64,000 bases of DNA from an uncultured Methanosarcinaceae archaeon (GTDB lineage Archaea; Halobacteriota; Methanosarcinia; Methanosarcinales; Methanosarcinaceae): NCBI GenBank assembly GCA_963727895.1, contig CAVSHT010000009.1:32001-96000 (forward strand), in the 5' to 3' direction. Numbering within the stretch: position 1 is the first letter of the stretch; every line of letters begins with the position of its first letter. Below the pieces are notes generated by a model. The model saw only the letters and a program-made list of their open reading frames with translations, searched no databases and was not told the DNA's origin. Of this stretch, positions 1 through 64,000 are shown one piece after another. The translations under genes were made by a program, and so were the position numbers.

Positions 1-818
1 TCGGGATTTAGTTTTAACATTTTAGCCTTTATTGTGTTTATTAGTTCAACTGTTAACTCCCTAGCATCCTCAGTACTAAGATTTTCATTCCCAACCTTAA
101 ATTCTGCAGAGTAGCTGCCAACTCCAGACGCTTCGATTGAATTTTCAGTCTCTTGAGGAGCAAAAACAGTTTTTTCTATTACTTCAGCCTTTGGGACTTT
201 TTCTAATACTTCATCGAGATCAGGGAGAACAATTCGCATGAAATTCTCAAAGCTTTCGCCCGTATCTTTCCCCGAAAGCATTACTATCCTGGCTTTCGGA
301 TTAAGTTGCTGCACAGATGCCTCAAGAATTGGAAGTCGAATGGGTTCTATCAGGTCTACCTTATTAATCCCAAGAATTTCCGCATCAATAATCTGCCTCA
401 TGGCAAATTCTCTTACTTCTTTCATCAGGTATTTAAAACGGCTGCCATCAATCAGAGTTACAAGAGGAGCAATTCTCACTTCTTCGCCGAGGTTCATAAG
501 CTCGACCTCGTTCCTTATAATATGCGGAAAAGCTATTCCTGTGGGCTCGATCATTATAATATCTGGCTTATACTCGTTTACAAGGAGGTTAATTGTTGTT
601 CTCAGACCGACTTTCAGAGAGCAGCAGATACAGCCATTTGTGACCTCTTTTGTATCGAACCCAAATCTCTTTATTACATCCCCATCGATTCCAATTTCTC
701 CGATCTCATTCACAATGATGGCAACTTTTTTCTTTTTTTCTGCCAGATATTTACCCATATTGATAATAGTGGTGGTTTTCCCGCTTCCAAGAAATCCCCC
801 CACCACAACGACCTGCAC
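1..818 (-). CDS. CobW/COG0523-like G3E P-loop GTPase (metallochaperone), runs off the left edge
   Basis: Not in the ORF track. Manual minus-strand translation from GTG at 818 (GGAGG upstream): MQVVVVGGFLGSGKTT...VNEIGEIGID...GCICCS...IEPTG...INKVD. Confidence 0.9.
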   Translation of the reverse strand, partial: MQVVVVGGFLGSGKTTTIINMGKYLAEKKKKVAIIVNEIGEIGIDGDVIKRFGFDTKEVTNGCICCSLKVGLRTTINLLVNEYKPDIIMIEPTGIAFPHIIRNEVELMNLGEEVRIAPLVTLIDGSRFKYLMKEVREFAMRQIIDAEILGINKVDLIEPIRLPILEASVQQLNPKARIVMLSGKDTGESFENFMRIVLPDLDEVLEKVPKAEVIEKTVFAPQETENSIEASGVGSYSAEFKVGNENLSTEDARELTVELINTIKAKMLKLNP

Positions 819-884
819 GTTTTTTCCTCCCTTTTTCTCGCCCTGAATATTTTGGCTCTTTTACACTCAACAAACGTAATCTTT

Positions 885-2504
885 TTACTGTCCTGCTACT
901 GTCAGGTTTTCCCATTTAAATCTTTCATCCGGGCAAGCGTGTAAACAACGCTGGCAGTTGGCACCATCACAGAGGTCAGTCCTTATTCTCACATTTCCTT
1001 TATCATCAATTCTCAGAGCCCCAGTAGGGCAGACTTTTACGCACTCACGACAGCCGGTACAATTTTCAATTACCATCGTAAGGTAAGTCCCAACCTTTTC
1101 AAGTACCTCAAGTCCTTCTTCTCCAAGTTCGGGAATATCCTTTTCAACCTGGCGGTCAATTTTGAGAATAGATGAAGGCTCACCAAGCATGGGCAATTTT
1201 TTCTTTTTCAGGAACTTCTGAAGCATCTTAAAAGCCATGCCTTCGTTCCAGTAAGCAAGCTCCAGCAAATAAGCTTCCTTAAAAGCCTCGGAGGTTGCAA
1301 ACATTACATGAGTACCCAGTATCTCCTTTGCAATTGCCTGTAATTCCCAGAGCCTGTCTTCAGAGAGCAGGATTTCCCTCGCAACGATTAGAGAGGTATT
1401 TCCAATCTGGGAAACATAACTCGCATTGTAGGGGATCATTCCAACTTTGTGGGCCTTTGCAGCGTCCATATAAGTGCCGGCAGCCCCTGACATATGAGCA
1501 ATCTGCAGTTCTTCCATATCAATTCCTGCAGCTGAACAAAGAGTAATATGCCCGGCCCTAATTGCTCCTATAGCTCTCCCAGCTGCAATAAGGTCTTTGT
1601 CCGTGAATATTATCCCGTCCTGCAGGTGAATAATACCATCTGTAGTCTGAATCTTCGGCAGTATAATTAATTTATTTCTCATACCTGTCTCTATAAGGGC
1701 AATGACTCCTGTACCTGTGATACCTTTTGCAGTAATATCTCCTTTTTCCAAGACTTCCCCTGTTTTAGGATTTACAAGATCGCCCTTGACGGTATTCATA
1801 TCCCGATCGAGTACATAGCAACGCAGGTTATTTCCCTCAAATTCCACATCACATATTGTGCGAGGGGAAGCAAGGGATCCGCATTCGATCTCCTGACCTT
1901 CAAGAGCAGGACCTGCAGCAGCGGAGCCGGTGTATATAACACCATTTGCCTTGAGAGCCATTTCGGCGTTTGTTCCATAGTCCGTTGCAATTGCAATGTC
2001 ATTACTTTCAATCATGCCAGCTTTTACAATAAGTGCAAGTGCATCGGCTCCTACTTCGTGTTTAATTGCAGGAGGTACGAATAGTTTACAGTTTACAGCT
2101 TCTTCAAATCCTTCGATCTCAGCTAGAGGTATTACGCGGGCATCTCTGTTTTGTTCTTCGATGTGATATTTTTGCTTTTTACGCTCTCCGGCATATGCCA
2201 GGTCTTCTATTGGAATTCCCTGAAAGATAGAAAGCTGTATAGGGTTTCCGCATATTGAAAATTTTCCTATTTCTGCCAGATTTACTCCAAGTTCGGCAAG
2301 GATATTCTTTACCGCCGTAGCTGAGAGCCCGTGAGCTTTGTCAAGTCCGTAATGAATTGCAAAATCAAGATGATCCATTACATTTGCTCCAGGCAGGGGA
2401 TTTCGCAGCGTTATAACAGTTTTCTTAATCTCGCCGCTTTCCAGGTCAATTTTCTGGGCTCTAAAACCACTTGTTCCCAGATCAATTGCAACTCCTGTTC
2501 TCAT
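885..2504 (-). CDS. ramM: Corrinoid protein reductive activase, RamA family (methanol-associated RamM)
   Basis: ASKHA ATPase motifs IDLGTS and DYGTNAE, two C-terminal CxxCxxCxxxCP-type clusters, directly downstream of mtaA. Confidence 0.85.
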   Translation of the reverse strand: MRTGVAIDLGTSGFRAQKIDLESGEIKKTVITLRNPLPGANVMDHLDFAIHYGLDKAHGLSATAVKNILAELGVNLAEIGKFSICGNPIQLSIFQGIPIEDLAYAGERKKQKYHIEEQNRDARVIPLAEIEGFEEAVNCKLFVPPAIKHEVGADALALIVKAGMIESNDIAIATDYGTNAEMALKANGVIYTGSAAAGPALEGQEIECGSLASPRTICDVEFEGNNLRCYVLDRDMNTVKGDLVNPKTGEVLEKGDITAKGITGTGVIALIETGMRNKLIILPKIQTTDGIIHLQDGIIFTDKDLIAAGRAIGAIRAGHITLCSAAGIDMEELQIAHMSGAAGTYMDAAKAHKVGMIPYNASYVSQIGNTSLIVAREILLSEDRLWELQAIAKEILGTHVMFATSEAFKEAYLLELAYWNEGMAFKMLQKFLKKKKLPMLGEPSSILKIDRQVEKDIPELGEEGLEVLEKVGTYLTMVIENCTGCRECVKVCPTGALRIDDKGNVRIRTDLCDGANCQRCLHACPDERFKWENLTVAGQ

Positions 2505-2720
2505 ATCTTAACCTCCTCCAAAAAAGTATAAGATTTATTTAACCAGTATATTTCAGACATATTTTAAGGTTAATATATTTGGATAAGTATTATGTTGAAT
2601 AAGATATAAAGCCATTTATACTGAATCGTTTGTTATGAATACTTCTCCTCAGCATATAGCCTGTCAAAATTTGGCTCTGGTGTTTTTACCCCACCTGCCA
2701 AAACTAAAAAAATTAAGTTG

Positions 2721-2768
2721 GACACGGTATCCAAAACTTTAGAATATTTAAAGTTCTGGAACGTGCCC
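2721..2768 (-). terminator. Imperfect hairpin followed by a U-tract downstream of mtaA
   Basis: cacg/cgtg and tccaaaacttta/taaagttctgga arms; T-run follows on the minus strand. Confidence 0.4.
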
Positions 2769-2799
2769 GTAAAAAATAAAAGAATTTTTATTTGCCTAT

Positions 2800-3819
2800 T
2801 CAGGCGTAGAACTCGTCTCTTGCTGCAACCATGGCTTTGATATTTTCAAGAGGTGTCATGGGTGCAATACCACAGCCTGGTGCGAGTACATCGATTCCAC
2901 CCTCAAGAGCTGTTTTTGCTTCAGCTTTAATCTTGTCAATAGGCCCAGGCAATAAAACAAATGGACTGGAGACATTTCCTACTAATCTTGCTCTGTCTCC
3001 AATAATTGCCTTTCCTTCTTTTGCAGTACCGATCTTTTCTTCTACGCTGAGACCTTCAAATCCACAGTCTGCCATGTCACTGAGGATTGCGTTAACTTTC
3101 CCACAGATGTGGAGTACAGTCACGGAGTTAACACTTGAGGAAAACTTCTGTAATCTCGACTGAAGAAACTGTCTAAAAGTGTTGGGGCTCATGAGGTCAG
3201 GAGAAGCAACAGGGTCTGCAATAGCGATAACATCTGCACCGGCTTCAACCATTGCATTTGCATAAACGATTGCAGCTTCTGTGGCAATATCTAGAGCCTG
3301 CTCGAAGAGGTCAGTCTTTTTAATAGACCATTTCATAAAGGATTTTACACTTACCAGATCAGAAGCAACTGTAACTGGACCTTCCATTCCTCCGATAATT
3401 GGAACATCAGGACCTACTTTTTCCCTAACGATCTTAATAGCTTCGAGTACAGCTGGAATTCTGCCTTTCTGCAAGAGGTCTGCAGGGACAGCTGCGCCAT
3501 CGAGGCTTTTTGGATAAGGATGAGCTATAACAGATGGCTGTCTGTTTTTGGTACCCATGTTGATTTCACAGCCCATGGCTTCAACAAGAACAGTCAGACA
3601 GTAAGGAAGTCTGACAGCTTCAAGTCCGCTAAGTTCATAGTTGGCGATTGCCAGCTTTGCAATAAGTTCAGGGTTTGTGTGAGCTTCAGGCCAGGGCGCT
3701 CCCACTTCATCCATAAGTTCTACAATTCCGGTCTGTGTCACGGAGCAAACAGGTACTTTGTCAACAGGCTTGCCTTCTAGGGCAGCTAAGAGTCTCGTTT
3801 TAAGTGTAAATTCGCTCAT
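2800..3819 (-). CDS. mtaA: Methylcobamide:CoM methyltransferase MtaA
   Basis: UroD-like fold with Zn ligands HIC and PGCG; N-terminus MSEFTLKTRLLAAL recognisable as Methanosarcina MtaA1. Confidence 0.93.
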   Translation of the reverse strand: MSEFTLKTRLLAALEGKPVDKVPVCSVTQTGIVELMDEVGAPWPEAHTNPELIAKLAIANYELSGLEAVRLPYCLTVLVEAMGCEINMGTKNRQPSVIAHPYPKSLDGAAVPADLLQKGRIPAVLEAIKIVREKVGPDVPIIGGMEGPVTVASDLVSVKSFMKWSIKKTDLFEQALDIATEAAIVYANAMVEAGADVIAIADPVASPDLMSPNTFRQFLQSRLQKFSSSVNSVTVLHICGKVNAILSDMADCGFEGLSVEEKIGTAKEGKAIIGDRARLVGNVSSPFVLLPGPIDKIKAEAKTALEGGIDVLAPGCGIAPMTPLENIKAMVAARDEFYA

Positions 3820-4356
3820 AAGTCATACCTTTTGAATTTATCGATTTACATTTATTATTATTACAATATTTGTCTACTTAACAATATTATATAGACCTTT
3901 TCAATCCAAAATGTTTCATTTCTAGGATGTAAATCCATATTTATGAAACACAATTATAAATTATAGGTTTAACCTGGGAAAGTAACAATACATCTGAATA
4001 TCCATATCCGTCTCTCATGGAAAAGATAAAAATATGGATAAAGTAATACAAATCTCAGGCTCCTCAGATTACGTTATAATGCGGATATTTTTTAAGAGAA
4101 CAACTTATAAAAGCTATTTGTCAAGAATTTTTTTCTTCTATTTTTAAAATAAAAGATATCATAAATTTTGAGCGCGTTGTTCAATTTTTATATGCAAACC
4201 AGTCGTACATATAGTTTAGTCTTTTTATGTGAATATACTATTTATGATGTAGTATAATAATCAATGTTATTTTATTCCTTATAATAGATTTCGGGATTTT
4301 TCAAATCCATGTCAAGCTTCTTATTCTTTTATTACATTGAATCACAATGAGATAAG

Positions 4357-7197
4357 ATGGGGAAGAATCTAGCTGGAGAGCACAACAATATCTGTTTTCC
4401 CAAAGGGAACGAGCATCGGGTTTCACGTCCAGAACTTCGTCAAAAATTAAATGTTGACGAAAACGGACTCAGCGAAAAGGAAGCTGCCCATAGGCTCACA
4501 GAATGTGGAGATAATGTTTTAGAAGAAACAGGAAAAGAAAACATAATAAAGAAATATCTCAGACAATTCAAGAATTTATTTTCTATTCTATTGACCGTGG
4601 GAGCGATTCTATCTTTTGTCGGAGAATATCCTGACCCAGACAAGGGAAATATGTATATAGGAATTGCTCTTGCAGGCGTTGTAATAATTAATGGAACTTT
4701 TACATTTATACAGGAATATCAAGCTGAAAAAACAATGGAAAGCTTTCGGCAGCTTCTTCCACCCCATGCTAGAGTTTTAAGGAAAGGAAAAGTGAAGGAT
4801 ATTCTGGCATCAGAGCTTGTTGTAGGGGATATTATTCTTCTGGAGGAAGGAGATAAAATTCCTGCCGATGGACGCTTGATTGAGACCAATGCTTTGAAAG
4901 TCGATAATTCAGCCATTACCGGAGAATCAGAACCCCAACTTAGATCTCTTGAATGCACTCATCCTAATATGCTGGAGTTCAGAAACATGGTTTTTTCAGG
5001 GACTCTGGTACAGAGTGGAAACGGAAAAGCAGTTGTTTTTGGAACAGGACAGAATACCCAGATAGGAAACCTTGCAACACTTACACAACAGACTCTAGAT
5101 GTTGAAACTCCAATCAGAAAAGAGCTTAATCATTTTATAAAAGTTATATCCACGATTGCGATTTTTCAGGGAGTAGTCTTCTTTATACTTGCTTTTCTTC
5201 TGCAGGATGTTTTTCTTGCAAGCCTTATTTTTGCCATTGGAATTATTGTTGCCAATGTTCCCGAAGGACTTTTACCCACAGTTACACTCGCTTTGAGTCT
5301 TGCTTCCAGAAGAATGGCTTCGCGAAATGCTCTAATAAAACAGCTCGAATCAGTAGAAACTCTAGGATCAACTACTGTTATCTGCACTGATAAAACTGGG
5401 ACTCTAACTCAGAATAAAATGGCAGTTAATTCTCTGATGATCGGTTTTGACCGTCTAGTTATTCAATATACTCTCAACACTGAAACTGAAAAAAAGAGGA
5501 CAGAAAAAAACACAAACAAGACAGATACTGAAGGAATTGCAGATTTAGAAGAAGGATTTTATGTTACAGAAAATCCTTTAAGGATTAATGAAAAAAGACC
5601 ATCTGTATTCATAAGAGTTGCAGGTCTTTGCAATAATGCAAAACTTCGCGAGTCTACTTCAGGGTATAGCGGCGACCCAACTGAAGGAGCACTTCTTGTT
5701 TTTGCAAACAGTATAAAAAATATAAAAAGCCTCCAGAATGAGTATCCACGGCTAGAAAAGTTCCCTTTTGATTCGATTACTAAAAGAATGGAAGTTATCT
5801 GCCGCACTCCTGAAGGAAAACTTGAAGTATATCTCAAAAGGTGCTCCAGAAGTAGTTGTAAAAATGTGCAGCTCATCTCTGGATTCAGGAGAAATCAGAA
5901 AACTGGATGAGACAAAGCAACAAGAACTTTTTGACCGGCATCTGAATCTTGCAAAAAAAGGAGAACGAATCCTTGCTCTTGCGTACAGACAAATAGAAGA
6001 GCTAAAGGAATATACAGAGGATTTTGTCTTTCTTGGATTTATAGGAATTGTAGACCCCCCGCGCCCTGAAGCTAGAGAAGCTATTGCAAAGTGCCATACA
6101 GCCGGGATCAAAGTTGTCATGATCACCGGAGATCACCCGGTCACTGCAGAATCAATCGCAAAGGACGTGGGACTTGCAAACGCTGGAAAACTTGAGATTA
6201 TAACCGGAGACGAGCTTGCAACACTCTCACAGATAGACCTTGCTTCAAGATTAAAAAATCCGAGCATTGTATTTGCCCGTACTTCCCCTGTACAAAAGTT
6301 GAAAATAGTAAAGCTTTTCCAAGCCGAAGGAGAGATCGTTATCATGACGGGCGACGGGGTAAATGATGCTCCTGCAATCAAGAATGCCGATATGGGCGTC
6401 GCTATGGGCAGCGGAACGGATGTTGCTCGCGAAGCTGCGGATATGATACTGCTTGATGATAATTTTGCTACTATCGTGAATGATATAGAGGAGGGAAGGA
6501 TCGTTTTTGACAACATTAAGAAATTCAGTGTGTATATTATTACCCACACCATTCCTGAAGTTCTACCTTATATAGCTTTCATTATCTTTGCTCTGCCTCT
6601 TCCTATGCCAGTACAGCTTATTCTGGCAATTGATCTTGGTACAGATATGCTACCTGCGCTTGCTCTTGGGGAGGAAAAAGGAGAAGAGGATATTATGAAA
6701 AGGCCTCCCAGATACAGAGACGAAAAATTGTTAACTCCTCAGGTGCTTCTTACAGCTTATGGGATAAAAGGACCTATCGAAGCTATTGCTGGGTTTTTTG
6801 TTATTTTGCCATACTTTTGGAAGGAGGATGGAGTTTTGGCGAACAGCTTGCAAGCAATAATCCCCTTTATATGCAGTCAATAACTGCTTTCTTTTCAGCA
6901 GTAATTATATGCCAGATTGCTAACGTTTTTTCTTCCCGAACCCGGTTTCAGTCAGTCTTTACAATAGGTTTATTCAGTAATCGTATGGTTCTTGTTGGAA
7001 TTGCAACTGAACTCCTAATTCTCGCATTAATCATCTGGAACCCGGCTGCAAATATTATTTTCAATACTCATCCCCTTGACCTAAGATATTTGCTAATTGC
7101 CGTTCCTTTTGCATTTTTATTGCTTGAAGTCGATGAATTAAGGAAATATTTAGTGAGAAAGAATGTGAGATGGGTGACCAGATTTTTAAAGTGGTAA
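4357..7197 (+). pseudogene. Cation-transporting P-type ATPase (P2C-like), split by two single-base frameshifts (may be sequencing error)
   Basis: TGES, VANVPEG, DKTGT, TGDH and GDGVND spread over three ORFs. Extra A at 5836-5839 (YLKGAPE) and missing T at 6794-6799 (GFFCYF). Confidence 0.85.
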
Positions 7198-7710
7198 ATT
7201 AAAGATTAACCATCTAAACGATAGTGATAAACCAGATTTTAGCTTTTAAATACGGTTTAGCGACTTAAGAGGGAGTTAAACAATGAATATAAATTTAAAA
7301 ATCTGTTGTTTTAAGCTCATATTTACGTTATAAGAATTATTTGTGAAAACTTATATATAGATTCCAATTTACTTTTATCTGTAAGAATTATCCTTAAACT
7401 CTCTTGTAAACCTACCAAACTCTACATTCAAACTTAATTAACTTGAAACACTTCCAATGAGCTTAAAAAAGTAGACCATCAGAAAAAAAATTCCTGTCAG
7501 AATCGATATCATCTCTACTATTATTATTTCAGTTATTATCTTTGCATATAAGAACATTACATTCTCTATCCAATTTTTCGACTTACAGGAAAAAGGCAAT
7601 TGAAAAATATTAACTGAAAGAACATCTCATTTATATTAAGAAAAAGGCACTTTCGGAAGAAAAAAAATTAATTATTAAGATAATACAATTATCTATGCTG
7701 AAGGGGCGTA

Positions 7711-8088
7711 ATGATGAAAAAAATCCTGATTGTCGAAGATAATCCCATGAACATGGAACTGGTTCTGGACATTTTGGAATTTTACGGACATAACATAACC
7801 AAAGCCGAGGACGGGATAAAGGCTCTTGAGCGCCTTGCTGAACAAAAATTCGATATTATTCTGCTGGATATGCAGCTTCCGAAGATGGATGGACTTGAAG
7901 TTCTCGATAGAATTAAGAAAAACCCTGAGACTGCAGAGATCCCAGTGATAGCGGTTACGGCCCACGCTATGAAAGGCAGTGAAGAACATTTCATAGAAAT
8001 GGGCTGCGTGGATTATGTCTCAAAACCCATAGACATTCACAAATTCAGAGCTCTGATCGACAAATATCTTGAAGAAGATTCGTCTTAA
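7711..8088 (+). CDS. Single-domain response regulator (REC)
   Basis: ILIVED...LLDMQLPKMDG...VTA...SKP. Confidence 0.93.
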   Translation: MMKKILIVEDNPMNMELVLDILEFYGHNITKAEDGIKALERLAEQKFDIILLDMQLPKMDGLEVLDRIKKNPETAEIPVIAVTAHAMKGSEEHFIEMGCVDYVSKPIDIHKFRALIDKYLEEDSS

Positions 8089-8100
8089 CTTTAAAAAAAG

Positions 8101-8886
8101 TTATATATATTCCAGTTTTTTGGACATGTCTTTATAATATGAGAAAAGTTCGTCGCACCATTTAAGTGCACTTTCGTCAAAGCTCATCAGTCGTTGGTTA
8201 TCGAATTTTCCCTTTTTATCAAAAAGAACAAGTGAACAGAAGCGTTCTGTCACCACATCTTTGAGAGTTATATTTTTATCACAGACATATATCTCAACAT
8301 TTTTTGATTCCATGAGAGACTTTAGATCATCATAGTAATCCGTTTTCATTCTAGAAAAAACAGGTTCGGTCAGGATAAGGCATATTTCAGCTCCTTTTCT
8401 TGAAAGTTCGGAGTACATTTCAACATGAATAGGATTAAAATAAGAAAGAAACATTTTTACATGCCTTGATTCCAGAATATTATTTTTAAAATCTTCAGGT
8501 ACTTCAAAAAGTCGGTTAAGGTCTGGCTCAAGCATGAAATAGTTTCCCAGTTCCTCAATTCTATAAAGAAGGTTCTCAGGAATTGCAGAAAAATCATGAC
8601 TTGTCCAGTAATCGTAATTTTCCTCAAAAACCCTTACAGTATTCAGCAAGGGCTCCATCTTTTCTACTACTACCTCTCCTATTTCCGAGAGCTTATAGAT
8701 ATTCCTATCATCCTGTACAATCAGACGTCCGTCCTTTAATTTTTTGATCTGGGGCATGATCGACGTTGAGTTGACGTTAAGAGCTGTCTTTATTTCGTCT
8801 CCATTCTTGGGCCCTTCTTCTAGTAGGAGCAATACGTCTTTTCTTTTTTCAGAAAGAAACGCCAGATCGATAAGTGATGTTTTCAT
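8101..8886 (-). CDS. ArsR-like winged-helix regulator with DUF1724-type C-terminus (Methanosarcina Msr-like)
   Basis: LSEKRKDVLLLL.EGP...IMPQIKKL and SALKWCDELF motifs; start moved to ATG at 8886. Confidence 0.85.
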   Translation of the reverse strand: MKTSLIDLAFLSEKRKDVLLLLEEGPKNGDEIKTALNVNSTSIMPQIKKLKDGRLIVQDDRNIYKLSEIGEVVVEKMEPLLNTVRVFEENYDYWTSHDFSAIPENLLYRIEELGNYFMLEPDLNRLFEVPEDFKNNILESRHVKMFLSYFNPIHVEMYSELSRKGAEICLILTEPVFSRMKTDYYDDLKSLMESKNVEIYVCDKNITLKDVVTERFCSLVLFDKKGKFDNQRLMSFDESALKWCDELFSYYKDMSKKLEYI

Positions 8887-9303
8887 TTTCTTCCATCTCC
8901 CCAGAAAGCTTTTAAATATAGAAGAGGTATTTTCCCCATTACTTCGTTTCAGAAAGTAGCTGAATTGGCAAAAATTATTCATCCTTCAGAAGGACCTTGA
9001 AGGAACTTCTTGCAACATTATTGCGCTACTTTTCAATTTATCCTTTATATTCTTTTCCAAAAAGCACTTACTTTTTTTTAGTTAAATGCTCTTTATTAGC
9101 TTTTTCCCTATTTTTCTATCTTTTTAAAGTGGGATTTTTAACAGATTTCTCTTTTCTTTATCCCCAAATTTCATTTTGAGAACAGGTCTTTTGAAGGCAT
9201 TTCGCAAGTTTGTAGCTTCTGCCTACGAATTTGCCTGAAACTCTCGTTCTGAAATATGCACTTTCCGGAAATAAGATGCAATATACGCGGAACAATATTT
9301 CCT

Positions 9304-9414
9304 ACTAGTGTCATGAAAATTTAGTTATTACTAATCTAATGAGCTCAAAATCGTTGTATGCTGACGAGAAGCTACTAATATTATGCTCAACAATTAAATT
9401 GCCAAGACACTAGT
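9304..9414. mobile_element. Putative MITE (~110 bp) with 26-bp imperfect terminal inverted repeats
   Basis: actagtgtcatgaaaatttagttatt versus reverse complement of the right end actagtgtcttggcaatttaattgtt (21/26 match); CTAG at both ends; no ORF. Confidence 0.65.
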
Positions 9415-9602
9415 TATAATTTTTGCGTTATTTTCAGATTTCCGAACAGTTAATTACAAGGTAAATAGAGATTTACCTGAGCCCAATCTCCGGTAAGAGA
9501 AAAGATAGAGTAAAACCTCTATAGAAGGCTAAAACTTTTTAGAAAACAGTTTTATCAAAAACCTAATTTTTCCCTATACTTACACATGAGGAATCAGATA
9601 GA

Positions 9603-10118
9603 TTATTCCGATGCCTTTTTCACCAGGGCAAAAATTCCACGCAGGATTTCTTTCGGGGAAGGGGGATTTCCAGGGATTTTTATATCCACAGGCAGAATTT
9701 TGTCAACTCCGCCAAGTACGGCATACGAACCCTTATAAATCCCGCCATCGCAGGCATCATCTCCTACTGCAATTACGAATTTCGGGGAGGGCATGGCTTC
9801 ATAGGTTTTTAGAACAGCTTCGACCATATTCAAGGTGACTGCGCCTGTAACCAGCAGGACATCAGCATGTCTTGGGGAAGCCACAAAAAAGATCCCGAAT
9901 CTTTCAACATCATAATGCGGGGCTCCGAGGTTTGAAATCTCAATCTCTGTTGAATTGTCGCTGCCTGAATCAAGTTCGCGGATTGCAAGGCTATGCCCGA
10001 AAACTTGGTTAATTTCCGCAATCAGTTCGGAGCAGAGAGCTTCAATTTCGACATCGGAAAACTCAAATTTTTCCGTTACTTTAGAACGGAGAACGTACGT
10101 AAGTGGGTTTACCATCAT
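9603..10118 (-). CDS. Ehr/hydrogenase-4-like small subunit (NuoB/HyfI family), lacking canonical Fe-S cysteines
   Basis: YDVERFG..FVASPRHADVLLVTG...P.PKFVIAVG...LPVD..IPG.PP. Confidence 0.88.
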   Translation of the reverse strand: MMVNPLTYVLRSKVTEKFEFSDVEIEALCSELIAEINQVFGHSLAIRELDSGSDNSTEIEISNLGAPHYDVERFGIFFVASPRHADVLLVTGAVTLNMVEAVLKTYEAMPSPKFVIAVGDDACDGGIYKGSYAVLGGVDKILPVDIKIPGNPPSPKEILRGIFALVKKASE

Positions 10119-10124
10119 TTCACC

Positions 10125-11798
10125 TCATAGGTCAGTTCCTGCATAGGAAAGGTTAAGACTCTTGTTTATCAGGGGAAAATCAGGAACAATATTCCCGAGC
10201 ACTGCATGTTCTATAGCCTGCCAATTACAGAAAGATGCGGTCCGCACTTTATAGCGGTCGATTACCCCGCATCTGATATAGACCCAGTGAAGGTTCTGAC
10301 CCCGTGCAGCTTCAACCATTGAAATGGCATACCCATTGGGAATATTTGAAATTGCAAATCCGGTTGTCTCGGCAACGATCCCACCGGCGGGGATTGATGA
10401 TATAAGCTTCTGGATCAGAGAAGCTGAATTAAGAACCTCTGCAGCTTTAACTTCAAAGCGAGAAAGGACATCCCCTGCGGTTTTGATCGATATTTCCGGA
10501 GGTTCTTCTTTATATATGCCGTAGGGATGATCAAGTCGGACATCATAAGAAGCCCCAGATGCCCGAGCAATGGGACCTGTTAGGTTAAGTGGAGAAATCA
10601 GATTCTTTTTCAAAACGCCGGTCGTTGAAAACCTGTCAATAAGAGACGAAGAAACACGGACAGCCTTAATCGCGGATTCAAATTGCGGTACAAACGTTTT
10701 CAAATAAAGGGCGAGTTTTGAAAGGACTTCGCCTGAAATCTCTTTTTTTACCCCTCCTAAATCTATAGCTCCTCTCATAAATCGGGAGCCTGTGAGAAGC
10801 TCATTTTGCCTGAAAATGTTTTCACGGAGGATGAGGAAAGGTGTTGTCATTCTTGGAAATCCTATATCAGTAATCATACCCGAGAGATCGCCCACATGCG
10901 AATAGATGCGTTCCAGCTCAAGGAAAATGCCTCTTAAATAGCTAGCCCTGGCTGGAACTTCGATTCCCGCAATTTTTTCTACAGCCATGCAAAAGGCAAC
11001 TGCATTGGCAACGGTTTCATCCCCACTTATGGCTTCAGCAATCGGGACACAGGCAGGTGGTCTTTTTCCTTCAGCAAGTTTTTCGATTCCCCGGTGTTTG
11101 TAAAAGAGCCGGATTTCAAGATTGAAAATGGGCTCTCCAATAACGCTGAACCTGAAATGGCCAGGCTCAATAATTCCTGCATGGACAGGCCCTACAGGGA
11201 TCTGGTAAACGCCTTCGCCTTCCACCTGTTTGAAAAGATATGCTTCTTCCGGGTTTTCGACAGCCTGGATTTTCCCATTTTTAAAGGATTTCAGAAGAGG
11301 GTGAAAGTCTTCAGGATATGCCTCATGTAAAAAGAGCCTCCTTTTGTCAAAAGCATCCGTAAATTCTATCCCAAATCCGTCCCGGATTTCCCTCTCGTAC
11401 CAGCAGGCAGACGGGAACACCGCGGCAATAGATGTCGTTTCTGTCCTCACATGCCGCATAAATGCGAACACGTCAGTAAAACCGGTCAGCCTGAATATAT
11501 AAAAAAGGGTAAAATCAGGGTTTTCCTCAAAATCTTGGACACAGAACATGCTTATCAGCACAAAACCCTTATAGAGAAGTGCAGACATGATTTTTAAAAA
11601 CTTTTCTTCTCTCAGGTGAATGTAGAATTCATTGTTTTTTCCCCTCATGATTTGTGGCTCTTTGCCTGAAATGTCAATTATTAAATCCGTAGCGTACCGG
11701 GTTGCCAGAACCGCAGGATTCACTGGAATCTGGCAATTTTTCCTTAATTTCGGACCTTCTGGAATCAGGTAACTTGTTGTGTTTTTGTTTGAATTCAT
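10125..11798 (-). CDS. Ehr/hydrogenase-4-like large subunit (NuoC+D/HyfG family) without NiFe-binding motifs
   Basis: WYERE, VGPVHAGIIEPGHFRF, HRGIEK; ends PLINKSLNLSYAGTDL with no CxxC. Confidence 0.9.
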   Translation of the reverse strand: MNSNKNTTSYLIPEGPKLRKNCQIPVNPAVLATRYATDLIIDISGKEPQIMRGKNNEFYIHLREEKFLKIMSALLYKGFVLISMFCVQDFEENPDFTLFYIFRLTGFTDVFAFMRHVRTETTSIAAVFPSACWYEREIRDGFGIEFTDAFDKRRLFLHEAYPEDFHPLLKSFKNGKIQAVENPEEAYLFKQVEGEGVYQIPVGPVHAGIIEPGHFRFSVIGEPIFNLEIRLFYKHRGIEKLAEGKRPPACVPIAEAISGDETVANAVAFCMAVEKIAGIEVPARASYLRGIFLELERIYSHVGDLSGMITDIGFPRMTTPFLILRENIFRQNELLTGSRFMRGAIDLGGVKKEISGEVLSKLALYLKTFVPQFESAIKAVRVSSSLIDRFSTTGVLKKNLISPLNLTGPIARASGASYDVRLDHPYGIYKEEPPEISIKTAGDVLSRFEVKAAEVLNSASLIQKLISSIPAGGIVAETTGFAISNIPNGYAISMVEAARGQNLHWVYIRCGVIDRYKVRTASFCNWQAIEHAVLGNIVPDFPLINKSLNLSYAGTDL

Positions 11799-11814
11799 CT
11801 TTTTTGCCTCCTAT

Positions 11815-13295
11815 TTACAGGTATCCAAGTTCATGCACGATTTCGTTCAACAGGTTTTCCAGAGATTCCGGAAAGAAAACTCCAAGCGCCAGAATAATGA
11901 AAATGATGGATAGGATCATGGGAATTTCATACCGTCCCTGACTACATACGGAAGGACTGGAATTTTCGACCTTTCGGATCCAGCCTTTTTCGAGCTCCGG
12001 GTAAAGGCCTCGATTAAAAATCTTGCAAATGCAACTGATGCAATGACCAGGAGGAGAAGAACTGCAAAGACAAGAGATTTCGAAAATCCTAGAGCTTCTA
12101 GCAGAATGAAGAATTTGGCAGAAAAGATAGGGAAAGGAGGCATGCCTATGATTGCAAGGCTCCCAATTACGAATCCCCAGCCTGCAATGGGTTGGAGCGA
12201 AAAAACGTCTCTTATGTCCTCTATCAGGTTGCTTTCGTATTGCCTGTGTAGAATGCCTGCTGAAAAGAAGAGTGAGGCTTTGGTCAGCGAGTGGGCAAGG
12301 ACATAAAAAAGCGTCCAGAAAAGAGCAAGAGGCGTTCCAACCCCTATTCCTAGGAGGATTATGCCCATATGTTCCACACTCGAAAAAGCAATCAGCACCT
12401 TTAGGTTTTTCTGCAAAAACATATTCAGAACCGCAACTGCTACCGTAAGCAGCCCAAAACCTAGAAGGAAATGAGATATTATAGCTTCGGCCTGGGTCTG
12501 CCTGACAATCGCATACATCCGCAGAATTCCATATATGCCAATATTTAGCAGGACTCCGGATAAGATGGCACTTACTGCTGAAGGGGCTTTCGAGTGGGCA
12601 TCCGGAAGCCAGGTATGAAAAGGGAAAATCCCGGATTTTGCTGCAAATCCTATAAAGAGAAATACAAAACTTGCAGTCAGCGTTTTGGGAGGGAGAAAGG
12701 CTGCGTTTTTAACAAATACAGTCCAGTTCAGGGTTCCGCGGCCCAGTACTTCCCCGGAGAGTGTATATAGAAAGATCAAACCTATAAACGAAAAAAGCAT
12801 AGCTCCCGAGGCTATAAAGATGTATTTGATGGCAGCATCAATGTTTTCTTTGGCAGACAGGATTGCCACAAGTGCGGCTGAAAAAACAGTTGTCAGTTCG
12901 GCAAAGATCCAGAATAGAGCAAGGTTGTCGGAAAAGAAAGCAAAGGTCACTGTCGTAAGCAGAAGGCTGAAAACCGTGTAAAAGATTTTCAGGTTATTCC
13001 TGTGCAGTTCCTGGGACTGCATCAGGCTTTCTACATAACCGTTTGCGTAGACCGAAGCCAGGAAGAACAATAAAGCTGAAATCAGAACTTCATAAATGCT
13101 GAGATGATCCACATAGAAATATTTGCTTCCTGTCTCAAAAGCCGGGACTGTGGTTGTGAGCAGCGCATAAAGTCCGATTGCGAGAAATGCAAGGGTATGT
13201 AGAATAAAGAAGGCATTCATTGCCCTGTGAGACTTTGAAAACAGGATAAAGGCAAGAGCTATAGCTCCTACTACTAGATAAATGAGTATAATCAT
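11815..13295 (-). CDS. hyfF: HyfF-like antiporter membrane subunit; C-terminal frameshift
   Basis: FAAKSGIFPFHTWLPDAH and AFSSVEHMG. Adding one base at 11925-11927 extends the frame through a final TM helix (IPMILSIIFIILALGVFFP) to TAA at 11815. Confidence 0.85.
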
Positions 13296-13993
13296 CGATT
13301 TTCTTCCCCTGACCAGATTTTGAGTGTATGAAGACGCTGGTGATATTCCTCACGTGTGGAATCGAGACCTATTGCCAGAATAGTTGTCAACAGTACAAGA
13401 ATCATCAGGTCTATTACGATTAGGATTTCTATAATAAAGGGGAGATCCGCAACAAAGATTCCAAAGAGGAGCACCCCATTTTCCATTGTCAGGTATCCTA
13501 TAACTTTTGTAATCACTTTTTTCCTGCTGAATATCACAAGCATACCCATAAGAGTAAGGGATAAGCCTATAACAGCCCCCATGAAAAACAACTTGCCCAG
13601 GATAAACTCATTGAAAAAGCCTGACAGAAAGACATAAGAAAGCAAGATAAGGCCCATGCTAACAAGAAGGGATGCTGTCGGCTCCAGGTAATTAAACTTC
13701 AGATCCCGACTGATCTTGATTTTTTCCCCAATCAGGTTTATAAAAATTGGGATTAACAATACCTTGCTCACAAGTGTCAGGACTGCTATTGCAAGCAATG
13801 TTTGGCTGCCCTCTATCAGGTAGAGGAACGAAGATATCAGGACCAGCAGCAGGGACTGAACAGCGTACACAGTCAGCAGTGAAGCAATATTCCTTGTGGA
13901 AAGAGTAAAGGCTGCAGTGATCAACACAAAGACAAAGAGAATCCTGATCATGTCTTCAAGGAATGCCGGATCTGTCAGGAAAGAAAATATCAT
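13292..13993 (-). CDS. hyfE: HyfE-like membrane subunit
   Basis: Hydrophobic, GYLTMENG motif, operon position. Confidence 0.85.
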   Translation of the reverse strand: MIFSFLTDPAFLEDMIRILFVFVLITAAFTLSTRNIASLLTVYAVQSLLLVLISSFLYLIEGSQTLLAIAVLTLVSKVLLIPIFINLIGEKIKISRDLKFNYLEPTASLLVSMGLILLSYVFLSGFFNEFILGKLFFMGAVIGLSLTLMGMLVIFSRKKVITKVIGYLTMENGVLLFGIFVADLPFIIEILIVIDLMILVLLTTILAIGLDSTREEYHQRLHTLKIWSGEENR

Positions 13994-14931
13994 GCAAACA
14001 CCTCCATCAGGATGGTAAGTGCGGAAAAGAAAAATGCCATCATATAGAATCCAGGCAGTCTGAAAAGCCGCATTTTTGCAATGGAAGATTCAAAAAGGCC
14101 TATTAACCCTGCAAGTAAGCTGGCTTTTATAAGGAAATAGAGGCATGAGACCACAACGCCTACGAAGGTAATCTCAGTTGCAAGCCCCAAGGGAACCAGA
14201 ATGTTGATCAGAACTGCCATTAGGATTGTCTGTTTAACGGCATGAGCAAGCTCTATTAAAGCCAGGTTTTTCCCGGACTGCTCCAGAATCATTGCTTCGT
14301 TGATCATGGTAAGTTCGAGATGCGTTGCCGGGTTGTCCACCGGGATCCTTCCGGTCTCCACTATGATGATAATAAAGAGAGAAATGGAGATAAGGGTCAG
14401 GGTCGGGCTTTCCGGGATTGTAGATCCGGCAGTTATTGCAAACATCTCATGAAAATTTACGGTTCTTAATACATATGCAAGCGCAGCAAAGGCTATGATC
14501 ATTGTAGGTTCAATCACAGCCGAGAGGCTCATTAAGCGGGAACTGCCCATGCCCCCGAAAGTGCTGCCCGCATCAAGCCCGCACAGTGCCGTAAAAAAAC
14601 GTTCTATTGCGAGCAGGTAGAGGAAAACTATTATGTTTCCGATTCCTGCAGGAGCGTCAGGGATAAAGACAATCGGGACAAAGAGTGTGGCCAGGAGAAG
14701 GACTGCCAGGTTGAGGTAGGGAGTAATTCTCATAATTTCTGAGGAATTAGGCGAGTACACAACCTCTTTTTGCATAAGCTTGCGCAAATCGAAGTAGCTC
14801 TGCAGGAGTCTTGGGCCTTTTCTTCCCTGGGCATACGCCTTGACCTTTTTGATCAGGCTCATAAAGAACGGTGAGACCAGCAGGATAAAGCCCGTATTTA
14901 GCAGGGCGAATAAGAGGAATGAAGCATTCAT
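13990..14931 (-). CDS. hyfC: HyfC/NuoH-like membrane subunit
   Basis: QGRKGP..LQSYFDL.KL; ETGRIPVDNPATHLELTM. Confidence 0.88.
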   Translation of the reverse strand: MNASFLLFALLNTGFILLVSPFFMSLIKKVKAYAQGRKGPRLLQSYFDLRKLMQKEVVYSPNSSEIMRITPYLNLAVLLLATLFVPIVFIPDAPAGIGNIIVFLYLLAIERFFTALCGLDAGSTFGGMGSSRLMSLSAVIEPTMIIAFAALAYVLRTVNFHEMFAITAGSTIPESPTLTLISISLFIIIIVETGRIPVDNPATHLELTMINEAMILEQSGKNLALIELAHAVKQTILMAVLINILVPLGLATEITFVGVVVSCLYFLIKASLLAGLIGLFESSIAKMRLFRLPGFYMMAFFFSALTILMEVFA

Positions 14932-16865
14932 GCGAAATACCTCGTAAATGTCATCAGTGTAAGTACCGCGATGAAAACGTAGAGTACATAGGTATCCAGT
15001 TTCCCATTCTGCATTCTGGAAACCTGGGAAGAAACCAGGCTGACTGCATCGGCTGCAGGAAGGTAAAGACGCTCTTCAAAGAATTTAATCAGGTGAATCC
15101 TGGCAGTCCCGTTCTTAAAAATACTTTCCTTCGTATCTGAATACGTCCTGGTACTGGAAATCTCAGTCCTGTAAATCTTTTTGAAAATAACTACAAGAGG
15201 CTCCGAAAAACCTGCGGAGCTGTATTCCATTGTGGGATGCTGGGCCAGGATTCCGCAGCCCCAGGTTTCTTTGCTTATCCTCGGGCTTTTCGCAGGGCCG
15301 GAATTCCGAACGGCAAGCCATACAAGCCCGCAGGCGGCTGCAAGAATCAGCCCGAGAAACAGCATGTCCGGAATCCCGAGGTCAAAGCCGAGCAGATCCA
15401 GAATTCTGGATGAAAACAGCCCTGAAAGGATGCAGAGAGCCGCAGGCACAGCTTCTCCGATCAGCATGGGGTCCGGGACTTCGGTGGCTTCCTTTGCATA
15501 TTTCGTCCTCGGAAGGGCAAGGAAGGTAATTCCGAAAAGCTTTACAAAAAGAGCTGCTGCAAGCGCACTGGTAAGTGCAAATATTGAGAGTGTAATAATT
15601 AGAAGCACCTTAAGAAGAGGGTTCGGAATAGCTGAAGAGTAGAAATAAGCCTGAAAAAGCATCATCTCACTTACAAAGCCGCTTGTTGGAGGAAGGCCGG
15701 CAATTGAGACCGAACCTATTAAAAAAAGAGTGGTAGTACGGGGCATACGTTTTACAAGGCCTCCTAAGGCTTCGATGTTCCGTGTGCCAGTGACATGAAC
15801 CACCGAGCCTGCGCAGAGAAAGAGTAAACTTTTGAAAAGGGCATGGTTGAAAGCATGAAAACAGGTCCCTACAATGCTTAACAGGGCAAGGGCCTGAAGT
15901 CCTTCCAGTTTAAATATTAGGAACAGGCCAATCCCTAAGAAAATGATACCGATATTTTCAATGCTGCTGTAAGCGAGCAGCCTTTTTATGTCGCTTTCCT
16001 TGAGGGCGTAGATTACCCCTAATACAGCTGAGAGACTCCCTGCTATAAGGATTAGCATACCCCACCAGAGTTCGGGGGCGGAAACCGAGAGTAAAAACCG
16101 CAGGAAACCGTAGATTGCAACTTTCAGCATGACACCTGACATTAGAGCCGAAATGCTTGAGGGAGCTGCAGGATGGGCATAGGGCAGCCATTTGTGAAAG
16201 GGAACAAGACCTGCTTTGACCCCGAAACCTGTAAAAAGGCAGAGGAAAGGCAAAGTAAGGGTGCTTGTCGGGCAATCCAGCTGTCCAAATTCTGCAGAGC
16301 CAGTCAGTTTGAACAAACTTAAAAAACCCATGAAAAGAAAAGCTGTACTCAGACTTGTCATTATAAAGTAGAAGAGCCCTGCTTTTTTGTTTTCTTCCGA
16401 GGTATAATCGTGGAGTACAAGCATTAAGGAAGAGAGGGACATTATTTCCCAGAAAACCAGGAAACCTACCATATTTCCTGCAAGTACCACCATCAGCATG
16501 GAAAAAATAAAGAGATTTGTAAGGGCTGCCTAAAGATTTTTTCTGGCTTCACTTTTAGCATGTTCCACATATTCAACGGAATATATTGAAACACCTGACA
16601 CAACGGCTGCAATCAGCAGAATAAAACCTGCTGAGAGTTTGTCTGTGACCAGAGTGAAGTCCAGCCCGGGAAGAAATCGGAAGGCTGGAAAAACAGGCTC
16701 TTTTCCTGTGTAAAGAACTGTGCCCGCAAAAGCCAGAAGCAGGATTGAAGAAATAAAAGATAGGCCGAAGGAAACTTTTCTTGCGCTTTTACTGCGGTAC
16801 AGAAGAGGAAGGACGGTTCCGAATATTAAAGCTATAATAGCGCCGTAAATAAAGGCTTCAAGCAA
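14928..16865 (-). CDS. hyfB: HyfB-like antiporter subunit with an in-frame TAG at 16530-16532
   Basis: The two track ORFs share one frame: EARKNL*AALTNLFIFSMLMVV. Motifs KAGLVPFHKWLP.AHP and AYSSIENIG. Confidence 0.88.
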
Positions 16866-17314
16866 ACTGATTCACTCCTTAGGCAGGCTTAACCGAGCAT
16901 TCAGCCTTGTCAGCCCATATTCAATTAACGCGAGATTTTTGAAACTGTCTTTTCTATTGGAAATTATGAAAATAATTTCGTAATTCGTATTTACATTCCA
17001 CCGTAAAATTACATTTAAAGAATTATTATTTCCTTAAAACTTTTCTCTTAATATTTCCTAACATTACACATGTTTACATTATAAATTTTTTGTAAACAGT
17101 GATACTTTTTATATTTGACACTTGATCTTAAAAAATAGAAAGTATAGAGAGTCTCAAAATTTAATAAAAAAATTTCCTGCTTTGAGAAAAAATCTTCATT
17201 TTTAGTACAATATCAGATTATATATATTAAAAGCGTTATAGAACTTTTAAGTGGAATGCTCTAAGAATAGTACCATCAGAGAGGAGAATTCTCTATAAAG
17301 TCCGATTATTCCTG

Positions 17315-17345
17315 CAAGTCTTTTTAAAAAAGCTTGAGCGAAAAC
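17315..17345. repeat. Short palindromic intergenic element
   Basis: caagtctttttaaaaaagcttgagcgaaaac; degenerate copy (aaaaaaggttagcgaaaac) near 29402-29420. Resembles a dispersed Methanosarcina motif, from recall only. Confidence 0.4.
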
Positions 17346-17385
17346 GGCTTTATAAAAGATTCTAAAAACAATGTTTCCCGCTTTT

Positions 17386-18057
17386 TTATTCTTTCAAAAC
17401 TCGATATATAAGATGTACATATTTCTTTTCCACAATCTCATTTCTTAAAAGTTCAAGCCTGATACCACCCTTTTCCAGAGTCCTGAAGAGATTTGTTCCA
17501 TTTTTTCCTACAATTTCAGGAGTGAGAATAAGGCTTATTTCTTCAACAAGTCCATGTTCAAGTAATATGCTGTTCAGAACTCCGCCGCTGTCCGAAACTA
17601 TAAGTTCAAAACCATACTTTTCATTTGCGATTTCCATTGCCTGTCTAATATTTACACGGTCTGCACCGGTCTGGATGAAATCATAATTTCTTTCTTTGAG
17701 GTAATTGATATAAGCTTCAGGGGTCTTTTCCGATACAAGAACTATTACATCCTTGCCAAATTCGGAACGCCTGAATACATGCATTAACCCTTCAAGAATT
17801 CCCTTTGAGTCCGCAATCAGCCAGTATGCCCTGGGATCGCCAGGCTGGATTTCAGGCTTCACGAAGTCCGATTCCTCTTCAGGAGGAATTTTTTCGCAGA
17901 AAAACTGGGTTCCGGTTTTTGCAGTATTCGAGCCTACTATAATGGCATCTGACTGATAACTGCTAAGAATCTTATAATGAACCTCAATATTTGCGTCGAA
18001 TCCTGTAGTGGAACCATCGATACTTATACTGTTGTGAATAACTAATTTCGGTATCAT
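17386..18057 (-). CDS. RibD C-terminal / dihydrofolate reductase-like protein
   Basis: SISIDG, VGSNT, GGVLN, LVEEISL motifs. Confidence 0.85.
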   Translation of the reverse strand: MIPKLVIHNSISIDGSTTGFDANIEVHYKILSSYQSDAIIVGSNTAKTGTQFFCEKIPPEEESDFVKPEIQPGDPRAYWLIADSKGILEGLMHVFRRSEFGKDVIVLVSEKTPEAYINYLKERNYDFIQTGADRVNIRQAMEIANEKYGFELIVSDSGGVLNSILLEHGLVEEISLILTPEIVGKNGTNLFRTLEKGGIRLELLRNEIVEKKYVHLIYRVLKE

Positions 18058-18216
18058 ACTATCCCCTGAATGTTCCTTATTTATCTTATTGAACTCCCAC
18101 TAACCCTTATAGTGAAAAACTATCACTTATATTAAATGTCAAATCAGCTTTTAATTTATTTGGAGTTTTTATAATAGATCGAAGAAGTTATCTGTGTTAG
18201 AACGTATTTAATTTTA

Positions 18217-19128
18217 ATGCATATCGTCGAGTTTGAAAGCGTATCAAAGTATTTCTCTGAAAAAAATATTCTTCGTGAGATTTCGTTTTCAGTGAAACAG
18301 GGCGAGATCTTTGGGCTTCTAGGACCAAACGGAGCAGGGAAAACAACGCTTATAAGGCTCCTTCTGGATATTATCAGGCCAGATTATGGGAAAATAAGTG
18401 TTTTTGGGGATTTCCTGAGCCCTGCTGCGAAAAACAGGATAGGATACCTTCCTGAAGAAAGGGGATTATATAAGAAAACAAGACTTTTGGATATGTTGAT
18501 CTATCTTGCACAGCTTAAAGGCATACCAGAAAAAAAAGCTCATTTAAATGCTGAATCGCTTCTCAAATCTCTGGAATTAGATCAATATACAAATAAAAAA
18601 GTTGAAGAGCTTTCCAAAGGAATGCAGCAAAAAATCCAGTTCCTTTCCGCAATTATCCATGAACCCGAACTTTTAATTCTTGACGAACCATTTTCTGGAC
18701 TTGACCCTGTAAATACGAAGGTCGTTATGGACAGAATACTGAAACTTAGAGCCTCAGGAAAAACAATAATCCTTTCGACACACATGATGGAGCAAGCCCA
18801 AACACTTTGTGATAAGATCCTTATGCTCAACAAAGGAAGAAGAGTACTTTATGGCCCTATGGATGATATCAGGAGAGAGCATGGAAAAAACTCTCTGATT
18901 GTGGAATTTGCAGAAAAAGGAGATTTGAACGCAATTCAGGAAATTTATGGCATAAAGAAAGTAATAGAACATGGAAAATCGGTTGAAATTTTTCCTGATG
19001 ACAGAATAAGTACCCAAATCCTTCTTGAAGAGCTTGTAAAGAAAACAAATCTCATACGTTTTGAAAAAACGTTTCCTTCTCTGAATGAAATCTTTATTGA
19101 AACCCTAGAGAGTGCTTCCAATGAGTAA
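18217..19128 (+). CDS. ABC exporter ATP-binding subunit (NatA/YhaQ-like)
   Basis: GPNGAGKT, LSKGM, ILDEPFSGLDP. Confidence 0.92.
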   Translation: MHIVEFESVSKYFSEKNILREISFSVKQGEIFGLLGPNGAGKTTLIRLLLDIIRPDYGKISVFGDFLSPAAKNRIGYLPEERGLYKKTRLLDMLIYLAQLKGIPEKKAHLNAESLLKSLELDQYTNKKVEELSKGMQQKIQFLSAIIHEPELLILDEPFSGLDPVNTKVVMDRILKLRASGKTIILSTHMMEQAQTLCDKILMLNKGRRVLYGPMDDIRREHGKNSLIVEFAEKGDLNAIQEIYGIKKVIEHGKSVEIFPDDRISTQILLEELVKKTNLIRFEKTFPSLNEIFIETLESASNE

Positions 19129-20374
19129 TTTTCCCGGAAAAACCTTTATTATCGCAAAGCATGAGTTCCTGAAAACAATAAAACGTAAAGAATTTATTTT
19201 TATGACCTTTTTCTTCCCCCTCTTATTTGCAGGAATTACTCTTCTTCCGACAATACTTACAGGCATGAGCCATGCTGAAGACCAAAGAATAGGTTATATT
19301 GATATGACCGGCTCCTTCGAATTTCCAGCATCAATCCAAAGTAAAGGTGTTTCTCTAGAACCCTCAGAGGCAAAAACCTCAGTTGTAGAATTTGTAATGT
19401 ACAGGGACATTTCCGACGCAAGGCAAGCCTTACATGAAAGTCAGATTTCTTCTTATCTCGTTATTCCTGAAGATTTTCTTAAAACCGGAACAATAGAACT
19501 GTATAGTCTTAAAAAAGAAGCGTCTATGTCAAATTTAGAATTATCAGATGAACTCTCGAATATTGTTATTACTTCCCTCCTTAAGGGCAAAGTGGATGAG
19601 CCAACTCTTAAAAGGGTTCAAGATCCAGTTAACATAAAGTATTATAATATAGGAGAAAACGGAGAGTCTTCCGAGAAGGGTATTACTGAGATTTTTGCCA
19701 GCTTTGGTCTTCCAATTCTTACAGCTTTTCTCCTCCTCTTCAGTATATTTTCATCTTCTGGCTTTCTGCTTCGCGGCGTTGCCGAGGAAAAGGAAAACAG
19801 GATAATAGAAATCCTGCTGTCTTCTGTAACTCCTTCCGAAATCCTTACAGGCAAGATCCTGGGACTTGGCGCAGTCGGCCTTCTGCAAATTGGAATCTGG
19901 CTTGCAGCAGTAGTGTTTGGGAGTGACTATGCTCTTCCTGTAAAAATTGAACCTAATACTCTCTTCTTAACTCTTATTTATTTCGTGCTTGGCTTTCTCT
20001 TTTTTGCTAGCATGATGGCAGGAATAGGGGCAGTTACTGGCTCCCTTCAGGAAAGCCAGCAAGTTGCAGGAATTTTCACGTTTTCAGCCGCATTACCTCT
20101 CATATTCATGCAGCTTATCCTTACAAATCCAGACAGCCCATTTTCAGTTTTCCTTTCCCTCTTTCCTCTTACTTCACCTGTAGCCATGCTTACCCGGATT
20201 GGAGTGACAACTGTGCCTATTTTTCAGATTGTTACCAGCATATTTATTCTGCTGATTTCAGTCTATTTTGTGATCTTACTTTCCAGCCGGCTTTTCAGGA
20301 CTTATCTGCTCATGTATGGGAAAAGACCGAAAGTGAGGGAAATCTGGAAGAATATCTGGACAGAATCCAGATAG
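19121..20374 (+). CDS. ABC-2 type permease (NatB/YhaP-like)
   Basis: EEKENRIIEILLSS...GKILG; overlaps the ATPase stop; ends in TAG. Confidence 0.9.
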   Translation: MSNFPGKTFIIAKHEFLKTIKRKEFIFMTFFFPLLFAGITLLPTILTGMSHAEDQRIGYIDMTGSFEFPASIQSKGVSLEPSEAKTSVVEFVMYRDISDARQALHESQISSYLVIPEDFLKTGTIELYSLKKEASMSNLELSDELSNIVITSLLKGKVDEPTLKRVQDPVNIKYYNIGENGESSEKGITEIFASFGLPILTAFLLLFSIFSSSGFLLRGVAEEKENRIIEILLSSVTPSEILTGKILGLGAVGLLQIGIWLAAVVFGSDYALPVKIEPNTLFLTLIYFVLGFLFFASMMAGIGAVTGSLQESQQVAGIFTFSAALPLIFMQLILTNPDSPFSVFLSLFPLTSPVAMLTRIGVTTVPIFQIVTSIFILLISVYFVILLSSRLFRTYLLMYGKRPKVREIWKNIWTESR

Positions 20375-20598
20375 ATGAACAAAGGAGCCTATTGCCACAG
20401 ATAATAACTGGTCAAATAAACTAGAGTTTTATCGATTGGATTTTATAATATTGCGTACATAGTCTAAATTGGTTCATAAGGGAGTAGCTGTAAAATGGAG
20501 GGAAATGCAGGGCAGCCTCAAAACTGATCCAGTAAGAAACTCCATTAAATAGAATAAACCTTGTGAACCACCTAACTGCTTTTTAATGTAGCTTTTAT

Positions 20599-20659
20599 TT
20601 AGCGTTGGACTTAATTTTAGTTAGCGTTGGACTTAATTTTAGTTAGCGTTGAACTTAAT
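20599..20659. repeat. 22-bp tandem repeat, about 2.8 copies
   Basis: ttagcgttggacttaattttag twice plus a partial copy, between convergent genes. Confidence 0.9.
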
Positions 20660-20788
20660 CTACGAATAGCTCTTTCTAATAGCAAAATTATCAGCACTGT
20701 ATAGCTTTCTTAGAGTAGATTTTTTTACAAAGGCAGAAATATTAAGCGAGTGCAAAAATTGCGCGAGAGCAAAGAATAACTCAAAAGC

Positions 20789-22378
20789 TTATGAGAGCTC
20801 TGCTTGAATACAGACTGGAGCAATATAATTTACTACCTGCAGAGAAGTGCTTTCGAGGAAGTTTCTAATACTCCATGGGATTTCATCAAGGGTATGGGAA
20901 GCAAAGTTCAGGCTGCCTACAATCTCCCCTCTATATTTCAGAGGTATGATAGCAACCGCTTTTATTCCCTCTTTTTTTACTGCTTCAGCCATTTCATCGG
21001 AGTAGAAGCCCAGTGAATATATGGGTTTTTCAGCCCAGATTTTCCTTGCTTCTGGAGAATCGGCCTTATATCTGGAAACTTTTTCTCTAAACTCAGAAGA
21101 AATTCCCCTATCCACTACAAGATTTATCTGATCCAGGAGTTCATCTTTGATGTATATCCCTCCTGTATCAAGTCCGTTTATTTGAAGACAGGAATCAAGA
21201 ATGAGATTAAGCATTTTCTGAAAATTCCAGGTAGTACTCAGTTCCTTACCGAGTTCTCGTTGAATTTCAAGCATTTTCTGAGCTTCTTTTCTTTCAGTAA
21301 TATCAACTACAAGACCCTGAAAATGTGTCATTTTTCCAGCTTCGTCTCTCTGGATAAAAGTTTTCTCATCTACCCAGAGCATTTTTCCGTCTCCAGTAAA
21401 AATTCTGTATTCAATATCAAAGGAGTAGTGTCTTTCTTTGATGTTGCGGTTTGTGATTTCAATAACTGAATCCATATCATCTTTATGAACGATGTTTTTG
21501 TAAGAGATTCTTCCGGAGATGAAATCTTCGACTGTATAACCGAACTGAGTCACATTTTCTGAAACATATACTGTTGGCAGATTTCCCTTATTCTCCCACA
21601 AAAACGCTACTGCTGGGCTGTTGTTTATTATGGTTCTCAACATTTTTTGAGTTTCTAAAGACTTTCGTAGAGCTTCTTCACTTTTCTTCCTTAGAGTTAT
21701 ATCCAGCACTAACCCTTGCAAATAGGTCACTTCTCCTTCAGGACTCCGCTGGATAAACGTTCTCTCATTTACCCAATGGATATCCCCAGCTTTTGTAAAG
21801 ATTCTGTACTCTATATTAAAGTCAACTTCACCTCTCCGAATACGCTCTTCAAGTGAATCTATAACTCTCTTCAGGTCATCGGGGTGGATAATATCTCCAT
21901 ATAGAACCCTGCCTGAAATAAAGTCCTCAACGGTATATCCAAACTGTACCACGTTTTCAGAGACAAACTCTGAAGGCCATTGTTCTTCATTTTTCCAGAG
22001 AAATACTACGGCAGGACTGTTATTCACAACTGTTCTGATTATTTCCTGCATCTCAAGGACCGAAAGTAGATCTACGATCCCTATTGCTGCAACAACTTTC
22101 CCGTCCTCTGAAAAGATGGGAGAAACAGCCACATTCCTGCCCAGATATGTACCGTCCGTGGGTACTCCACGTATGGTCTTACCGGTTTGGAGAACCTCTT
22201 CAAGCACAGGACCCGTATAATCCCTGTCAAGGATTTTACCATTCTCCAAGCGAAGTCCCTTCCGCTTGAGACTGCGGATAGTGGTTGGAAGCCCGACGAG
22301 GGAATGCACTGCAACCGCTATAGGTTCAAGTTCATCAGATCCTGCATCTTCAGATATTAGAGAAGTAATTTTTTTCAC
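20789..22378 (-). CDS. DUF2111-PAS-PAS-GAF sensor protein with no output domain
   Basis: N-terminal ILDRDYTGPVLEEVL...VAAIGIVD; two SPAV.FLW...IEYRI...DIT PAS/PAC units; GAF-like C-terminus; likely GTG start at 22378. Confidence 0.8.
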   Translation of the reverse strand: MKKITSLISEDAGSDELEPIAVAVHSLVGLPTTIRSLKRKGLRLENGKILDRDYTGPVLEEVLQTGKTIRGVPTDGTYLGRNVAVSPIFSEDGKVVAAIGIVDLLSVLEMQEIIRTVVNNSPAVVFLWKNEEQWPSEFVSENVVQFGYTVEDFISGRVLYGDIIHPDDLKRVIDSLEERIRRGEVDFNIEYRIFTKAGDIHWVNERTFIQRSPEGEVTYLQGLVLDITLRKKSEEALRKSLETQKMLRTIINNSPAVAFLWENKGNLPTVYVSENVTQFGYTVEDFISGRISYKNIVHKDDMDSVIEITNRNIKERHYSFDIEYRIFTGDGKMLWVDEKTFIQRDEAGKMTHFQGLVVDITERKEAQKMLEIQRELGKELSTTWNFQKMLNLILDSCLQINGLDTGGIYIKDELLDQINLVVDRGISSEFREKVSRYKADSPEARKIWAEKPIYSLGFYSDEMAEAVKKEGIKAVAIIPLKYRGEIVGSLNFASHTLDEIPWSIRNFLESTSLQVVNYIAPVCIQAELS

Positions 22379-22663
22379 CCCCAAAGAAAATCCTGACAAT
22401 TCAAAAACTAAAAGGCAGAAGAAAGTCAACAAGAAGAACTAAGAACTGAAACCTTTATAATACATTTTAGTATTAATTTAATACTTTTTAAAGGTTATAT
22501 AATTATTCTCAAATTATATAAGTAGGAAAATAACCAGAAGCTTGAGAAAGCTGTAATTGTATTAATAATCGGCAAGTCAACTCAAATATATTCATTTAGT
22601 ACTCAAAAAACATAATTTCCTAGGATACTACATTTAAAAACAAATTTAAAAATTGGTGTTATC

Positions 22664-23385
22664 ATGCTGAAAAAAAGCAAAAAAAATCTGATACACAAAG
22701 TTTTGATTCAGAGTATAATATCCCAGAAAATACACAAAATTTCAATATAATATGGGATCTTTTAAAAAAAGAATATCCTGATGTAAAACCTTCTCTTAAT
22801 TATAGTAATCCTCTTGAACTACTTGTAGCAACTGTTCTTTCAGCCCAGTCAACCGATGTCCAGATTAACAAAGTAACTGAGAAACTATTCAAAAAGTACA
22901 GAACTGCAGAAGATTATGCCAGTGCAGACTTAAAAGAACTTGAAAATGATATATACTCTTCAGGCTTTTACAAAACTAAAGCAAAGAACATAAAAGCTAT
23001 TTCACAGATACTTGTTGAAAGATATGATGAAGAAGTTCCAAAGACTATGGAAGAACTGGTTAGTTTACCAGGCATCGGGAGAAAAACTGCTAATATAGTA
23101 CTTGCCAGAGCATTTGGAAAAATAGAGGGAATTGCTGTAGATACCCATGTAAAAAGGGTTTCAAGAAGACTTGGACTTACAAGAAATTCCGATCCCAGTA
23201 AAATAGAACAGAACCTAATATCAATTGCTCAAAAAGAAGACCTCGATTCTCTTTCAATGACTCTGATATATCATGGAAGAAAAGTCTGCCAGGCAAAAAA
23301 GCCAAAATGCCCAGCATGTGTTGTGAAACATCTCTGCCCTTCGAACATAATAATATCAAGTGCAAAAATTGAAGATAAATACTGA
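22664..23385 (+). CDS. nth: Endonuclease III; frameshift in the 5' poly-A runs
   Basis: The frame upstream of the track ORF reads LLVATVLSAQSTD...GFYKTKAKN; then LPGIGRKTAN, VDTH and a C-x6-C-x2-C-x5-C cluster. ATG at 22664 is out of frame across the A7/A8 runs. Confidence 0.88.
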
Positions 23386-23483
23386 AAAAAGTTGATACTA
23401 TTACATACAGAGGTTATTAGATAAAAATATAATTATATGGATATAATTATACAGATGAGTTGTAAGTAGGTCGTTAAAGAAGT

Positions 23484-24320
23484 TTAATTTTGGTGATCGT
23501 GAATATGCTCTCTAAAGTGTGCATGTGGATGTTCATGCATAATATTTCCGTGAACATGCATATGTTCATGGATCAGATTTGTTGAAAGTAAAAGCTCCCT
23601 GTTATTAAGCACGTTTCCTACGTCCCCATCCACAATAATTTTATGATTTTCTCCCATAACTATGGCTCTTTTGCTAATCTGCTCTACTGTTTCGAGGTCA
23701 TGAGTGGCAGTAATTATTGTCTTTCCCGCTTTTCCTAGCTCCTGCAATAACTCTACCAACCAGAGCTGAGTCCTGGGATCCAATCCTGCAGTGGGTTCAT
23801 CCAATAGAAGGATATCCGGATTATTAGCTAAAACAGCAGCTATACAAACTTTTTTCTTCTCTCCTCCGCTTAGAGTATGAGGAGATCGGTCTTTAAGTTT
23901 AGTGATCCCAATCATATCCAGGACCTCTATCACTCTGGCTTTGACTTCTTCCTGAGTCATATTGAGCTGTAGAGGCCCAAAGGCAACCTCTTCAAAGACT
24001 GTAGACGAAAAAAGTTGCACATCTGAGTTTTGAAAAACAAATCCGACTCTTTTCCGGAAATAAGACCTGAACTCGTTATCTTTAATGGAATCGAAAACTT
24101 CTTCGTTTATTTCACTGCCAAAAGCATAGAATTCGCCCATTGTGGGATATATAAGCCCATCTAGAAGGGTCAGTAGAGTTGACTTACCACTACCATTAGA
24201 GCCCATTATAGAGATCTGCTCGCCTGGCGTCACCTTGAAACTGATATCGTTTAAGGCATTTATCTTTCCCATATATGTATATGAGACATTTTTTAAATCA
24301 AAAATTGTTTCCATGTTCAT
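23484..24320 (-). CDS. nikO: ECF transporter ATPase NikO/CbiO with His-rich tail
   Basis: GSNGSGKST, LSGGEKK, LLDEPT; C-terminal HEHMHVH...HEHPHAH. Confidence 0.88.
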   Translation of the reverse strand: MNMETIFDLKNVSYTYMGKINALNDISFKVTPGEQISIMGSNGSGKSTLLTLLDGLIYPTMGEFYAFGSEINEEVFDSIKDNEFRSYFRKRVGFVFQNSDVQLFSSTVFEEVAFGPLQLNMTQEEVKARVIEVLDMIGITKLKDRSPHTLSGGEKKKVCIAAVLANNPDILLLDEPTAGLDPRTQLWLVELLQELGKAGKTIITATHDLETVEQISKRAIVMGENHKIIVDGDVGNVLNNRELLLSTNLIHEHMHVHGNIMHEHPHAHFREHIHDHQN

Positions 24321-24321
24321 A

Positions 24322-25257
24322 TCACCTTATGATGTTATGGGATATCAACACTAGCAATATGCTCATGGATATCGCAATTACCCCTGAAATGTAATCACGA
24401 TTGCGCATTTTGAACTCCTGCATTATCTTAACGTTCCCGTTGTATCCTCTGGACATCATGGCTGCATGAACTTTTTCACTTGTATCCAGAGATCTTATTA
24501 GTGTGTAGCCTATACGTCCACCAACCCATTTCTGCTCATCGAACATGCTTCCAGTCTTTATTGTTCTGGCTTTTTTGGCAATGTATATCTCCCGTACCAT
24601 GTCCGTTAGAAGAAAAATGTACCTGTAGGCCATTTCCAATGTAAAAACATAGATTTTAGGAACTCCAACCGAGCGCAGGGACTTAAAAAGAACCTGCTGA
24701 GGTGTGGTGAGAAAAAGCAAGACTACAGTAGATACGCATGTTGCGACACGCATTGTAAATATTACCGCAGAATTGACGCCCTGGATGGTGATGTAAATGC
24801 TACTAGGCAGTGAAAATGGTCCCAAATGAGCTTCAGGACCAAGATATGCTAGCCTGATCAAAGGATCTCCTGGAAAAAAAACATTGAAAATCATTGGTAT
24901 GGTGAGGATTCCCGCAAAAATCGGTATGAAGAGCCATACCCGCTTGATAAAGAATAAGACATCGATCTTGCTGAAATATGCAAAAAGAAGAGTAAGTATA
25001 TAAACAAAGATCAGTAATTTCAGATCCCTGATCAAACTCGTTGCGAATATCAAAGACAGGATGGAGATCAGCTTGGCTCTAGGATCTAAACTCTGAAGGA
25101 ACCCATCACGCTTAGAAAAGCTGTCTGAGATAAAAGCTTCTTCTAAAAAACCAAAGATGCCATCAATAGTCTTTCCTATAAAACCCTTTTTACTGTGATA
25201 CACTGCCGAGCACCTGCATGTACCGGTATCTGTTTCTTTCATCCAGTCTGGGATCAT
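24322..25257 (-). CDS. nikQ: ECF transporter T component NikQ/CbiQ
   Basis: LDPRAK, YRYIF, AMMSRGY. Confidence 0.88.
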   Translation of the reverse strand: MIPDWMKETDTGTCRCSAVYHSKKGFIGKTIDGIFGFLEEAFISDSFSKRDGFLQSLDPRAKLISILSLIFATSLIRDLKLLIFVYILTLLFAYFSKIDVLFFIKRVWLFIPIFAGILTIPMIFNVFFPGDPLIRLAYLGPEAHLGPFSLPSSIYITIQGVNSAVIFTMRVATCVSTVVLLFLTTPQQVLFKSLRSVGVPKIYVFTLEMAYRYIFLLTDMVREIYIAKKARTIKTGSMFDEQKWVGGRIGYTLIRSLDTSEKVHAAMMSRGYNGNVKIMQEFKMRNRDYISGVIAISMSILLVLISHNIIR

Positions 25258-25567
25258 TATTCACCCTTTTTAAAAAGTAAATTTTAGCTAGCTATAAAAT
25301 TGAATTCAAATAATTTTAAAAATAAACAAAAAATTAAAATTATAAAAAGGTATCGATTTTATGTAAAATCATAAATTCCAAAAATACGGGAAAAATTCCG
25401 TATCCTGATAACCAAATAATAGAAATAATTTCAATAAATCTTATATTTACCAATTTTTATAAGTAGTATATAAGCAATTAATATAACTTATAGGTTTATT
25501 GAAATTCGTATCTAAGATCAATATTTAATTTTCAATTTTGGGGAAAATCACGACAATATTTAAAAAT

Positions 25568-25882
25568 TTAATCCTTAGCAATCTTTTTTCCTACAAAGTA
25601 TAGAAGACTGCCACCTATTGCTACTCCTATTAATGCAGACAGAATATACGCTATCGACGAAAATGTCATAGAATCATCGGCTCTTGGTAGCGAATAATCA
25701 GCCATTGGTGCATTCCAGAGTCCAGAAAGATGTTCCAATCCCTGAGGTATAAATCCTACCTTTTGTTGGAATTCATCGGGGCTCCATTCACCATATGCTT
25801 CGCCAACAGCTAAAAGACCCAGAGGTGCTAGAATTATCAACAATACCAAGCCAATAGCAAAATTTCGAACTATTTTTTCCAT
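25568..25882 (-). CDS. nikN: PDGLE-domain NikN-like accessory membrane protein
   Basis: AYGEWS...PQGLE...APMADY flanked by two TM helices. Confidence 0.8.
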   Translation of the reverse strand: MEKIVRNFAIGLVLLIILAPLGLLAVGEAYGEWSPDEFQQKVGFIPQGLEHLSGLWNAPMADYSLPRADDSMTFSSIAYILSALIGVAIGGSLLYFVGKKIAKD

Positions 25883-25891
25883 ATTCTCACC

Positions 25892-26611
25892 TTAAGTTGG
25901 AACTGCCTTCTTCATTTTATCCTTCTGTACTGCAGTGGTTTCTCCATAAAAGATAGATGTATCGGTTCTCTGGATATAAGCAAAAATAACTGCCGTAATC
26001 AGTGCTTCCAAGATGCTGAATGCAAAAGCGTGTTCAAGTACCATAGCCGGAACAGTTACGCTTAAGGGGTATGGCATATAAAGTGGAGTTCCATCTGCTG
26101 TGTGCTGTAAAATGGGCTGTATTCCTAATTCAACACCTGCACAGAAGGCTGCTACAGTCAGAGAAATCCAGCCAGCTACAGCCGAAGCAATAATTCTTGT
26201 AGTGGACGTTATTTCTGAATTTCCACTAATAAGCTTGTAAACATAGTAACCAACAAATGGTATTACCGTTCCCATGTTGAAGCAATTCGCTGCTATGGCT
26301 GTAATTCCTCCATCACCAAACATCAACGCCTGCAATACGAGAGTTACAGAAATAGATATCACTGCTGCCCAGGGACCGAGGACTATAGCAATAATTGCCC
26401 CTCCAACGGCATGACCTGTGCTGCCTCCAGGAATCGGAACATTGAACATCATAATTACAAATGAAAATGCAGCTGATAGTGCAAGCAGAGGGACCTGTTT
26501 AGACTTAAGTTCTGTGTTCAGCTTTTTTCCGGCATAATACCATATAGGAATCATAATGATCCAAAATGCAATATAAGTATATGGCCCTAAATATCCATCT
26601 GGAATGTGCAT
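25892..26611 (-). CDS. nikM: ECF S component NikM/CbiM
   Basis: N-terminal MHIPDG (nickel-type signature), STGH, QALMFGDGG. Confidence 0.88.
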   Translation of the reverse strand: MHIPDGYLGPYTYIAFWIIMIPIWYYAGKKLNTELKSKQVPLLALSAAFSFVIMMFNVPIPGGSTGHAVGGAIIAIVLGPWAAVISISVTLVLQALMFGDGGITAIAANCFNMGTVIPFVGYYVYKLISGNSEITSTTRIIASAVAGWISLTVAAFCAGVELGIQPILQHTADGTPLYMPYPLSVTVPAMVLEHAFAFSILEALITAVIFAYIQRTDTSIFYGETTAVQKDKMKKAVPT

Positions 26612-26642
26612 TTTTCTACTTCCTTTGAACTTATTTACTATA

Positions 26643-26722
26643 ATTATAACCGATAATCTATTATTATAACCGATAATCTATTATTATAACCGATAATCTA
26701 TTATTATAACCGATAATCTATT
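26643..26722. repeat. Perfect 20-bp tandem repeat, 4 copies, in the nikM leader
   Basis: attataaccgataatctatt four times. Confidence 0.95.
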
Positions 26723-26845
26723 TTGACTGAATAATCTCTATGATAAAGAGTTTAATCCTAAGAGGAAACTCAGCTGTTTCAAAGATAGAATGGCATTCTC
26801 ATTAGTTGTTTTCCAAAAAATGTCTTTATATGTTAGCATTGTTAG

Positions 26846-26873
26846 GTATTACTTATATATATTTTGATATTAC
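26846..26873 (-). promoter_or_regulatory. Candidate NikR-type operator enclosing the TATA box of the nik operon
   Basis: Minus strand GTAATA-N16-TAATAC with TATATATAAG in the spacer; spacing matches the E. coli NikR GTATGA-N16-TCATAC architecture. Confidence 0.55.
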
Positions 26874-27920
26874 CTTTTTCGACAAATTTATCAATAAATA
26901 TAATTCAATAATCATATTCAATTTGTAAATGAAATTAAGTATCCTTCTATTCATTTTTGTTCCTAAAATAGTTATAATTAAATGTATTCATTTCGGCTCT
27001 ATAGGAATTCATATCCATAAATTAACTGCAATAGGTTGAAGAAAGAAGTAAAAAATAGATCAAACTATTCAGTTCAAATTAATGAAGCTATTTTTTAGAA
27101 GATTTCTACAAGACCCTTATACACTGTTATAATTATCTGAACTTTCTCCCTATCTGTTTTCACAGACAGGGTAAAAAGAAGTTCAGGTACTTGAACTATT
27201 TAGGAGGTGATTTTAGATTTGTGTCTGTTCGCTAGAGGCATATATTACTAATAAATATTTAATACTTTCGTTTTTGTTGTTATTACTAAATAGTAATTAT
27301 AATTAATATATTATTACCTAGTTGAAGAATTAAATTCTCAAGAAAATTTGCTGCATAAGAATAGATTGACAAATATTGAAATGGAATTGAGAGTTTCAAA
27401 TATCAAGGAAGTTGTTTAAGATACCTAATCATCAAAAATATTAAATCATCAGAGACATGGTCACAATCAATTCTGTCATAGAGTTTTTCTAAATCCTGAT
27501 GTAATCTGTTAATTTATCTTTTCCAGAGTTTTTTATCAGATTCCTTATAGAAACCTATTTTCGAAGCTGTGACTTTCGCATAATCCTGGGAAATTATTCT
27601 GTTGCTCCATGATAAGCCGAAAGCCAGATCAGTTTTTTTGATGCTATATTTTTCGTTGATTAGGAACTCATAAAGTTCAGAAATTTGATCCAGCCTTCCT
27701 TTAGAGCTTTCAGGAAAGTTTGATCCAAGATTTACCAGATTTCGTAGATGAGATCGGACACCACAGCTTTCGGGGCACAGTTTTTCTGAGTTTGCAAATT
27801 CAAGCATTTCCTTGAATTCAAGGAAAATATTCGTCTGTGTGAAACCTGCTGGTAGAGTTTTTCCTAAGAAAATAAGAATATGAATGCATTCGTGATAGAG
27901 GATTTTTGCTATAAGGAATT

Positions 27921-27945
27921 CTATTCTATTCTATTCTATTCTATT
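27921..27945. repeat. (CTATT)5 simple sequence repeat inside a coding frame
   Basis: ctattctattctattctattctatt. Confidence 0.95.
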
Positions 27946-28194
27946 CTGAAGATTCCATAACTTTTCAACCAGTTTCCGTTCCCACAATTCATATGGATTC
28001 ACCAAAACAAGAAATTTATATATCATTTTCTTTTCGTTTCTGGAAACGATTTTTTTTGGCTCGAAAGCTAAACCCTGAACCATTCCAAAGAACTGTATCC
28101 GGACAGCTAACTCCCAGCAATACTCCCACTCTCCGAAATGCACATATTTTACTCTATAATACCTACCATCAAAATGCACTTTATTAATTAGTTT

Positions 28195-28874
28195 GGTATT
28201 GATAATCAAAAGTAGATATATATGCTTATAACATATATTTCTTCATGAACTGCCCAAAATGTAATAGTTCCAGTCACAAAAAGAATGGTATAGTTGGTGA
28301 GCGTCAACGCTACAAATGCCATGATTGTGGCTATAACTATGCCCTTGAAGGATTGGGCTTTCGCTCAATAGGAAGAGTTTTAGGGGTAAGTCATGTTTCT
28401 GTCCAAAGATGGATAACGAAATTTGGTCAAGAGTGAGAGAACCTAAAAAGTGAAAATGAGATATCTATTGTTGAAATGGATGAGATGCACACTTACATCG
28501 GTAACAAAAAAAATATTGCTGGATCTGGATTGCTGTTGATAGAGTTGGGAAAAAGTTTATCAACTGCTCTTTTGGCATCAGAGGAACGGAAACTGGAAAA
28601 CTATTTTGGGAAAAAGTGAAGAAAAAAGACATTGGAAAAGTGATGACAGATCACTGGAGAGCATATGCAGAGTTTCTTCCAGAAAAGAGTCATACTCAAT
28701 CCAAAGCAGAAACGTATACTGTTGAAGGATATAACAGCATATTGAAGCACCTTTTGGCAAAGTTGAGAAGAAAGACAAAGTGTTATACGAAGAGTCTTGA
28801 AATGCTAAAGTACTCGGTTATTCTATTGATGAAATAAAGAAATAAATAACTAGAGATAGTTAAGTAACAATACC
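28195..28874 (+). mobile_element. IS1-family element, copy 1 (internally deleted, defective)
   Basis: InsA Zn ribbon CPKC...RYKCHDC; InsB EMDEM, TDHW, VEGYNS. TIRs ggtattg/caatacc; 8-bp TSD attagttt/attaattt (one mismatch); premature TGA. Confidence 0.92.
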
Positions 28875-29492
28875 ATTAATTTGTATCTATATTCATTTTG
28901 TTCTTTGATTAGAGCTTTGATCACAAACTCTCGATAAATATTAAGATTAAGATAGAGAATTCCAGGGAACAAAGAGCAATTAATAGCAGGATAAGAAAAA
29001 GAAACGGAGTATTGAACAATAGGAGAAAAAGGCAAATATAAAGAGGGTAAGTTATTCCATTTCCTGTTTACCTGTAAGCTATCTTCTTCTTTGAATGAAG
29101 TATTTTTTGATTTAATTTTTGGCATTAAAAATTTACCCCTCACAAATTACTGGTTTTCTGCTTTATCACGAGGTATTAGTAATACAAATATATAATTAAA
29201 TGTTAATTATAGAGTAAATGAAGTTAATAAATAAATATTTATTTATATGAAAGAAAAAATAAGAATTACGTGATTAGAATATACAACAAAAATGAGAAAT
29301 ATAAAATTTGATAGCAATGGGATTGATCCCAACATTTTGTGAGGCAAAAAGGAGCATTTTTAAAATCTTATAATATGGCAAAGTCTTCACTAATTAACTT
29401 CAAAAAAGGTTAGCGAAAACTCTGTTTAAAAGTTAATCCCAATAATTTCCAAGAAAAAAAGAGAAGAGAAATAAGTAAAGTTGGTATATTCT

Positions 29493-30326
29493 TCATATAT
29501 CCACTTTATTAAACCTCCACATAGCCGCAGATAACATTACAAGGGCAAAGAACATAAGGCCCAAGAAAGCCACAATTATATCTGCTGAAGTGTAGATATA
29601 GTGCATTCCCATCACAGAGAAATCAGTTCCCAAAGCAAAATAACGAATTCCACCTGCCAGAAGTGTCAGTGGGTTAAACATCGATAGAACTTTGAGGAAA
29701 GTTGGAAAGCCGTCAATGGGATAAAGAGCATTACTTACGAAGAAAATTGGCATGCTAACCAAGGTGAGAATAGACTGCATTCCTTCTGGATTTTCAACGG
29801 TAATTGCAATGGAACCAGACAGAAAGAGGAAACCAAGAGTGAAAATTGACACCAATAGCATGATTCCCACGAGAGCGATAAGGGTTTCAACAAGAGTATA
29901 TCCCACAAAGAAGTCCATTCCTACAAGTTTTCCAAATCCTATTATTATGAAAGTTTGAAAGAGAGCTTTAGTCACGGCTGAAAGCCCAACACCAAGAATG
30001 ATATGGGTTCTAGGAACTGGACTTGCTAGTGTTTCCCTTAAAAGACTGAACTTTTTGTCAAACATAAGAGTAGTGCCTCCAAACAAACTGCTGAACAGCA
30101 CATCCATTGCAATTATTCCTGCACCCATATAGGAAATGTACTTGACTACTGGAACACCTGGTTCGTTTGGAACAAATGATGTCAGTTTGTCAAAACTATG
30201 TGACATAGCAAGCCCAAAAAATGCCAGCCACATCACAGGCTGTATCATTGAAGTTATGAGTACTGATTTATATCTGAAGTATTTCAGCATCTCCCTCCAA
30301 TATATGGCACGAAATTCAAAGCTCAT
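29493..30326 (-). CDS. ABC-2 permease (DrrB-like)
   Basis: Six-TM pattern, ETLASPVPR, SNALYP...NPLT. Confidence 0.9.
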   Translation of the reverse strand: MSFEFRAIYWREMLKYFRYKSVLITSMIQPVMWLAFFGLAMSHSFDKLTSFVPNEPGVPVVKYISYMGAGIIAMDVLFSSLFGGTTLMFDKKFSLLRETLASPVPRTHIILGVGLSAVTKALFQTFIIIGFGKLVGMDFFVGYTLVETLIALVGIMLLVSIFTLGFLFLSGSIAITVENPEGMQSILTLVSMPIFFVSNALYPIDGFPTFLKVLSMFNPLTLLAGGIRYFALGTDFSVMGMHYIYTSADIIVAFLGLMFFALVMLSAAMWRFNKVDI

Positions 30327-31384
30327 TCAGAACCCCCCATTATTTCTATTCCTTTCTGCTTTTCATTTTCATGACCTTCCCTTAAATCATGACCTTCCCT
30401 TAAATCATGGCCTTCCCCTAAATCATGACCTTCCCCTAAATCATGACCTTCCCTTAAATCATGACCTGTGTAATGAACAAAAACATCATCCATTGAAGGT
30501 TTTTTAATATTCACAATTAGAATATCTATTCCCTCTCTCCGAATTAGTTCCATAATCTGAGGAAGTACATGAGTAACATCCTCCCCTATCATGATCCTCA
30601 GAGATTTCGTATCTTCTGTTACACTTTTAACTGATTCGAGTGACCTTAAGATCTCTGCAGCATTCTTATTATCATTTGTTTCTAAGTAAATAAGGTCTTT
30701 ACCAAGTTTATTCTTTAATTCATCTGAGGTTCCAGTTACGATAATTTTTCCATGGTCAATTATGCTTATTCTGTCGCTTAATTGATCTGCTTCTTCCATA
30801 TAGTGTGTTGTCAGAAATATAGTGGTACCCTCTCTCTTAATCTCTCTAAGATATTCCCACATTCTCATTCTTGTCTGGATATCAAAACCGATCGTAGGCT
30901 CATCAAGGAAAAGGACTGCAGGTTTTGTCATCAATCCTCTTGCAAGCTCAAGCCTTCTCTTCATACCACCGCTCAGATCTTTTCCCAAGGTATTTTTTTT
31001 ATTTACCAGATCAGTAAGTATTAAAAGTTCTTCGATGCGTTTACTTCTTTCTTTTTTCTTCATCGAATATATCCTTCCATGATATTCAAGATTTTCAGAT
31101 ACAGTCATTTCATGATCGAGACAAAGCATCTGGAAAACAATACCTATTGATCTTCTTACTGCGTTTGGTTCCTTTGCGACATCATAGCCATTAACCTTGG
31201 CTTCTCCTTTCTGGAGTTTTCGGAGTGTCGTGAGAATATTAATAACCGTACTTTTTCCCGCTCCATTTGGACCAAGAAATGAGAAAATCTCCCCCTGTTT
31301 TACAGTAAAACTTATATTGTCAACAGCTTTTACAGAACCATATGAATGTTCAAGATTACTTACCTCTATGACGTTTCCGGTCAT
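30323..31384 (-). CDS. ABC exporter ATPase (DrrA-like) with repeated GHDL(R/G)E tail
   Basis: GPNGAGKST, LSGGMKRRLE, FLDEPT, TTHYMEEA; likely start ATG at 31384. Confidence 0.9.
   Translation of the reverse strand: MTGNVIEVSNLEHSYGSVKAVDNISFTVKQGEIFSFLGPNGAGKSTVINILTTLRKLQKGEAKVNGYDVAKEPNAVRRSIGIVFQMLCLDHEMTVSENLEYHGRIYSMKKKERSKRIEELLILTDLVNKKNTLGKDLSGGMKRRLELARGLMTKPAVLFLDEPTIGFDIQTRMRMWEYLREIKREGTTIFLTTHYMEEADQLSDRISIIDHGKIIVTGTSDELKNKLGKDLIYLETNDNKNAAEILRSLESVKSVTEDTKSLRIMIGEDVTHVLPQIMELIRREGIDILIVNIKKPSMDDVFVHYTGHDLREGHDLGEGHDLGEGHDLREGHDLREGHENEKQKGIEIMGGSE
30369..30467. repeat. 18-bp coding tandem repeat, 5.5 copies
   Basis: tcatgaccttcccttaaa units with minor variants. Confidence 0.95.
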
Positions 31385-31873
31385 TAGTAAATCAACCCCT
31401 TCCCCCTGACGTATTGGCTCACTTTTGTTATTTATATTAGACCCCAATATTAGACTCCTATTTCAATTGGGTTATAAATTGAGTAAGTATTTATTGAAAC
31501 AATTGAGTTTGAATAAATATCTTAATAGTTTTACACAAGTAGTTATTCCTCAGATGGTTTATATAAATAGGAAATTAAGTTTCTAAACTAATCTCTGAAA
31601 AACTTTTGGGTTATAATAAAATAATTTTATAACAGTATACCAAGTAACAATTCAAGTATTTTTATATAAAATATCATCATTCCACAACTCTCCCTTGTTG
31701 TTTTTATGGATAAGTTATTTCATTTTTACATTGAAAAAATAAGATAAATAAAATATATGAAAGATATCTTTATATTATGGAACTTACTTCGGATTAAGAA
31801 TCAATTAAAACAAAATAAACTTATTAGAGAACAAACAAAATTCTATATTTAATCGAATTTAATATTACTTATA

Positions 31874-31929
31874 TTAAAGAATTAGATTTTGAATTACACA
31901 CTTAAAGAATTAGATTTTGAATTATACAT
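31874..31929. repeat. 28-bp tandem duplication
   Basis: ttaaagaattagattttgaattacacac / ttaaagaattagattttgaattatacat. Confidence 0.85.
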
Positions 31930-32390
31930 TTATTCGTCTACTTTGAGAATTAACATACTATTTTTTGTGTAAAAATCTTGTAGTTTAAAAATAGAAATAA
32001 AAGTTTTATGAAGAGCGCCCCTCACAAACTTTCTGATCTCAAAAAAGTTCAAATTATTTGATGTAATATAAATCTAGTCTGTAGCTTATTACATAGGTTC
32101 ATATATGTGAGAGATGAATAAATATATTAATCAGGGGCATTTTTTGTGGGTAAGTCATATAAGATATTTTAGATTAGCTCAGGTTATTTGAGCATGTCCA
32201 GAAAGATAAGTTAAAAAATAAGAATATTGAAGTAATTAGTTTGGGGTATAAAAGAAAGATATCTCTTTTAGAATCACATGCGGTGAACTGAAAGTATAGA
32301 TACTTTACCGGCAGACTTTTGAAAAAAATGGGTGTCAAAATTGAATAGAAAAGAGAGTATAAGTTAGACTTTTTAAAGGGGAAGAGTACT

Positions 32391-32699
32391 ATGGACAGCG
32401 TTGTACCGAGAATATTAAAAACTCCAATACTAGCAATGTACCATGACGATAAACACCAACAGCTCACCATGGAAGTTGAACTTCCAGACGTAGAAAGTGA
32501 GAATATAACACTGATAATGCATGAAAATAGCTTTTATCTGAAAGCATTCAGTAAAACTGTAGAGTATCTGGGATCTTTTTTTCTAGATGGTCCCGTAGAT
32601 CCTGAAAAAGCAATCGCAGTCAACGAAAACGGAATGCTTACTGTTACAGTTCCTTACAAAGAGTGCTTTACATGTGCAAGATATGTTCCTATTGAGTAA
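32391..32699 (+). CDS. Hsp20/alpha-crystallin-like small protein
   Basis: EVELPDV...VDPEKA.A..ENGMLTVTVP. Confidence 0.8.
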   Translation: MDSVVPRILKTPILAMYHDDKHQQLTMEVELPDVESENITLIMHENSFYLKAFSKTVEYLGSFFLDGPVDPEKAIAVNENGMLTVTVPYKECFTCARYVPIE

Positions 32700-32829
32700 A
32701 AAGAATGAGTGGCTTATCGTAAAATATTCCTGAAAAACTTAATTTTATATCATATTAATCTTTATTATGTCTTTATTAAAATTAATAAAGATAATTTTTA
32801 TTAAAATTTATTTTTGTAGAGGAGATCTT

Positions 32830-33039
32830 ATGAAAATAATAAAATGCAGTGATTTGGGGTTCAAGTGTAACTTTATGGCTGCTGGTAACGAACTGGAAGA
32901 AGTTGAAAATGCTATGTTAGATCATATAGAAAAAGAACATAAAGAAGAGCTTCAAAGCATGTCCGAAGACGATATTCACCATCTGAAACATCGAATTTCA
33001 ACCCTTCTGGGAAGAAGTTGCGGTTGTGGAGCTCTATAA
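32830..33039 (+). CDS. DUF1059-like small metal-binding protein
   Basis: KCSDLGFKCNF...H...H; GGAGA upstream of ATG at 32830. Confidence 0.75.
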   Translation: MKIIKCSDLGFKCNFMAAGNELEEVENAMLDHIEKEHKEELQSMSEDDIHHLKHRISTLLGRSCGCGAL

Positions 33040-33272
33040 TAAGTATACTATAAAGAATAATCCTTTGAAAAATGAAAGTTTACCCTGACCTTTAGGCAAA
33101 CTTTCTTTACATCTTTTTTAACAATTAAGATTTAATTCAGTGCCTTTACTCAAGGATAATGTCCTGAATTTTTAGGCTAAAAACGAGTAAATAAAGATTA
33201 TCCGAGATAAAATTATTAAATAAACCAATTTTGAATAGATCCGAAATTGAATAAAACGTTAAAAACATTTTG

Positions 33273-33420
33273 TTATGAGTTCAGAATCCAGATGGAGTAA
33301 TTAAGAAACATGGCAAAGCTGACCCATAGGATATAAGGAAATAGTAGATAAGAAGCTATTTTGGAAATTTTTCTGAATATTAATATTGTTACAAATATAG
33401 AAAGCCAGAGAAAAATAATT
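33273..33420 (-). pseudogene. tspO: 3' fragment of tspO
   Basis: Minus strand reads IIFLWLSIFVTILIFRKISKIASYLLFPYILWVSFAMFLNYSIWILNS*, starting at the IS1 end. Confidence 0.9.
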
Positions 33421-34099
33421 GGAATTGGTAATTAAAAATAGATATATATGCTTATAACATATATTTCTTCATGAACTGCAAAATGTAATAGTTCCAGTCA
33501 CAATAAGAACGATATAGTTGGTGGGCGTCAACGCTACAAATGCCATGATTGTGGATATAACTATGCCCTTGAAGGATTGGGCTTTCGTTCAATAGGACGA
33601 TTTTTAGGGGTGAGTCATGTTTCTGTCCAAAAATAGATAAAGAAATTTGGTCAGGAGTTAGAGAACCTAAAAAGTGAAAATGAGATATCTATTGTTGAAA
33701 TGGATGAGATGCACACTTACATCGGTAACAAAAAAAAATATTGCTGTATCTGGATTGCTGTTGATAGAGTTGGGAAAAAGTTCATCAACTGCTCTTTTGG
33801 TAGCAGAGGAACGGAAACTGGAAAACTACTCTGGGAAATATTGAAGAAAAAAGAGATTGGAGAAGTGATGACAGATCACTGGAGCGCATATGCAGAGTTT
33901 CTTCCAGAAAAGAGTCATACTCAATCAAAAGCAGAAACATCTACAGTTGAGGGATATAACAGCATATTGAGGCACTTTTTGGCAAGGTTGAGAAGAAAGA
34001 CAAAGTGTTATACGAAGAGTCTTGAAATGCTAAAGTACTCGGTTATTCTATTGATGAAATAAAGAAATAAAGAGTTAACTATGTTTAGATACCAATACC
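33421..34099 (+). mobile_element. IS1-family element, copy 2 (defective)
   Basis: Same family as copy 1. Small deletion in the CPKC codons, TGG>TAG at 33634-33636, A9 instead of A8 at the frameshift site; flanks do not form a TSD. Confidence 0.92.
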
Positions 34100-34222
34100 A
34101 AAATTTATACTAATATCTTTTTTGGGGTTTACTTTTGGAGTATAAAGAAGTCTAAACATCTAAGTTAATCAACCAAAATAGGAATTTTTTTACTTAATTC
34201 TGACTATTTTTTCCCAAAATTG

Positions 34223-34251
34223 AGATACACTTCTTGGAAGGAAGTGTATCT
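34223..34251 (-). terminator. Perfect 11-bp hairpin downstream of glnA1
   Basis: agatacacttc / gaagtgtatct. Confidence 0.6.
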
Positions 34252-34316
34252 TCTTAAGTGAGTTTTTAATTTTACCAAAATCACTTTGGTGTTAAGATTT
34301 AGGTTTCTTTGTGTGC

Positions 34317-35660
34317 TTACAGCATATGTAAGTATTTCTCAAGTTCCCATGGGTGAACGATTGCTTTGTACTCGTTCCATTCCATCTCTTTGGCACAGAG
34401 ATAGTTACTGAATACATGATCTCCAAGAGCTTCTTTTACGAAGGCACTGCCTGCCATTTCATCCATTGCTTCTTTAAGATCAGCAGGAAGGGAACGAATA
34501 CCTCTTTCCTTACGCTCCTCTTGTGTGAGGTGGAAAATATTTGTGTCAGTTGATTCCCCTGGATCAATCTTGTTCTTTATTCCATCCAGACCAGCTCTAA
34601 GCATTATGGCGAAAGCAAGGTATGGGTTACATGACGGATCAGGACATCTAAGTTCCACTCTTGTTCCATTTCCACGGGTTGCAGGAATACGGATCAATGA
34701 ACTCCTATTCTTTGAAGACCATGTGATATAGACCGGAGCCTCATATCCTGGTACAATCCTTTTGTAAGAGTTAACAACAGGATTTGTAACAGCTGTAAAT
34801 TCTCTGATATGCTTTAAAAGACCGCCTATGTAGTACATAGCATCCTGAGATAACTGATTTGGGGTATCTGGGTCATAAAAAGCGTTCTTTCTATCCTTGA
34901 AAAGAGACTGGTTACTGTGCATACCTGAGCCGTTTACGCCGAAAAGAGGTTTTGGCATGAAAGTGGCATAATATCCTTTATGATATGCAATTGATTTTAC
35001 CACATATTTGAAAGTTACAACATTGTCAGCCGTGTTGAGTACATCGCTGAATCTAAAGTCTATTTCATGCTGGGAAGGCGCTACTTCGTGATGGGAAGCC
35101 TCTATCTGGAATCCCATAGATTCAAGGGTATAGTCAATATCTCTGCGTACATCCTGTGCAAGGTCAAGGGGTGCAAAATCAAAGTATCCACCCTGGTCTG
35201 TAAGTTCTGTGGTTGGATTTCCGTTTTCATCCAGTTTGAAGAGGAAAAATTCCAGTTCAGGACCCACATTCATTGAGTAACCCATTTTTTCAGCTTCTGC
35301 GATTGCTCTTTTAAGAACATATCTTGGGTCTCCTTCAAATGGTCGACCATCAGGAAGATATACATCTCCAAGGATCCTGGCTACTGCACCGGTTGAAGGT
35401 CTCCATGGAAGAACTCTAAAAGTAGACGGGTCAAGCACAAGTTTCATGTCAGATTCTTCAATCTTTGTAAAGCCCTGGATTGAAGATCCATCAAACATCA
35501 CTCCATTTTCAAAAGCCTCTTCTAACTGTTCAACAGGTATTGCCCAACTTTTGATGATGCCAAGTGTATCCGTAAACTGGGTACGGATAAACTTTACGTC
35601 TCTCTCATTTACAGCCTCTAACACATCTTCTTTGGTTATACACTTTTTTGTCTGCACCAT
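34317..35660 (-). CDS. glnA1: Glutamine synthetase type I
   Basis: FDGSSI, GPELEF, HHEVAPSQHE, MPKP...NGSGMH, PGYEAP, ELRCPD. Confidence 0.96.
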   Translation of the reverse strand: MVQTKKCITKEDVLEAVNERDVKFIRTQFTDTLGIIKSWAIPVEQLEEAFENGVMFDGSSIQGFTKIEESDMKLVLDPSTFRVLPWRPSTGAVARILGDVYLPDGRPFEGDPRYVLKRAIAEAEKMGYSMNVGPELEFFLFKLDENGNPTTELTDQGGYFDFAPLDLAQDVRRDIDYTLESMGFQIEASHHEVAPSQHEIDFRFSDVLNTADNVVTFKYVVKSIAYHKGYYATFMPKPLFGVNGSGMHSNQSLFKDRKNAFYDPDTPNQLSQDAMYYIGGLLKHIREFTAVTNPVVNSYKRIVPGYEAPVYITWSSKNRSSLIRIPATRGNGTRVELRCPDPSCNPYLAFAIMLRAGLDGIKNKIDPGESTDTNIFHLTQEERKERGIRSLPADLKEAMDEMAGSAFVKEALGDHVFSNYLCAKEMEWNEYKAIVHPWELEKYLHML

Positions 35661-35993
35661 TTCACTTCCACTCTAAATCGACACTAGGTATCTTTTTACC
35701 TATTTGCTAATATATATATCTTTTGTAGATATTACTAAAATAAAAGCTATTTACATATTAAATAAGAATAATTACTTCAAAAATAATTGCATGTCATATA
35801 TTCAATTCGCTGAACATATTTCTAATCTCTTCTATATAAAGTTCATTAAAACTCATTCTATAAGGATTGTTTCTTATCATAATTCGATTTTTTTGTCAAG
35901 TGTATGTCTACAAAATGGTATAAATAACAATTATTTAAAATTTTTTTCAATATAATATTAATAACGATTGAAATACATATAAATTCAGATCTA

Positions 35994-36334
35994 ATGGTTC
36001 AAAGAGTTAATTTCTTCAAATTTCTGGTTTCTGTATTGCTCTGCCTGTTTGCAGGAGCAATAGGTTCGACATTTACAGTATCGTCTCTTGATAATTGGTA
36101 TTTTTTGTTAGAAAAACCAACTTTTACTCCTCCATCATGGGTATTCTTTCCTGCTTGGACTATACTTTCTATACTAATGGGACTCTCATTTTATCTCGTT
36201 TGGGTAAAAGGTACTCATGAAAAATATGTTAAAGTTGGATTGCTTATTTTTGGTATTCAGTTAAGCTTTAATCTTCTATGGTCTTTTTTCTTTTTTAATC
36301 TAAGATCTCCTTACTATGCTTTTATATAAATTTT
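35994..36334 (+). pseudogene. tspO: 5' fragment of tspO (TspO/MBR family)
   Basis: WY..LEKPTFTPPSWVF..AWT.L..LMG and NLLWSFFFF; stops at the IS1 boundary after 111 aa. Confidence 0.9.
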
Positions 36335-37012
36335 GGTATTGGTATCTAAACATAGTTAACTCTTTATTTCTTTATTTCATCAATAGAATAACCGAGTACT
36401 TTAGCATTTCAAGACTCTTCGTATAACACTTTGTCTTTCTTCTCAATCTTGCCAGGAAATGCCTCAATATGCTGTTATATCCCTCAACTGTAAATGTTTC
36501 TGCTTTGGATTGAGTATGGATCTTTTCTGGAAGAAACTCTGCATATGCTCTCCAGTGATCTGTCATCACTTCTCCAATCTCTTTTTTCTTCAATATTTCC
36601 CAGAGTAGTTTTCCAGTTTCCGTTCCTCTGCTATCAAAAGAGCAGTTGATGAACTTTTTCCCAACTCTATCAACAGCAATTCAGATCCAGCAATATTTTT
36701 TTTGTTACCAATGTAAGTGTGCATCTCATCCATTTCAACAATAGATATCTCATTTTCACTTTTTAGGTTCTCTAACTCCTGACCAAATTTCTTTATCTAT
36801 TTTTGGACAGAAACATGACTCACCCCTAAAAATCGTCCTATTGAACGAAAGCCCAATCCTTCAAGGGCATAGTTATATCCACAATCATGGCATTTGTAGC
36901 GTTGACGCCCACCAACTATACCGTTCTTATTGTGACTGGAACTATTACATTTTGCAGTTCATGAAGAAATATATGTTATAAGCATATATATCTATTTTTA
37001 ATTACCAATGCC
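36335..37012 (-). mobile_element. IS1-family element, copy 3 (defective, inverted relative to copy 2)
   Basis: Near-identical to copy 2, sharing both deletions, the TAG and the IRR variant; flanked by taaatttt on both sides. Confidence 0.92.
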
Positions 37013-37540
37013 TAAATTTTTTATGAAAACATTGGTTTTCAACAATACTTTTTTTATCAAAGAAAATAACACCTGTTTCAATGAGAAATAAAACTAAAAT
37101 CCTGAAAACTGCAGTATAGTAATTGGTTAATGGGAAATTCAAGATAAAAATGTAGAAGAAAGAAAATAATTAAAAGGTTAAAATATTGTTCTTATCAGAA
37201 TTACTCCAAAAACTGTTAACCTGATAAAAAGAAACATATATATATTGTCAAGCAGGTACTAAATAACTTGCTTCCCTTAGTGGTGACCTTCTTAATGCAT
37301 TTAAAGAAGCAAAAGGGTAGTTGCTGTAATTCATATTAATTAGATATTATTTAAATGAGACAAATTTATTAAAAATTCAGAAATTTTGTGAATCGATATA
37401 AAAATTACCTCTGAGCCCCCTGTATCTCAGTTGGCAAGTTTTTTGAACTAGTTCTCAAAAATGAGCCACGGAAATAATTCAGTAAATTATTAACGCATAT
37501 ATATTACATTCATTCCTATCCGATTTTTAGAGTGATCAAA

Positions 37541-38593
37541 ATGTGTGGAATAATAGGCTTCATAGACCGAAAAAAGTCCAGAATGGACGGGTCGAGCATA
37601 AAAGCTGCCCTCAGCCTCATGAAAGAAAGAGGTAGTGGAGATGGGTCAGGCTATGCTGCATATGGAATTTATCCAAAATATGCAGACTATTATGCTCTTC
37701 ATGTTTTCTTTGACAATTTAAGTGAACCAAAAAAGAAAGTTGATGAAATTCTCAAGCAAAAGGGAGAAATTGTTCACGAAGAAGAGATTCCGACATACCC
37801 TCAGCCTGGCTTAAAAAAAGTGCATATCCCATGGAGATATTTTTTTAAGCCCTCAGAAAGCATGATAGCTGGAAAAATTGCTTCTGAAAAAGATATTATT
37901 ACTTCCATAGTGATGGAAGTAAACGCCAACGTGAAAGGAGCTACAATATTTTCTTCCGGAAAAAACATGGGAGTCTTCAAAGCTTCTGGATGGCCTGAAG
38001 ACGTAGGAAATTTTTACAGAATTGAAGATTACAAGGGCTACATTTGGCTTGCTCACAACCGTTATCCTACAAACTCTCCAGGTTGGTGGGGAGGAGCACA
38101 TCCCTTTAATCTTCTTGACTGGTCAGTAGTACATAACGGAGAAATTACTTCATATGGTACAAACCAGCGTTATGTTGAAGAATACGGATACAAGTGCACT
38201 CTGTTTACTGATACTGAGGTTGTAGCATACTTGTTTGACCTACTTGGAAGACAGCACGAATTATCATACGAAATGATTGTCAAGGCACTTGCACCTCCTT
38301 TCTGGGATGATATAGACAGGATGCCTCCAAAAGAAGAAGAGTTGAATAAAGCAATCCGTCTTACCTACGGGCCTGCCCTCATGAACGGACCCTTCGCAAT
38401 TGTAGTTGGGACAGATGAAGGCATTGTCGGTTTTACTGACAGGATTAAACTGCGCCCTCTAGTAGTTGGTGAAAATGGAGATAGACTCTATATATCAAGT
38501 GAAGAAGCCGCGATAAGAGTCATTGACCCCAAAATTGAAAATATATATACTCCCAGAGCCGGAGAACCAATTATTGGGAGGTTTATTGAATGA
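37541..38593 (+). CDS. gltB1: Glutamate synthase amidotransferase subunit (split archaeal GltB, domain 1)
   Basis: N-terminal MCGI (Ntn nucleophile), HNRYPTN, AHPF, HNGEI. Confidence 0.9.
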   Translation: MCGIIGFIDRKKSRMDGSSIKAALSLMKERGSGDGSGYAAYGIYPKYADYYALHVFFDNLSEPKKKVDEILKQKGEIVHEEEIPTYPQPGLKKVHIPWRYFFKPSESMIAGKIASEKDIITSIVMEVNANVKGATIFSSGKNMGVFKASGWPEDVGNFYRIEDYKGYIWLAHNRYPTNSPGWWGGAHPFNLLDWSVVHNGEITSYGTNQRYVEEYGYKCTLFTDTEVVAYLFDLLGRQHELSYEMIVKALAPPFWDDIDRMPPKEEELNKAIRLTYGPALMNGPFAIVVGTDEGIVGFTDRIKLRPLVVGENGDRLYISSEEAAIRVIDPKIENIYTPRAGEPIIGRFIE

Positions 38594-40102
38594 CGCTAGG
38601 AAGTATACCTCCAAAATTCAAGGTCACTATTGACCGTGACCAGTGTATGGACTGCGGGCGCTGTATTGAAAACTGTTCATATGGTGTTTACAGGAGAGAA
38701 GGCGACAAAATCCTGATAGAATCAAGGAAATGTACGGGCTGCCTTCGCTGTGTTGCCATGTGTCCCAGGGACGCAATTACACTTACAGAAAAACCTATAG
38801 ATTACCGCAGCCATCCCCTCTGGACCAGAGAAGTCAGAGAAGATGTTATTAAACAGGCTCGCAGCGGAAAGATTATTCTTTCAGGAATGGGAAACGCAAG
38901 GGACTTGCCTGTTATCTATGACCGTCTTCTCCTTGACGCCTGCCAGGTTACAAATCCGAGTATTGACCCCCTGAGAGAACCAATGGAACTCAGGACTTAC
39001 ATTGGAAAGAAACCATCCAAACTCACATTCAGAAAAACAGAGAGTGGGGATGTAGAACTGGAAACCAAAATCGCTCCAAATCTCAAACTCAATACTCCCA
39101 TAATGATTGGACACATGAGTTTCGGAGCTATCAGTCTTAACTCCCAGCTCAGTATGGCAAAAGCCGTAACAGAACTTGGAACGTATATGGGAACAGGAGA
39201 AGGAGGGCTCCACAAAGCTTTATATCCTTATCAGGACCACATGATTGTTCAGGTTGCATCAGGTCGTTTCGGTGTAAACATTGATTATCTTGAAAGAGGC
39301 GCCGCCATTGAGATCAAAATTGGTCAGGGAGCAAAACCTGGTATAGGTGGGCATCTGCCTGGAGAAAAAGTAAGTGAGGAAGTTTCAAGGACTCGTATGA
39401 TCCCTGTTGGCAGTGATGCAATTAGTCCAGCACCTCACCATGATATTTACAGCATTGAAGACCTTGTTCAGCTCATTAGAAGCCTGAAAGAAGCAACTGA
39501 ATGGAAGAAACCGGTCTTCGTTAAGATTGCAGCCGTGCATAACGTAGCTCCAATTGCTGCTGGTATTGCCCGCTCTTCTGCAGATGCAGTAGTGATTGAT
39601 GGATTCCGCGGCGGAACTGGCGCAGCTCCCAAGGTCTTCAGGGATAATGTGGGAATTCCGATTGAAGTTGCAATCGCAAGCGTTGATCAGAAACTCAGGG
39701 AATAGGGCATAAGAAACGAGATATCGATTATTGCAAGTGGAGGAATAAGGAGTAGTGCAGACCTTGCTAAGTCAATTGCTCTCGGAGCAGATGCCATAAA
39801 TATCGGGACTGCTGCCCTTGTTGCTCTGGGCTGCAGGGTCTGCGGCAATTGCTACAGAAACCTTTGCCCTTGGGGTATTGCTACCCAGCGTCCAGACCTT
39901 GTGAGCAGGCTTGACCCTGAGAGAGGAGCAACTCAGGTTGCAAATCTTATTAAAAGTTGGACTCTGGAATTGAGCGAGCTTATGGGCGCTGCGGGGATTA
40001 ACAGTATAGAAAGCCTGCGCGGCAATAGAGATCGCCTGCGTGGATATATGCTGGATGAAGGAATGCTTGAAATCCTTGATGTATTGCCAGCAGGGAGCCT
40101 GA
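38590..40102 (+). CDS. gltB2: Glutamate synthase FMN/Fe-S subunit with an in-frame TAG at 39703-39705
   Basis: Two N-terminal ferredoxin motifs, MSFGA, QVASGRFG, EIKIGQGAKPG.GGHLP. After the TAG the same frame reads GIRNEISIIASGGIR...CRVCGNCYRNLCPWGIATQ. An extra G near 40093-40095 hides the likely TGA at 40100. Confidence 0.9.
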
Positions 40103-40107
40103 TTGAG

Positions 40108-40852
40108 ATGAAGACGGTAAAAATTGATGCCAGAGGATATGCACTATACCCCTTTAAACCAGAAAATCAGAGCTGCGGTTGCGGATGGGGCAGAAGAAAT
40201 CATACTCGATAATATACTTGGACAACGCTTTATCGGAGATGGGCTAAGAGGCAATGTCCGTATAATAATCAATGGAGTTCCCGGAGGGGATCTGGGAATG
40301 TTCATGAGTGGACCGACTTGTATTATACATGGAAATGCTGAACATGCTCCGGGTAATACGATGGATAGTGGGATGCTCGTGATTCATGGAAGTGCGGGAG
40401 ATGCAGTTGCTCACAGTATGCGCGGAGGAAAAGTCTTTGTAAAGAATAATATTGGCTACCGCGGCGGCATTCACATGAAACAATATGAGGTGGAAGCCAG
40501 ACCTATACTTGTTGTTGGAGGCACAGCCCACTCCTTCCTCGGAGAGTACATGGCAGGTGGCATGGTGCTTGTTCTCGGTATCGGCAAGGATAAAGCCATG
40601 ACAGACAGGGGCATCGGTAGTGGAATTCATGGTGGAGAAATTATCATCCGTGGAGAAGTGGATGATTACCTGCTTGGAATAGGATCTAAGAAATTCAAGT
40701 TTACCGAAAGCGATCTTGAACGCATTGCCCCGATTATAAAGAGTTTCTGCGAGCAGTTCGGATATGATCCTGCAGAGTTTCTGGACACGAACTATACAAA
40801 GATCGGACCTGCAAGCAGCCGGCCGTTCGCAAGCAAATATGTCTGGGAGTGA
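40108..40852 (+). CDS. gltB3: Glutamate synthase GXGXG beta-helix subunit; +1 frameshift near 40131-40136
   Basis: GQRFIG, G.DLGMFMSG, GEYMAGG repeats; MKTVKIDA joins DMHYTPLNQ if one base is removed. Confidence 0.87.
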
Positions 40853-40858
40853 TCAGAA

Positions 40859-41894
40859 ATGGCAGAACAGAAACCAATTAGTAAAAGTTACCTTGATCTC
40901 AAATCAAAAGTCTGGGACGAAGGCCTTTGCTCAGGCTGTGGGGCCTGCATTGCAGTCTGCCCTGCTGATGCCCTGTACTTCGAAACAGGCGGTGACTCTA
41001 CATATCCAAAAAGCAACGGCTACTGTAAAGCTGCTGTTGACGATGTTCCCTGTGGAGCCTGTTACGAGGTTTGTCCGAGACTCGAAGAACAGCCCTCAAG
41101 CCTGCTTGGAGACTACCTTGAAATTACTGCTGGAAAAGCCGAGTTTAATATTCCGAGAAAAGCAGAGTGGAGGAGCGGTCACAGCTATTCTTACAAACGC
41201 CCTTGATATAGGCCTTGTAGATGCTGTAGTTACGGTTACGGAAGATCCCTGGACCCTCAAGCCGCACTCAATGGTAATAACCAAGAGTGAAGCCCTTATT
41301 AGACAGGCAGGAAGTCGTTACAACTGGTGGGTTCCTCTTGTTTCTTCTCTCAAAGAAGCGGTTGTAAACAGGAAATACAGGAACATTGCAGTCGTTGGAG
41401 TTCCTTGTGTTGTTCAGGCAGTTCGCAAGATGCTTGAAACCGATCACCAGCTTGTGCATCCATACAAAAAATCCATCCGCTTTGTTTTAGGCCTTTTCTG
41501 TACTGAAAGCTTTGACTACGAAAAACTTATCGCAGGCAAGCTAAAAAGTGAGTACGCTCTCGAACCTATGAATGTCTGCCGCATTGACGTTAAGGGCAAA
41601 CTCGAAATAACCCTTAATGGCGGGAAGCAGTACATCATCCCCCTTACTGAACTTCAGGACACTATCCGTCCAGGCTGTAGCGTCTGTACGGACTTTACTG
41701 CTCTGAAAGCTGATATCTCAGCAGGTTCAGTCGGAAGCCCTGAAGGCTATACTACTCTTATTGTTCGCACTCTTGTAGGACAGCATATTCTTGAAAGCGC
41801 AGTTGCTAATAAGAAACTGAGCGTCGGCGGGGAAGTAAATCTCGATATAATAGAAAAGCTTGCAAAGAAAAAGATGGCAAGAAAAACTCAGTAA
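40859..41894 (+). CDS. FrhB-like F420-binding subunit with N-terminal ferredoxin; +1 frameshift at 41158-41161
   Basis: CSGCGACIAVCP, then QSGGAVT, VVGVPC, GLFCTE, GC..CTDF...ADISAGSVGS. Confidence 0.87.
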
Positions 41895-41914
41895 TTAACA
41901 ACTAATTTTTAAAT

Positions 41915-41960
41915 GATGGAGTTTTATGCTCCATCTTCAGTTTTATTTCAGTTTTTTTTC
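41915..41960 (+). terminator. Hairpin plus U-tracts after the glt operon
   Basis: gatggag/ctccatc followed by T-rich runs. Confidence 0.55.
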
Positions 41961-41982
41961 AATTCTGTTTTTATCTCATTTA

Positions 41983-43679
41983 TTATTGTACCAAACAACC
42001 TGTTTTGACTAATTCAGCTAACTTTAGCATTGAAGAATCGCAGTTAGTGAGCAACTCCCCAAAGTGTAAACGAAGACCTCCTTTTGGCGGAGTTCCACCA
42101 TGATGCGCAACGATAGCAGAACGAAGTTGCCAAAGTTCATTAAGTGGATTAATTATTGTCTTTATATCTTCTTGAGAAATTGAGATATTTTCTAGTATTT
42201 TCCCTAATTGTTTAATTGAAGCAAGACCTTTATCACGACAACCTTTTGTTTCAGCAAGTTTGTTTATATATGAAGTATTTAAGTCTTTGACAATAATCTG
42301 AGAAAGTGATAGAATTTGATCTTCCCATTCTTTACGTGACTCTGTGACTACATAGCCTAAGGATGTCAAGTCCCGTGTTTCTGAAATATTTGGCATTTCC
42401 CATATAGGGCATGGATTTTTCTGTTCATCATGCTGTGGGAATTGTTTGATAGTTATCTTTAGTGAGCTCAGGGGATCGTAGGATGTATCCCATTGACCTT
42501 CAAAGTATGTCTTAAAAGAACGCTGGGAGATTCCAGCTTTCGGTGACTCATTAAAGGATTTCCAATATAATTGTTCTTTAAATGGGAGATGGCTCAAATC
42601 ACATATGTAAACATGGATTTGTCCTTCTTCATTGATATCATATCGTAATGACCAAGCACCTTTACTCTCAATGCAGCGATCATGTATTTTGTAACGTGAA
42701 GGGTCTTGACGATATTTAGATAGAATATCAGGCTTGAAAAAAGCTGGTGACGTCCCAAAAAGATAATCTGAATCTACAAAATAATTTCCAATTTTCTCTG
42801 GATTAGAAGTCCATTCTTGTTCGATCCCATGTTTCCAGTCCCATATGACAAAACTGGCATATTCACGAAGTTCTTTTTCCTTGAGTTTCAATAGCAGTTC
42901 CTCACGAGGTTTCTTACAACGAATGATTTGGACGCCACGAAGGAAACTTGCCAGAGGTTTGTTAGGATCTCCTCTCAGTGTACGAATTGCATAAATCTCG
43001 TGTTCTTCTTCTATCATCTTTTTTCTAGTTCATTCCCGGATAAACTAAATCCCCAATCTAATGATCTAGATACATCAAATAATCTGACTAAACAGGCATC
43101 AGCTAAGAATAAGTAAAAATCTAGTTCTTCTTCACGGAGTGTACACAAGGTAAGGTTATCTTGTTGAATCCAGTTAGCAATTGGTACGATATCTCCAAAT
43201 TAATTCAGTTTACACCAAGCATGTTTCTCCTCAACCCAATGAATATCAAGAACGTGACTAATAAATTGATTGATTTCAATATACGCTTCGTTACTTTTGT
43301 AACCGTGAAAATCTCTCCGAAAGAACAAGAGCAAGCTATCATCGAGTATTTTTGAACCCACATTTTCAATTGGATTGCAAAGGAATGGAACACACTCATC
43401 ATTTGAAAAGGAATATCCATAACCGTAACCGCTACTTACCATGAGATTCCATTTAAGAAGGTCTTCAATATATTCATCCTTCAGCTTTTCTAATGGAACA
43501 ATTAATGAGTAAATAAAAAAATTTTTTTCGCTGATGTATATGGGAAGTTCATCGTCGATGGTATTGAGCAAGAAGCTTAAGGAATCTTCTTGACTGTGCC
43601 AAATTTTAAGATTTTCCTGTGACGAATCAAGGGGCATTTGTTGCTGTTGTAAATAACTTATCTGATTCTTTAATCTCAT
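41983..43679 (-). pseudogene. Hypothetical ~560 aa protein with a C-terminal RxxxxxH (HEPN-like) motif, disrupted
   Basis: ATG at 43679 with GGAG upstream; in-frame TAA at 43200-43202 with an open frame beyond; -1 in the run at 43019-43024; C-terminal LWQLRSAIVAHH. Confidence 0.65.
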
Positions 43680-43825
43680 ATGCTCCACTCCAAGAACTTT
43701 GCAATTTATTTCGTAGCAGCTCTCCTGAAGCCAACATAGGCAACAGCCTATAGGCATCTTTTCAACGTTTATAGGGGAACAGATCAACCAACAAATAGGA
43801 AACTTCTAAAGTTAGTTTTTACCAC

Positions 43826-45019
43826 TCAATATACCGGAATCAGTCCTGGGTTGTCGCCGGTAATGCATTCCCCACCTTGATCGGTTACTATAAATGTATT
43901 TTCGATTCCTACCATCCCAATATTTTCAATTCCTTTTTTAGGTTCAAGGGCAAATACCATTCCTTCCTGGAGGGGCTCATCAAACCCTTCTGCAATTACA
44001 GGCAGTTCATCGATTAGCAGTCCAACCGCGTGCCCGAGAAATTTGACTTTACGGTTGCCAAATCCCATGAAGTTATGTAGGAATTCCGAATCGAGATTAC
44101 TTATTATGGTATTGTAGATTTCAGAAGGAATAGATCCAGGTTTTAGCATTGAAGCTGCTTTGTTCTGTAGATCTACACATTTGTTATGGGCATCTATGGC
44201 GTATTGTGGAAGCGAAGAACCAAACATGTATGTTGTCGTTTTATCTGTGTTATAACCTTCAACTCCACATCCGATATCAATGAATACCAGATCTCCTTTT
44301 TTCAGCTTTCTGTCACGACTTCCAATAAGAGGAACCGCAGGACTCATCCCGTAAATTCCGCCAGGACCGTTAAAGTAAGAAGGATAAATCGAGCTTTCAC
44401 CAAAACAGACGTTTCCGAGGACCATTTCGGTATCAAACATCCCAAAACGACATAGTCCATGATGACCTTCTTCAACCATAACTGAATACAGTTCGGTTGA
44501 CAGGCCTACTTCACTCATTCCTTCCTTCAACATTTCAGGTACAAGATCTTCCAGCACATGCTGATGAATCCTTCCAGCTTCTCTTGTTAGCGAGAGTTCA
44601 TATTCGCTTTTTATTGCTCTGACAGCGCAAATTTGAGCGTCAACAGATTTGACATTCTTAAATAGAAAGTGTTTTTGAAACCTCTGGTATAAAGATAGAG
44701 GAACAATTTCAGTTTCAAGGTATACAGTTTCCGGAAGCTCATTTAGATTCTGTGCAGCATCACGAAAACTGCTCATAGGCTTTATATTGGAAAACAAGGA
44801 TTCATCAAGGGCTCTTTCATAGCTGCGGCGTACCCAAAAAGTTGCTTCTCCATTTTTAGGAATGATTAACATTCCATCCTGCATCGTACCTGTAAAATAA
44901 TACAGATTTATTTTGCTGAAGATAACTGCTATTTTCCAGTAGGGGTTTGATATATCCATTCGTTTTTTAAAATTGATCATGCGGTTTTTTAGTTCGGTCA
45001 AAGGTACTTTCTTAATCAT
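43826..45019 (-). CDS. Xaa-Pro aminopeptidase (M24 family)
   Basis: DIG...YNTD, GHAVGL, ALEPK, GIENT metal ligands. Confidence 0.9.
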
Positions 45020-45227
45020 GGGGATCTCTTTAGGTTATCTGTTATCAATTATAGAAATGTAACTCAGAATAGTGAAAAATGAAAACTAGAAGATCTGTCG
45101 TAGAAAACGTTACTAATAATAAATTTAATATGTAAAATAGTATTAAACCTATATCATAATAAACATTAGATTTTGTTAACAAGTTATTGTCATCAAGTTG
45201 AAGTTAAAAAATCGATGAGATAAAAGT

Positions 45228-46619
45228 ATGAGTAAATCGAAAGAACAAGACTCTCTTATACTAGATCATATTCTGAATGAAACTCAGTATAACAATGTTC
45301 CAAAAAGTTCCGGAGTCTTTATCAGTTACAGTCACGACTCTAGTAAACATGAAGAATGTGTGTTGCAACTTTCAAATCGCTTATGTAGAGAAGGAATTGA
45401 TTCTAATATAGATCAGTACGAAACCTCTCCTTCTGAAGGATGGCCCCGCTGGATGGTCAATCAAATAGATGAAGCTGATTATGTTCTTATAGTATGTACA
45501 GAGAACTATGAAAAACGATTTAAGGGTAAAGAGGAAGCTGGAAAGGGACTTGGAGCAAAGTGGGAAGGCGCGATTATTACACAAGAGCTATACTACTCTG
45601 AAGCTAACAATAAATGTATCCCTATTGTATTTTCTCTTGAAAATTCAAAATATATTCCTTCTATTCTAAAACATGTTACTTACTACAACCCTAGTACAGA
45701 GGAAGATTACATTAAGCTTTATAGCCGTCTTACAGGTCAAAAACTTATTGAAAAACCAGCTATTGGAAAATTAAGGCAGATACCACCAAAAAACATATCT
45801 TCCGTTTTAAGTGCAGAAGATAAAGAAGAAAATTTAATTGAGAGCAAAAAGAAACCTGTAATTGGGAAATTAAGGGAAATAAATAGTGAATCTCAGAGCC
45901 CCAAGATTCCTGAAACTTTCATTAGTGATATTACAGGTATGGAATTTGTTTTGATCCCTGCAGGTGAATTTATGATGGGATCACAAAAGAAAGCTGGTGT
46001 TTTAAATTTTCTAAGGAACTCTACTGAATCCCCAGCTCATGAAGTAACCATTGAGCATCATTTCTATCTCGGTAAATTTCCAGTTACTCAGAAACAGTGG
46101 ATTGCAGTAATGAGTGAAAATTCTTCTAAAATTAAAGACAATAACCGACCAGTAGAAAATATTTTATGGGAGGAAACTCAAGAATTTATTAAACAACTCA
46201 ATGAAATAGAAGGAACTGACAAGTACCGTTTGCCCTCTGAGACTGAATGGGAATACGCCTGTGGAGCTGGTACACAAACAAAGTATTCGTTTGGAGATAA
46301 TGATTCAAAGCTTAATGAATATGCGTGGTACTTTGGTTCCAGTACTACTCAACCAATCGGCAAAAAAGAACCAAATCCCTGGGGTCTTTATGACATGTAT
46401 GGTAATGTGTTCGAACGTGTTCAGGACACTTGGCATAGTAACTATATTGGTGCTCCTTCAGATGGTAGCGCACGGAAAGATAGGGATTCCTCCTGCCAAC
46501 CGATTCGTGGTGGTGCTTTTCATAGTTTTGCAAGAAATTGCAATTCAGCATATCGTTTAAGCGCTAAATTTACTTCTCGAAAAAATGATATCGGGCTTCG
46601 TCTTTTAAGAGAACTATAA
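45228..46619 (+). CDS. SEFIR/TIR domain fused to an FGE-sulfatase (C-type lectin fold) domain
   Basis: VFISYSHDS..H...V..L...L...GID..IDQY...GWPRWM..QI.EADYVLIVCT; then EFVLIPAGEFMMGS, YRLPSETEWEYA, PNPWGLYDM.GNV, RGG, GLRL. Confidence 0.88.
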   Translation: MSKSKEQDSLILDHILNETQYNNVPKSSGVFISYSHDSSKHEECVLQLSNRLCREGIDSNIDQYETSPSEGWPRWMVNQIDEADYVLIVCTENYEKRFKGKEEAGKGLGAKWEGAIITQELYYSEANNKCIPIVFSLENSKYIPSILKHVTYYNPSTEEDYIKLYSRLTGQKLIEKPAIGKLRQIPPKNISSVLSAEDKEENLIESKKKPVIGKLREINSESQSPKIPETFISDITGMEFVLIPAGEFMMGSQKKAGVLNFLRNSTESPAHEVTIEHHFYLGKFPVTQKQWIAVMSENSSKIKDNNRPVENILWEETQEFIKQLNEIEGTDKYRLPSETEWEYACGAGTQTKYSFGDNDSKLNEYAWYFGSSTTQPIGKKEPNPWGLYDMYGNVFERVQDTWHSNYIGAPSDGSARKDRDSSCQPIRGGAFHSFARNCNSAYRLSAKFTSRKNDIGLRLLREL

Positions 46620-46755
46620 CTTTTTTATTTCTTGTTTAGATTTCCTGAGTACAGAATTAAAACTTTCACATTTCCTATTATGTTTTAACAAAAAGCTTGA
46701 ACTTTCACCAGAAACAAAAGGTAAGAAACAAAGGAATTTTTGAAAAGGGTTAATT

Positions 46756-47295
46756 ATGTTAAGAAAATTTGAAGATCTTATTGGAACGGCTTCAGGAATG
46801 GGGCTGAAGGCATATCTCTTGGACGCAGGAGATGTCCCGGTTGAGAACAGAGTTGCTTTGAAGTGTGCCTATGGTTGCAAAGGTTATGGGTGTAGATTAA
46901 GTTGCCCACCATATATTATGTCAATTGATGATTTTAAAAAAGTTATAAAGGAATATAGTAGTGCGCTTTTACTTGTAGATGAACATGACACTTCGCAGGT
47001 TCCAGAAATCACGAAAGCCTGGGAGGAAATTCGCAAGGACTCTTTCCATAAAATGTTAGATTTTGAACATCAAGCTTTCAGGGAAGGTTTTACATTTGCT
47101 CATCTCCTCAGGCCAGGTTCCTGCAACGAATGTGATGTTTGCAACCTTGAAAAGTGCATAAAGCCGGAGATGAGGCGTTTTGCACCTGAAGCTGTAGGAA
47201 TAAACCTCCAAAAAGCGATGGAAAAAGCAGGAATTATACTTGAGTTCTGCAAGCCCAAAAAAATCGAATGTATTGGAATTTTGCTGCTTGAATAA
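46756..47295 (+). CDS. DUF2284-like Cys-rich metal-binding protein
   Basis: KC.YGC.GYG..LSCPP, GSC.EC..C, PEAVGI. Confidence 0.8.
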   Translation: MLRKFEDLIGTASGMGLKAYLLDAGDVPVENRVALKCAYGCKGYGCRLSCPPYIMSIDDFKKVIKEYSSALLLVDEHDTSQVPEITKAWEEIRKDSFHKMLDFEHQAFREGFTFAHLLRPGSCNECDVCNLEKCIKPEMRRFAPEAVGINLQKAMEKAGIILEFCKPKKIECIGILLLE

Positions 47296-47579
47296 AGTTA
47301 AGTGGGAATAAATCAAGCACATTAAAAAAATGTTAAAACATTTTCAGGAAAAATCGAAATTAAGAGAAATTCCAGCTTACACATAGAGAATTAATAAAAA
47401 ATGTAGTTCAATGTTACTGAAAAATATATTTGATAGTTTGATAAATTGTATAGATTTAAATTCGCCATAAATAATATTTTATTTTTGGCTACCGTAATAT
47501 GATTACCGAAGACAGAAGTTATATTAACTCCCCGATATATTTTTATGGAAAATAATAGCAAACTGGAGGTATTTTCAAA

Positions 47580-48287
47580 TTGAGTGCTGAAAAATTAAAA
47601 ATAGCTGTCTTAGGAGGAACTGGCAATATAGGAGAAGGTATGGTTCTCAGACTAGCCCTTCAAAACCTTATGGCTGAAGGCGTAAAGAACGAGATAATTA
47701 TAGGGTCAAGATCAAAGGAATCTGCCGATGAAGCTGTAAAAAAAGATTTAGCCGAACTTGAGAATTGCGGGTTTGATACCTCAGAAATAACTATTACAGG
47801 AAACGACAACCTTGAAGCTGCGAAGGCAGCCGAAATAATAATTGTTACTCTTCGTTTTGACAATGTTTTACCTTTGCTGCATGAGATTCGTGAAGCTCTT
47901 GAAAATAAAATTCTTATCACTCCTGTAGTCCCTATGATAAAGGAAGGAGACCTGTTTGTATACAAACCTCCAGTAGAAGGTTCAGCTGCTCTTGCAATTC
48001 AGAAAAACGTTCCAGCTTCAACAAAAGTTGTTGCAGCTTTCCAGAATATTCCAGCAGGAAAATTAAAAGACATTGCCAAGTGCAAAGCTGTACACAATGC
48101 ATTAGTATGCGGTGATGATGAAGAATCAAAGAAGCTGGTCATTAAGCTTACAGAGCATATGGGATGCCTGAAGCCCCTGGATGGAGGTCCACTTAAACAG
48201 GCAAATACTATGGAATCGCTTACACCATTGCTGATAAACCTTGGAAGACTTAATGGACTTAAAGATCTTGGAATAAACTTTTCATGA
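47580..48287 (+). CDS. fno: NADPH-dependent F420 reductase
   Basis: GGTGNIGEG, IGSR, VVAAFQNIPA, CGDD, DGGPL. Confidence 0.88.
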   Translation: MSAEKLKIAVLGGTGNIGEGMVLRLALQNLMAEGVKNEIIIGSRSKESADEAVKKDLAELENCGFDTSEITITGNDNLEAAKAAEIIIVTLRFDNVLPLLHEIREALENKILITPVVPMIKEGDLFVYKPPVEGSAALAIQKNVPASTKVVAAFQNIPAGKLKDIAKCKAVHNALVCGDDEESKKLVIKLTEHMGCLKPLDGGPLKQANTMESLTPLLINLGRLNGLKDLGINFS

Positions 48288-48606
48288 AAATTTATAAATG
48301 AGTTATATTTATATTACACTAAATATAATATACCAATAGGCATAGGTTTTACGGAATTCCATATAAGAACCTCTGCCTGAGGTATAAGTATAAACTCATT
48401 AACAGATTATTGAAAAGATAACTCTTTTTACTCAAAGTTGCCAATTTTAATTCAAATTCTTTATCCATATTTTCAATTTCAAATAGATTTAGGTTATGTT
48501 AAATATTATGAAGGTAATAACCAGCATGAGGAAAATCTTTAAGAAAAGAGCTGACAAGTGAAAAATCTGGAAAAAGGCTTTTATGAAAAGATGTGTTGGA
48601 AAGAAG

Positions 48607-48644
48607 CCTGTATATTATGAAGTTTCCTGTATATTATAAAGTTT
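48607..48644. repeat. 19-bp tandem duplication upstream of hdrC
   Basis: cctgtatattatgaagttt / cctgtatattataaagttt. Confidence 0.8.
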
Positions 48645-48743
48645 CAGAAACCATTTTCAGCTGTGGAGTTTTCTCTTAATCTATTGTTTTTTACTTTTCG
48701 TCTCTAATAAGGATGAACCAACTAAATCAGACAGTGAATCTGT

Positions 48744-49229
48744 ATGAGTGAAGAATTGCCAAAAGTGTTAAAGGCGGCAGGGCTTGATTTACTTTCCTGC
48801 ATGCAGTGTGGCATATGCACAGGGAGTTGTCCTTCAGGAAGACACACCGGGCTCAATACGCGAAGAATTCTTCGGGAAGCGCGCAAGAATAGGGCAACAG
48901 TCCTATCCGATGATGCCCTCTGGCTCTGTACAACCTGCTACACCTGCCAGGAACGCTGCCCGCGTGAAATACCAATAACTGATGCTCTCCTTGAGATCAG
49001 AAGACTTGCTGTAAAAAAAGGTTTCATGCTTCCAGAACATAAGAAGGTCTCAGAGATGGTCATGGAGTATGGGCATTCAGTCCCTCTTGATGAAGAAACA
49101 AAAATAAAGAGGGAAGAACTAGGGCTCGATCCCATACCTACGACAGTTCAAAAGTATCCTGAAGCTCTTCAAGAGGTAAGGAAGCTTCTCAAAGCATGTA
49201 AATTTGATGAGCTGGTATCTGAAAAATAA
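48744..49229 (+). CDS. hdrC: Heterodisulfide reductase subunit C
   Basis: CMQCGICTGSCP and CTTCYTCQERCP. Confidence 0.93.
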   Translation: MSEELPKVLKAAGLDLLSCMQCGICTGSCPSGRHTGLNTRRILREARKNRATVLSDDALWLCTTCYTCQERCPREIPITDALLEIRRLAVKKGFMLPEHKKVSEMVMEYGHSVPLDEETKIKREELGLDPIPTTVQKYPEALQEVRKLLKACKFDELVSEK

Positions 49230-49240
49230 GGAGGCAGAAC

Positions 49241-50143
49241 ATGAAAAAATTATCACTATTTCTTGGATGCATTATACCAAATCGTTATCCTGGTATTGAA
49301 AAAGCAACTAAACTCTGCCTTCAGACTCTTGATATCGATGTATCAGATCTGCCAGAAGCCTCCTGCTGTCCTGCTCCAGGAGTCTTCAAATCCTTTGATA
49401 AAGCAACCTGGCTTGCCCTTGCCAGTCGAAATATCGTTCTTTCAGAAAAACTCGATCGAGACATTCTTACAGTATGCAACGGCTGCTACGGCTCTTTGGC
49501 AGATGCTAATTTAGAACTGAAAAAAGATCCAGAGCTGAAGGAATCCACTAACAAATGCCTTAAGGAAATAGGTATGGAATTTAGAGGCACTGTAGAGGTA
49601 AGACACATCGTAGAATTTTTGTATAAAGAATTTGGATCTGAGAAGCTTAAAGAACATATAAAAACCCATCTTGACCTTAAAGTTGCACTTCACTATGGAT
49701 GTCATCTTATTAAACCTTCAAGAGACAGGAAACTTGGAGAAACAGAAGCTCCGGTTTTTTTTGATGAACTTGTTGAAGCTACTGGTGCAAAAAGTGTAGA
49801 TTATACCGACAAAATGATGTGCTGTGGAGCAGGAGGAGGAGTTCGTTCAGGGCACGCTATTGAATCTCTTGAGATGCTCGAACATAAACTCTTCTGTATT
49901 CAACAAGCAGGAGTAGACTGTATTGTCAATGCATGTCCTTTCTGTCATCTGCAATTTGATAGGGGACAGCTTGCAGTAAATGAAAAATTTGGAAAAGAGT
50001 ACTCGATTCCGGTTCTCCATTATTCTCAGCTATTAGGTCTTGCTCTTGGTTTTTCTCCATCTGATCTTGGAATTGAGCAGAACGCAGTTCAGAATATTGA
50101 GTTTCTTGCAAAAATCTATGAGATCAGCACAGGTCTAAAATGA
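49241..50143 (+). CDS. hdrB: Heterodisulfide reductase subunit B
   Basis: Two CCG domains (SCCPAPG, CNGC, HYGCH, CCGAGGG, CPFC). Confidence 0.94.
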   Translation: MKKLSLFLGCIIPNRYPGIEKATKLCLQTLDIDVSDLPEASCCPAPGVFKSFDKATWLALASRNIVLSEKLDRDILTVCNGCYGSLADANLELKKDPELKESTNKCLKEIGMEFRGTVEVRHIVEFLYKEFGSEKLKEHIKTHLDLKVALHYGCHLIKPSRDRKLGETEAPVFFDELVEATGAKSVDYTDKMMCCGAGGGVRSGHAIESLEMLEHKLFCIQQAGVDCIVNACPFCHLQFDRGQLAVNEKFGKEYSIPVLHYSQLLGLALGFSPSDLGIEQNAVQNIEFLAKIYEISTGLK

Positions 50144-50250
50144 AAGTTTGTTGAATATCCTGTAACAAGTTCTATTGAATATTCTGTAACAGATGTTTCA
50201 ATTAACAATTAAAGATCAAAAAATATGTAAGAAATATATTTTTTGGTTTT

Positions 50251-50787
50251 TCAAAAACTCTTAAATTTTTGATTTTCATCTTGCATATACCACAGACATT
50301 TCTGTTTCCATTTGCAAGTCCCGCAGACTTCTTCAATATTGGATATATTACTCAAGTGTGAATTGATTAACCTGAAGGCTTCATCTGCCTTCATAATTGA
50401 TCCTTCTGTTATCTTCAATTTCTTCATTACGAGTAAATCCATATTTCGAATTCTATGAGATGAAACTGATTTCTGGGCAGTACATTCATTTTTGTTTGGG
50501 CAGGAAGCACAGATTACATCACATTTGGATACTAGCTCCAGATGTAGTAAAGGAGAATTCTTGATGTCCGAAATTATGGCTCGCATATTGGTTACAAAAG
50601 AAGGGCTGTATCCATATCCTTGAAAACCCTGCATACAACACAGATGATGAGCTCTGATCTTTAAAAATTTAGACTCGGTTTTAAAATCAGATTTAACTGT
50701 TTTTGTTTTTTTTGAGCATGTTTGTTTCCAAGACTTTAAGTCACGGAACAAAAAAGAAATGTTGCTAAACTCATTCAATAATGTCAA
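50251..50787 (-). CDS. DUF1284-like protein (start uncertain)
   Basis: RAHHLCC..GFQG.GYS..F, D.IC..CP, C..C.W...C. Confidence 0.8.
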   Translation of the reverse strand: MTLLNEFSNISFLFRDLKSWKQTCSKKTKTVKSDFKTESKFLKIRAHHLCCMQGFQGYGYSPSFVTNMRAIISDIKNSPLLHLELVSKCDVICASCPNKNECTAQKSVSSHRIRNMDLLVMKKLKITEGSIMKADEAFRLINSHLSNISNIEEVCGTCKWKQKCLWYMQDENQKFKSF

Positions 50788-51304
50788 CTCTTGAATCAGC
50801 TAATTGAGGTAATTCCTGAATAGGCAATGCTATAGAAGGAGCTTCAGAATATTTTGCAAAGAGAATATCATAACCTGTTTTAAGTCCCAACATTATATTG
50901 AGATTAGTATGGTCGTTATTCAGGAGTAGAGCTTGACCTATAGGATTACAAGCTGCTTCAAATTCCAGGTCATTAGATTTTTTAATTCCAAGACTGGTTT
51001 TTTCGAAGCTGCAGACTTTACAACAAACTGAAAAGACCTCAAAATATTTTGAAAGGATTTCATAAACAAGCTTTGCTTCTCTCTCATACTCTATGCAGAA
51101 AGCGATTCCTATTTTTTTATAATCAAGCTTTTTTGCATAAATAGTTACTTCCTCTAATTTGGTTCTTTTTATATGATATGATTCAAGCCATGAAGATATT
51201 TGGATTGCCTTAAGATTATCTCCTGTATACTCAAGCCCAGATTTAATCACAGAACAGTTTTTACCTTCCATGCATTCCTTGATTCTGCATAACGCGCACT
51301 GCAC
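50771..51304 (-). CDS. DUF1847-like metal-binding protein
   Basis: KIGIAFC, SVCCKV, CNPIGQA; GTG start at 51304. Confidence 0.8.
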   Translation of the reverse strand: MQCALCRIKECMEGKNCSVIKSGLEYTGDNLKAIQISSWLESYHIKRTKLEEVTIYAKKLDYKKIGIAFCIEYEREAKLVYEILSKYFEVFSVCCKVCSFEKTSLGIKKSNDLEFEAACNPIGQALLLNNDHTNLNIMLGLKTGYDILFAKYSEAPSIALPIQELPQLADSRVDIIE

Positions 51305-51952
51305 ACTCTTTTTCTCCCGAATATTTAACGTAAGTAGGATAGTTATGAACACAAATAAGCTCTGAAATAATAAATATTCCTATAAAGGATATAAAAATAT
51401 AGAATTAGAGTTTTAGGCGTAAAAATAAGAAAAATTAATACAAAAATTATGAAACATCTATTTTTATGTAAGGAGGCTGTTCATATTTATGTCCAGCTTT
51501 TGTGTAGACATTTTTTGTTGTCGCTTTTTTGAAGAGTCTTGCAACACAGCCAGTTAAATCTCTAAAAATGCTTTCTGTATCTACAAACACTCAAGTTCCA
51601 TGAATCAAATATGTAAATCTACACTATTTCCCTTTTGAGCTATTTTCCACCACCACTTTTGCAGAGATTTAAAAGAAATAATCTCAAGTTTATTATATAT
51701 CATTTATATTTGTCAGATACATTTTCTACATATTTACTTATTACCATATATGCTTGTTTGTTCAAAATTCTGCTAAGTAATTATTTTAGTATATGTCATT
51801 TTGATAAACACTCATACTTTCATGAAAATAGAATAAACTTTCTGCACATATACTGCTTTAAATTTCACTCCATTTGTGCAGAAATAGTTATAATTTTCCT
51901 CTTGAACAGAGAAATTGTTATATATTTATTCTACAATGTGCATAAGTAACCT

Positions 51953-52294
51953 ATGAAAAAATGCAGAGGAAGACCAAAGTGCCCCAGGCGTGTTGAGCAG
52001 AACGCCCAGATATCACATATTTCAAACCCAGAGGAGTTCCACTATCAGATCTTGAGGTTGTATCCATCACAGTTGAAGAGCTTGAGGCTCTGAGGCTTGT
52101 AGACGTTGAAGGCCTCAAGCAGGAAGATGCAGCCATCAGGGTTGGAATCTCAAGAAGAGCTTTCTGGGAAGATCTGAAAGCTGCCAGAATGAAAATAGCT
52201 CTGGCCCTTACCACAGGAAAAGCGTATCGAAATAAAAGGCGGTAACTATATCAGCGCTGAAAACGCTGACATTAGTGAAGATGCTGACACTTGA
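51953..52294 (+). CDS. DUF134 HTH protein with three single-base insertions
   Basis: Reconstructed [10 protein letters not shown]...YFKPRGVP...[18 protein letters not shown]...GISR...ALTTGKAIEIKGG; not in the ORF track. Confidence 0.8.
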
Positions 52295-52381
52295 TGTTGA
52301 CACATTTAATGCTGACACTTAAAAGAGAAAATTGAAAACCCTGAAAGTGAAAAATGCGGAAATTTTATATAGGCGATAAAA

Positions 52382-53225
52382 ATGACAGATAAGGTTCAAC
52401 CACTTGAAAGCTTGTCGAAAAAGCCAGAGGAACCAAAAATAGTAGTCAACCTCAGGCGCATCAAACGCAAGATCATGATAATGAGCGGAAAAGGAGGAGT
52501 AGGAAAAAGTACAGTTGCAGCAAACCTAGCTGTCGGGCTGGCCCTGCGTGGATATAGAGTTGGGCTTCTTGACTGCGATATTCATGGTCCAACCATTCCC
52601 ACAATTTTCGGGTTAGAATCTCAAAGGCCTGATGTTACTGAAGAAGGTATTCTCCCAATTCAGGTACTAGCCAATCTTTCAGTAATGTCTATTGGCTTTC
52701 TGCTTGAAAATAAGGATTCTCCTATAATCTGGAGAGGGCCTGCCAAAATGGGAGCAATCAAACAATTTTTAGAAGAGGTTTACTGGGGAGACACTCGATT
52801 TTCTTATTATAGACTTGCCCCCTGGTACAGGAGACGAACCACTGAGTGTTGCCCAACTAATCCCTAATTGCGATGGTTCGGTGCTTGTTACAACTCCTCA
52901 GGATGTAGCTCTCATTAGTGTTCGAAAATCAATCAAATTTTCAGAAAAACTCAATGTACCTATTATAGGGCTTGTTGACAATATGCATGGGCTTATTTGC
53001 CCTCACTGCGGTAAGTCAATAGAGATATTCGGAACTGGAGGCGTGGAAAAAGCCTCAGCAGATTTCAATGTTCCTATTCTTGCTAGACTTCCTATTGAAC
53101 CCAAAGTAGCAGAAATGGAAGATAAAGGCACTGTTGTCCAGGGTTTACTTGAACACAATACTGAATGGCAGAAAAACTTCGAAGATGTTGTAACAGCAGT
53201 CGAAAAAACTCTGAAGGAAAATTAA
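52382..53225 (+). CDS. mrp: Mrp/NBP35 Fe-S carrier ATPase; +1 frameshift near 52790
   Basis: SGKGGVGKST, IWRGP, DLPPGTGD, VTTPQ, CPHC. Confidence 0.88.
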
Positions 53226-53636
53226 GTAATGTAAAAGGCGAAAAATGTACCTATAATTCAAGGATTGCCCCGATTTTTTAAATAAGCTGGTCTTATGAAA
53301 GACTAACTTATTTTTCAATGAATTGATTTAGATTATCATATATAGTGAGTTTGAGATTTATAGTAACGTAGAGAGTTATGAAATTCAGGGATCTATTTTA
53401 AAAACAGTGAGAACTCTTTTTACTTGGCAAATATTTTCATTCCATACGGTTAATTATTTGAAGCTTATAGATAATTCTATTTCAATATTACAATAGGAAT
53501 TATAATTTTACAATAAACAGAAAACGATGATAATTTGTGAAATTCGTAAATTATTGTCACATAATATATAGTTATTATATGAGATTATTAATCACATAAT
53601 CTGTAAATATACAAATTAAAGACTAATGATGAGAAT

Positions 53637-54227
53637 ATGAAAAAACTAGTTGTATTATTGATATTCCTCGTAGCTGTCGTTTTTGCTGCTGGTTGTACGG
53701 AAGAAAGTCAGGAAAATTCTACTGCAAATTTTACTGTCCAGGAAAATTCCACGAATCTTCAGGGAACTCAAGATATAAATGGAACTGTAGAAGCAAATGA
53801 GTCTAAACAGAACACAAGCCTTACAAAAAAGAATGAAAGCAGTGTTCTTCAAGTGACCAGCCTTGAACAAATAAATGCATCCCTTAAACAAGGGCCGGTT
53901 CTTATGAAAATCGGGTCTAAACACTGCGGACCGTGTCAGGCTATGAGGCCCATGCTAAAGGAACTGGCAACGGAATACTCTGGAAGAGCCAATATTGTGT
54001 CCATAGATATAACAGAGAGCCCTGATCTTGCAACCTATTTTAATATAGCATATGTCCCTGATACCACTTTAATCATGGGTATTAAGAACGGAGAATATGT
54101 CTACCTGCAAGAAGACGGACAACTGACTACAGAGCGATTAAAAGCCAGAATTAGAGGACAAATGGAAAAAGAAGTATATGAGGAACGCATTAATCTTGCT
54201 CTTCAGAAGGAAAACAGTACATCATAA
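53637..54227 (+). CDS. Exported lipoprotein thioredoxin
   Basis: Signal peptide with lipobox FAAGC; active site HCGPC; upstream of ccdA. Confidence 0.85.
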   Translation: MKKLVVLLIFLVAVVFAAGCTEESQENSTANFTVQENSTNLQGTQDINGTVEANESKQNTSLTKKNESSVLQVTSLEQINASLKQGPVLMKIGSKHCGPCQAMRPMLKELATEYSGRANIVSIDITESPDLATYFNIAYVPDTTLIMGIKNGEYVYLQEDGQLTTERLKARIRGQMEKEVYEERINLALQKENSTS

Positions 54228-54353
54228 TAAACATAAGCTTTAATGGATAGAATTAATTTCCAGCCCCATATTAAAGAAATAAAAGTTTAGGTTTATAGTA
54301 AACCCTGATTTTCGGAAGAAAAACAATCAGAGAACTACAAAAATGAAAAAACT

Positions 54354-55004
54354 ATGTATCCTGAAGCTATTTCCCCTGTGGCTGCATTTGGAGCCGGAAT
54401 TCTGAGTGTTCTGTCTCCCTGCATCCTTCCTCTTCTACCTGCTGTCCTGGCGACATCCGCAGGAAAAAATAAATTGAGACCTCTTGCGATAGTGCTTGGG
54501 GTCTCAATATCCTTCACCATAATGGGAATAGTAAGTTCTGCCTTTGGAGCAATTTTCACTGCTTACACAGAGCAGTTGAAAATTATTGCAGAGATCTTGA
54601 TTCTCATTATGGGCTTCGCACTATTACTTGACATAAGTCTTTTCAATGCATTTTCAAAGTTTCCCCTTTTAGGAAAAATGAATGAAGAAGGATCGATTTC
54701 AGGCTTCTTGCTTGGCCTTTCCCTCGGTGTTCTCTGGATCCCTTGTGTAGGACCAATTTTAGGCTCTATCCTTACCATGGTAGCTCTGGAAGGGGATGCT
54801 GCTACTGGAGCTCTTACCCTTTCAATTTATTCGCTTGGATTTGCTATACCAATGCTCTTGCTCGCGTACTCGGCTCACTTTACATCTTCTAAAATTCGGG
54901 TTATATCAAAGTGGGATAGAGTTTTCAAAAAAGGAGCAGGAATAGTACTCATTCTAGTCGGGCTTTATATGATATACCAGAATAATCTTCAATTGTTTAT
55001 TTAA
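54354..55004 (+). CDS. ccdA: CcdA/DsbD-beta membrane thiol-disulfide transporter
   Basis: SPCILP and PCVGPILG. Confidence 0.9.
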   Translation: MYPEAISPVAAFGAGILSVLSPCILPLLPAVLATSAGKNKLRPLAIVLGVSISFTIMGIVSSAFGAIFTAYTEQLKIIAEILILIMGFALLLDISLFNAFSKFPLLGKMNEEGSISGFLLGLSLGVLWIPCVGPILGSILTMVALEGDAATGALTLSIYSLGFAIPMLLLAYSAHFTSSKIRVISKWDRVFKKGAGIVLILVGLYMIYQNNLQLFI

Positions 55005-55825
55005 ATAATTCAAATTAGGAGAATTAGAGAAAACAGGGCATAGAAATTAGAACGTATTCTCTATGTCCTAAAATATAATTTATATTTAGGGTCAAAAAAT
55101 ATAAGCAATGAAAATCTTCTTTTCTTATACTCAAGATATTAGTTATCAAGCCTTTTTTATAGCCACTTTTTCCTTTTTTCAAACCTATAATAAAATACAA
55201 TAAGCAAAAAAGACTGAATCTTTGTATTCATATTCTATAAAAATTAGGCATTGTTACTTAACTATAGCTAGTTCTTTATTTCTGTATTTCATCAATAGAA
55301 TAACCGAGTACTTTAGCATTTCAATACTTTTCGTATAACACTTTGTCTTTCTTCTCAACCTTGCCAAAAAGTGCCTCAATATGCTGTTATATCCTTCAAC
55401 AGTATACGTTTCTGCTTTTGATTGAGTATGACTCTTTTCTGGAAGAAACTCTGCATATGCTCTCCAGTGATCGGTCATCACTTCTCCGATCTCTTTTTTC
55501 TTCAATTTTTCCATAGTCGTTTTCCAGTTTCCGTTCCTCTGCTATCAAAAGAGCAGTTGATGAACTTTTTCCCAACTCTATCAACAGCAATCCAGATCCA
55601 GCAATATTTTTTTTGTTACCGATGTAAGTGTACATTTCATCCATTTCAACAATAGATATCTCATTTTCACTTTTTAGGTCCTCTAACTCCTGACCAAATT
55701 TCTTTATCCATCTTTGGACAGAAACATGACTCACCCCTAAAACGCACATGCTTTTCTTCGAATAACAAGCACAACTAATGAAAGTACTCTCCGTTCTTTT
55801 TTTTGACTATTAAGCCCTCATTACC

Positions 55826-55959
55826 TTGGGCAGTAAGGTTGTCTCGATTTTGGTTTTTCAAAACCGTCCTAAAACTAATCAGTGAATTGCCATCGAAGGC
55901 TCAAGTGTGACTTTGATCACGGATGCTAAATTGGCCTTTTAGGCAATTCCACTGCCCAA
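55826..55959 (+). ncRNA. Candidate bridge RNA core of the IS110 element
   Basis: Outer stem ttgggcagt/actgcccaa enclosing two stem-internal loop-stem arms whose loops match junction sequences. Confidence 0.6.
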
Positions 55960-55978
55960 ATAAATTTGGTGATCTAAT

Positions 55979-57223
55979 TTGATTGAAGTCATAAACAAAG
56001 CTTGTGGTTTAGACATTCACAAACTCTTTTTCATTGCTACAATTCTCAGTAGATCTGGTGAAAAACAACAGCAACGTTTCAACAGAGATGATGAAGGAAT
56101 TTTAGCCCTTAAAAATTGGGTAATATCAGAAAAATGTGATGTTGTTGCATGTGAATCAACCAGCGAATTTTAGGTTCCGATTCATGATTCATTGGTAAAG
56201 CATCTAACTGTGATAGTTGGAAATGCGCGAGATATGAAGGTATTTACCCATACAAAAACAGATAAGATTGACTCAGAAGTCATTGCACAACTTGCACTTA
56301 ATAATATGATTCAGCCATCAAGAGTTTTTCCAAAGGATCATATAGATTTTAGATCATATGTTCGACTTCGGTTAACACTTGTACAAAAAAGAACAGATTT
56401 AAAAAATAAAGCTCACTCAATTCTTGCATCTGAAATGCTACACCTGAATAATGTTCTGACAGACGTTTTTGGCAAGAATGACAGAATGATCTTATTAGGA
56501 ATCTCTTCAGGTAAGAGTGTTGATCAGATTATTGCAAGCCTCTCTCCAAATGTTCGGAAAAAAGCTGCTCAGATAAGAGAAATTCTTGATCGAGAAATTT
56601 CTCAAAGTGCTGCATTTAGACTTCAGATCTGTCTGATACTCATAAAAAGTCTTGATGATGAACTCGAAGCTTTAGAAACAGAAATTTTCAATTATGCTTC
56701 TCGAAATCATAAGCGAGAAATGGAGATTTTAATGTCAGTTCCAGGTATAGGGGAACTTGGTGCGGCAATTTTACTTGCTGAAATAGGCAACTTTAAGGAT
56801 TTTTCTTCTGGAAATAAGCTTGCTTCTTGGCTTGGTCTAGTTCCTAATGTGTATCAATCTGCAGATAAATACTATAACGGCAGAATCACAAAGAGGGGAT
56901 CAAAAGTAGCAAGGTGGATTCTGACACAGATTGCTCAAGCAGCAGCAAGAAAGAAGAATAGCAGGTTAAAAGAGTTTTTTAACAGAAAAAAGAAGTCGAT
57001 TGGAAATGCAAAAGCAATTATTGCCTTAGCAAGGAAAATTGCAACGATACTATGGCATCTTATTACAAACGATGAGATGGACGAAGATGAAACCGGATAT
57101 CAAAAGGGAGAAATCCAAAAGAGAAAGATTATTGAAACTGAGATTTTTTCGGTTGATGAACTGATTAAAATAATTAGTGAAATATTTACGATTATGGGGA
57201 AAAAGAATCAAGAGAGCACGTGA
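55979..57223 (+). CDS. IS110 DEDD recombinase with an in-frame TAG at 56171-56173
   Basis: GLDIHK, CESTS, KTDKID, SVPGIG, GLVP...QSA...ITKRGS, ALARK; the two track ORFs are in one frame. Confidence 0.9.
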
Positions 57224-57768
57224 GGATAATCTCCTCATGTACTTTCATGCTAAAATCTTCCTATTGAACGAAAGCCTAATCCTTCAAGGTAAAGTTGTAA
57301 AGCCTGTCTTTTTACAGAGGCGGAAAAAGCAGTTGATTTTAGCTTTACTGTATAGTTATATCCACAATCATGGCATTTGTAGCGTTGACGCCCACCAACT
57401 ATACCGTTCTTTTTGTGACTGGAACTATTGCATATGGGGCAGTTCATGAAGAAATATATGTTATAAGCATATATATCTATTTTTGATTACCGATGCCAAA
57501 AATCATTGTAAAAATTTATAAATCATATATTGGAATACTAAAATAGTTTGTGGAGAATGTAAGATTGAAAAGAAGCTTTATAGAAACATCTCTTGATGGT
57601 TATTTAATTGAAATTACGTTTGAGTTTTTAATTCTAGTAGATATTTTCGTAAATGTTGAGAATTCCACAAATCCAATTTTTAGAGATAAATAACCAGAAA
57701 AATTGAAAAATTGAAGTGAACTGAAAATAAAAACAGAATCTATGTAGGGAAAGAAAAGATAGAAAGTG

Positions 57769-58500
57769 TTATTCTTCACTTTCTCTTGCGATTGCAACAA
57801 GCTCATTCACACATGCAACAGCCATTGGAGTTCCGCCTCTTGTCCCCACACAGCTAATAGAAGGCACAGGGATTTCCAGACTTCTGACTATTTCCTTGGA
57901 TTCGGCTGCATTTACGAAGCCTACCGGAAGCCCAATAATAAGGGCCGGTCTCACGCCTTTTTCGATAAGTTTGCAGACCATAATAAGGGCAGAAGGCGCA
58001 TTTCCTATTGCAATAATACTTCCATCCAGTCGATCTCGAGAAGCAAGGAAGCCTGCTGATGTACGTGTAATTCCGTACTTGTTAGCAATTTCAGCATTAG
58101 GATCTTCATCGAGCACACAAATAATTTCGGATTTATGCCCTGCCTTCGTAATTCCGGCTTTTACCATATTAATGTCCACGAAAATCGGAGCGCCTTTTTT
58201 AATTGCTTCTACTCCTGCAGGAATAGGATTATGCATAAAGCGCATTATTTCAGCTACAGAAAGGTCTCCAGTAGCAATTACACAACGCTGGCGGAAACGA
58301 TCTTCAGGTGTTTTGTTCCCAATAATTTCTTGAATCATTGTCCGACTTTTCATGTAGATAGCTTTAGCTTCTTCAGTTCTTGCTCCAGAATCCTTACAAA
58401 TACTTACAAGTTCAGGATTGACATCAACTGTAAGCTCTGTAAACTCTTCAAGATTTTCGATGTTTACAGGCTTCTCATTATCATTCTGTTCAGTAGTCAT
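57769..58500 (-). CDS. cbiC: Cobalt-precorrin-8 methylmutase
   Basis: DINMV.AGI, TRT, IGNAPSAL, GLPVGFV.AAESK, RGG. Confidence 0.92.
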   Translation of the reverse strand: MTTEQNDNEKPVNIENLEEFTELTVDVNPELVSICKDSGARTEEAKAIYMKSRTMIQEIIGNKTPEDRFRQRCVIATGDLSVAEIMRFMHNPIPAGVEAIKKGAPIFVDINMVKAGITKAGHKSEIICVLDEDPNAEIANKYGITRTSAGFLASRDRLDGSIIAIGNAPSALIMVCKLIEKGVRPALIIGLPVGFVNAAESKEIVRSLEIPVPSISCVGTRGGTPMAVACVNELVAIARESEE

Positions 58501-59290
58501 ACTTTTTTTGATACCCCCTGGGAGTGATTATGAAATCCTTCTTTTGAGAATTCCAGATTCTAGAATCTCCATTTCCAATAAGGATCGTAGTACTCATATC
58601 TACCCAATCTTCGTATTCCATAACTTTTCCTAGAGTTGTTACGATCCTGTTTTCACCTTCACCTCTGAGAGCATTTTTCACAAGCCCTACAGGTACTGAA
58701 TCTGCTTTGTACTGACGAATAATTTCTATAGCTCTGAAAAAATTGGACTGTCTCTTGCGGCTCTTCGGATTGTAAAGAGCCATTACGAAATCAGCTTCTG
58801 CAGCAAGATTGAGACGTTTTTCAATAACATCCCAGGGAGTGAGGAGGTCGCTCAGGCTGATAACTGCAAAGTCCGTTACAACAGGTGCGCCAAGCATGCT
58901 TGCACCGGCCAAAATTGCCGTAACTCCTGGAAGAACCTCTATATCAACTTCAAGTCCTTCATGTTCAGCAACCTCAAGCACAATGCCTGCCATGCCATAT
59001 ACATTTGTGTCCCCGCCGCTGACCATGGCAACATTTGCAACTTTTGCAAGCTCCACAGCCTTTCTTGCTCTATCCACCTCTTTACCCATATAACTTCTAA
59101 TAACTTCTTGAGTTCCAAGGAGGCTTGCTATCTGGTCCAGGTAAGTCCCGTTTCCGAGCACATAATCGGCTTTAAGGATTACATCTCTGGCTTTAATCGT
59201 CATCTGTTCTACAGATCCCGGCCCGATGCCTACGATGTAAAGTTTTCCTCCGGTTTCTTTATTTTGCGATTGCGATTGTGACTCTACCAT
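58490..59290 (-). CDS. cbiH: Cobalt-precorrin-3B C17-methyltransferase
   Basis: VGIGPG, VSGGD..VYGMA, ISLSDLLTPW, YNP, TPRGY. Confidence 0.92.
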   Translation of the reverse strand: MVESQSQSQNKETGGKLYIVGIGPGSVEQMTIKARDVILKADYVLGNGTYLDQIASLLGTQEVIRSYMGKEVDRARKAVELAKVANVAMVSGGDTNVYGMAGIVLEVAEHEGLEVDIEVLPGVTAILAGASMLGAPVVTDFAVISLSDLLTPWDVIEKRLNLAAEADFVMALYNPKSRKRQSNFFRAIEIIRQYKADSVPVGLVKNALRGEGENRIVTTLGKVMEYEDWVDMSTTILIGNGDSRIWNSQKKDFIITPRGYQKKYDY

Positions 59291-59612
59291 AGATTTTCTT
59301 CCTGCAAATTAATTGTTTTTCTTCTGAAAGGGCGAGAGCTGCAGGTTCTGCAACTCCTTTTAATCCAAAACGGGAAGCCTGAGATGATGAAGGGGGATTA
59401 TATTTGTTTAACGTTTCATCCGGCAAAAAATCTAATGGAATGCCAAGCATCTCTCCTGCCTCCAGAAGCCCTTTTTCATTTTCTTTAAGTCTCGTAGAAG
59501 CTAAAGCCGTAACTTCCTTCAGGCTCAGACCACACTCGTCAAGAGCCTGGTTTACGGCTTCAATGACCTCTTCTTTTGTAATGCCCCTACGAGTTCCAAT
59601 TCCAATTATCAT
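59259..59612 (-). CDS. cbiG: CbiG C-terminal domain protein
   Basis: IGIGTRRG, GVAEPAAL, VTIAIA. Confidence 0.88.
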   Translation of the reverse strand: MIIGIGTRRGITKEEVIEAVNQALDECGLSLKEVTALASTRLKENEKGLLEAGEMLGIPLDFLPDETLNKYNPPSSSQASRFGLKGVAEPAALALSEEKQLICRKKIYGRVTIAIAK

Positions 59613-59676
59613 CCGTTATCGTCTCTGATTCTTAACACATTCCATTGTCAGGTTAATTAGCGTAAGTGCTGATAAG

Positions 59677-60261
59677 TTAATTTTCAGCTCTATTGGTGTT
59701 AATTTTACTATCATCTTTCACTTCTTCATTTTCCTGACGTTTTCTTACGAGCACGGATACATCTTCATCTACAACAATAATTTTAGGTCCTTTAACCTCA
59801 AGAACTTCGATTTCCTGATCAAGGAGTGCGCAATTTACAACTACAGTGGATTCTTTGTTGAAGATACTGCAGCCTAACTTATCAGCAATACCTTCTACTG
59901 AGGGTTTACCATGAACTTCAGTCGCTGTTGTAAGCACAGGAACTGCTCCAAGATCAGAAAGTTTCCGGGCAATTTCATTTGCACCGTGATGTCCTCCAAG
60001 CAGAGGAATTGCGAAATTCAAGTTTGAATCTACTACAACCACGGCAGGATCAGACCATTTATTATCAAGAAGAGGAGCAATATCTCTAACCACAATGCCT
60101 GTGGCAAAGACTGCAATTATTGCCCCATAGCTTTTAAAAGCCTTTTCGAATATTCCCTTTTTGTAAAGAAGCAAGTCTGCGTTCAGATGTTCTGCTATCC
60201 TTGACGCAATATCCTGATTTCTCTCAAAAGTAATTACAACGGCTCCTGAGCTACTCCGTAT
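59677..60261 (-). CDS. cbiG: CbiG N-terminal domain protein (start uncertain: ATA at 60261 or TTG at 60174)
   Basis: ATGIVVR.IAP...[21 protein letters not shown]. Confidence 0.85.
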
Positions 60262-60962
60262 AAATAGGACCTCCTGTAGTTTTTAGGGTCAACAACCCCA
60301 CCGATAATGATCATTGCTGAACGTGTAATTCCTGCATCTTTTACCTTATCTGCAATATCTTCCACAGTTCCGGTGATGACTTCCTCATCTTCCCAGGATG
60401 CATGAAACACTACTGCTACAGGCGTATCCTTAGAGCAGTGAACCTTTTCCATAATTTCTCTGATTTTCTGCGTGCCAAGGAAAATCGCCATAGTAGTATT
60501 GTAGGCAGAAAGCTCGGGAATAAGGTCTTTTTCCAGCGTTTTTCCTGCAGGACGGGTAATAATGAGAGTTTCTGAAACGCCATTAAGCGTCAACTGTGTA
60601 CCGAGAGCAGCAGCGCTTGCAAAAACCGATGAGACTCCGGCAACTCTTTCGACTTCGATATTGTACTTTCTAAGTTCTTCCATTTGTTCTATGACGGAAC
60701 CATATAGAGACGGGTCTCCACTGTGTAGACGAACAACGAATTTTCCTGCATCTACAGCATCTGCAATTATTTTAGTAGTTTCATAGAGAGTTAACCCATA
60801 ACTGTCCACTGTTTCTCCCTTAGTGTAACTAAGTACCTCAGGATTTACTAGAGAGCCTGCGTACATTACAAGGTCAGCTTTTTCAAGCATTTCACGCCCA
60901 AGTACGGTAATAAGTTTAGGATTTCCTGGACCTGCTCCCACAAAATACACTTTTCTTTCCAT
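60234..60962 (-). CDS. cbiF: Cobalt-precorrin-4 C11-methyltransferase
   Basis: [24 protein letters not shown]; start moved to ATG at 60962. Confidence 0.92.
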
Positions 60963-61036
60963 CTGACCATTCCCTTTATTATCGTGATTTGTTTCAAACT
61001 TAGTACTGAGTTCCGAAAATATTACATCGGGTATTT

Positions 61037-61645
61037 TCACTTTTTTCCATAAATAATACTGAAGTAGTTGCCTTTTTCCGGAATTTCGTCCTTGTTCTGA
61101 ATAATAAGCTCGTTGTCCGAAAAGAGTCTTTCTGCAAAGATAAATTCTGTATATCCTTCAGTTTCAAGCTGTTTAACAATGGACTTCGGTTTTGTAGCCT
61201 TCAAGTGAATCTTATATCCGATCTCAGAACCGTCACGGACCTCAAAAGAACTTTCAACTGCAACATCAGTCCTGGCAGCAAAGGAAGTGATAGAACTTAT
61301 GCCAGGCACGGTTGAAACTTCAACATCTGGATAATGTTTACACATCACTTTTTTGAGGTGGGAAAACGTAGAGAAAAAGTTAGGGTCGCCTATGAGCCCA
61401 AAAGCTACTGTGCCTTTTCTTGCCTCTTCTGCCACCCTGTCTGCATTTTCCTTCCAGAGGGAATTGAGAACTTCAATATCTCTGATCATGGGAAACTCAA
61501 GGATTTCAGCATCTGCATAAGGAGCCACAAGATCTTTTGCCATACGGCCTGGCACATATACCTTATCGCTGTTTTTCAAAACGTCCACTGCTTTGAGAGT
61601 CAGAAGTTCAGGGTCTCCAGGACCAAGTCCTACTCCTATTAACAT
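61037..61645 (-). CDS. cbiL: Cobalt-factor II C20-methyltransferase
   Basis: [32 protein letters not shown]. Confidence 0.92.
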
Positions 61646-61699
61646 ACTATCGCTCCATTAATTATAAATGTAAAACAGATTTAAATTATAAGATAATTT

Positions 61700-62254
61700 T
61701 CAGTTTTGCTTTTTTCCGACAATGATGTATACAGGGTTTTCAGGTTTGAACATTGTCTCGCCGGCAATCGGGGCACTTCTTGAAACTGAAATATGAATTA
61801 CTTCTTCAAAAATTCCAAGTTTTTTCATTGCCTCTATTGTCCTAACAACCGTTTCTATTCGAACGGCATTTACCACGATACTTCGCGTTTTTTTCGTTAC
61901 AAGTTTTTCAAGTACGGAACCAATATTTTTTGTCCCGCCTACAAAAGCACAGTCAATAATATCTATAAAATTATCATCACTTAGGAGGTCTGAGGCTTCA
62001 CCAGCTAAAATCTTAGCATTTTTTATATTAAAATTTTTAAAATTTGTTTCGGTAGCTGTAAGAGCTTCTTTTCGAGAATCTATAGCATATATGGTTAAAT
62101 TTTGGGCAATCTTTGATGCTTCAATAGATACTGATCCAGTACCGCAACCAACGTCTGCAAACCGATCTCCATCCCGCAGCCCAAGTTTGGAAAGAGATAC
62201 AGCAATGATTTCAGGTTTTGTTGGACCGCCGCTAACACTTACTATTTCGGACAT
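61700..62254 (-). CDS. cbiT: Cobalt-precorrin-6B C15-methyltransferase
   Basis: PTKPEI, DVGCGTGSVSIE, FVGG, NPVYI; start ATG at 62254. Confidence 0.92.
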   Translation of the reverse strand: MSEIVSVSGGPTKPEIIAVSLSKLGLRDGDRFADVGCGTGSVSIEASKIAQNLTIYAIDSRKEALTATETNFKNFNIKNAKILAGEASDLLSDDNFIDIIDCAFVGGTKNIGSVLEKLVTKKTRSIVVNAVRIETVVRTIEAMKKLGIFEEVIHISVSRSAPIAGETMFKPENPVYIIVGKKQN

Positions 62255-62962
62255 GTTTTTCCTCGTGAGAAAAATAAAGCAAATTAACAACCTAAATAAA
62301 TGTACACTGGTATATTTTTAATTTTATATTTGGGCCGTTGTAACATAGGCCAAAAGATACGGGTTATTAAATAATTATATAATGCACATACAAACAATTG
62401 AAATTAGACTTTTTAGATTAACCCGATTATAAATATAATTTGTTATAGATATACCTTATTACCGAGAAGAAGGGCATAATAGGAAAGTAAACTTTCATGA
62501 AAAACTCTATAAAAAGAAGGCAAACCTTCTAAAAGAATACTTGATACTAATTCTGTATATTCTTACTATTAACATAAAATAATCTTTTTTAGAAGTATGG
62601 GACTTTTCTAACGAAAAGGAAGTGGCATCTCCTATCAGTTTTAGTGCGTTAAAATTTAGTAACTATTGTGAATATGGATTAGACCGTTTGGAAGAAAGAG
62701 ATTTTAACTATGACAACATATAATAAATTAATAATTGGTATTCACAGAAGATACCGTTTTGAATAGCAAAGGTAAGTACTCCCAAAATAAATGGTTTTTT
62801 AAACAAGAAGCTGGAGTTCTTATGCCAATTACAACTTAGATTAAATAAAACTGATTTTCTGCTCTGTATACCTGAAATAGATCTTTTTCATAGGAAAACC
62901 CACAACGAAAGTCTGCTTTCTCGATGTAGGTCCCTACAGCCTGAAAAAAGGAGGAATAAGTA

Positions 62963-64000
62963 ATGAAAATTTACGAATCATATGACGATCTGCCCAAACT
63001 AAAGCTGCCTTATGGAAATGACGTATACATAAGTGATAGCACTATCCGTGATGGTTCTCAGATGCCGGGGATAGTTTTGAGCAGAGAACACAAGCTTCAA
63101 ATCTATGAGTATCTGCACGAAATAGGAATTGAAAAATTAGAGGCTTTCGTATTTAACAAAAGGGATAGAGATGCTGTAGATCGAATGTTTGATATTGGAT
63201 ATGAGTCTCCAGAAATTACAGGGTGGGCAAGAGCTTCAAGAGCCGATATAGATAAAATTCTCGAAGTAGATGGGATTAAAGAAACCGGAATTTTGATGTC
63301 TGTATCAGATACGCATATTTTTTCCAAAATGAAGCTCTCAGGCAGAGCAGAAGCCGAAGAGAAATATCTGGATGCCCTTCAATATGCAGTAGATCATGGA
63401 CTTAGAACAAGGGCTCATCTTGAAGATATGACAAGGGCAGATAACTATGGTTTTGTTTTTCCGTTAGTTGAAAAAATTATGGAAATTGATCCTGATTGTA
63501 TTATTCGGGTCTGCGACACTGTTGGATACGGTATGCCCTTCGCCAGTATAGATGAGCCTTATGGAATCCCGAAAATTGTTCAGTATCTCAAAAAAGAGAT
63601 AGGGGTAAAAAATATAGAAACCCATATCCATGATGATTATGGATTTGGGTCAGCAAGTTCTATTGCAGGTTTCTGGCATGGTGCTAATTGGACAAGTGTA
63701 ACTTTTTTGGGTATAGGAGAACGTGCAGGAAATAGCGAGATGGAAAAAATTCTGCTTTTCCTGCAAGATAGAGTAGAGGGCTTTAATAAGTATAACCTTG
63801 AACCGGTTACCCGATTTGCAGCATTCATGGAAAAAGAACTCGGATTACGGGTTCCAAGAAATAAAGCTGTTGTCGGAAAAAATATTTTTGCCCACGAATC
63901 CGGAATACATGCTGCAGGTGTCCTCAAAAATCCTTTTAACTATGAGCCCTACCCTCCAGAACTGGTAGGAGGAAAGCGGTTCTTGCTTATTGGTGACTCT
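62963..64000 (+). CDS. DRE-TIM metallolyase (homocitrate/isopropylmalate/Re-citrate synthase family), runs off the right edge
   Basis: Not in the ORF track. ATG at 62963 after GGAGG; DSTIRDGSQMPG, HIHDDYG, GIGERAGN, FAHESGIH. Confidence 0.88.
   Translation, partial: MKIYESYDDLPKLKLPYGNDVYISDSTIRDGSQMPGIVLSREHKLQIYEYLHEIGIEKLEAFVFNKRDRDAVDRMFDIGYESPEITGWARASRADIDKILEVDGIKETGILMSVSDTHIFSKMKLSGRAEAEEKYLDALQYAVDHGLRTRAHLEDMTRADNYGFVFPLVEKIMEIDPDCIIRVCDTVGYGMPFASIDEPYGIPKIVQYLKKEIGVKNIETHIHDDYGFGSASSIAGFWHGANWTSVTFLGIGERAGNSEMEKILLFLQDRVEGFNKYNLEPVTRFAAFMEKELGLRVPRNKAVVGKNIFAHESGIHAAGVLKNPFNYEPYPPELVGGKRFLLIGDS

Follow-up and report, generated by a model that had tools for sequence, protein, structure and literature searches.

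The bridge RNAs and seek RNAs described in 2024 came from bacterial elements, and target mining in PMC11187229 was restricted to bacteria. The order rule for the guides of IS621 comes from PMC11208160; ISEc21 has the same guide order, whereas the seekRNAs of IS1111 elements have the reverse (Siddiquee et al., PMC11187229). In a 2026 review, guide order is tabulated as a family trait, with the bottom-strand match first in IS110 and the top-strand match first in IS1111. The main donor guide of IS621 lies on the 5' side of arm 2 and is 8-9 nt long (PMC11208160). A 2026 preprint (10.64898/2026.10.21.760802) presents 86 bridge-RNA models, many of them unlike IS621, for 32,190 loci, and its section 8 mentions neither guide order nor archaea. 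For Methanosarcina, the protein tables of both 2024 papers list only a different cluster, of the ISMac14 type. A literature search, with figures and several supplements outside its range, returned neither an archaeal bridge RNA nor a combination of IS110 layout with IS1111 order.

An archaeal IS110-family insertion sequence of 1512 bp, inserted without target duplication, was identified at 55743-57254 on the forward strand of the window, a stretch of 64,000 nucleotides from an uncultured Methanosarcinaceae archaeon (assembly GCA_963727895.1, contig CAVSHT010000009.1). The features of the locus are collected in Table 1. In the own assembly (3.67 Mb in 19 contigs, 84% complete), the 1512-bp stretch has matches at 28 places, and at 21 of these at least 98% of its length is present with 94-100% identity. 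The Methanosarcina elements ISMac14, ISMba7, ISMba20 and ISMma5 in ISfinder share its host genus and protein family but belong to a different protein cluster, and their printed N-terminal stretch differs at most positions when compared by eye only.

Table 1. Features of the element and of its insertion site (positions in the window)
Feature	Position	Strand	Remark
Interrupted IS1-family transposase gene, downstream part	55254-55742	-	upstream part at 57255-57447
Left target and core CCTAAAA	55736-55742	+	inside flanking IS1-family gene
Left end: four variable bases CGCA, then subterminal repeat CATG (55747-55750)	55743-55750	+	
T-run and TATA-like box ctattaag (55807-55814), possible internal archaeal promoter	55792-55814	+	predicted
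Putative bridge RNA core, outer stem P1 (55826-34 with 55951-59) around two arms	55826-55959	+	covariance model R1
Arm 1, predicted target-binding loop: basal stem 55837-41/55876-80, apical hairpin 55852-57/55860-65	55837-55880	+	
Arm 1, 5' side UCUCGAUUUU: complementary to top strand of core and right target (AAAATCG...)	55842-55851	+	
Arm 1, 3' side CCUAAAA: identical to top strand of left target and core, pairs with bottom strand	55868-55874	+	
Arm 2, predicted donor-binding loop: stems 55884-91/55942-49, 55896-900/55934-38, 55907-10/55917-20	55884-55949	+	
Arm 2, 5' side UCAAGU: no match to element left end	55901-55906	+	
Arm 2, 3' side AUGCUAAA: identical to last 8 element bases (left donor and core)	55923-55930	+	
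Recombinase frame, DEDD_Tnp_IS110 and Transposase_20, broken by TAG at 56171-56173	55979-57223	+	Pfam on sister copy L002
Right end: subterminal repeat CATG (57246-49) and CTAAA	57246-57254	+	
Right target ATCTTCC in IS1-family gene	57255-57261	+	

The boundaries of the element are established exactly: 23 left ends and 24 right ends were read in the own genome, together with 180 empty IS1 sites. It begins with CGCACATG... and finishes with ...CATGCTAAA. Directly before it stands CCTAAAA in 18 of the 23 readable left ends and CTAAAA in 21 of them; 23 of the 24 right ends read ...CATGCTAAA, and across all 24 the next base is a (8 ends), t (12) or c (4). A target of about CCTAAAA(A)TC had been proposed in the earlier note; the right flank is not fixed. 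Both ends carry the 4-bp subterminal repeat CATG, five bases before the right terminus and four bases after the left one (CATA/TATG in locus L057). The left-end geometry of 4 nt plus CATG is kept in homologues, and the first four element bases themselves differ freely, also among close relatives (CGCA, CACA, CGAA, CGGA, CGTA, CACC, CCCC and others). The long non-coding left end extends 236 bp upstream of the recombinase, and the right end stops 31 bp after the stop codon. Such site-specific insertion without terminal inverted repeats or target duplication is a mark of the IS110 family.

The interrupted gene is of the IS1 family (PF03400 DDE_Tnp_IS1 on 55254-55514, E = 1e-10). A very abundant element of this family, in which the target of the window copy lies, supplies 16 of the 24 right flanks, and its uninterrupted copies read in frame through the insertion site (codons read by eye). 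At the 180 uninterrupted sites, CCCCTAAAA is followed by CTC in 114, by ATC in 50, by TC in 5 and by other bases in 11; the variant CCCCTAAAA-ATCTT occurs nine times in the genome. When the A's of empty and filled sites are counted, they correspond to a simple insertion right after CCCCTAAAA with zero duplication, and the donor junction of CATGCTAAA with CGCACATG has three A's, which places the shared crossover within the A-run. In nearly all families, the left target and the right end of the element both finish in AAA. Contigs of relatives from two RNA libraries join 55739 to 57252 and thereby skip exactly 1512 bases. In locus L104 of another genome, the right end directly abuts the left end, head-to-tail; this agrees with a circular intermediate of abutted ends and is suggestive only. 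A search of the own assembly for the right-end/left-end circle junction found none, the single relaxed match being a chance one in coding sequence.

A protein-guided scan of species genomes located 54 related loci with 34-94% identity, mostly in Methanosarcina and in addition in Methanospirillum, Methanoculleus and Methanoperedens, and the homologous leaders align across the entire two-arm structure. A fold of this leader had been drawn in the earlier note, and all its strings and coordinates proved correct when checked at their positions, namely the outer stem (ttgggcagt at 55826-55834 with actgcccaa at 55951-55959), gatttt at 55846, the apical hairpin ggtttt/aaaacc, cctaaaa at 55868-55874 as a copy of the left flank 55736-55742, the arm 2 stems gaattgcc/ggcaattc, aaggc/gcctt and gtga/tcac, and atgctaaa at 55923-55930 as a copy of 57247-57254. 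Arm 1 does contain the internal loop as described there, with the addition of a covarying basal stem (ggttg at 55837-41 with taatc at 55876-80) that had been overlooked and that closes this internal loop.

Structure and stem covariation are established on 18 distinct homologous leaders, with six helices and 37 pairs. Across this alignment 89.9% of cells are paired, compensatory changes were found in 18 of the 37 pairs, none of 500 shuffles was as good, and sliding the helix partners lowered pairing to at most 51%. P1 has compensatory changes in six of its nine pairs, helix 2 is 98.9% paired with three of five pairs compensatory (GGUU/AACC to GGCC/GGCC), helix 3 has four of six pairs compensatory, and helices 4, 5 and 6 are paired to 91%, 88% and 100%. 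In arm 2, GUGA/UCAC becomes GCGA/UCGC, GUGG/CCAC or GCGU/ACGC in homologues. G-U pairs identify the coding strand as the RNA strand, since the opposite strand would have A-C in their place; at the closing pair of helix 2, for example, 17 of 18 sequences have G-U. RNAalifold alone recovered helices 1, 2, 3 and 6 and drew local hairpins instead of helices 4 and 5. Two internal loops beside a recombinase gene, conserved with covariation, are thus present as in a bridge RNA. An Rfam 15 scan of 55400-57600 with E up to 10 gave no matching family, and its two sub-threshold chance matches lie outside the leader. The block TTTTTTGACTATTAAG upstream of the RNA, separated from the outer stem (55826) by about 12 bases, is kept in homologues of the Methanosarcina clade.

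Stability of the fold depends on the span that is considered. The 136-nt core has z = -3.47, and none of 200 shuffles folds as well; the wider 248-nt leader span has z = -0.69, no better than shuffles. The latter value would suit an ordinary structured 5' UTR serving translation control or stability, in which case the protein picks the target and the matches between loops and flanks are AT-rich coincidence. A Shine-Dalgarno-like box (GGTGAT at 55968-55973) and the start codon of the recombinase frame follow closely 3' of the structure, as a 5' UTR would have them, and the matches in the window, taken alone, are short and A/T-rich. This explanation is nevertheless highly improbable, as pairing in the stems persists across dozens of homologues whose loops change jointly with the flanks and element ends, and two subfamilies within one genome use different sites that fit their own loops.

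Joint change of guides and DNA is established for three segments. In the covariation test, ends were located by guide-independent rules and guides were shuffled among families in 20,000 trials. The arm 1 3' segment agreed with the last 7 flank bases at 6.32 of 7 positions (34 families; 4.23 ± 0.17 when shuffled), the arm 2 3' segment agreed with the last 5 element bases at 4.17 of 5 (23 families; 3.13 shuffled), and the reverse complement of the arm 1 5' segment agreed with core and right flank at 6.68 of 10 (21 families; 5.86 shuffled). Since the tested families are related, the shuffle counts (0 of 20,000 as high for the first, 0 of 20,000 for the second and 2 of 20,000 for the third) overstate independence and are not true probabilities. 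The loop/target covariation that the earlier note had put forward as a check across copies and homologues was therefore positive for three of four expected guides.

On the left flank, a mutual-information scan picked out cleanly the correspondence of RNA positions 55869-55871 to flank positions -6 to -4. Perfect 8/8 matches occur with sequences unrelated to each other (CAAACAAA, CAGTAAAA, TAAACAAA, TAACCAAA, TGCATAAA, TCCGTAAA and CTAAAAAA), the loci being L096, L098, L099, L103, L105, L107 and L108. The right flank matches at 9 of 10 positions by eye in L033, L034 and L086. Arm 1 thus covaries with both halves of the target, as a bridge RNA does. The arm 2 3' guide follows the right end through CTAAA, TTAAA, CCAAA, GGAAAA, AGAAAA, AGGAAG, AGGAAA and GGGAAA in homologues. 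Exceptions are locus L039, with the guide CTAAA and the end TCAAA, locus L102, with 4/8 on the left flank, and loci L103 and L105, of which the right flanks misfit.

Arm 2 covaries with the left donor, which is the right end of the element, and for the right donor, which is its left end, no guide was found among 38 representatives. Mutual information of left-end positions 1-10 against every RNA column gave only a clade signal, and the 5' side of arm 2 showed neither identity nor complementarity to these positions beyond that signal. This side has only 6 nt and no U-run able to read the core. Pairings with the left end that were proposed by eye (UGUG with CACA, discontinuous ones, and an identity of UCAAAU to TGAAAT) were dropped, as their registers are inconsistent between clades. 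The second donor guide had already been called unconvincing in the earlier note, and this doubt was justified: no RNA column tracks the first four element bases.

The preference for certain sites is established as well. In the own genome, IS1 sites of the form AAAA-TC are occupied in 6 of 11 cases, AAAAA-TC in 7 of 57 and AAAA-CTC in 3 of 117; AAAA-TC fits the 5' guide best (Fisher p = 0.004 and 6e-6 against the other two variants, with the limit that some of the filled IS1 copies may not be independent). AAAATC is the preferred right site, not the sole one. Subfamily B of the own genome has the loop ACUAAAA, and ACTAAAA flanks both of its two copies. In genome G140, two subfamilies coexist, each at sites fitting its own guides. 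One, with the guides GAUAAAA / (AAAA)TAAGTA, was found in 10 copies after [G/A]ATAAAA-like flanks, with T at -5 in 10/10; the other, with the guides AGAAAAA / (AAA)TAAAAGA, was found in 6 copies after GAAAAA-like flanks, with A at -5 in 6/6. The right flanks agree with the predictions TAAG.. and TAAAAGA.

The leader at 55826-55959 very probably encodes the bridge RNA of an archaeal IS110-type insertion sequence, an interpretation already given in the earlier note and now supported by stem covariation and three guide-DNA covariations. The RNA folds into a three-way junction, in which the internal loop of arm 1 would bind the target and that of arm 2 the donor. The DEDD/Ser recombinase would exchange strands inside the shared A-run, and the element lands immediately after CCTAAAA with zero duplication. 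By analogy with IS621, the leader would be transcribed and bound by the recombinase, and the element would pass through a circular intermediate with comparable chemistry.

In many aspects the archaeal family resembles IS621 and ISEc21. A long left end holds the RNA, with a DEDD/Ser recombinase gene downstream of it, and the right end is short; the first of two internal loops serves the target, the second the donor; on either side of a short shared core, the guides pair with opposite strands; and a short subterminal repeat comes with no target duplication. Unlike in both, an outer stem closes the two arms into a three-way junction. Compared with IS621 alone, the core is an A-run (AAA at the crossover) and not CT, a guide for the right donor was not found in the RNA, and the protein has about 414 aa versus 326 aa. 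The protein is only distantly related to that of IS621; matches to the solved IS621 and ISCro4 enzymes (E = 3.6e-9 and 6.6e-8) are confined to the C-terminal domain.

A further difference to IS621 and ISEc21 is the guide order, which is reversed in the archaeal family. The earlier note had suspected this, and the sides are indeed swapped in both loops with respect to the IS621 order (PMC11208160). Both major guides lie on the 3' sides of their loops, an order of the IS1111 type inside a layout of the IS110 type. As in ISEc11, ISKpn4 and ISPa11 of the IS1111 group, the top-strand complement stands 5' of the bottom-strand complement, and multi-loop RNA architectures have been reported for that group. 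In other respects IS1111 elements differ: their RNA lies downstream of the transposase gene and not upstream, their subterminal repeats have 7-17 bp as opposed to 4 bp, and their transposases have 330-350 aa, whereas about 414 aa falls in the IS110 range of 315-450 aa (PMC11187229). By the distinctions of that paper, the upstream non-coding region, the 4-bp repeat and the length of about 414 aa class the archaeal family as IS110-type, as far as such features can be read from sequence.

The swap might reflect only which end carries the gene, if an IS621-like bridge RNA reads its sites in opposite polarity with respect to the transposase gene. When coordinates are turned in this way, arm 1 becomes canonical, with a 10-nt 5' side that pairs over as many as 9-10 nt and with 7-8 nt on the 3' side, and the palindromic CATG repeat could allow symmetric protein contacts. 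Arm 2 does not follow. Its turned 5' side should hold the main donor guide, for which IS621 has 8-9 nt, but here it is 6 nt long and matchless, and all donor information is on the 3' side. Because the asymmetry of arm 2 is likewise mirrored, a plain flip fails to explain the layout, and the same order has been reported for IS1111 seekRNAs. Opposite polarity is thus unlikely, although it deserves more weight than the 5' UTR, and a swapped guide order within an IS110-type layout is preferred.

The recombinase gene of the window copy is no longer intact. Its 416 codons are open except for one TAG at codon 65, which also lies inside the PF01548 match. At this site, most other copies and all homologues encode Trp (ESTS-D/Y-F-W-VPI), and the window copy has changed TGG to TAG; as a conserved Trp is replaced, this is a nonsense mutation and the window copy is defective. 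A conserved pyrrolysine site was considered and ruled out, as the codon is TGG in most copies and all homologues. The catalytic motifs GLDIHK, ACESTS, KTDKID and GLVPNVYQS align across homologues, and by motif the window copy has the D, E, D, D and the Ser of G-x-x-P-x-x-x-x-S that characterise the IS110 family (motif definitions from PMC11208158 and PMC11187229). The Pfam IS110 domains were recognised on the sister copy L002 with E = 2.5e-17 and 3.6e-26.

This family of copies has decayed in its own genome. A frame-shifting 20-bp tandem duplication at 56417 is common to 16 of 19 full-length copies, with four units in one of them, and other copies have 1-2-bp deletions. All 24 PF01548 matches in the assembly come from the same family, and among them is one long frame without a stop. 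This only uninterrupted frame (L002, 390 aa) ends early and has Asp changed to Tyr in KTDKID, a DEDD position of which the corresponding Asp is required in IS621, where its mutation abolished activity (PMC11208158). A clearly intact recombinase gene was not found among the copies in the 84%-complete assembly; in related genomes, intact frames of 414-416 codons are present in L031, L032, L084 and L086, and genome G140 likewise has open frames of 416 codons. The RNA gene and the ends of the window copy are intact, but its movement would depend on recombinase provided in trans.

Element and RNA might accordingly be relics in the own genome, so that the pattern records past activity only. For this view, which concerns present activity and not the identity of the RNA, the chances are about even. 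The damage to the genes speaks for it, and the resemblance of the copies (94-100% alike, with ends and RNA genes conserved) points to recent spread instead. In an assembly of this completeness, an intact copy may be missing, and the TAG might be read through in a pyrrolysine-decoding host (PMC2933860).

The distribution of the RNA was followed with the covariance model R1, which was built from 18 homologues. It matches 29 of 151 sampled genomes of the order (Methanosarcinales relatives) and 9 of 12 other genomes of the genus; on the distant relatives from a Caballeronia plasmid, ISBth13 and a Halorubrum plasmid, the model gave no match with filters off. The one strong match, in L078, was set aside: some 1.3 kb separate it from the protein match, and it is probably part of a neighbouring element. 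RNA libraries were also inspected. The 24 runs contain only 6-10% of the sampled words, and contigs of relatives from four of the runs cover the whole element including the leader, with neither strand nor end information. These contigs may include DNA carry-over and do not count as evidence for a discrete small RNA.

The findings describe a known mechanism in a new archaeal form, in which the guide sides are swapped and the donor loop appears to read one end only. As a tentative reading, to which somewhat less than an even chance is given, the family of Methanosarcinales and Methanomicrobiales might constitute a third layout of RNA-guided IS110 recombination, with an upstream RNA, IS1111 order, three-way junction, A-run core, a single donor guide and an unguided left end. 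If so, guide order would not be tied to the position of the RNA gene, and the family could mark the step at which the junction crossed the RNA gene as the IS110 and IS1111 layouts diverged. Novelty is limited in that large surveys already report many bridge-RNA shapes departing from IS621.

For the organisms concerned, the bridge-RNA mechanism would be one that operates in methanogens, and guide order can vary independently of where the RNA gene lies. Recognition of the donor may require fewer guides than IS621 uses. Dozens of elements show natural reprogramming, and it is seen even between two subfamilies of one genome. With their readable target rules, the compact recombinases of about 414 aa from mesophilic archaea are candidate genetic tools for Methanosarcina.

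The copy of the IS110-family element in the window is hosted by an IS1-family insertion sequence. At least 180 uninterrupted copies of this host element, with the occupied ones in addition, were counted in the 3.67 Mb assembly containing the window, which is an unusually heavy load.

A second, diverged subfamily (B, 79-85% identity) was found at four sites of the same genome. Its target-binding loop reads ACUAAAA, whereas the standard loop reads CCUAAAA, and its donor guide is AUGUCAAA. A solo right end, CATGTCAAA, belongs to it, and one of the four loci is a chimera of a standard right end and a subfamily-B left part. Another variant of the RNA occurs in two genomes of one sister genus (loci L100 and L101), where the target-binding arm has about 90 nt inserted in its apical hairpin and the remaining bridge RNA is intact. 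Four further loci (L035, L056, L057 and L063) carry this family's RNA and a protein with 54-84% identity on short contigs, which were binned as Oricola, Deltaproteobacteria and Cloacimonadota; mis-binned archaeal contigs are a likelier explanation for these than transfer.

Coordinates of the features described (C4, C5 and C6, contigs of the assembly containing the window; L, loci of the element)
Feature	Sequence	Position
IS1-family host	window	55254-55742 and 57255-57447
TGG>TAG	window	56171-56173
20-bp tandem duplication	window	56417
Inverted repeat	window	57223-57237
Copy with four 20-bp units	C5	290075-291645
Uninterrupted recombinase frame	L002	1604-2776
L002 in the assembly	C4	393022-394533
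Subfamily B	C4	93227-94166
Subfamily B, chimera	C4	52540-54050
Subfamily B	C5	174457
Subfamily B	C6	25257-25505
RNA with insertion in target-binding arm	L100	1404-1629
RNA with insertion in target-binding arm	L101	

At locus L104, the left end (CGGACACG...) is joined directly to the right end (...TTTCATGCTAAA) upstream of the leader. This joint reflects an insertion, tandem or self-targeted, or else is a fixed circle junction; the CTAAA-type targets of some subfamilies resemble right ends. The inverted repeat GAGGA-TAATC-TCCTC, which shares the final base of the stop codon and is kept in homologues as GAGGAAGATATCCTC, could serve either in termination or as an end-binding element.

The sole full-length recombinase frame in the assembly, with 416 codons, is that of the window copy if a TAG codon is disregarded. 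This TAG replaces TGG at a conserved tryptophan and is common to three copies. Conserved amber codons are on record for Methanosarcina transposase families in one report (PMC2933860), and in a pyrrolysine-decoding host partial read-through is conceivable. The assembly's only uninterrupted frame belongs to a sister copy (L002), in which the first aspartate of KTDKID is changed to tyrosine and the frame ends about 24 codons early.

Within the recombinase gene, an identical 20-bp tandem duplication, present in the window and in 15 other copies (16 of the 19 full-length ones in this genome), shifts the reading frame; one copy contains four units of the repeat. A defective derivative of the element seems to have spread in this genome, presumably mobilised in trans.
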